Source of the DNA: Oceanicella sp. SM1341
GTDB taxonomy: Bacteria > Pseudomonadota > Alphaproteobacteria > Rhodobacterales > Rhodobacteraceae
Length of the DNA stretch: 32,000 nt
NCBI RefSeq assembly: GCF_003448965.1
Contig: NZ_QRGC01000030.1
Coordinates: 6,991-38,990, forward strand
Direction of reading: 5' to 3'
In this document: piece after piece, positions 1 through 32,000 of the stretch
Layout: every line of letters starts with the position of its first letter
Position numbering within the stretch: the first letter of the stretch is position 1
Notes under the pieces: model-generated
Database searches by the model: none
Seen by the model: the letters and a program-made list of their open reading frames with translations, nothing else
What the model was told of the DNA's origin: nothing
Program-made: the position numbers and the translations under genes

Positions 1-2
1 TC

Positions 3-1325
3 GTGTCGCCCGAGGATGCGGCGGACCTTGCCGACCTCAAGGGCTTCTCGCGCGATCTGATGGGCCAGATGGAGAAAGATCTTGGCACGCCGCTCGACTG
101 GGTCGGTGTCGATCACTGGAACACCGACAATCCCCATGTGCATATCATTCTGCGCGGACGGATGGAGGACGGCCAGGACCTTGTCATCTCCCGCGACTAT
201 ATCAAGGAGGGGATGCGCGCGCGGGCTGCCGATCTCGTCACCCAGGAACTCGGACCCCGCACCGATCTCGACATCCGGCGCGATCTGGAACGCCAGGTGG
301 AGGCCGAGCGCTGGACCCGGCTCGATCGCCAGCTCCTGCGCGATGGACGTGCAGCCAGCGTGATCGATACGGCGCCGGTGCCCGATCGCCAGCCCGACGA
401 ATACCAGCCGCTCAAGGTTGGCCGTCTGCGCAAGCTGGAAACCCTCGGTCTCGCCGCCGAGGTCGGCCCCGGCCAATGGGTGATCGACGACAAGGCCGAG
501 GCGACCCTGCGCGAGCTCGGCGAGCGCGGCGACATCATCAAGCGCATGCACCGGGCGCTGACGGAGCGCGGGATCGACCGTGGGTCGGCAAGCTATGTGC
601 TGGCCGCCGAAAGCCTCGACACGCCGATCATTGGTAAGCTGGTCGACCGCGGACTCGACGATGAGCTGAAGGGTACGGCCTATGCCGTGGTCGACGGCGT
701 CGATGGACGCACCCATCACATCCGCCTGTCCGATCTCGATGCAGCCGGGGATTCAGCGCCCGGCTCGATCGTCGAGTTGCGCCGGTTCGACAATGCGAAG
801 GGAGAACGGCGTGTCGCCCTCGCAGTGCGCTCCGATCTCGACATCGAGCGGCAGGTGACGGCGCCCGGCGCGACTTGGCTCGACCGGCAGAACGTGGCCC
901 GCGATCCCGCGGCATTGTCCGATGTCGGCTTCGGCGCCGAGGTGCGCCATGCCCTCCAGCGGCGCGCCGAACATCTTGTCGGTGAGGGCTTCGCCGAACG
1001 GACCGGTCAGCGCATCCGGTTCACCAGCAATCTGATCGACAGGCTGCGCAACCGCGAGGTGGAGCAACTCGGCGAGAAGCTCGCCGCCGAGACCGGCTCG
1101 ACCTTCAACCGTGCCGGCAGCGGCGATTATGTCGCCGGCGCCTATCGCCAGCGTTTCTCGCTCGCCTCCGGTCGCTTCGCCATGATCGATGACGGCCTCG
1201 GCTTCCAGCTTGTGCCCTGGACCCCGTCTATCGAGAAGCAACTCGGCAAACATATCTCCGGCGTCGCCCGCAACGATGGTGGCATCGACTGGAGCTTCGG
1301 TCGCAAGCGCGGCCTCGGTCTCTGA
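3..1325 (+). CDS. Relaxase/mobilization nuclease with DUF3363-type C-terminal region (5'-truncated by window edge)
   Basis: The ORF is open to the window start. It carries the relaxase histidine motif HWNTDNPHVHIILRG (HxDxxxPHxH). The long C-terminal region ends in GRKRGLGL, typical of relaxase+DUF3363 proteins found directly upstream of traG in Trb-type elements. Confidence 0.8.
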   Translation: MSPEDAADLADLKGFSRDLMGQMEKDLGTPLDWVGVDHWNTDNPHVHIILRGRMEDGQDLVISRDYIKEGMRARAADLVTQELGPRTDLDIRRDLERQVEAERWTRLDRQLLRDGRAASVIDTAPVPDRQPDEYQPLKVGRLRKLETLGLAAEVGPGQWVIDDKAEATLRELGERGDIIKRMHRALTERGIDRGSASYVLAAESLDTPIIGKLVDRGLDDELKGTAYAVVDGVDGRTHHIRLSDLDAAGDSAPGSIVELRRFDNAKGERRVALAVRSDLDIERQVTAPGATWLDRQNVARDPAALSDVGFGAEVRHALQRRAEHLVGEGFAERTGQRIRFTSNLIDRLRNREVEQLGEKLAAETGSTFNRAGSGDYVAGAYRQRFSLASGRFAMIDDGLGFQLVPWTPSIEKQLGKHISGVARNDGGIDWSFGRKRGLGL

Positions 1326-1352
1326 TCCAACAAACAGGAAAGGCCATCACCC

Positions 1353-3344
1353 ATGTCCGGTACCAAGATCCTCTGGGGGCAGATCCTCACGGTCTTTCTG
1401 ATCGTTCTTCTCACCACCTGGGGCGCGACCGAATATGTCGCCTGGAGGCTCGGGTTTCAGGCGCAGCTCGGATCGCCCTGGTTCATCCTGCTGGGCTGGC
1501 CGGTCTATCTGCCGCCGTCCTTCTTCTGGTGGTGGTATGCCTACGATGCCTATGCCCCCGACATCTTCGTCCGCGGCGCCTTCATCGCCGCGTCGGGCGG
1601 TTTCCTCGCCATCGCTGTCGCGATCGGCATGTCGGTCTGGCGCGCACGCGAGGCCAAGAAGGCGGAAACCTATGGCTCGGCGCGTTGGGCAGAGGCGCAG
1701 GAGGTGAAGTCGGCCGGGCTGCTGCGCCCCGATGGCGTGGTGCTCGGGCAATATAATCGTGACTATCTTCGCCACGACGGGCCGGAGCATGTCCTGTGTT
1801 TCGCGCCGACCCGATCAGGCAAGGGCGTCGGTCTCGTCGTCCCGTCGCTGCTGACCTGGCCCGGATCGGCGATCGTCCACGACATCAAGGGTGAGAACTG
1901 GCAGCTCACCTCCGGGTTCAGATCGCGCCACGCCCGCGTGCTCCTGTTTGACCCAACCAACGCCAAATCCGCCGCCTACAATCCGCTGCTCGAAGTGCGG
2001 CGCGGCGAATGGGAAGTGCGCGATGTCCAGAACATCGCCGACATCCTGGTCGACCCCGAAGGCAGCCTCGAGAAGCGAAACCATTGGGAGAAGACCTCTC
2101 ATGCGCTCTTGGTCGGCGCCATCCTGCATGTGCTCTATGCCGAGACGGACAAGACGCTGGCCGGTGTCGCCGCCTTCCTCTCCGACCCAGGGCGGCCAAT
2201 CGAGTCGACGCTGGCCACCATGATGAAGACGGCGCATCTGGGGCAGGGGGGACCGCATCCCGTCATCGCCAGCGCGGCGCGCGAACTGCTCAACAAGTCC
2301 GACAACGAGCGCTCGGGCGTGCTCTCCACGGCCATGTCGTTCCTCGGCCTCTATCGCGATCCTGTGGTGGCCGAAGTTACCCGGCGCTGCGACTGGCGCA
2401 TCGGCGACATCGTGGGCGCAAAAGACCCCACCACGCTCTATCTCGTCGTTCCTCCCTCCGACATCAACCGCACCAAGCCGTTGATCCGCCTGATCCTCAA
2501 TCAGGTGGGCCGTCGACTAACAGAAGATCTGCAGGCGAAAGCGGGCCGCCACCGGCTGCTGCTGATGCTCGACGAGTTTCCGGCGCTCGGCCGGCTCGAC
2601 TTCTTCGAGAGCGCACTCGCCTTCATGGCCGGTTATGGGCTGAAAAGCTTCCTGATCGCGCAATCGCTGAACCAGATCGAGAAGGCCTACGGCGCCAACA
2701 ACTCGATCCTCGACAATTGCCATGTTCGCGTCAGCTTCGCGACCAACGACGAACGCACGGCCAAGCGCGTCTCCGATGCACTCGGCACGGCCACGCAGAT
2801 GAAGGCGATGAAGAACTATGCCGGACACAGGCTCAGCCCCTGGCTCGGGCACCTCATGGTGTCGCGCTCGGAGACCGCGCGGCCGCTGCTCACCCCCGGC
2901 GAAATCATGCAGCTTCCGCCGAGCGACGAGATCGTCATGGTCGCGGGCACACCACCGATCCGGGCGAAGAAGGCCCGCTACTACGAGGACGCGCGCTTCA
3001 GCGAACGCATCTTGCCGCCACCGGCACACAGCGCGCCGAATGAGGGCCGCCCGGATGATTGGACCACGCTTCCATTGCCGGCGCGCCCGGCAGTGGCTGA
3101 GACGAAGGGTGCAACAGTGTCTCAGGACGAGGATACGACCGACTCCGAGCGCCGCCGTCAACCCGAACTCAGCCGGGTGAAGCCGGTGGAAAAGAAGGTA
3201 CCGATCGACAACCCCTTCGAACTGGATGCTGATCGAGACGAGGAGCTCGACGATGCTGCAACGCGCAATCAGCGCATGACCGGGCTCATGCAAGGGGTGG
3301 CGCGGCAGGTCTCGCTTGATCCGAACGACGGCATGGAGCTGTGA
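1353..3344 (+). CDS. traG: Type IV coupling protein TraG (VirD4 family)
   Basis: 663 aa with N-terminal hydrophobic segments. Walker A is APTRSGKGVGLVVPS and Walker B is LLLMLDEFPALG. SD AGGAAAGG lies upstream of the ATG at 1353. Confidence 0.95.
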   Translation: MSGTKILWGQILTVFLIVLLTTWGATEYVAWRLGFQAQLGSPWFILLGWPVYLPPSFFWWWYAYDAYAPDIFVRGAFIAASGGFLAIAVAIGMSVWRAREAKKAETYGSARWAEAQEVKSAGLLRPDGVVLGQYNRDYLRHDGPEHVLCFAPTRSGKGVGLVVPSLLTWPGSAIVHDIKGENWQLTSGFRSRHARVLLFDPTNAKSAAYNPLLEVRRGEWEVRDVQNIADILVDPEGSLEKRNHWEKTSHALLVGAILHVLYAETDKTLAGVAAFLSDPGRPIESTLATMMKTAHLGQGGPHPVIASAARELLNKSDNERSGVLSTAMSFLGLYRDPVVAEVTRRCDWRIGDIVGAKDPTTLYLVVPPSDINRTKPLIRLILNQVGRRLTEDLQAKAGRHRLLLMLDEFPALGRLDFFESALAFMAGYGLKSFLIAQSLNQIEKAYGANNSILDNCHVRVSFATNDERTAKRVSDALGTATQMKAMKNYAGHRLSPWLGHLMVSRSETARPLLTPGEIMQLPPSDEIVMVAGTPPIRAKKARYYEDARFSERILPPPAHSAPNEGRPDDWTTLPLPARPAVAETKGATVSQDEDTTDSERRRQPELSRVKPVEKKVPIDNPFELDADRDEELDDAATRNQRMTGLMQGVARQVSLDPNDGMEL

Positions 3345-3793
3345 ACGCGATGACCGAACGCAAGAAGAAGGCGCAGATCTCCGTCTATCTTGATCCCGGA
3401 ATCATGGAGATGCTGGCGGATTATGCCGCGCGCCGGGATCAGCCGCAGTCGATGATCGCTGAAGCCGCCATCGCCTCGTTCCTGTCGCCTGACGCCGCTG
3501 AACGGCGCGAAGCGGTGATCGTCAAACGTCTCGACCAGATCGACCGGCGCATGACCCGACTCGAACGTGACATGGGCATTGCCATCGAGAGCCTGGCCGT
3601 GTTCATCAAATACTGGGTGGCCACCACACCGGCATTGCCGGAACCGGCCGCCCAGGCCGCTCGCGCCAAGGCCGGGGAGCGCTACGATCAATTCGTCACG
3701 GCGCTCGGCCGCCGTCTCGCGAAAGGCCCGAAACTTCGACAGGAAATATCTGAAGACGTTGGGCAGACGCAGGAATCGGGCAGAGGAACCTGA
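3341..3793 (+). CDS. Ribbon-helix-helix (CopG-like) protein of the traG-trbB intergenic position
   Basis: The start is a GTG overlapping the traG stop (GTGA at 3341-3344), with an alternative ATG at 3350. The N-terminus KKKAQISVYLDPGIMEMLADYAARRDQPQSMIAEAAIASFL fits a beta-strand/helix/helix RHH fold. The gene sits at the conserved position between traG and trbB. Confidence 0.7.
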   Translation: MNAMTERKKKAQISVYLDPGIMEMLADYAARRDQPQSMIAEAAIASFLSPDAAERREAVIVKRLDQIDRRMTRLERDMGIAIESLAVFIKYWVATTPALPEPAAQAARAKAGERYDQFVTALGRRLAKGPKLRQEISEDVGQTQESGRGT

Positions 3794-3899
3794 TCAGTTG
3801 CTGATTTAAAAGCTCGCTTCGCAGATCGGAGACGATCGCTGGCACGTGCAAGCTCACGCTTCGACCGCCGCCGTTTTCCTGTATTTGCACGCCACGCTA

Positions 3900-3999
3900 C
3901 TACGACGCTAAATACTTGTTGAATCAGCTATAAATCAGGCTCTTTTAATCATCCCCGCATGGGGGTCGCCTTTTTGTCCCCGTTGGAATCGGGGATCGG
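3900..3999 (+). promoter_or_regulatory. Candidate trbB promoter/operator and structured leader
   Basis: This is the only sizeable non-coding gap in the transfer module. It has AATCAG direct repeats at 3922-3927 and 3933-3938, 11 nt apart, flanking TATAAA (3929-3934). TTGAAT lies at 3919-3924. Alternating C4/G4 tracts run from 3953 to 3994 and the last one overlaps the trbB SD. Confidence 0.35.
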
Positions 4000-4989
4000 A
4001 TGGCAGCCTCACATCACAATTCGGAAGGGATCGCTCGAGGCGCGCGGATGCTGCGCACCGCGCTCGGTCCGGCCATCGCGACTTTCCTGGAAGACCCAGG
4101 AGTCGTCGAGGTGATGCTGAACCCGGACGGACGGCTCTGGATCGATCGCCTCTCCGAGGGACTGTCCGATACGGGCGAGCATCTGTCATCGGAGGATGGC
4201 GAACGGATCATCCGTCTTGTCGCCCACCATGTCGGTGCGGAGGTCCATACCGGAAGCCCCCGCGTCTCGGCGGAACTGCCCGGAACGGGAGAGCGGTTCG
4301 AGGGACTTCTGCCGCCAGTCGTGGCGGCGCCGGCCTTCGCCATCCGAAAGCCGGCCGTCGCGGTGTTCACGCTGCTGGACTACGTGGCCGCCGGAATCAT
4401 GAGCGCCGAACAGGCCAATGTTTTGCGCCGCGCCGTCTTCGACCGCGCCAACATCCTCGTCGCAGGCGGCACTTCCACCGGCAAGACGACGCTGACCAAT
4501 GCGCTGCTCGCCGAGGTGGCGAAGACCTCTGATCGCGTCGTCATCATCGAAGATACCCGCGAGTTGCAATGCGCCGCGCCCAACCTTGTCGCCATGCGGA
4601 CCAAGGACGGCGTCGCCTCGCTCTCCGATCTCGTCCGCTCCTCGCTGCGCCTGCGCCCCGACCGAATTCCGGTCGGCGAGGTGCGTGGCGCCGAGGCGCT
4701 GGACCTTCTCAAAGCCTGGGGCACCGGCCATCCCGGCGGCATAGGGACCATCCATGCCGGCAGCGCCATCGGCGCGCTGCGCCGCATGGAACAGCTCATT
4801 CAGGAAGCCGTCGTCATCGTGCCCAGAGCGCTGATCGCCGAGACAATTGACCTCGTGGCGGTGCTCTCCGGCCGCGGTGCCGCGCGCCGGCTCTCCGAAC
4901 TCGCCCGCGTCGAGGGCCTCGGCACGGACGGCGATTACCGCATCGTGCCCGCCACCACTCATCTCCAGCCCGAAGAAGGAACCTCCTAA
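4000..4989 (+). CDS. trbB: Conjugal transfer ATPase TrbB (VirB11 family)
   Basis: 329 aa with Walker [12 protein letters not shown], plus the EDTRELQ and [12 protein letters not shown] motifs typical of VirB11/TrbB secretion ATPases. Confidence 0.95.
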
Positions 4990-5345
4990 TGATGCCCGTT
5001 GTTCAGCACCCGCGCCTGTCGCGTCTTCACCAACTGCCCGATCGTCTCACGATGGCGGCATCCGTCGCCATGCTGAGCGTGTGCATGGCCGCACCCGCCC
5101 ATGCCTCCGGCTCGTCCATGCCTTGGGAAGCGCCGTTGCAGAGCATCCTCGAATCCATCGAGGGGCCGGTCGCCAAGATCATCGCCGTCATCATCATTAT
5201 CACCACGGGCCTGACTCTCGCCTTCGGCGACACCTCCGGCGGCTTCCGGCGGCTGATCCAGATCGTCTTCGGCCTGTCGATCGCCTTCGCGGCCAGTTCG
5301 TTCTTCCTTTCCTTCTTCTCCTTCAGCGGCGGGGCGCTGGTCTGA
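4989..5345 (+). CDS. trbC: Pilin precursor TrbC (VirB2 family)
   Basis: 118 aa. The ATG overlaps the trbB stop (TAATG). A long signal-like leader ends in AHA, followed by two hydrophobic helices, and the gene has the conserved position after trbB. Confidence 0.85.
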   Translation: MMPVVQHPRLSRLHQLPDRLTMAASVAMLSVCMAAPAHASGSSMPWEAPLQSILESIEGPVAKIIAVIIIITTGLTLAFGDTSGGFRRLIQIVFGLSIAFAASSFFLSFFSFSGGALV

Positions 5346-5626
5346 TGCCGGGCGGTGTAGATCAGGGTGGAGACGTTCCCGGCTATTCGGTCCCGCTGCA
5401 CCGGGCGCTCAGCGAGCCGATCCTGCTTGGCGGCGCACCGCGTGCCATCGCCATCCTGAACGGCACACTCGCCGGAGCGGTGGGTCTCGGACTGCGCCTC
5501 TGGCTCGTCGGCATCGCCATCTGGGCGATCGGGCATTTCGCGGCGGTGTGGGCGGCCAAGCGCGATCCGCTCTTCGTCGAGGTCGGCCGCCGCCATCTGC
5601 GCATTCCCGCGCATCTCACGGTCTGA
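5345..5626 (+). CDS. trbD: TrbD (VirB3 family)
   Basis: 93 aa. The ATG shares one nt with the trbC stop (TGATG). The sequence PLHRALSEPILLGGAPR followed by a hydrophobic hairpin is typical of TrbD. The longer track ORF from 4847 is an upstream extension that overlaps trbB and trbC. Confidence 0.85.
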   Translation: MPGGVDQGGDVPGYSVPLHRALSEPILLGGAPRAIAILNGTLAGAVGLGLRLWLVGIAIWAIGHFAAVWAAKRDPLFVEVGRRHLRIPAHLTV

Positions 5627-5640
5627 GGGGAAGCGCCGCC

Positions 5641-8127
5641 ATGATGAACCTCGCCGAATACCGCAATAGAAACGCCCGTCTCGCCGATTACCTCCCCTGG
5701 GTGGCGCTGGCCGGTTCCGGCATCGTGCTCAACAAGGATGGCAGCTTCCAGCGCACGGCGCGGTTTCGCGGTCCCGATCTGGATTCCGCGGTGCCGGCGG
5801 AGCTGGTCGCGGTCGCGGGCCGTCTCAACAACGCTTTCCGCCGGCTCGGTTCGGGCTGGGCGATCTTCGTCGAGGCGCAGCGCAATCCGGCCGCGGTCTA
5901 CCCCGTCAGCACGTTTCCCGATGCAGCGTCCGCATTGGTCGATGCCGAGCGCAAAGCGGATTTCGAACAGGCGGGGTCACATTTCGAATCTTCGTATTTC
6001 CTGACCTTCACCTGGCTGCCGCCGGCCGAGGACGCCGCCCGCGCCGAGACCTGGCTTTACGAAGGCCGCGAGAAGACCGGCATCGATGCGCACGAAGCGC
6101 TGAACGGCTTCGCCGATCGCACCGACCGGCTGCTCAACCTGATCGAAGCCTTCATGCCGGACTGCCGCTGGCTCGATGACGGCGAGACCCTGACCTACCT
6201 GCATGGCTGCATTTCCACGCAGCGCCATCGCGTCCGTGTCCCCGAGACGCCCATGTATCTTGACGCGCTCTTGGCCGATCAGCCGCTCACGGGCGGGCTG
6301 GAACCGCGTCTGGGATCGGCGCATCTGCGCGTTCTCACAATCACCGGCTTTCCGACTGCGACGACGCCGGGCCTGCTGGACGAGTTGAACCGGCTGGCCT
6401 TTCCCTATCGCTGGTCCACCCGGGCGATCCTGCTTGACAAGAGCGATGCGGTGAAGCTGCTGACGAAGATCCGCCGCCAGTGGTTTGCCAAGCGCAAGTC
6501 CATCGCCGCGATCCTCAAGGAAGTGATGACCAACGAGCAATCCGTGCTCGTGGACACAGATGCCTCCAACAAGGCGGCCGATGCTGATCTCGCGCTGCAG
6601 GAGCTTGGCGCAGACTATGCCGGCATCGCCTATGTCACCGCGACGGTCACGGTGTCCGACGCCGATCCACGCATTGCCGACGAGAAGCTGCGCCTCGTCG
6701 AGAAGGTGATCCAGGGCCGCGACTTCACCGCGATGGCCGAGACCATCAATGCGGTGGACGCTTGGCTCGGCAGTCTACCCGGTCATGTCTATGCCAATGT
6801 CCGGCAACCGCCGATCAGCACTTTGAATCTCGCCCACATGATCCCCCTGAGCGCTGTGTGGGCGGGGCCGGAACGGGGAGGTCCGAGCAGTGATGGGCAT
6901 TTCACAGCGCCCCCGCTGCTCTTCGGCAAGACCGAAGGCTCTACCCCGTTCCGGTTTTCCCTTCATGTCAGCGATGTCGGGCATACGCTCGTCGTCGGCC
7001 CGACCGGCGCGGGCAAGTCCGTGCTGCTGGCGCTTATGGCGCTGCAGTTCCGCCGATATGCCGGTGCCCAGGTCTTTGCCTTCGACTTCGGAGGGTCGAT
7101 CCGTGCCGCCGCGCTCGCCATGGGCGGCGACTGGCACGATCTTGGTGGCGGGCTCAGTGAGGGATCAGAATCTTCCGTCAGCCTGCAGCCGCTCACCCGC
7201 GTCGATGACAGCGCCGAGCGCGCCTGGGCTGCCGACTGGATCGGCGCGATCCTGAAGCGCGAAGGTGTCGCGGTCACGCCCGAGGTGAAGGAGCATCTCT
7301 GGACGGCGCTGACCTCGCTGGCCTCGGCGCCGGTCGAGGAGCGCACCATCACCGGGCTGTCAGTCCTCCTTCAATCCAACGACTTGAAGCAGGCCTTGCG
7401 TCCCTATTGCTTCGGTGGCGCCTGGGGGCGGTTGCTGGATGCCGAAGACGAACATCTGGGCCATTCCACGGTCCAGGCTTTCGAGACGGAAGGGCTGATC
7501 GGGACCGAGGCGGCCCCCGCCGTGCTCGCCTATCTGTTCCACCGGATCGAAGGTCGCCTCGACGGTTCGCCGACGCTGATCATCGTCGATGAAGGCTGGC
7601 TCGCGCTCGATGACGAGGGGTTCGCCGACCAGCTCCGCGAGTGGCTGAAGACCCTTCGCAAGAAGAACGCCTCCGTCATCTTCGCCACCCAGTCGCTGAG
7701 CGACATCGATGGTAGTCCGATCGCGCCGGCGATCATCGAGAGCTGCCCGACCCGGATACTGCTCCCGAACGAACGTGCGATCGAGCCGCAGATCACCGCC
7801 ATCTATCGCCGCTTCGGCCTCAATGACCGCCAGATCGAGATCCTCGCACGGGCCATGCCCAAGCGCGACTACTACTGCCAGTCGCGGCGTGGAAATCGCC
7901 TGTTCGAGCTGGGCCTGTCGGAGGTGGCGCTGTGCCTTTGTGCCGCGTCGTCGCGCCAGCATCAGCAGCGCATCGCCGAGATCCACGCCCGAACCGGCAC
8001 CGACGGCTTCCTCCACGATTGGCTCGCGGAAAACAGCCTCGCCTGGGCGGCCGACATGATCGCCGACCTCACCAACCTCGCGTCCCGGTCTCCCATGCCC
8101 ACCACCAACGAGGAAGTTCCGACATGA
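5641..8127 (+). CDS. trbE: Conjugal transfer ATPase TrbE (VirB4 family)
   Basis: 828 aa counted from ATG 5641 (MMNLAEYRNRNARLADYLPW). Walker A is VVGPTGAGKS and the Walker B-like segment is LIIVDEGW. The position after trbD is conserved. Confidence 0.95.
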   Translation: MMNLAEYRNRNARLADYLPWVALAGSGIVLNKDGSFQRTARFRGPDLDSAVPAELVAVAGRLNNAFRRLGSGWAIFVEAQRNPAAVYPVSTFPDAASALVDAERKADFEQAGSHFESSYFLTFTWLPPAEDAARAETWLYEGREKTGIDAHEALNGFADRTDRLLNLIEAFMPDCRWLDDGETLTYLHGCISTQRHRVRVPETPMYLDALLADQPLTGGLEPRLGSAHLRVLTITGFPTATTPGLLDELNRLAFPYRWSTRAILLDKSDAVKLLTKIRRQWFAKRKSIAAILKEVMTNEQSVLVDTDASNKAADADLALQELGADYAGIAYVTATVTVSDADPRIADEKLRLVEKVIQGRDFTAMAETINAVDAWLGSLPGHVYANVRQPPISTLNLAHMIPLSAVWAGPERGGPSSDGHFTAPPLLFGKTEGSTPFRFSLHVSDVGHTLVVGPTGAGKSVLLALMALQFRRYAGAQVFAFDFGGSIRAAALAMGGDWHDLGGGLSEGSESSVSLQPLTRVDDSAERAWAADWIGAILKREGVAVTPEVKEHLWTALTSLASAPVEERTITGLSVLLQSNDLKQALRPYCFGGAWGRLLDAEDEHLGHSTVQAFETEGLIGTEAAPAVLAYLFHRIEGRLDGSPTLIIVDEGWLALDDEGFADQLREWLKTLRKKNASVIFATQSLSDIDGSPIAPAIIESCPTRILLPNERAIEPQITAIYRRFGLNDRQIEILARAMPKRDYYCQSRRGNRLFELGLSEVALCLCAASSRQHQQRIAEIHARTGTDGFLHDWLAENSLAWAADMIADLTNLASRSPMPTTNEEVPT

Positions 8128-8885
8128 TCCGCACCCGATCCAGCGCCCGGCGCTTCGCCCTGGCGCTTCTCAGCGCGCCCGTTCTTCTGACCCCGATACT
8201 GGCGACGCCCGCCTATGCGATCATCGTGTTCGATCCCTCGAACTACGCACAAAACGTCCTGACGGCGGCGCGCGCGCTCGAACAGATCAACAATCAGATC
8301 ACCTCGCTTCAGAACCAGGCGCAGATGCTGATCAACCAGGCCCGCAACCTCGCGAGCCTTCCGTTTTCCTCGCTGCAACAGCTTCAGCAATCCGTGCAGC
8401 GCACCCAGCAACTTCTCGCCCAAGCGCAGAACATCGCCTACAACGTGCAGCGGATCGATCAGGCGTTTCAGACCAAATACGCCAATGTCTCGATGTCCGC
8501 ATCGGACGCGCAGCTCGTCGCCGATGCCAGAACCCGCTGGCAGAACACCGTGGGCGGCCTGCAGGACGCCATGCGCGTACAGGCAACCGTCGTCGGCAAT
8601 ATCGAGACCAACCGCCAGCAGATGTCGGCGCTGGTGGGCGCGAGCCAGTCAGCGACGGGCGCTCTCCAGGCGACGCAGGCTGGCAACCAGCTTCTCGCCC
8701 TGCAGGCCCAGCAGCTCTCCGACCTCACAGCCGTCATCTCCGCGAATGGTCGCGCGCAGGCCCTGCACGATGCCGAGCAGGCCGCCGCGGCTGAACAGGG
8801 CCGCGAACAGCGTCGCCGCTTCCTGACCCCCGGTTCGGGCTACCAGCCCGGCAACGCCCGGATGTTCCCGGGCAGCGACAGTTGA
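8124..8885 (+). CDS. trbJ: TrbJ (VirB5-like)
   Basis: There is an ATGA overlap with the trbE stop. A signal peptide (LLTPILATPAYA) is followed by a Q/L-rich coiled-coil-like sequence typical of TrbJ. Confidence 0.85.
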   Translation: MIRTRSSARRFALALLSAPVLLTPILATPAYAIIVFDPSNYAQNVLTAARALEQINNQITSLQNQAQMLINQARNLASLPFSSLQQLQQSVQRTQQLLAQAQNIAYNVQRIDQAFQTKYANVSMSASDAQLVADARTRWQNTVGGLQDAMRVQATVVGNIETNRQQMSALVGASQSATGALQATQAGNQLLALQAQQLSDLTAVISANGRAQALHDAEQAAAAEQGREQRRRFLTPGSGYQPGNARMFPGSDS

Positions 8886-8895
8886 GGGCAGGGCG

Positions 8896-9165
8896 ATGGA
8901 CGGCAAGACCCTCGCACGCATCGGCGCCATCGTCTTCGTCGCGGTCGCGATCACCGCCACCGTGATCCAGATGACCCGCAAAGATGCGGTGCCTCCAGCG
9001 CCCGCCGCGTCCTCCGCGCCGACGGCGGACAGGCAAGATCCGCTGAGCGCGGAGCTAACCCGATGCAGCCAGGCCGGAGAAGCCGCCACACATGATCCAG
9101 CCTGCCTTAATGCCTGGGCCGAGAACCGTCGGCGTTTCCTCGGTCACAGCAGCGAAGGGCGCTGA
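8896..9165 (+). CDS. trbK: Putative entry-exclusion protein TrbK-alt
   Basis: 89 aa. The N-terminal TM segment is LARIGAIVFVAVAITATVI and the C-terminal motif is CLNAWAENRRRFLG. It sits between trbJ and trbL. Confidence 0.6.
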   Translation: MDGKTLARIGAIVFVAVAITATVIQMTRKDAVPPAPAASSAPTADRQDPLSAELTRCSQAGEAATHDPACLNAWAENRRRFLGHSSEGR

Positions 9166-9229
9166 ACGTGAAAGTAGAGATGAAGCGCTCCATCGCCTTC
9201 CGGAGACGAGTTTCTCTATCCCTCTTCCC

Positions 9230-9263
9230 GAACCGGACATGCAGGTTTCCAAGCATCCGGCTC
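9230..9263 (-). ncRNA. Group II intron domain V
   Basis: The minus strand reads GAGCCGGATGCTTGGAAACCTGCATGTCCGGTTC. This is a 34-nt hairpin with the AGC triad, a G-U wobble, a 2-nt bulge and a GAAA-type apical loop. Confidence 0.9.
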
Positions 9264-9299
9264 TCCATGCACGGGCGGTCGTCAGCCCGTGGGTGTGCC

Positions 9300-10826
9300 T
9301 CAAACGCGTCTGAGGCGCGCGAACGCAGTCCAGAAGTCAAGCAGGGTTTCCCGATGCCTGTTTTCCCATCTTGCGTTCCATCCGTTCGGTTTCTCGATTC
9401 GCTGTTCCGGGTAACGCATGGTTCCTCCGTCAGTGAAGAACCGCAGGCGTCTGGACCCTTCGGTCCATTGCCGTCGTTTTCCGGGGGCGCTGAGATGATA
9501 GCGGCGCCGCAGGGTCGGCCAACCCGCATTGCCGTGCTTCATCTTCAACCAGCGCCCGACGCGCTGCCATATCCAGAAGTCGAGATGGCTGAACCGACCG
9601 TGCGCGCCTGTGGCGTAACGGTAATAGTTCCTCCACCCCGTGATGACCGGATTGAGCCTGTCGATGACGTAGGCAAGGTCGCGTCCCGTGGGGATGCCCC
9701 TCACCATGACCTTGATCTTGTGGCGCAGGTCGTTCAGCTTTCCCTTCGGGATGAAGAGATTGCCGACCCATCGGCCTGTCCGACAGGCTCTGGTCTGCGC
9801 CACCCGGTAGCCGAGGAAGTCGAAGCCTTCCCTGACATCGGTGATCCGGGTCTTTTCCATCGACAGTTCCATGCGAAGCTCCGTCTTCAGGAACTCCGCC
9901 AGCGCGAGCTTTTCCGCTTCCGCCTGCTCCCGCGTGCCATCCACGAGAACGACGAAGTCGTCCGCGTATCGCACCATGTAGAGCACCGGCCGACCCCTCT
10001 TGTGGTCTCTGACCCTTCGGGCCGCCGGATTGATGCTCGGTTCGCGGGGGCGGCCTGTCCACCATCCATACCGCTCGTCGATGGCTGTCAGGTAGATGTT
10101 CGACAGCATCGGCGAGATGATCCCGCCTTGCGGCGAGCCGGTGACGGGGTGGCGTTCGGTCCCTTCGACCATCACACCGGCTTTCAGGAACGAGAGGATC
10201 AGCGCCAGCACCTTGCGGTCGCCGATGCGTTTCCGGACCCGCTCCATCATGACGTGATGATCGATGGCGTCGAAGCAGCCCTTGATGTCTCCCTCTATGA
10301 CATAGCGATAGACCGAGGGTCCGCGCTTTGTCGGGTGAAGGAACCTCTGGATTCTTGCCAGAGCATCGTGGGTGCTTCGACCGCGCCGGAACCCGTAGGA
10401 GGTCGGATAGAAGTCCGCCTCGAAGATAGGCTCCAGGACCAGCTTCAAAGCCATCTGCACCAGACGATCGACCAACGTTGGAATGCCGAGTGGCCGGAAC
10501 TGCCCCGGTTTGCCGGGCTTTGGGATAAGCCGCTGCCTGACCGGTTGGGGACGATAGGTTCCGTTGCGAAGCACCTCGCGTATCTCATCGAGGAACCCTG
10601 CTGCGCCACCGGGACGCTGTTCGACCATGCGCCGCGTCACCCCGTCGGTGCCGGGTGTCTGGCTGCCCCGATTACCGGACAGCCTTCGCCACGCCTCCTC
10701 AAGGAATCGGCGGTCGCATACGAGATTGAACAGACCAGCGAAGACCTTGTCGGGGTCTTCGTTGCTCCACCGATACAGCTTGCGCTGCATGTCGAGGACG
10801 AACAAGATATTCATCTCGTTGGACAT
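9300..10826 (-). CDS. Group II intron reverse transcriptase/maturase (no En domain)
   Basis: 508 aa from the ATG at 10826, preceded by AGGAGG with a 7 nt spacer. RT motifs present: IPKPGKPGQFRPLGIPTLVDRLVQ, DIKGCFD, GSPQGGIISPMLSNIYL, RYADDFVVL. The maturase X motif is ITGWRNYYRYA. The C-terminal ~90 aa contain no Cys and no HNH signature. Confidence 0.93.
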   Translation of the reverse strand: MSNEMNILFVLDMQRKLYRWSNEDPDKVFAGLFNLVCDRRFLEEAWRRLSGNRGSQTPGTDGVTRRMVEQRPGGAAGFLDEIREVLRNGTYRPQPVRQRLIPKPGKPGQFRPLGIPTLVDRLVQMALKLVLEPIFEADFYPTSYGFRRGRSTHDALARIQRFLHPTKRGPSVYRYVIEGDIKGCFDAIDHHVMMERVRKRIGDRKVLALILSFLKAGVMVEGTERHPVTGSPQGGIISPMLSNIYLTAIDERYGWWTGRPREPSINPAARRVRDHKRGRPVLYMVRYADDFVVLVDGTREQAEAEKLALAEFLKTELRMELSMEKTRITDVREGFDFLGYRVAQTRACRTGRWVGNLFIPKGKLNDLRHKIKVMVRGIPTGRDLAYVIDRLNPVITGWRNYYRYATGAHGRFSHLDFWIWQRVGRWLKMKHGNAGWPTLRRRYHLSAPGKRRQWTEGSRRLRFFTDGGTMRYPEQRIEKPNGWNARWENRHRETLLDFWTAFARLRRV

Positions 10827-11464
10827 GGGTCCACCTCCTGCCTGCTCGCTGTATCCACTGCCTTCCTTCGCCATGTGGACGGCTTTCCCGTCCCCGGACT
10901 ACTACGAAGGCTCCGCCCCTCACCATCGCGGTCGCTGGTCGCTTCAGCCATCCGGGGTCCGACTGTTCCGGAAGCGACGGCAAGGTTCTTAGGTTCCGTA
11001 ACTGATCTCTCGCCTGCTTTAGGCGCCGACTTTACCCCGTGTGGATTCCGACCCCGATACCGCGCAAGCTCATATCGAGGCTGGCGCACGGCACGCCGCA
11101 CACCCCCAGCCCATGTGTCCATAGCACGGGCCAACGCTCCACAAATCTGCGGTTCGCACCACAGACCGACCCGCCGACTTCCGAGTTGGCGTGTCTCCGC
11201 GCGTAACGAGGCGTCCGCCATCGGTTCGGTTTCCCTCGCCATGGCAGGCTCGCTGGCCGGACCACGTACGGGATCGGAAGTCCCCGCCCGTCCGGCTTTG
11301 ATGGGTTCTGCTGATTTATGGCTCCCCGGAAGCACCCGGTTTGCCTCACCCATCGGCTTGTCACCGCATGTTGCGCCACACGGTGCGCGGGGCCTTTCAT
11401 CCCGCGAGATCAGAAACGACAATAAAATCAAAGCACTCCTTTCTTTGATCAGGACCTAACGCAC

Positions 11465-12796
11465 ATGGGCAACACCGGCGTCATCGATCACTTCCTCGAT
11501 GTCTTTACCCGCTACATCGACGGCGGCTTCGGTCTGCTTGGCGGCGAGGTCGGTTTCATCGCCACCACGCTGATCGTCATCGACGTGACGCTGGCCGCGC
11601 TCTTCTGGTCCTGGGGCGCCGACGACGACATCATGGCGCGGCTCGTCAAGAAGACGCTTTTCGTCGGTGTTTTCGCCTACATCATCTCCAACTGGAACAA
11701 TCTGGCCCGGATCGTTTTCGAAAGCTTCGCGGGGCTCGGCCTGAAGGCGTCCGGCACGGGCTTTACCACGGCCCAGCTTCTCCAGCCCGGCAAGGTCGCC
11801 CAGACCGGCCTTGATGCGGGGAGGCCGCTGCTCGATTCCATCTCGAACCTGATGGGCTATTGGTCCTTCTTCGAGAATTTCATCCAGATCGCCTGCATGT
11901 TCTTCGCCTGGGCGCTGGTGCTCTTGGCCTTCTTCATCCTCGCCATCCAGCTCTTCGTCACGCTGATCGAGTTCAAGCTGACGACGCTCGCCGGCTTCGT
12001 GCTGATCCCCTTCGGTCTCTTCGGCAAGTCCGCCTTCATGGCCGAGCGGGTGCTCGGTAACGTCATCTCCTCGGGCATCAAGGTTCTGGTGCTCGCCGTT
12101 ATCATCGGTATCGGCTCGACACTCTTTTCCGAATTCGCCGCAGGGTTTGGCGGCGCGACACCGACCATCGACGATGCGATGGCGATCGTGCTGGCAGCCC
12201 TTTCACTGCTTGGCCTCGGCATTTTCGGCCCCGGTATCGCAACGGGGCTCGTCTCCGGCGGTCCCCAGCTTGGCGCCGGATCGGCGATCGGCAGCGGTCT
12301 TGCTGCCGGCGGCATGGTCGTCGCGGGCGGCGCGGCGCTCGGGGCTGCGGCCTCCGGTGGCGCATCTCTCCTTGGCGGAGCGGCGGCAGCCGCCCGTGGT
12401 GGGGCCGCGCTCGCGGGCGGGGCATCCACCGCCTACAGCCTCGGCGCCGCCGGACAGACCGGCGCGTCCGCCGTTGCATCTGGCCTCGGCAATGTCGCCA
12501 GCACCGGCGCATCGCAGGCTGGATCTGCCTTGGTCAGCCCGCTCAGACGCGCCGCGGGATCGATGCGCGGCAGCTTCGAGGCCGGTGGGCGTGCCGTCTC
12601 CGGCGAAGCCGCTGCCGATGAACGTGCATCGGCCGCAGCCGCAGCCTCATCTGCGCCCGACAGCCCGCCTGCCTGGGCAAAGCGCATGAAGCGCTCCCAA
12701 GCCATGTCCCACGGGATGCAGGTCGCAGCCCATTCCGTCCGCAGCGGCGACAGCCACGGCAGCGGCTCTTCCGTCAACACCTCCGAAAGCGACTGA
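11465..12796 (+). CDS. trbL: TrbL (VirB6 family)
   Basis: 443 aa. The N-terminus GVIDHFLDVFTRYIDGGFGLLGGEVGFIATTLIVIDVTLA is typical of TrbL. It has multiple TM segments and a Gly/Ala-rich C-terminal tail. Confidence 0.93.
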   Translation: MGNTGVIDHFLDVFTRYIDGGFGLLGGEVGFIATTLIVIDVTLAALFWSWGADDDIMARLVKKTLFVGVFAYIISNWNNLARIVFESFAGLGLKASGTGFTTAQLLQPGKVAQTGLDAGRPLLDSISNLMGYWSFFENFIQIACMFFAWALVLLAFFILAIQLFVTLIEFKLTTLAGFVLIPFGLFGKSAFMAERVLGNVISSGIKVLVLAVIIGIGSTLFSEFAAGFGGATPTIDDAMAIVLAALSLLGLGIFGPGIATGLVSGGPQLGAGSAIGSGLAAGGMVVAGGAALGAAASGGASLLGGAAAAARGGAALAGGASTAYSLGAAGQTGASAVASGLGNVASTGASQAGSALVSPLRRAAGSMRGSFEAGGRAVSGEAAADERASAAAAASSAPDSPPAWAKRMKRSQAMSHGMQVAAHSVRSGDSHGSGSSVNTSESD

Positions 12797-12798
12797 CC

Positions 12799-13479
12799 AT
12801 GTTCAAGCGATCCGCCACCCACTACGGCAAATCCCCTCAGCCTGAGACACCCTACCAGCGGGCGGCGCAGGTCTGGGACGAACGCATCGGCTCCGCCCGC
12901 GTCCAGGCGAGGAACTGGCGCCTCATGGCTTTCGGCTGCCTCATTCTGTCCGGTGGACTTTCGGGCGCACTGGTCTGGCAATCGCTGAGTGGCTCAATCG
13001 TGCCGTGGGTGGTGCAGGTGGACAAGCTCGGCCAGGCCCAGGCCGTCGCGCCCGCGACCGCCGACTACACACCGAACGACGCCCAGGTCGCCTGGTATCT
13101 CGCCCGCTTCATCGAGGAGGTCCGCTCGATCCCGGCCGATCCGATCATCGTCCGGCAGAACTGGCTTCGGGCCTATGACTTCACCACGACCGCGGGCGCG
13201 CAGGCGCTCAACAACTATGCCCGCGCCAACGATCCCTTCGCCAAGGTGGGCAAGCAGCAAATCGCGGTGGGGGTGTCGTCGGTCATTCGCGCCTCACCGT
13301 CGAGCTTCCGCATCGCCTGGGTCGAGCGCCGCTATCAGGACGGTTCGCTCGCCAGCACCGAGCGCTGGTCGGCGATCCTCACCGTCGCGGTCCAAGCACC
13401 GCGCGATGCCGACACGCTGCGAAAGAACCCGCTCGGAATCTACGTCACCGCAATCAACTGGTCGAAGGAGCTTGGATGA
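12799..13479 (+). CDS. trbF: TrbF (VirB8-like)
   Basis: 226 aa starting 2 nt after the trbL stop. It has a single N-terminal TM (WRLMAFGCLILSGGLSGALVW) and the conserved position. Confidence 0.9.
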   Translation: MFKRSATHYGKSPQPETPYQRAAQVWDERIGSARVQARNWRLMAFGCLILSGGLSGALVWQSLSGSIVPWVVQVDKLGQAQAVAPATADYTPNDAQVAWYLARFIEEVRSIPADPIIVRQNWLRAYDFTTTAGAQALNNYARANDPFAKVGKQQIAVGVSSVIRASPSSFRIAWVERRYQDGSLASTERWSAILTVAVQAPRDADTLRKNPLGIYVTAINWSKELG

Positions 13480-14546
13480 TGACGCCGACCTTCCGCAAAT
13501 CCGCCACCGGAACAGCGGGACGCCCGACTTTCCGTATTCACGCCATTCCGGCTTTCCGCAAATCCGGCTTGCCGGTATTCCTGCTTTGCGCAACCGCGCT
13601 TGCCGGTTGTGCGGCTCATATGCCGCCGCCCGAGATTTCCTATGACCATGCCGCGCCGGCTGTATTCAAAGCCGATCCGCCGGCGCCCGTGCGGGTCGTC
13701 ACCCTGCCTAAGCCCCTGCCTCTTCCGGGCCAGTTGAAGCCGGTCGGCAAGGACGGCAAGGCAACGCCCCAGGCGAAAGACCCCCAGCAGCGGGTCAACA
13801 ACGCCAATGCCGCCGCACGCATCCAGCCCGTGCGAGACGGGTTCATAAATTCCATGCAGGTCTATCCCTTCGTCGAAGGCGCGCTCTATCAGGTCTATGC
13901 GTCACCGGGGCAGATCACCGACATCGGGCTCCAACCCGGCGAACAGCTTGTCGGCTCCGGTCCCGTGGCCGCCGGGGATACGGTGCGCTGGATCATCGGC
14001 GATACCGAGAGCGGCGCGGGCGCGTCGAAACAGGTGCATATCCTCGTCAAGCCGACCCGGCCGGAACTGATGACCAATCTCGTTATCAACACCAATCTGC
14101 GCACCTATCACATGGAACTGCGCTCGACCGAGAAGACCTATATGGCCTCGGTCTCCTGGCAATATCCGCAGGACCAGCTCATTGCGCTGCGCCGCCAGAA
14201 TCGTGAGGCGGAAACCTCACGACCAATTTCCGCCGGCGTCGATCTGTCGAAGGTCAATTTCCGCTATGCGATCACCGGCGACCGCGCCCCGTGGCGGCCG
14301 CTGCGCGCTTTCGACGATGGGCGGCAGGTGTTCATCGAGTTTCCGCGCGGCATTGCCCAGGGCGAAATGCCGCCGCTCTTCGTCGCCGGTCCCGAGGGCA
14401 AGACCTCCGATCTCGTGAACTACCGCGTGCGCGGCAATTACATGATCGTCGACCGGCTCTTCGCGGCCGCCGAGCTGCGCTTCGGTTCGGGCAAGCATCA
14501 GAAGCGCATCCGTATCTCCCGGACGGATGGGAGGCGCGCATCGTGA
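13476..14546 (+). CDS. trbG: TrbG (VirB9 family) with extended repeat-containing N-terminus
   Basis: There is an ATGA overlap with trbF. A lipobox-like LLCATALAGC is followed by a VirB9-like body (YPFVEGALYQVYASPGQITDI, TYHMELRST). About 30 extra N-terminal residues carry three P(T/A)FR(K/I) repeats. Confidence 0.88.
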   Translation: MMTPTFRKSATGTAGRPTFRIHAIPAFRKSGLPVFLLCATALAGCAAHMPPPEISYDHAAPAVFKADPPAPVRVVTLPKPLPLPGQLKPVGKDGKATPQAKDPQQRVNNANAAARIQPVRDGFINSMQVYPFVEGALYQVYASPGQITDIGLQPGEQLVGSGPVAAGDTVRWIIGDTESGAGASKQVHILVKPTRPELMTNLVINTNLRTYHMELRSTEKTYMASVSWQYPQDQLIALRRQNREAETSRPISAGVDLSKVNFRYAITGDRAPWRPLRAFDDGRQVFIEFPRGIAQGEMPPLFVAGPEGKTSDLVNYRVRGNYMIVDRLFAAAELRFGSGKHQKRIRISRTDGRRAS

Positions 14547-15772
14547 GCGAGATCGATCCCGAAAAGGAGGAAAGGGACGAATCCGCGGAGGATAGTGGTC
14601 GGCCGCTTACCGGCGAGCCGCTTACGTCCATGCGGCTTCGACCGGCGCCGCCGCGGGTCACCCGGCTGTCGCGCAAGGTGCTCGCGGGACTCGGCCTCGC
14701 GGCCAGTCTCGGCATCGGCGGTGCGCTGATCTATGCGCTCCAGAACGCGCATCCCGGTAGCCAGGGCAAGGAACTCTATTCCACCGACAATCGCGCCACA
14801 GCGGACGGTCTGGCAGGGTTGCCGAAGAATTATGGCGATGTCCCCAAGCTCGGTCCACCGCTGCCGGGCGATCTCGGCCGTCCGATCCTCAGCGCGCGGA
14901 ATGGCGGACAGTCGGTCCCGGCACCGGCCGTCGCTACGCCTGGGCAGGGCGTCAGCGAGGAAGAACGCCGGCTCCTTCAGGAGATCGAGGCCGCCCGGAC
15001 GGCCAAGCTCTTCGCCCAGACCGATGTGAGGCCCGGCAGCGCCGCGACCGCCACAACCATCGCGCCGGGAAGCATAACGCCGGACCTTACAAGTCTGGGT
15101 CTCGCACCGCAGCCCGCGACGCCTACAGCCCAGGATCGGCAACAGGACTTCCTCGACAAGGCGGCCGACAAGCGCACCGTCTCGCCCGATCGTGTCGCGG
15201 CACCTGCATCGGCGAATATCCTTCAGGCTGGCGCGGTCATCCCGGCGGCCCTCATCACCGGCATCCGCTCCGATCTGCCCGGTCAGATCACCGCGCAGGT
15301 GACAGAGAATGTCTATGACAGCCCCACGGGGCAAATCCTGCTCGTGCCGCAGGGTACGCGCGTCATCGGCCAGTACGACAACGGCGTCGGCTTCGGTCAA
15401 CGCCGCGTGCTTCTGATGTGGACCCGATTGATCTTTCCGAATGGCCGGTCAATCGTGCTGGAACGCCATCCCGGTGCGGACAGCCAGGGCTTTGCCGGTC
15501 TCGAAGACGGTGTCGACTATCATTGGGGGGAGCTCTTCAAAGGCGCGATCCTCTCGACAATCCTGAGCATCGGCGCGGAAGCGGGCTCTTCCAGCGACGA
15601 CAGCACGATCGTCCGGGCTCTCCGTCAGGGCGCCTCCGACAGCATCAGCCAGACCGGCCGTCAGATCGTGCAGCGCCAACTGAATATCGCTCCGACGTTG
15701 ACCATCCGGCCAGGCTTCCCTGTGCGGGTGCTGGTGACGCGCGATCTCGTGCTCGAACCCTATGGAGGCTGA
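14543..15772 (+). CDS. trbI: TrbI (VirB10 family)
   Basis: The GTG start overlaps the trbG stop (GTGA). The sequence has MRLRPAPPRVTRLSRKVLAGLG followed by a TM, a Pro-rich linker and a conserved C-terminal domain (GFGQRRVLLMWTRLIFPNGRSI). The track ORF start at 14291 is an upstream extension inside trbG. Confidence 0.9.
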   Translation: MSEIDPEKEERDESAEDSGRPLTGEPLTSMRLRPAPPRVTRLSRKVLAGLGLAASLGIGGALIYALQNAHPGSQGKELYSTDNRATADGLAGLPKNYGDVPKLGPPLPGDLGRPILSARNGGQSVPAPAVATPGQGVSEEERRLLQEIEAARTAKLFAQTDVRPGSAATATTIAPGSITPDLTSLGLAPQPATPTAQDRQQDFLDKAADKRTVSPDRVAAPASANILQAGAVIPAALITGIRSDLPGQITAQVTENVYDSPTGQILLVPQGTRVIGQYDNGVGFGQRRVLLMWTRLIFPNGRSIVLERHPGADSQGFAGLEDGVDYHWGELFKGAILSTILSIGAEAGSSSDDSTIVRALRQGASDSISQTGRQIVQRQLNIAPTLTIRPGFPVRVLVTRDLVLEPYGG

Positions 15773-15774
15773 CC

Positions 15775-16014
15775 ATGACCAAACTGAAACTTGGGCCACT
15801 CGCCGACGACAAGCCGGTCAAGGTCACACTGGAGCTGCCCGCCAGCCTGCACCGAGACTTGACCGCCTATGCCACAATCCTTGCCCGAGAGGTGGGGCAG
15901 CCCGCCGCCGATCCTACTCGCCTGATCGTCCCCATGCTGGAGCGGTTCATCGCGACGGATCGCGGCTTTGCGAAGGCCCGGCGGACATTGCCGAGAGAAT
16001 CTCCGCCGGGCTAG
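15775..16014 (+). CDS. DUF2274 family protein (conserved last gene of Trb-type transfer modules)
   Basis: 79 aa, MTKLKLGPLADDKPVKVTLELPASLHRDLTAYA..., starting 2 nt after the trbI stop. Both the position and the sequence are characteristic of the family. Confidence 0.8.
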   Translation: MTKLKLGPLADDKPVKVTLELPASLHRDLTAYATILAREVGQPAADPTRLIVPMLERFIATDRGFAKARRTLPRESPPG

Positions 16015-16927
16015 GGTCGCTTGCGCTATGGGATTTTGCCATCTGGCGCGCCATGCTGATCAGACGCCGACTGGCAGGATTGTCATTGTGCGGCGACCAG
16101 ACTGCGCTGAAGGGCAGCACCTCACCCTGGATCGGCCGATAGACGACGCCTGGAAACTGCGCGGCCGTCGTCGCTTCGCTGGTCAAGGTCAAGCCACGAC
16201 CGATCGCGACCAAGGTCATGAGGTTGTCCCTTCCAACACTTTGCGCCTCAATCTCTGGGTGCCGACCAAGCTCGGCGAGCCGCTGCATCAGAAAATCGTG
16301 AATCTCCGGCCCTGGGGCGGAATCGCTAATGATGAAACGCTCTCCTGAGACATCCGTCCACTCGATCTCGTCGAGTTGCGCCAGCGTATGTTGGAGCGGG
16401 AGAACCAGAAAGACGCGCTCGCTCCAGAGGTGCATGGTATCGCAGCCTCTCCAAGCCGCTGTCCCAGTTATGAACGCGACGTCGAGCCGAAGCTGACGCA
16501 CCGCGGCAACATGTTCCGCCGGATTGCCGTTGATCAAATCAATCGAGACACCAGCATGGGCCCGATCATAGGAATTGAGCAACTCGTGAAGAAAGCCGGA
16601 CGCCAGCGATGAAAATATTCCGATCTTGATTTGCCCTTCTTCCGATCTGCCGATGCCTGCAACCTCGTTGGCGCCTTGATGGACGCTTTTCAGAGCCGTT
16701 CGGGCTCGGACCAAAAAGCGCTGTCCAGCCACCGTCAGGAGCACACCAGTGGTCCTGCGTTGGAATAGCGATGCGCCTAGCATGTCTTCGAGATCGCGAA
16801 GACGGCGGCTGACAGCGGACTCCTGCATGCCAAGCGCCTTCGCAGCCTTGCGGAAACTGCCTTGTTCCGCTGCAGCTACGAAATATCGGAGATGCCTAAG
16901 TTCTATGCGGAGATCGCATCTGGCCAT
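15947..16927 (-). CDS. LysR family transcriptional regulator
   Basis: The N-terminal wHTH is LRHLRYFVAAAEQGSFRKAAKALGMQESAVSRRLRDLE, followed by a LysR substrate-binding domain. The last ~22 codons run antisense into the DUF2274 gene. Confidence 0.88.
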   Translation of the reverse strand: MARCDLRIELRHLRYFVAAAEQGSFRKAAKALGMQESAVSRRLRDLEDMLGASLFQRRTTGVLLTVAGQRFLVRARTALKSVHQGANEVAGIGRSEEGQIKIGIFSSLASGFLHELLNSYDRAHAGVSIDLINGNPAEHVAAVRQLRLDVAFITGTAAWRGCDTMHLWSERVFLVLPLQHTLAQLDEIEWTDVSGERFIISDSAPGPEIHDFLMQRLAELGRHPEIEAQSVGRDNLMTLVAIGRGLTLTSEATTAAQFPGVVYRPIQGEVLPFSAVWSPHNDNPASRRLISMARQMAKSHSASDPSPAEILSAMSAGPSQSRDPSR

Positions 16928-17228
16928 GGCGCAGCTCTAAACAAGGCCACTTCGGCAACGCTGAAAACAACATCTGGCCGCTGTGCGAGACCCGCATGAT
17001 CGCAATTGGGTATGAGTGGAATTGGGGCGAACGGTACCGCGGATTCTCCTTCAGCCTTTGCCTTCATTTGAGAGATCCCCAAGTCATTTTGTCGAATAAG
17101 GTGTGCCGTATTTCGCCTGCACACGTAACAGCGGCACCCGAAATGTAACCGAGGACCGGATCGCTGTACGTCTAGCCACACACGGTGCGCCTGTAATTTC
17201 TGCGATGGAGAAGGTGGGTTTCATGCTG

Positions 17229-18011
17229 TCATGCCGGAATGGAAATGCCTGACAGTTTCCGACATTTTTCGATCAGCTTGTCCTGCAGATCGCAATCGCT
17301 TGCCTCGGGATTGGCAGAACGTTCACGCATGTGATGAAAATAGCGCCCCGTCACTCGGGCCGCGGCATCATCGCTCGTTGCAAGCCAGGCCTGCGTTCGA
17401 TGCGCCTCGTCCAGATCATCTGGGGCGCTGGGGCCACCCATGCGGGTTGGAACCCAGCCCGGCTCCAGCGCATTCGACAGCACCGATGTCCAGCGACGCG
17501 CTATTGCGAAAGCGAGCAATACGTCATGCAGTTTGCTCTCAGAATAGGCTTCGGAGCCATCCCATACGCGTTTGCGCCATTCCAGGTCGTCAAGGGCCGC
17601 GCCTGCCCAGTGATGCATGCCGGAGCTGAGATAGACAAGCCGATCGGGCCTTTCGATCAGGGCCGTCAGTGCATAGGGCGCCAAGACATTTACCGCAAAC
17701 ACATGCGGCAGACCCTCCTCTGTTTCGAGCCGCCGCCGCTCCCGATATCCGACCCCGGCATTGTGAATAATCGCGTTGAAGCGTCCAAGCCTGTTAACCT
17801 GTTCGGCAACTTGGCGGGCACCCGCGACACTCGAAAGATCGCCTACGACCACAGCCTCCGCCATTGGCAATGCTTGAAGGGCATCCTTGGCTCGCGCTTC
17901 GTTTCGTGCATGAAGGACGACCTGATGGCCTTGCTCGACCAGCAACTGGCCTGCCATAAGCCCAAGTCCTGTCGACGATCCGGTAATAAACACTCTGCGC
18001 ATCTGCGACAT
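17229..18011 (-). CDS. SDR family NAD(P)-dependent oxidoreductase
   Basis: Rossmann motif VFITGSSTGLG, NAG motif IHNAGV and catalytic YSESK. SD GGGGA lies upstream of the start. Confidence 0.9.
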   Translation of the reverse strand: MSQMRRVFITGSSTGLGLMAGQLLVEQGHQVVLHARNEARAKDALQALPMAEAVVVGDLSSVAGARQVAEQVNRLGRFNAIIHNAGVGYRERRRLETEEGLPHVFAVNVLAPYALTALIERPDRLVYLSSGMHHWAGAALDDLEWRKRVWDGSEAYSESKLHDVLLAFAIARRWTSVLSNALEPGWVPTRMGGPSAPDDLDEAHRTQAWLATSDDAAARVTGRYFHHMRERSANPEASDCDLQDKLIEKCRKLSGISIPA

Positions 18012-18025
18012 GTCTGTTCCCCGGC

Positions 18026-18883
18026 CTACTGAGCGACCAGTGTCTCGATCACGGTGTCGAGCGTTACGGTCCCGGTTCGGTGTTCCGCGCTGCCGCCTTC
18101 GAAATCGACCCAGCCTTCGTTGAAACCGTCAAGCATACGGATCCGCAGCGTTGGATTATTCATCCCTTGTGCGCGGAAGAGGGCTTCCCAGCTGTCGTGC
18201 GGCACGGGTTCCGTTGCCACGGGATGGCCGAGAGCCGCGGCAAAGGCCGAGGCGATGTCATTGGCGCAATAGCGTCGCGGCCCCTCGAGCTCGACAATAC
18301 GTGTTCCGCCCCAGGTTTCACGCAGGAGACTGGCTGCAGTCCGGCCGATGTCGCTTGTTGCGACCATCGGGATCGGGTGATCGAGCGGTTGCAGGAAGGA
18401 GGGAATCGTGCCCTCACGGGCGGACGCCAGATCCCATTTCGCATTGTCCATGAACCAAGCGGCGCGCAGAAAACATACCGGGATAGGGAGGGCGCGCAAT
18501 GCTTCCTCCATCATCCTCGAATTGTTGAGAAGCATCGGCTCCGCCACATGCGCGCCGACCGTCGATAGAAACAGCAGCTTGCCGGGCTGGGCGGTTTCAA
18601 CTGCCGAGGTGACGACGGCAATGATCTGCGCCGTCTGCGGAAAGCCCGGTTCAGGATCGTAGTTTGGCGGCATCAGCAGGAAGACGCCCTCGGCGCCGCC
18701 AAACGCCGCTGCCAACGCATCGGCATCAAGGATATCGGCGATGGCAATCTCACAGCCCTTCGCGGCCCAGATCGCTCCCTTTTCTGCATTGCGGACGACG
18801 GCGCGAACGGGAAGGCCCGCGTCGAGCAGAGTTTGCGCGACGATCGCTCCGACTTGTCCGGTAATACCTGTGACGACGTACAT
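18026..18883 (-). CDS. NmrA-like NAD(P)-binding protein
   Basis: The start is set at MYVVTGITGQVG (GGAGA SD upstream), which avoids overlap with the upstream SDR. It has the atypical-SDR/NmrA architecture without YxxxK. Confidence 0.8.
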   Translation of the reverse strand: MYVVTGITGQVGAIVAQTLLDAGLPVRAVVRNAEKGAIWAAKGCEIAIADILDADALAAAFGGAEGVFLLMPPNYDPEPGFPQTAQIIAVVTSAVETAQPGKLLFLSTVGAHVAEPMLLNNSRMMEEALRALPIPVCFLRAAWFMDNAKWDLASAREGTIPSFLQPLDHPIPMVATSDIGRTAASLLRETWGGTRIVELEGPRRYCANDIASAFAAALGHPVATEPVPHDSWEALFRAQGMNNPTLRIRMLDGFNEGWVDFEGGSAEHRTGTVTLDTVIETLVAQ

Positions 18884-18906
18884 CTGTGTCTCCGTGTCTT
18901 GTGAAT

Positions 18907-19644
18907 TCAGAAGGTCCAGGGCGAACCGGCATCCCATAGGGCTTGGCTCATCGCCTCAAGCTGCGAGGGATCGTCTCGCACCATTGCCCACAAATCCTCG
19001 GCGGCCTGATCTGCGTAGACGTGATCGATGCGGCTCGCGAGACCATCGAGAGTCCGCTCCGCGACCTGGGAGGGCGGAGTCTTTTCTGCCTCGACGGCGG
19101 CGGCCATCGCCGTATCGATAAACCCAGCATAAACGCCAACGACGTCGATGTTCTGGGCCTTGAGCTGCACTCTCAGGGCGTTGGTGATCGCCAGGCCGGC
19201 AAATTTCGTGGCGCAATAGGTGGCGTTGAACGGATAGACATACCAGCTAACGACCGAGAGCATATTCGCGATCGCACCGCCGCCGTTTTGCGCGATGACA
19301 GGCGCGAAGGCCTGTGCCATGCGAAGCATACCGAAGACGTTGACCTCCAGTTCAGTGCGGAGCGCCGTTTCTGCCTGCGGATCGAGGATAGGCGTGGCGA
19401 GCATGGTGCCAGCGTTGTTGATCAAAAGATTCACATCGGGACATGCAGCGACGGCCGCCGTAATGTGCTCAGGCGAGGTTACGTCGAGTTGCAGCGACGT
19501 CACGCGGTGATCCGTGATCGTCGAGGGATCGCGGGCACCAGCATAAACTTTTGCCGCGCCGCGCGCGATCAGCGCGTCAGCATAGGCTTTCCCGAGTCCG
19601 CGATTAGCGCCCGTCACGAGGGCTGTGCAGCCTTTAATATCCAT
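18907..19644 (-). CDS. SDR family oxidoreductase
   Basis: Motifs ALVTGANRGLG, NNAG and YCATK; 245 aa. Confidence 0.9.
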   Translation of the reverse strand: MDIKGCTALVTGANRGLGKAYADALIARGAAKVYAGARDPSTITDHRVTSLQLDVTSPEHITAAVAACPDVNLLINNAGTMLATPILDPQAETALRTELEVNVFGMLRMAQAFAPVIAQNGGGAIANMLSVVSWYVYPFNATYCATKFAGLAITNALRVQLKAQNIDVVGVYAGFIDTAMAAAVEAEKTPPSQVAERTLDGLASRIDHVYADQAAEDLWAMVRDDPSQLEAMSQALWDAGSPWTF

Positions 19645-19772
19645 TGCTCACTCCATTTGAGTGCATGGATACAACAGTGAGCAGAGAGACTTTAGTGCGC
19701 CTTTGTCAGCACATTGATGACGGAATGGGTGGAATGATTGGGTTATGCGCAACCATGTGCTTGAAGAACCCG

Positions 19773-20717
19773 TTACCCGGCGTTGTGGCGTTGCGCTCGC
19801 GCAATCTCGCTACAGAAGTCGATGAAGGCGCGAACTTTGGCAGCAGGATGCCGACGGGACGGATGGACGATGTACAGCGGGAACCTCTCTCCGGGCCAAT
19901 CGGGAAACAGTTCGATCAGATCGCCCCTATCCAACAGGTCCTGAATGCCGAACGCCATGACCTGGGCAATTCCCGCGCCCGCGAGGCAAGCGCCCAGCAT
20001 CGTTCCCACATCTGTGACAAGTAGTGGCCCCGATGTCCGGACCGGGGCGATCTTCTTCCCGCGATGCAACTCCCACTCGAAGGGGCGGCCGGTCAATGGA
20101 TCCCGGTATTGAATGCAGGCGTGCTTCATCAAGTCTGACGGCGTCGACGGTCGACCGTGTGCCGCCAAATAAGACGGAGCCGCAACTGTGAGGATACGGG
20201 TCTCGACGAGGAGCCGCGTGATTTTCGACGACCCGGCCTGCGGCCCGAACCGAACGGCAACGTCAATCCCTTCCGCGACCAGGTCGCCCATCACATCGCT
20301 GGTGAACAGCTCAATACTTATGTCAGGATATCTTCGGAGAAACTCCGACAGTCGCGGCGCCAGTACGAGCCGCGAGAAATAGGGATCCACGTTTACGCGC
20401 AGCCGGCCCCGCACGGTTTTCGAGGAACCGGAGGCCAGAATCGCCGCTTCCTCGATACCGTCGAGATGCGGCAGGACGTCCCCGTACAAACGTGCACCCT
20501 CATCGGTTAGATGAAGTGCCCGCGTCGTCCGGTCGAGAAGTCGCACACCGATGCGGCTTTCCAACCGCGAGACTGCTCTGCTGACGCCGGACGCGGAAAG
20601 GCCAAGTACCTCGGCGGCCTTCACGAAACTGCCATTCTCCACCACGGCCGCCAGAACGCTCACGCCGGCCAATATCCTTCCGTCAAACGCCATCATCAAT
20701 TCCGCACTATTTGTCAT
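19773..20717 (-). CDS. LysR family transcriptional regulator
   Basis: wHTH FVKAAEVLGLSASGVSRAVSRLESRIGVRLLDRTTR followed by a CrgA-like substrate-binding domain ending in AKVRAFIDF. The start could instead be the Met at 20696 or 20693. Confidence 0.88.
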   Translation of the reverse strand: MTNSAELMMAFDGRILAGVSVLAAVVENGSFVKAAEVLGLSASGVSRAVSRLESRIGVRLLDRTTRALHLTDEGARLYGDVLPHLDGIEEAAILASGSSKTVRGRLRVNVDPYFSRLVLAPRLSEFLRRYPDISIELFTSDVMGDLVAEGIDVAVRFGPQAGSSKITRLLVETRILTVAAPSYLAAHGRPSTPSDLMKHACIQYRDPLTGRPFEWELHRGKKIAPVRTSGPLLVTDVGTMLGACLAGAGIAQVMAFGIQDLLDRGDLIELFPDWPGERFPLYIVHPSRRHPAAKVRAFIDFCSEIARAQRHNAG

Positions 20718-20730
20718 GAATTATATGACA
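20712..20730. promoter_or_regulatory. Perfect 6-bp inverted repeat TGTCAT-N7-ATGACA at the LysR start / divergent promoter region
   Basis: The repeat is read directly from the sequence. It overlaps the ATG at 20715-20717, and the minus strand carries TATAAT within the spacer. Confidence 0.35.
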
Positions 20731-20902
20731 GAAGGGCGTTTGGATCAAAAGTGAAAATCAGACCATGATCTCGCGCAGCGTAATCGAGAGAACAAGAATG
20801 GTCCAAAAGCAAGTCGGCCACGGCCGAGAGGAAGTAGCGACTCCGGGCGCCTCACAGGAATGTCCATTGGTCCGTGAGCCATCGGCACCAGAACGAGGGG
20901 AA

Positions 20903-21727
20903 ATGGCCAGCCCCCTCATGCTCGGCTTGCTGACCGCAAGCGCGGCGCTCGTCGCGGCGGGAAGCTATTTTGCTCAGCCCATCGCTTACACGATTAGCGA
21001 CACTCTCGGGATATCGAGCATAGTTGCCGGGTTCGTCGTTACCGTAGGACAAATCGGTTATGTAATCGGCTTGCTCTTTCTCATGCCGTTGGGCGATCTG
21101 ATCGAGATCCGTCGGTTCCTCTCTGTCTTGCTCGTCGGATCCATCGCCTGCCTCGTCGCCATAGCGATCGCTCCGAACAGCACGACATTCTTCGTTGCGT
21201 GCCTTGGGATCGGCATTTCCTCCGTCTCGGTGCAAATTCTTGTCATGCTTGCCGCGTTCATGAGTTCGAGCGAGCGGCGGGGACAGGCTGTTGGGACCGT
21301 AACTGGCGGGCTCTTGATCGGTATCCTTCTTGCCTGGCCTGTTGCCACCTTCGTTTCGGCCCGTCTGGGTTGGCGCGCGCTCTATGGGCTGGACGCTTTG
21401 GTTTTCACGATACTCGCCACCGCGTTGCGTCGGTCGCTTCCGTCACGTCGGGTTCATACACAGCAGCGCTATGTGACGCTCGTCAGGTCGCTTTCGCAGC
21501 TATGGGTGGGCGAGCCGGAATTACGACATCGGGCCATACGGCAAGCCTTGCTCTTCTTCGGATTCAGCCTCTACTGGACGACGGTGCCCGTCGAACTGCG
21601 CGAACAGAACGGCCTGGGTCCGAACGGGATTGCTCTGTTCGGCCTGATCGGTGGTGCCGGCGCGCTCGTCGCTGTATCTATGCAGCAACAAAGGCTGCGA
21701 TCCGCAATTTCGCCCGGAGCTGGATGA
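20903..21727 (+). pseudogene. MFS transporter, 3'-truncated (about 8 TM segments retained), reading into foreign sequence
   Basis: GAGGGG SD precedes the ATG at 20903. The sequence is MFS-like (GQIGYVIGLLFLMPLGDLIE, SSERRGQAVGTVTGGLLIGILL). Recognisable similarity ends near 21672 after GLIGGAGALVA, followed by 18 unrelated codons and a stop. Confidence 0.7.
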
Positions 21728-21981
21728 TCGAGTTGGCGCCTCGACATATCCGCGTCAACGTACTGGCGCCGGGTGCAACGTCCACACCCGGTTGGCATGG
21801 TCTCGCCCCCGACGAGAAGACCCATCAGGCGATGCTGGATAGCGTAGCCCGCACGACGCCGTGGGGCGAGCTCGGAGACCCCGCCGATGTGGCCGCAGCC
21901 GCGCTCTTCCTCGCGTCCGATGATGCCCGCTTCGTCAACGGCAGCGAGCTCTTCGCCGATGGTGGCTCCGCTCAAATCTAG
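21673..21981 (+). pseudogene. SDR oxidoreductase, 3' fragment only (starts at the catalytic YxxxK)
   Basis: This is a different frame from the MFS ORF. It reads IYAATKAAIRNFARSWMIELAPRHIRVNVLAPGATSTPG...FLASDDARFVNGSELFADGGSAQI. The Rossmann N-terminal half is absent. Confidence 0.75.
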
Positions 21982-22032
21982 CCGGCGGACGCATGCACTC
22001 ATCGCAATACACGTCCATTCAAAGGAGGTCAC

Positions 22033-22458
22033 ATGTCGCAGATCGATCCTCTTTCCATCGCGCACGAATTCCTGCACCGGCTCGGTTCAGGAGCTGAGCC
22101 GGCAGCCGTCGCCGAACTATTCGCAGAAGATATAGTGTGGGAGATTCCCGGCGATACCCGCGCCTTCCCCTGGATCGGCCAACAGTCCGGGCGCCAAGCA
22201 GTGCTTACTTTCCTAAGAGAGACGTCAGCTCGAATAGAGAGGGTTAGACTCGACGTTGACGACGTACTGGCGAACGAGAAGCGAGCAGTGATTCTGGGTT
22301 CTCTCGCTTCGCGCGTTAGAAGCACCGGAAAGCTGATCGAAACAAGCTTCGCTATTGTCCTTACCATCCAGGAGGGGCAGATTGCACATTTCCAAATGTT
22401 GGAGGACAGCTTCGCGGTTTCATGCGCAGCTACATTGGGAAAATCGGAGAATCGCTAG
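22033..22458 (+). CDS. SnoaL-like / NTF2-fold (ketosteroid isomerase-like) protein
   Basis: 141 aa with a strong AGGAGG SD. The sequence pattern AHEFLHRLGSG..AELFAEDIVWEIPG...GKLIETSFAIVLTIQEGQIAHFQMLEDS is typical of the NTF2-like family. Confidence 0.7.
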   Translation: MSQIDPLSIAHEFLHRLGSGAEPAAVAELFAEDIVWEIPGDTRAFPWIGQQSGRQAVLTFLRETSARIERVRLDVDDVLANEKRAVILGSLASRVRSTGKLIETSFAIVLTIQEGQIAHFQMLEDSFAVSCAATLGKSENR

Positions 22459-22495
22459 TTTCCATTCAGGATGCGAGCCACCATCCGCTTATCGA

Positions 22496-22517
22496 TGCAA
22501 CCGCGCGCTGGGTTGCA
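22496..22517. terminator. Hairpin between convergent genes (TGCAACC-N8-GGTTGCA)
   Basis: A 7-bp GC-rich stem read from the sequence, lying between the 3' ends of the SnoaL-like and 2-hydroxyacid dehydrogenase genes. There is no clear U-tract. Confidence 0.3.
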
Positions 22518-22542
22518 GGGAACCGAACTGAAGAAAAGTAAC

Positions 22543-23568
22543 CTATCCGTTCTTCGCCCAGCGCCGCAACCAGACCTCGCGAACAGCTTGGTTACGAAGG
22601 CGCAGCGGTAACTCGCCTTTCAGAAGATGCGTTACGTTCTCAATGGCGAGGCGGATCAGTCCCGTACCTGTCTCCCGTGTCTGGCCGACGCGATGAGGTG
22701 TAAGAACGGCGTTCGGAAGCGAGCGTAGTGCGCTGGTCGGCGGCAACGGTTCTTCCTCGAAGACGTCAAGGGCAATCCTGCCGATCCGTCCTTCGCGCAC
22801 GGCATCGCAAAGCGCTGCTTCATCCACGATGCCGCCGCGCGCCGTATTGACGAGAATCGCGTCCGGCTTAACCAGCTTCAACGCTTCGCGATCCAGTAGA
22901 TGACGCGTTTCATCATTCAGGCCGAGATGGATCGAGATGATATCGCTTTCGTGCAGGAGCGTTGGTAGATCGATGGTCTGAACGTGAGGATTGGCGATCG
23001 GACTGCGGTTATAGACTAATAGTCGCACGCCCCAAGGTGCGAGCAGGTCCGCGACGCGGCGGCCGATATCTCCGAAGCCGATAATGCCGACCGTGCGCCC
23101 CCGCATCATCCGTGCCGAGGGGATGGCAGGTCGCGGCAGGCTATTGCGCAGCGCGTCCTCGCTGCCATGCAGGTCGTAGAGGCAAGCGAGCATCAGCATC
23201 ACGGTCGCTTCGGCGATGCTCTGGCTGTTCTCGTCCGCCTGGCCATTGGCAACCGCGATCCCGAGATCCGTAGCGGCGGCTTCATCGAAACCTTCGGTTC
23301 CGGTCCAGGGGCTCACCACGCCACGCAACCGCTGATTGGACGCCATGAGATCGCGCGAGCAGGGAAAGGTGCCATAGGCGAGAAGGACGTCGGTCGATCG
23401 CCATAACTCCGCCGTCGCGTCGAGGTCGCCGGAACTGCGAAGATGCGTCACCTGCTCGACTTTCGCGCGGATTGCTTCCTCCATCTTGCTAATCAGAGCG
23501 GCCGAGGACGGCTCGCTGAGGATCAGGACATGACCCGGAATACGCGAAGTCTCGGCCGGTTCGTCCAT
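22543..23568 (-). CDS. D-isomer-specific 2-hydroxyacid dehydrogenase family protein
   Basis: NAD motif GRTVGIIGFGDIGRRVA, plus NTARGGIVDEAAL, LDVFEEEP and TPH. The start is set at MDEPAETS, 1 nt after the upstream SDR stop. Confidence 0.88.
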   Translation of the reverse strand: MDEPAETSRIPGHVLILSEPSSAALISKMEEAIRAKVEQVTHLRSSGDLDATAELWRSTDVLLAYGTFPCSRDLMASNQRLRGVVSPWTGTEGFDEAAATDLGIAVANGQADENSQSIAEATVMLMLACLYDLHGSEDALRNSLPRPAIPSARMMRGRTVGIIGFGDIGRRVADLLAPWGVRLLVYNRSPIANPHVQTIDLPTLLHESDIISIHLGLNDETRHLLDREALKLVKPDAILVNTARGGIVDEAALCDAVREGRIGRIALDVFEEEPLPPTSALRSLPNAVLTPHRVGQTRETGTGLIRLAIENVTHLLKGELPLRLRNQAVREVWLRRWAKNG

Positions 23569-23569
23569 A

Positions 23570-24304
23570 TCACCATGCCCTCGCGCCGTCGGCTGTGAAA
23601 AATCCGCCAGATGGACCGTCATCACCGATCAACGCGTACTCCACAGCCGGGCGAACGCCTTCCTCGATGGAAAGGTAGCCGCCGCCCTGATTCATCTCCG
23701 TCATGACATAGCCCGGGCAAACCGCGTTCACCTTGATCGGTGTATCGCGCAGTTCGTAGGCGAGTTGAACCGTCAGCATGTTGACCGCTGCCTTCGAGGC
23801 ACAATAGCCCAGCCATTTGTTGTCCGGCACTGGGCAATTCGGATCGGTGTTCCACCACAGTGAGCCGAGGCTGCTCGAAACGTTGACGATCCGCCCGGCG
23901 CGCGACTTACGAAGAAGCGGCAGCATCTTCTGAGTGACAATCGCAGTGGCAATAAAGTTGATCTCGATAGTCTCGCGCATCGCAACCGGATCGGCAACGC
24001 TCGGGAAGCCATCCTTCTCCAGCAACAAGATGCCGGCATTGTTGACGAGGATGTCGAGGCGACCATGGCGCTGCTCGATCTCTTCCGCAGCGCTGCTTAT
24101 CGAGGCTTCGTCCTTCAGGTCGATCCGTATGACCGACACGTCAAGCCCGTCGTCGCGGAGTAAGGCGGCTTGCGTCTCACCCGCTTCGATATTCCTCGCA
24201 CCCAGGAGCACGGTCACGCCTTGCTGGCCAAGTTGGCGCGCCGTCTCCAAGCCCAAGCCACGCGTTGCGCCTGTCACCAAAGCTATGCGTTTGTTGTCGG
24301 TCAT
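23570..24304 (-). CDS. SDR family oxidoreductase (carbonyl-reductase-like)
   Basis: Motifs ALVTGATRGLG, NNAG and YCASKAA. SD GAGGTG lies upstream of the start. Confidence 0.9.
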   Translation of the reverse strand: MTDNKRIALVTGATRGLGLETARQLGQQGVTVLLGARNIEAGETQAALLRDDGLDVSVIRIDLKDEASISSAAEEIEQRHGRLDILVNNAGILLLEKDGFPSVADPVAMRETIEINFIATAIVTQKMLPLLRKSRAGRIVNVSSSLGSLWWNTDPNCPVPDNKWLGYCASKAAVNMLTVQLAYELRDTPIKVNAVCPGYVMTEMNQGGGYLSIEEGVRPAVEYALIGDDGPSGGFFTADGARAW

Positions 24305-24339
24305 TCTTCACCTCATCACCGTTCGATGGAGGCAAAATA

Positions 24340-24360
24340 TGTCACTTACTGACAAATGTC
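24340..24360. promoter_or_regulatory. Operator-like motif copy A (TGTCACTTACTGACAAATGTC) inside a TTGACA-N17-TATTTT promoter for the SDR operon
   Basis: It matches the copy upstream of tetR at 18 of 21 positions. It contains TGTCA-N5-TGACA and TGACA-N2-TGTC dyads. On the minus strand the -35 is TTGACA (24362-24357) and the -10 is TATTTT (24339-24334). Confidence 0.5.
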
Positions 24361-24382
24361 AATTTGCGACAAATATTGTGAT

Positions 24383-24694
24383 CTAATGGCTACCCGTCGC
24401 GAGATTGTTAAACGAGAAGCTCCACCGCTTCACCTGAGTGAAAATGTATAGGCCCTCGCTGACGAATGGATCACCCGCCACCAGGGCTTCGGCTTCGTCG
24501 AGCGACTCTGCATCCAGAACCATAAGAGAGCCGTCCATGTTGTCGCGAGCATCGAACAGCGCGCCAGCAAAAACGAGTTTCTCACCAAGGCTTTTCAGAT
24601 ACGCGAAATGACGATCCCGCAAGACAAGCCGTTGGTCGCCGGCATTAGGATTGTCTTGCGCAGTAACAGCATAGTACATTGGGCTCGTTCTCAT
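24383..24694 (-). CDS. YciI family protein
   Basis: The sequence MYYAVTAQDNPN...RDRHFAYLKSLGEKLVFAGAL...GSLMVLDAESLDEAEALVAGDPF is typical of YciI. The start is ambiguous (24694, 24679 or 24754). Confidence 0.75.
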   Translation of the reverse strand: MRTSPMYYAVTAQDNPNAGDQRLVLRDRHFAYLKSLGEKLVFAGALFDARDNMDGSLMVLDAESLDEAEALVAGDPFVSEGLYIFTQVKRWSFSFNNLATGSH

Positions 24695-24760
24695 ATAGTT
24701 TTCAGGGTCAAGTGGGGGCGGCAGTTGAGATTTTCCTTGAGGCTTCCCCTGCACCGGCTC

Positions 24761-25345
24761 TCATACCCGCGCTGGTCTTACGACCGAGCTGGCATCTTCG
24801 AATATGTCGAGAAGCGCTTGCCGGCCCTCGGCGGCCACCCAGGCATGAATTGTGGCCCGGATCATCGCGAACACGGTGCCGGTCAATACGTCGCATGAAA
24901 GCGCATCCGGCGCGTCCCTGCCGGGACGCCCTCTCAGGATTGTCACTACATCCTGTGCCAGTGCTTCCATCATCTGCTGTTTGCGCGCCGCGACGGATGG
25001 CGATGTGGCAATCACGCGCTCAATGGCGAGGAAGAAGTGGGCCCGAGCCTGATAGGAGGCGAGCATAGCCCGCGCCGAGGCGAGGAGGGTGTCGAAAGGT
25101 GGCGCCATAGCCTCCCGCTTCACAAGGGCATCTCGAAAGACACCCATGCCATCCTCCACCCAGCTTACAATCACGTCTTCCTTGGTGGGAAAATATCGGA
25201 GCAGAGTGCGAGGCGACACCTGCACCTCGTCGGCAATCTGGTTGATGGTGGTCTGCTCGAACCCGTGGCGCGAGATCAGCGCCAAAGCCGCCTCGAGCAG
25301 TTGGGTTTTGGTTCGGTCCTTCTTTGCCTCACGCAGGCCGGACAA
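24761..25345 (-). CDS. TetR/AcrR family transcriptional regulator
   Basis: The HTH is TQLLEAALALISRHGFEQTTINQIADEVQVSPRTLLRYFPTKEDV. The start is a TTG preceded by GAGGAG with a 7 nt spacer. Confidence 0.9.
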   Translation of the reverse strand: MSGLREAKKDRTKTQLLEAALALISRHGFEQTTINQIADEVQVSPRTLLRYFPTKEDVIVSWVEDGMGVFRDALVKREAMAPPFDTLLASARAMLASYQARAHFFLAIERVIATSPSVAARKQQMMEALAQDVVTILRGRPGRDAPDALSCDVLTGTVFAMIRATIHAWVAAEGRQALLDIFEDASSVVRPARV

Positions 25346-25377
25346 TTATCTGCTCCTCGGCATCTTGCAAACGGAAG

Positions 25378-25398
25378 TGTCATTCATTGACAAATGTC
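25378..25398. promoter_or_regulatory. Operator-like motif copy B (TGTCATTCATTGACAAATGTC) upstream of tetR
   Basis: It lies 33 nt upstream of the tetR start and matches copy A at 18 of 21 positions. On the minus strand TTGACA (25410-25405) is followed after 17 nt by ATGAAT. Confidence 0.5.
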
Positions 25399-25452
25399 GC
25401 TCGATGTCAATCCCTTCAGTCCCTTATTTAGAATGCTATCAATCCCGCGAGT

Positions 25453-25809
25453 GTGGCATTTACTACTTGCCGACACGGACGGTGGCGAACCGCAACGTGC
25501 CCGCGAAGCAGTCCATTCTGTTTGAACTGGGTGGGATCGCTTCGCCCAAATACTCAGCACGCTATGATCGCTCGAAAACTCTCCGACATGACGCTGCAAG
25601 AATACATCTGCTTGCGCCGGGAGCTGGGCTTTGCCTATGCGCTGGACCGGCGCTCGCAAGAAGAGGTGACACATTGCGATGGAATTGGATTGCCCCAATG
25701 GTCCTTGCCCAGACCGGCCTTCTGCGCGTGCTACGCGAGCCGCAAGCAGATCGACCCGGGCCTGCGCGAGTTGATCGTAATGATCCGCAGGCGCGACGGC
25801 CTGGTCTGA
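25453..25809 (+). pseudogene. LysR-family regulator, 3' remnant (C-terminal substrate-binding part only)
   Basis: The tail LPQWSLPRPAFCACYASRKQIDPGLRELIVMIRRRDG aligns by eye with LPGWASEGAPLTIYYPSRRQVPPGLHELIAMIRVEQG of the LysR at 29980-30957. No HTH-encoding 5' part is present. Confidence 0.55.
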
Positions 25810-25833
25810 GGTGCGAGTCCCGACCGCGTTGGT

Positions 25834-26892
25834 TCAGCTTTCTAGAAACGGCGCAATCAGAGCCAGATCCGCCGGGGACAGGCGATCTGACGCAGTCGAT
25901 TTCTGGTGCCAGTAGGGATAAAGGAGCGGCGGTCGGCTGACCGTTTCGAGTTGCGCGATTTCCTCTGCCGACAGCACCAACTCAGCGGCCTTCAGATTGT
26001 CCGCGAGCTGCTCGTCCGTTCGTGCGCCGACGATTAGCGAGGCGATGCCTGGCCGGGTGAGGAGCCACGACAGTGCGACCTGGGCCGGGCTTGCGCCCTT
26101 CTGCGCCGCGATATCAACCAGCGCTTCAACAATGTCGTACAATGCCTCCACATCGCGCACGGGAGGCTCATTCCATTGCGCAGCCTTGCGGGTCCCTTCC
26201 GGCTCCGGTTTCCCCCGGCGATACTTGCCCGAAAGTAATCCGCCGGCGAGCGGCGACCAGACCACAATATCGACGCCCTGATCGACGGCGATGGGCATCA
26301 GTTCATACTCCGCCTCGCGCGCTTGCAGCGTGTAATGGATTTGCTGCGCCACGGGCTTCACCAGCCCGTCGCGCTCCGCGATGCCCAGCGTCTTCATCAG
26401 ATGCCAGCCTGAGAAGTTCGACGCGCCGACATAGCGGATCTTGCCAGAGCGAACGAGGTCGTCCAGCGCCGCCAGCGTCTCCTCCAGCGGCGTCTGCCCG
26501 TCCCACTCGTGCATCCAGTAAAGGTCGATATGATCGGTGCCGAGCCGCTTGAGGCTCGCTTCGCAGGCGCGCACGATATGATGGCGCGAGAGGCCGCGGT
26601 CGTTCGGACCACCCTCGAACATGGGGAAGCGCGCCTTGGTCGCGACGAGCAATCGATCGCGCATGTCGGCGATCGCCTCGCCCACGATCTCCTCGGAAAG
26701 GCCGGAGGAATAGATATCGGCCGTGTCGATGATGTTGACACCGGCATCGATACACATGGCGATCTGGCGCTTCGCACCGGCCAGATCAGTATTGCCGGTC
26801 TTGACGAAATTACCCCTTCCGCCGAAGGTCATGGTCCCGAGAGTAAGGGCGGAGACTTTGAGGCCGGAGCGGCCAAGCGAGCGATAGTGCAT
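25834..26892 (-). CDS. Aldo/keto reductase
   Basis: The start is set at MHYRSLGRSGLKVSALTLGTMTFGG (AAGGA SD upstream). AKR motifs present: IDTADIYS, HIDLYWMHEWD, IRYVGASNF. Confidence 0.9.
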   Translation of the reverse strand: MHYRSLGRSGLKVSALTLGTMTFGGRGNFVKTGNTDLAGAKRQIAMCIDAGVNIIDTADIYSSGLSEEIVGEAIADMRDRLLVATKARFPMFEGGPNDRGLSRHHIVRACEASLKRLGTDHIDLYWMHEWDGQTPLEETLAALDDLVRSGKIRYVGASNFSGWHLMKTLGIAERDGLVKPVAQQIHYTLQAREAEYELMPIAVDQGVDIVVWSPLAGGLLSGKYRRGKPEPEGTRKAAQWNEPPVRDVEALYDIVEALVDIAAQKGASPAQVALSWLLTRPGIASLIVGARTDEQLADNLKAAELVLSAEEIAQLETVSRPPLLYPYWHQKSTASDRLSPADLALIAPFLES

Positions 26893-26938
26893 TACGCTTT
26901 TCCTTGTGGCTGTTGTGATAGGGGAGCGCCAGGTAGGC

Positions 26939-27514
26939 TCAGGCTTCTTCGCTGATCGCCGAACCACTGCTTTCGATATTGCGCAAGAGATCGTCGATGC
27001 CCTCACTTAGAAAGCCGAGCGTCGCAGCATCGACAAGGCGACCATCGCGGATCTTGTCGTGAACGGCGCCGACGACGGCCTGTGGGCGGAGGACGAGCGG
27101 CGCGCCAATCGCCGTCAAGGTCTCGTTCAACTGCGCTTGGGCACGCACGCCGCCCGTTGCCGCAGGCGATGAACTAAGCGTCAGAACCGGCTTTCCTGTG
27201 AGTGTCGACTGGCCGAAGGGCCGCGATGCCCAGTCCAACGCATTCTTGAGGACGCCGGACATGCCGTGATTATATTCGGGCGTGGCGATGACCAGGCCGT
27301 CCGCCGCGCCAATCGCAGCCCGCAGCCGTGCGACCGCTTCCGGCGGCGTCGCCGTATCCTTGTCCTCATCATAGAGAGGGATGTCATGGAGCGGAAACAG
27401 CTCCAGCGCTGCGCGATCGGCAATGCTGTCGGCCAGCCCCTTGAGGATGGCTGCGTTGAAGGAGGCCCGCCGGATGCTGCCGGAGATGCCGAGAAGTTTG
27501 ACTTTAGTGTTCAA
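26939..27514 (-). CDS. NAD(P)H-dependent FMN reductase family protein
   Basis: The sequence reads LLGISGSIRRASFNAAILK...GLVIATPEYNHGMSGVLKNALDWASRP. The start is a TTG preceded by AGGAGA with a 7 nt spacer. Confidence 0.88.
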   Translation of the reverse strand: MNTKVKLLGISGSIRRASFNAAILKGLADSIADRAALELFPLHDIPLYDEDKDTATPPEAVARLRAAIGAADGLVIATPEYNHGMSGVLKNALDWASRPFGQSTLTGKPVLTLSSSPAATGGVRAQAQLNETLTAIGAPLVLRPQAVVGAVHDKIRDGRLVDAATLGFLSEGIDDLLRNIESSGSAISEEA

Positions 27515-27571
27515 GGTGAAGTCTCCTACAAAGGTAGAATTTTCGGTGAAAAAAGAACGCCGTCTTGAAGT

Positions 27572-28444
27572 TTAGAGACCCGCATCCTTGGCAATGACCG
27601 CGCCGATGCCGGACCAATCGATATCTTCCCCCTCCCTTGCGATCGCTGACAGCAGATGGTCGCGCACTACGCCCAGCAGCGGCAGCGGCACGCGGGCAGC
27701 CTCAGCTGCCTGACCCACCAGTCGCATGTCCTTGAGCCCCAGGGGTGCTGCAAAACCAGCCGGCCGGAACCGCTCCTCCGCCAATATTCCGCCATAGGTG
27801 TGGTAGACCGGCGCGCCGAACAGGGTGCTCGTCAAAACCTCCAGCAGAGCCGAACGGTCGATGCCATTCTTGGCCGCCAGCGTCATGGCTTCTGCCATGC
27901 CTTCGATGGCGGACATGATGAGGAAATTGCCACAAAGTTTAACGATATTAGCCTGGGCTGGCTGATCGCCGACCACGAAATGGCGCTGCCCCACCGCATC
28001 GAACAACGGCCGGCAGACGGCGAGATCGGCCTCCGCCCCTGCGGTGACGACGAACAGCTTGGCTGCCGCCGCAGCATCTGGTCGCCCGAAGACAGGCGCA
28101 GAAATATAGCGTCCGCCTGCGTCAGCATGGGCTTGGGTCAACCGTTCGGCTAGATCAGTGCTGATCGTACTCATCGAAACATGCAATGGCTTGGCCCGGG
28201 CGGCCAATATACCGTCATCGCCGAAAGTGACGGCGGACACCGCGGCGTCATCGCCGAGCATGGTGAACACGACATCCACGTCTGCAGCCTCGGCGGGGGT
28301 TTGCGCCCGCCGCGCTCCCGCCTCCACCAGCGCCTGTGCCCGTTCCGGAGTCCGGTTCCAGACCGTGAGTTCGTACCCGGCCTTCAGTAGATTGGCGGCA
28401 ATCGCATGGCCCATATTGCCCAGTCCGATAAAACCAAGATTCAT
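27572..28444 (-). CDS. NAD(P)-dependent beta-hydroxyacid (3-hydroxyisobutyrate-type) dehydrogenase family protein
   Basis: The N-terminus is MNLGFIGLGNMGHAIAANLLKAGYELTVWNRT, with a 6PGDH-like NAD-binding domain and a C-terminal helical domain. SD AGGAG lies upstream. Confidence 0.9.
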   Translation of the reverse strand: MNLGFIGLGNMGHAIAANLLKAGYELTVWNRTPERAQALVEAGARRAQTPAEAADVDVVFTMLGDDAAVSAVTFGDDGILAARAKPLHVSMSTISTDLAERLTQAHADAGGRYISAPVFGRPDAAAAAKLFVVTAGAEADLAVCRPLFDAVGQRHFVVGDQPAQANIVKLCGNFLIMSAIEGMAEAMTLAAKNGIDRSALLEVLTSTLFGAPVYHTYGGILAEERFRPAGFAAPLGLKDMRLVGQAAEAARVPLPLLGVVRDHLLSAIAREGEDIDWSGIGAVIAKDAGL

Positions 28445-28776
28445 GGCAAACAGCTCCTAAATTAGGACAAGTCTCCGACGAGCAATGTCAGGACCCCGCC
28501 GTATCCACGCTCGCGCTCATAGCCGCCACAGCGCCGCTTTGCGCGGCAAACGGACCGTTGCCGGAGGGACACACCGCCCTCTACGGCATCTCCACTACCA
28601 AGCAGCCCTCATCGCCACACCCCATACTCAAAGCCTTCGCGCTTCGACGGCGTCACGTTCGAAAATCGCACAAGGTCATCATCACTGCGGTCGCGCTCAG
28701 GCTTGTTGCTATCGCTTAAACGCTACGCAAAGGACGCCGAGCATCGGGCCTTTAGGGCGTCTGACAAAGACAGCTT

Positions 28777-29808
28777 CTAGAGGGATGCCGATTCCTTCCA
28801 GAAATCGGTGCCGCTATCCTTGGCATAGTGCTCGATCTCCGCGAGCTCTTCGGCAGAAAACGCAAGGCCGTTCAGCGCGCCAAGCGAGTTTTCAAGCTGC
28901 TCGACCGTGCGCGCACCGATGAGCGAGGAGGTGACGCGCGGATCCCGCAGCGTCCAGGCGATGGCCATCTGCGCCAATGTCTGGCCACGGCGTTCCGCAA
29001 TGCCGTTCAGGGCCCGCACCCGCTCCAGAACCTGCGCCTGCAGATCGCCGTCGCGCAGCAGGCGCCCCTTCTCCCCCCGCGCGCCCGCAGGCACGCCACC
29101 CAGATATTTCGAGCTGAGCAGCCCCTGCGCCAGCGGCGAAAAGGCGATGCAGCCGGTGCCGAGATCCCCCAGCGTGTCAAGCAGACCATCCTCAATCCAG
29201 CGGTTGAACATGGAATAATTCGGCTGATGGATGAACAGCGGCACCCGTTCCTCGCGCAGGATCGCGGCGGCCTTGCGGGTCAGTTCCGGCGAATAGCTGG
29301 AGATGCCCACATAAAGCGCCTTGCCCTGCCGGTGAAGATGGGCGAGCGCGCCCATCGTCTCTTCCAGCGGCGTATCCGGGTCGACGCGATGCGAATAGAA
29401 GATGTCGACATAGTCGAGCCCCATCCGCTTCAGCGATTGATCGAGGCTGGCAATCAGATATTTGCGGCTGCCACCGATGCCACCATAGGGCCCGGGCCAC
29501 ATGTCCCAGCCCGCCTTGGTCGAGATGATCATCTCGTCACGATAGGGGGCGAAGTCCTGCGCCATGACGCGGCCGAAATTCTCCTCTGCCGAGCCATAGG
29601 GAGGGCCGTAATTATTGGCCAGATCGAAATGGGTGACACCCAGATCGAAGGCGCGACGCAGGATCGCGCGGCCGGTCTCGAACACATCCGCGCCGCCGAA
29701 ATTGTGCCAAAGCCCCAGCGATATCGCGGGCAGGTCGATGCCGCTGCGGCCACAGCGGCGATAGGTCATGGCGGTGTCATAGCGGTCGGGGGCAGCATGG
29801 TAGGGCAT
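28777..29808 (-). CDS. Aldo/keto reductase of the YghZ (L-glyceraldehyde-3-phosphate reductase, AKR14) type
   Basis: From MPYHAAPDRYDTAMTYRRCGRSG it reads LPAISLGLWHNFG, FDLANNYGPPYGSAEENFG, STKAGWDMWPGPYGGIGGSRKYL, DYVDIFYSHRVDPDTPLEET and GKALYVGISSYSP. This is near colinear with E. coli YghZ as I recall it. Confidence 0.88.
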   Translation of the reverse strand: MPYHAAPDRYDTAMTYRRCGRSGIDLPAISLGLWHNFGGADVFETGRAILRRAFDLGVTHFDLANNYGPPYGSAEENFGRVMAQDFAPYRDEMIISTKAGWDMWPGPYGGIGGSRKYLIASLDQSLKRMGLDYVDIFYSHRVDPDTPLEETMGALAHLHRQGKALYVGISSYSPELTRKAAAILREERVPLFIHQPNYSMFNRWIEDGLLDTLGDLGTGCIAFSPLAQGLLSSKYLGGVPAGARGEKGRLLRDGDLQAQVLERVRALNGIAERRGQTLAQMAIAWTLRDPRVTSSLIGARTVEQLENSLGALNGLAFSAEELAEIEHYAKDSGTDFWKESASL

Positions 29809-29979
29809 GGGGCTCTCTCGGGGCTGTCTGGGGTCGATGCCGGCATCGTGGATCCGCGCGGGCGGAACCCGGGGCGATGGGCGATTGCGGTGCATATGCC
29901 AGCAAGGATTACCCGGGCGGCGCGGTCACCGGCAAGCCTCGGCGGCGCCACATCCGCTCAACACGATATTGAGCGATTC

Positions 29980-30957
29980 TCAACCATGGCTAGGGGCGGT
30001 GGTGGTCTCCGGCGGCACTTCTTCGGCTTTGCCCCCGCCGATCGCAAGCCGGGGCAGACCCTGCTCTACGCGGATCATCGCGATAAGCTCATGCAGACCC
30101 GGCGGAACCTGCCGGCGGCTGGGATAATAGATCGTGAGCGGCGCCCCTTCAGAGGCCCAGCCCGGCAGCACGACCTGCAGCCGCCCCTCAGCGATCAGCG
30201 GTTTCAGCAACTCCTCAAGGCAATAGAAAAAGCCCACGCCGCCAAGGGCCGCATCCATCGCATGCTGGGTTTCGTTGGTGCAAAGCGCCCCGCGCACATC
30301 CAGCCGCCGCAGGGCGTCGCCATTGCCCAACTCCCACGGATAGCGGCTGTTGTCGCCCACCCGCATCTCGATGCACGGCCGGCTCAGCAGATCGTCAGGC
30401 ACCATCGGCACCCCCACCCGCGCAATCAGCGCAGGCGCGCCGGCGACGACCCATTGCAGAGGTTTCGACAGGGTGACGCCGATCATATCCTGCGGCACCC
30501 GGTCGCCATAGCGAATGCCCGCATCGAACCCTTCGGCGACGACATCCACAAGATGATCGTCGACCGTGATGTCGAGATGCATTTCCGGAAATTCCGCCAG
30601 ATAGCGCGGCAGGATCGGCCCGAGCAGTAGCCGCGAGGCATCCTTGGGCGCGTTGATCCGCAAATGCCCGGATGGCACATTGCGATGCCGTGCCAGCATC
30701 CCAAGGCTATCCTCGATGGTCTGCAGCCCCAGCTCCAGCCGCTGCGCCAGCGCCGCTCCCGCCTCGGTCGGCGTCAGCGACCGGCTCGTCCGGTTGAGAA
30801 GCCGCACGCCCAGATCGGCCTCCAGCTTGCGCATGCGGTGACTGAGGGCCGAGGTCGTCACGCCCAGCTCGATCGCCGCCTGCCGCATGCTGTGGCGGCG
30901 CACGATGGTGACGAAAACCGTCAGATCGGCGAGCAGGGAACGGTCAAAGCCGCGCAT
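29980..30957 (-). CDS. LysR family transcriptional regulator
   Basis: wHTH MRQAAIELGVTTSALSHRMRKLEADLGVRLLNRTSR plus a substrate-binding domain. The start is ambiguous: 30957 has the best SD spacing, and 30963 or 30996 are alternatives. Confidence 0.85.
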   Translation of the reverse strand: MRGFDRSLLADLTVFVTIVRRHSMRQAAIELGVTTSALSHRMRKLEADLGVRLLNRTSRSLTPTEAGAALAQRLELGLQTIEDSLGMLARHRNVPSGHLRINAPKDASRLLLGPILPRYLAEFPEMHLDITVDDHLVDVVAEGFDAGIRYGDRVPQDMIGVTLSKPLQWVVAGAPALIARVGVPMVPDDLLSRPCIEMRVGDNSRYPWELGNGDALRRLDVRGALCTNETQHAMDAALGGVGFFYCLEELLKPLIAEGRLQVVLPGWASEGAPLTIYYPSRRQVPPGLHELIAMIRVEQGLPRLAIGGGKAEEVPPETTTAPSHG

Positions 30958-31058
30958 CGGCATCCTCAGGGGAGGTATTTGAGCTGAATTCAACATTCTG
31001 AAAGTTGGGCAAACATCCGATCCTTCAAAACAGCAGCGACATCGGCAAATCAGCCGCC

Positions 31059-31124
31059 CTATATGCCGCGCCAGCGGCTTCGTTCAATCCCCACAGACCC
31101 TAGTCCGAAAAAACTAAGTTTCAT
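31059..31124 (-). pseudogene. 5' remnant of a second beta-hydroxyacid dehydrogenase gene
   Basis: The minus strand encodes MKLSFFGLGSVG, compared with MNLGFIGLGNMG of the gene at 28444, and then degenerates to a stop after 21 codons. The 27 nt upstream of the ATG also resemble the intact gene's leader. Confidence 0.5.
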
Positions 31125-31227
31125 GACATTCATCTCATAAATTAGGACAACTATGCGCGCGGTGGGGGACAGATAAGTAAAAGGAAAAAACCGTTCCCAG
31201 TTGATATGTAGTGACCACACGCTTACT

Positions 31228-32000
31228 TCACGGTTGTGCCCATTTCATGCCAGTCATCTTTTCGCTCAGGCTCCAGAGTTTATATGCAAGCTCCGGATCG
31301 ACGGCATAGTCACGTACGGTGTTGGCCAGCGGGCTGTCGCTCGTGACGACTGGAGATATATCACAGTCCGCGCAATAGGCGCCGCCCATGCCGTCGAGTT
31401 GATCGCTCAATGCGGCCCAGACCTGGGTCGCCGCCCCTTCGGCGATGCTTTTGACATAAACCTTGGAAAACCACAGCAGCGGCATCGCCAGCAATTCCTT
31501 GAAGGTAAGGAACCGCTTCAGGTTGGTCGAAGGAATCCGGCCGGGGTGAACGGCGAAGGCGCGGATGCCGAAGGCCCGGCCTATCGTGTCCAGATGTACC
31601 GCGAATAGGGCATTTGCGGTCTTCGACTGACCATAGGCTTCCCATTTGTGATAGTGGCGCGTTTCAAAATTGGGGTCGTCAAAATTCATCGATGAATAAC
31701 GGTGGCCGTAGGAGGATAGCGTCACGACGCGTGCTCCGTTTGCCCGCTTCAAAGCATCCCAGAGCAGCGCAGTGAGATGAAAATGCCCGAGATGATTGGT
31801 TGCGAACTGTAGCTCATATCCCCGACTGTCCCGGTGGAGCAGGGGCAAGGCCATGATGCCGGCATTGTTCATCAATATGTCGATGCTGTCGCACTCGGCC
31901 AAAACCTGCTGCGAAAACGCCACGACCGAAGCGGGATCCGCCAAATCCAACCGGTACGCTTCAGCGGTGGGGATGTCCGAGAGGGCCGTCCGCGCCTTGT
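31228..32000 (-). CDS. SDR family oxidoreductase (retinol-dehydrogenase/WWOX-like), 5' end beyond window
   Basis: NNAG motif (ILMNNAGIM) and catalytic YGQSKTA. The frame stays open to the window end (…KARTALSDIPTAEAYRLDLADPASV). The TGxxxGxG part must lie outside the window. Confidence 0.85.
   Translation of the reverse strand, partial: KARTALSDIPTAEAYRLDLADPASVVAFSQQVLAECDSIDILMNNAGIMALPLLHRDSRGYELQFATNHLGHFHLTALLWDALKRANGARVVTLSSYGHRYSSMNFDDPNFETRHYHKWEAYGQSKTANALFAVHLDTIGRAFGIRAFAVHPGRIPSTNLKRFLTFKELLAMPLLWFSKVYVKSIAEGAATQVWAALSDQLDGMGGAYCADCDISPVVTSDSPLANTVRDYAVDPELAYKLWSLSEKMTGMKWAQP

What the first reader, a model, noticed from the sequence alone, without database searches (positions are those of the whole stretch)
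9174..11464. Group II intron inserted antisense, exactly at the trbK/trbL junction of the T4SS operon
Several features define a complete intron on the minus strand: a GUGCG 5' end, a canonical domain V, a domain VI-like hairpin with a bulged A, and an RT/maturase ORF. The trb genes run on the plus strand. The intron therefore cannot be spliced out of the trb transcript, and it adds 2.29 kb between trbK and trbL. Every other gene junction in the operon is overlapping or at most 14 nt. Removing 9174-11464 leaves ...GAAGGGCGCTGAACGTGAAA|ATGGGCAAC..., which is a plausible native junction. A candidate EBS1 (ATGGGC, minus strand at 11114-11109) is complementary to the last 6 nt of the proposed 5' exon (GCCCAT). 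A 6-mer match is only weak support. The insertion may attenuate or disable expression of trbL-F-G-I and so limit self-transfer of the element.
Basis: partly seen in the sequence, partly recalled or inferred. Interest (0 to 1): 0.7.

Follow-up and report, generated by a model that had tools for sequence, protein, structure and literature searches.

The report
Backwards group II intron homing to trbL start
A complete self-splicing retroelement (group II intron) sits backwards between two genes of a bacterial DNA-transfer operon; it belongs to a widespread lineage that always targets this exact spot and seems to keep its reverse strand readable by ribosomes, so the operon may still work.

Summary
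The intron is real: Rfam domain V/VI at 54.9 bits, an RT+maturase ORF, and DI-DIII with 111 of 168 pairs showing compensatory changes. It lies on the minus strand between trbK and trbL.

Two details were wrong. Three uninterrupted homologous junctions show the insert is 9168-11464 (2,297 bp), not 9174-11464. The native junction is GCGCTGAAC|ATGGGC. The proposed EBS1 is a stem strand; covariation puts EBS1 in the loop at 11122-11117 (5/6 match).

The insertion is not accidental. Eleven trb operons (TrbL 47-64% identical where measured) carry introns 79-92% identical (measured on ten copies) at exactly this position, antisense, abutting the trbL start codon. This is horizontal, site-specific homing.

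In all eleven copies the operon-sense frame is stop-free across the whole intron. It starts where the trbL start codon used to be and ends at a stop 5-17 nt before trbL (TAA, 5 nt, in the window). The other frames have 20-30 stops. Codon controls on ten copies show stops are actively avoided (0 of 53 CTN/TCN sites versus 8.5-15 expected).

I infer a translational bridge that limits polarity. This is untested. A second maintained open frame on the intron-sense strand is unexplained.

The parts
9168..11464 (-). Complete group II intron, 2,297 nt (5' GUGCG ... UUUCAC 3')
   Evidence: Rfam hit. Gapless alignment of the intron-deleted window to empty sites L086/L087/L088. Colinear copies 79-92% identical in ten other trb operons.
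10989..11459 (-). Domain I (intron nt 6-476). Closing helix UUAGG/CCUAA.
   Evidence: RNAalifold on 17 relatives; pairs covary, e.g. UA:11 / CG:6. Coordinates.
11117..11122 (-). EBS1 (ATGGAC) in the loop of hairpin 11132-11108. Pairs 5/6 with IBS1 GCCCAT.
   Evidence: The same alignment column is complementary to each relative's own 5' exon. Covaries among trbL-site copies: L185 ATGGGC/GCCCAT, L096 ATGGAC/GTCCAT, L177 ATGGGT/GCCCAT.
11195..11204 (-). EBS2 region (ACGCGCGGAG). Only about 3 bp of pairing with this copy's exon (CCGGTG).
   Evidence: Covariation in relatives: L185 CAGTGG/CCACTG, L183 ACACTGG/CCGGTGT, L096 CTTGG/TTGAG.
11465..11478 (-). IBS1 (11470-11465) and the expected IBS2 tract. 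This is the complement of the first 14 nt of trbL, including its ATG.
   Evidence: The 5' exon is ...CCGGTGTTGCCCAT|GTGCG.
10915..10988 (-). Domain II
   Evidence: structure; coordinates.
10860..10911 (-). Domain III
   Evidence: structure; coordinates.
9300..10826 (-). Intron-encoded protein, 508 aa. RT plus maturase (X), YADD at 9968-9957, no endonuclease domain. SD AGGAGG lies just upstream.
   Evidence: Pfam RVT_1 and GIIM. TIGR04416 339 bits. The 508-aa length is conserved in most of >100 homologue clusters. No HNH hit.
9230..9263 (-). Domain V, 34 nt (GAGCCGGAUGCUUGGAAACCUGCAUGUCCGGUUC)
   Evidence: Rfam RF00029 alignment.
9168..9227 (-). Domain VI. Bulged branch-point A at 9175, 7 nt from the 3' end.
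   Evidence: Rfam alignment.
9168..11459 (+). Operon-sense open frame of 763 codons spanning the whole insert. GTG at 9168 sits exactly where the trbL ATG used to be. There is an in-frame ATG at 9180 and a TAA at 11457-11459, 5 nt before the trbL ATG.
   Evidence: Conserved in all 11 trbL-site copies, against 20-30 stops in the other frames. Stop-avoidance controls. No Pfam hit and no codon periodicity.
11451..11454 (+). SD-like AGGA, 10 nt upstream of the trbL ATG, supplied by the complement of the intron 5' end
   Evidence: Variants AGGA/GGGA/GGAA occur in the other copies.
10811..11431 (-). Intron-sense 206-codon open frame over DI-DIII. Invariant AAGGAG-N4-TTG start; TGA 13 nt past the IEP ATG. 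Function unknown.
   Evidence: Gene callers predict it in many copies.
8896..9165 (+). trbK (TrbK-alt entry-exclusion type), intact. Its stop is 2 nt before the insert.
   Evidence: Pfam PF20084, 2e-36. Homologues 91% and 84% identical at empty sites.
11465..12796 (+). trbL, intact. Its start codon abuts the intron 5' end.
   Evidence: Pfam TrbL, 8.5e-57. Homology to intron-less trbL genes begins at 11463-11465.

Best explanation
**What it is (shown).** An intact-looking group II intron without an endonuclease domain occupies 9168-11464 on the minus strand. It belongs to a lineage (IEP about 78% identical or more) whose home site is the strand antisense to trbL, immediately 5' of the complement of the trbL start codon. 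The host operons are P-type (Trb) conjugative transfer operons of alphaproteobacterial ICEs and plasmids.

**How it targets (shown).** The intron recognises the complement of the conserved first ~15 nt of trbL through EBS1 and EBS2. These exon-binding sites covary with the host sequence from copy to copy. Recognition lies almost entirely in the intron's 5' exon, so an antisense intron can use conserved coding sequence as its address and still land just outside the ORF. Neither trbK nor trbL is broken.

**How it spread (shown).** The intron moved horizontally between diverged trb operons. Intron identity is far higher than flank identity.

**Insertion mechanism (inferred, not tested).** Like other endonuclease-less introns, it probably reverse-splices into transiently single-stranded DNA. 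One possible substrate is the transferred strand during conjugation. If oriT lies upstream of rlxS as usual, that strand is the template strand of the relaxase-co-oriented trb genes.

**Effect on the operon (inferred, about 45% likely).** The lineage has been selected to stay translatable in the operon direction.
- The complement of its 3' end supplies GTG(A) at the old trbL start position. That places it behind the native trbL ribosome-binding site and next to the trbK stop.
- A 763-codon stop-free frame then crosses the insert.
- A TAA ends the frame 5 nt before the trbL ATG.
- Ribosomes can therefore run from trbK through the insert and re-initiate at trbL. This would limit Rho-type polarity and restore translational coupling.

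**This particular copy.** It is imperfectly matched to its exons (EBS1 5/6, EBS2 about 3 bp). It probably came from a trbL variant with GTCCAT at the start codon, and it may splice poorly from its own transcript.
For: **Identity and ends.**

**Same site in 11 operons.**

**Horizontal spread.** Intron nucleotide identity is 87-91%, against 66-71% for trbL nucleotides and 47-64% for TrbL protein. The closest introns do not sit in the closest TrbL backgrounds.

**EBS/IBS covariation.**

**No endonuclease domain.**

**Open frame.**
- One terminal stop in every copy, against 20-30 stops in each other frame.
- In the non-coding ribozyme parts, 0 stop gains among ten copies against 14 in the other two frames. 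About 8 are expected, or 4.4 at the lowest frame rate.
- In the IEP, TTA/CTA/TCA are absent in all ten copies. Synonymous A-ending codons arose at 51 of 180 other four-fold sites but at 0 of 53 CTN/TCN sites. The expectation is 15, or 8.5 at the slowest family rate.
- Outgroup introns at other sites carry 1-7 such codons.
- The ORF is not conserved as a protein: no codon periodicity, and amino-acid identity is below nucleotide identity.

**Junction mimicry.** GTGA or GTAG replaces the native ATGA overlap. In L179 the native AGGAG lies 8 nt before the GTG.

**No terminator.** No intrinsic terminator-like site in 8800-12200.

**Downstream genes.** trbL/F/G are called with the expected Pfam families in the loci that extend that far.
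Against: - No expression data of any kind. Translation of the 763-codon frame is not shown.
- Codon-aligned antisense frames of GC-rich genes are often open anyway.
- A Markov simulation gives a 2.6% chance that the DI-DIVa part of that frame is open in a single sequence.
- A second frame, on the intron-sense strand over DI-DIVa, is maintained just as strictly. The bridge idea does not predict it. Part of its signal is shared with the operon-sense frame through TA dinucleotides at one phase.
- The SD-like AGGA is 10 nt from the trbL ATG, which is a long spacing.
- The host-sense RNA is no more C-rich than the flanking trb genes (C/G 1.16 against 1.13-1.16). There is no special Rho signature.
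- Two copies have degenerate splice ends (L188 GCGCG, L097). Some copies are therefore old residents, and their host elements might no longer transfer.
- No promoter for the intron's own transcription was found.
- oriT lies outside the window, so the transferred-strand idea is untested.
Confidence: 0.55

Rival explanations
1. The intron is a polar insertion that lowers or abolishes expression of trbL-trbF-trbG-trbI, so it limits self-transfer of the element. The lineage persists because its hosts are ICEs or plasmids that can be inherited vertically, or mobilised, without their own pilus.
For: - The intron cannot be spliced from trb mRNA because of its orientation.
- The native trbL ribosome-binding site is displaced by 2.3 kb.
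- Some copies have decayed splice ends (L188, L097), which suggests long residence.
- None of the 15 plasmid-collection records that matched trbL carries it, so occupied sites are a minority.
Against: - Eleven independent occupied operons have downstream trb genes called with the expected Pfam families.
- A disabling insertion gives no reason to avoid stops in the operon-sense frame.
- It also gives no reason to end that frame 5 nt before trbL in every copy.
Confidence: 0.22
2. The intron is simply tolerated. The open frames are by-products of two things. One is the usual shadow ORF opposite a GC-rich gene. The other is strong sequence conservation of the ribozyme, inherited from an ancestor that lacked stops in those frames by chance.
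For: - The open frame is codon-aligned with the IEP.
- The chance probability for the DI part alone is about 2.6%.
- Two overlapping frames on opposite strands are both open and share a TA-phase dependency.
- There is no protein-level conservation.
- Relatives at other sites (L006, L007, L011) also have largely open frames.
Against: - Synonymous A-ending codons accumulate freely in other codon families (51 of 180 sites) but never in CTN/TCN (0 of 53).
- Stop gains are frequent in the other frames of the same non-coding sequence.
- Outgroups in similar hosts do carry TTA/CTA/TCA.
- Every TA at the critical phase is in the one context (R-TA-Y) that is harmless to both frames.
Confidence: 0.2
3. 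The 763-codon operon-sense ORF encodes a functional protein of its own.
For: It is long and conserved as an ORF, with a start codon and an upstream ribosome-binding site.
Against: - No Pfam match.
- No third-position excess of substitutions in the part that does not overlap the IEP.
- Amino-acid identity is lower than nucleotide identity.
- The composition is rich in Arg, Pro and Ala, typical of antisense translation.
Confidence: 0.03

Closest known systems
Endonuclease-less bacterial group II introns such as RmInt1 of Sinorhizobium meliloti (ORF class D) and the class E / 'g' varieties (Toro & Martinez-Abarca 2013, PMC3552965)
   Same: - RT-maturase IEP with a short C-terminal extension and no D/En domain.
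- IIB-like RNA with EBS1 and EBS2.
- Alphaproteobacterial hosts and residence in mobile DNA.
- Expected to insert into single-stranded DNA at forks. That last point rests on my own knowledge and on the discussion in PMC12584367.
   Different: - RmInt1 homes into IS elements. This lineage homes antisense to the start of a conjugation gene.
- The IEP is 508 aa, against about 420 aa for RmInt1.
- The ORF class was not determined here.
Group IIC-attC introns of integrons (PMC7923331)
   Same: A whole lineage is dedicated to one kind of site. It inserts in the orientation opposite to transcription of the surrounding gene array, so it cannot be spliced from the host transcript.
   Different: - IIC introns recognise a DNA hairpin plus a very short IBS1/IBS3 and have a reduced domain V.
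- This intron has a 34-nt domain V and EBS1 plus EBS2 pairing to conserved coding sequence. No hairpin or terminator lies at the site.
- No spanning ORF has been described for IIC-attC introns, as far as my searches show.
[quoted passage not shown] 2025, PMC12584367)
   Same: - Insertion at the very edge of an ORF, so the protein is unchanged.
- Intron-borne nucleotides replace a translation signal. There it is UAA to UAG. Here GTGA or GTAG replaces the ATGA stop/start overlap, and GTG replaces the start.
- High site specificity to a conserved gene, which allows spread between strains.
   Different: - Those introns are in sense orientation, are co-transcribed and spliced, and carry a 300-700 nt subdomain Ia and a CL1-lineage IEP.
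- This one is antisense, has no such insertion and lacks the endonuclease domain.
Ll.LtrB in the relaxase gene of pRS01 / the lactococcal sex factor, and the general association of group II introns with conjugative T4SS (Novikova 2014, PMC4256276; Waldern 2020, PMC7306698: 9% of conjugative T4SSs hold an intron)
   Same: The intron is carried by a conjugative element and rides with it between cells.
   Different: Ll.LtrB interrupts the ORF in sense orientation, and conjugation depends on its splicing. Here the intron lies between ORFs, antisense, and splicing is irrelevant to the host operon.

Membership tests
Group II intron (ribozyme plus IEP) | 5' GUGYG consensus and a 3' AY end | tested here: met
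   GUGCG at 11464-11460 and ...UUUCAC at 9168. The ends are fixed by empty sites.
Group II intron (ribozyme plus IEP) | Domain V (34-nt hairpin with AGC triad) and domain VI with a bulged branch A 7-8 nt from the 3' end | tested here: met
   RF00029 at 54.9 bits against a gathering score of 40, full model 1-77. Branch A at 9175, 7 nt from the end.
Group II intron (ribozyme plus IEP) | Domains I-III foldable and supported by covariation | tested here: met
   168 pairs, 111 with compensatory changes, across 17 relatives.
Group II intron (ribozyme plus IEP) | RT (domains 0-7) plus maturase X protein encoded in domain IV | tested here: met
   RVT_1 2.7e-31 and GIIM 2.7e-15. TIGR04416 339 bits against a cut-off of 300. 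YADD is present.
Group II intron (ribozyme plus IEP) | EBS1-IBS1 and EBS2-IBS2 pairing with the 5' exon | tested here: inconclusive
   Both sites were located by covariation in relatives. In this copy EBS1 pairs 5/6 and EBS2 pairs only about 3 bp. No EBS3 candidate was found.
Group II intron (ribozyme plus IEP) | Self-splicing and retromobility | not testable with these tools
   Needs in vitro or in vivo splicing and mobility assays.
Endonuclease-less IEP classes (A, C, D, E, F/g) | No D/En (HNH) region after domain X | tested here: met
   Only RVT_1 and GIIM match. 49 residues follow X, with no HNH hit.
Endonuclease-less IEP classes (A, C, D, E, F/g) | Placement in a named ORF class by phylogeny of X plus the C-terminal extension | not tested
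   No reference class sequences were available. The Rfam class-specific D1-D4 models gave no hit. PDB matches did not discriminate.
Group IIC (terminator/attC-targeting) introns | Shortened domain V, no EBS2, insertion just after a DNA hairpin | tested here: not met
   Domain V is 34 nt. EBS2 is present in the lineage. No terminator-like hairpin occurs around the site.
IIB1 'start/stop-codon' specialised lineage | Sense-orientation insertion at initiation or termination codons, plus a 300-700 nt 5'-subterminal subdomain Ia | tested here: not met
   The orientation is antisense in all 11 copies. The stretch between the DI closing-helix 5' strand and the next helices is only about 60 nt. Feature definition from PMC12584367.
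P-type (Trb) conjugative T4SS operon (the host context) | Colinear trbB-C-D-E-J-K-L-F-G-I with coupling protein and relaxase | tested here: met
   TrbB TIGR02782, TrbC, TrbE, TrbJ, TrbK, TrbL, VirB8/TrbF, CagX/TrbG, TrbI, IncP-type TraG and an RlxS-like relaxase. trbD was not scanned.

The most novel reading that the evidence does not exclude
This intron lineage is built to be nearly 'transparent' to transcription-translation coupling in both directions.
- **Operon strand.** A maintained 763-codon frame carries ribosomes from the old trbL start position to a stop 5 nt before the displaced trbL ATG.
- **Intron strand.** A maintained upstream frame with an invariant AAGGAG-N4-TTG start covers DI-DIII and ends just after the IEP start. 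Almost the whole element is therefore covered by translatable frames.

The proposed purpose is to shield both transcripts from Rho-type termination, and to keep an operon working despite a 2.3-kb backwards insertion. That would be a new kind of host-accommodation strategy for a retroelement. It would also be a case of selection for 'openness' with no selection on the protein.
Probability: 0.3. Interest if true: 0.8.

Novelty: new variant of a known kind. Interest (0 to 1): 0.62.

Why it matters
Group II introns are usually said to survive either by splicing out of host genes or by hiding in harmless intergenic DNA. Here a lineage does neither.
- It inserts backwards in the middle of a tightly coupled 10-gene conjugation operon, at one exact nucleotide.
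- It does so in at least 11 diverged elements from several alphaproteobacterial orders.

**If the maintained operon-sense frame is a translational bridge:**
- It shows a third survival strategy: make the insertion readable instead of removable.
- It gives a clean natural system for studying polarity, translational coupling and selection on ORF openness alone.
- It affects annotation, because a 763-aa 'hypothetical protein' opposite an intron RT need not be noise.

**If the bridge idea is wrong,** the site-specific antisense homing to the trbL start is still a useful addition to the short list of specialised group II intron lineages. It also marks horizontal traffic between ICEs and plasmids.

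Tried and rejected
Rejected by the Rfam alignment and the empty sites.
Rejected. It is the 3' stem strand of the EBS1 hairpin.
3. **Empty sites from the plasmid collection.** The trbK 3' ends were too diverged to fix the left end. Solved through TrbK homologues on Logan contigs.
4. **Genome and metagenome scans with the IEP.**
   - They gave only relatives of 79% identity or less, and mostly about 45% actinobacterial ones.
   - The informative copies came from the protein search plus contig look-ups.
5. **Intron class.**
   - No Rfam D1-D4 class model matched.
   - PDB hits (T.el4h, LtrA, GsI-IIC) did not discriminate.
   - The class is left open.
6. **Host-sense ORF as a real protein.** No Pfam hit and no codon periodicity.
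7. **Rho-loading signature.** The C/G ratio of the host-sense insert equals that of the flanking trb genes, so it is not informative.
8. **Promoter for the intron's own transcription.**
   - The sigma-70 scan found nothing upstream on the minus strand.
   - That scan is not informative for alphaproteobacterial promoters.
9. **EBS3.** No position complementary to +1 in all copies.
10. **Transferred-strand hypothesis for the antisense bias.** Could not be tested, because oriT lies outside the window.
11. **Literature.** Searches for trbL plus intron, antisense plus polarity, and Rho plus intron found no prior description. The library holds open-access papers only, so absence is weak evidence.
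Full report
**1. The observation**

A covariance search of the whole window gives a single hit above threshold. It is the group II intron domain V/VI model RF00029 at 9265-9168 on the minus strand (54.9 bits, gathering score 40, full model length).

The minus strand reads ...GTTGCCCAT|GTGCGTTAGG at 11465/11464 and ...CTCTACTTTCAC|GTTCAGCGCC at 9168/9167.

Between the two ends lies an ORF (10826-9300).
- It matches RVT_1, the group II maturase domain and NCBIfam TIGR04416 (339 bits).
- Its 508-aa length is shared by most of over a hundred homologue clusters, so the ATG at 10826, preceded by AGGAGG, is the start.
- There is no endonuclease domain.

An alignment of the first ~625 nt of 17 relatives folds into DI, DII and DIII. 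It has 168 pairs, 111 of which keep pairing through changes on both sides.

The flanks are TrbK (8896-9165) and TrbL (11465-12796). They sit in an RlxS-TraG-TrbB/C/E/J/K/L/F/G/I backbone, all on the plus strand. The core of the finding is therefore correct.

**2. Corrections**

*Left boundary.* The closest TrbK homologues (91% and 84% identical) lie on short contigs where the next gene starts 2 nt after the trbK stop.
- With 9168-11464 removed, the window aligns without a gap over 979-1003 nt at about 92% identity to these contigs.
- The empty junction reads GAAGGGCGCTGAA[T/C]|ATGGGCAAC.
- The insert is 2,297 bp and its 3' end is 9168, as the Rfam alignment also says.

*EBS1.* In relatives with unrelated 5' exons, one alignment column carries a 6-mer complementary to each intron's own exon.
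- That column is the loop of a covariation-supported hairpin.
- In the window the loop is CUAUGGACA and EBS1 is ATGGAC (11122-11117).
- EBS1 pairs 5/6 with GCCCAT.

*EBS2.* It lies near intron nt 262-270 by covariation: CAGTGG/CCACTG, ACACTGG/CCGGTGT and CTTGG/TTGAG. In the window it pairs with only about 3 nt of the exon.

The window's EBS1 would be perfect for GTCCAT, the start-codon context found in L096. This copy therefore looks like a recent arrival from a slightly different trbL.

**3. It is a dedicated homing site, not an accident**

I fetched the genomic context of nine IEP-relative clusters at 78-91% identity, plus one 79% metagenome copy. Together with the window that gives 11 occupied operons.

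| Host or source | Loci |
|---|---|
| Bradyrhizobium sp. Arg314 | L090 |
| Several Sphingopyxis genomes | L091-L095 |
| Mesorhizobium | L183 |
| Methylocapsa | L185 |
| Agrobacterium vitis-type contigs | L188 |
| Metagenome contigs | L096, L097, L177, L179, L193 |

- Every one sits between trbK (or trbJ) and trbL, antisense. Its 5' exon ends in the complement of the trbL start codon (...CAT| or ...CAC|).
- The ten aligned introns (the window plus nine copies) are 2,296-2,297 nt long and 79-92% identical to each other.
- Among the four closest copies the introns are 87-91% identical. The trbL genes they abut are only 66-71% identical in nucleotides and 47-64% in protein.
- The closest introns do not sit in the closest TrbL backgrounds. 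This means horizontal, site-specific retrohoming.
- EBS1 covaries with IBS1 among the copies.
- Relatives below about 76% identity sit elsewhere, but in the same style: antisense, 10-56 nt upstream of a start codon of another ICE or plasmid gene. Examples are the DUF736 start in L005, L024 and L191, a relaxase-like gene in L006, and others in L011, L013 and L194.

The geometry makes sense. Recognition is nearly all in the 5' exon. An antisense intron can therefore read conserved N-terminal coding sequence and still land just outside the ORF. It is the mirror image of the sense-oriented groEL stop-codon introns.

**4. The operon-sense open frame**

On the plus strand, frame 0 has no stop from 9111 to 11457. 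The other two frames have 27-28 stops inside the insert (28-30 across 9000-11600).

The frame has these landmarks:
- GTG at 9168, exactly where the trbL ATG used to be, 2 nt after the trbK stop.
- An in-frame ATG at 9180.
- A TAA at 11457-11459, 5 nt before the trbL ATG.

All 11 trbL-site copies share this. Each has one terminal stop (two adjacent ones in the decayed L097), against 20-30 stops in each other frame.

This frame is codon-aligned with the IEP, so GC-rich codon usage could explain part of it. I therefore ran controls.
- **Non-coding ribozyme parts.** The ten copies show 0 stop gains in this frame, against 11 and 3 in the other two frames. About 8 are expected, or 4.4 at the lower rate.
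- **IEP region, codon counts.** TTA, CTA and TCA are absent from all ten copies, although other A-ending four-fold codons run at 15%.
- **IEP region, substitutions.** Synonymous A-ending codons arose at 51 of 180 other four-fold sites but at 0 of 53 CTN/TCN sites. The expectation is 15, or 8.5 at the slowest family's rate.
- **Outgroups.** Introns at other sites carry 1-7 such codons.

The ORF is not conserved as a protein.
- Substitutions show no codon periodicity in the part that does not overlap the IEP (p = 0.5).
- Amino-acid identity is below nucleotide identity.
- It has no Pfam match.

The junctions look like mimicry. Where the native junction was an ATGA stop/start overlap, the complement of the intron's 3' end supplies GTGA or GTAG at the same place. 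In L179 the native AGGAG now sits 8 nt before the GTG.

No intrinsic-terminator-like site occurs in 8800-12200.

**5. Interpretation and its limits**

I infer that the lineage is selected to remain translatable in the operon direction. Ribosomes would pass from trbK through the insert and re-initiate at trbL, which would limit polarity. This is inference only, because there are no expression data.

Several results temper it.
- A single-sequence simulation gives 2.6% for the DI part of the frame being open by chance.
- The host-sense RNA is no more C-rich than the neighbouring trb genes.
- The SD-like AGGA lies 10 nt from the ATG.
- Above all, a second frame on the intron-sense strand over DI-DIVa is equally free of stop gains. 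It runs 11431-10811, with an invariant AAGGAG-N4-TTG start and a TGA 13 nt past the IEP ATG.

The two frames share a dependency on TA dinucleotides at one phase. Each also has its own signal.
- TGA is absent at the sense-frame phase.
- TCA is absent at the host-sense phase.
- All surviving TAs at the shared phase are in the one harmless context, R-TA-Y.

One idea covers both frames: translation shields both transcripts from Rho. This is speculative, and I list it as the novel reading.

**6. Known relatives and novelty**

- Group II introns are known to favour mobile elements and conjugative T4SS regions. About 9% of such systems hold one.
- A lineage inserted opposite to host transcription is known for IIC-attC introns.
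- A lineage tied to start and stop codons is known for sense-oriented IIB1 introns.
- I found no description of an antisense trbL-start lineage or of a maintained spanning frame. The library holds open-access papers only.
- The ORF class of the IEP was not determined.

I rate this a new variant of a known kind. The window's intron itself is ordinary in kind. Its lineage's behaviour is not.

Noticed in passing
window 10811-11431 (-): A 206-codon open frame lies on the intron-sense strand over DI-DIII. It has an invariant AAGGAG-N4-TTG start and a conserved TGA 13 nt after the IEP ATG. It shows 0 stop gains among ten copies, against 13 and 9 in the other sense frames. It is not predicted by the bridge idea and remains unexplained.
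   Followed up: partly
L090, L091, L183 left junctions (host-sense): In these operons the native trbK/trbL junction was an ATGA stop/start overlap. After insertion, trbK ends at a TAG or TGA supplied by the complement of the intron's last four bases (GTAG or GTGA).
   Followed up: partly
L188/L189 and L097: These are decaying copies at the same site. L188/L189 start GCGCG instead of GUGCG. L097 has CTGCG and no canonical 3' end. Both still keep the operon-sense frame open.
   Followed up: partly
L008:152-180 and L009:3328-3356: A 28-nt copy of the intron's own 5' end lies immediately upstream of the full intron. The 3' flank weakly resembles the continuation of that fragment. This suggests an intron inserted into an older intron copy.
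   Followed up: no
L005, L024, L191 (and probably L190): A sister sublineage (IEP 64-70% identical) sits antisense about 10-12 nt upstream of the start codon of a DUF736 gene. EBS2 ACATGG pairs with CCATG(T), which contains the complement of the start codon. This sublineage does not keep the antisense frame open (9-14 stops).
   Followed up: partly
L013:523-608 (-): A second group II domain V hit (68.5 bits) lies on the opposite strand about 2.7 kb upstream of the first intron in the same contig.
   Followed up: no
L192:1-4027: Two group II intron RT genes lie in tandem, in the same orientation, on an Agrobacterium leguminum plasmid.
   Followed up: no
window 11195-11204 and 11117-11122: This copy's EBS2 (GCGCGG) and EBS1 (ATGGAC) do not fit its present exon well. 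They would fit a trbL beginning ATGGAC. This suggests arrival from a different trb operon.
   Followed up: partly
window 1-3344 and 15900-18100: The window starts inside an RlxS-like relaxase gene (3-1325), followed by IncP-type traG. After trbI the backbone gives way to a minus-strand LysR regulator (15947-16927) and an SDR oxidoreductase (17229-18011), presumably cargo. The rest of the window was not examined.
   Followed up: no
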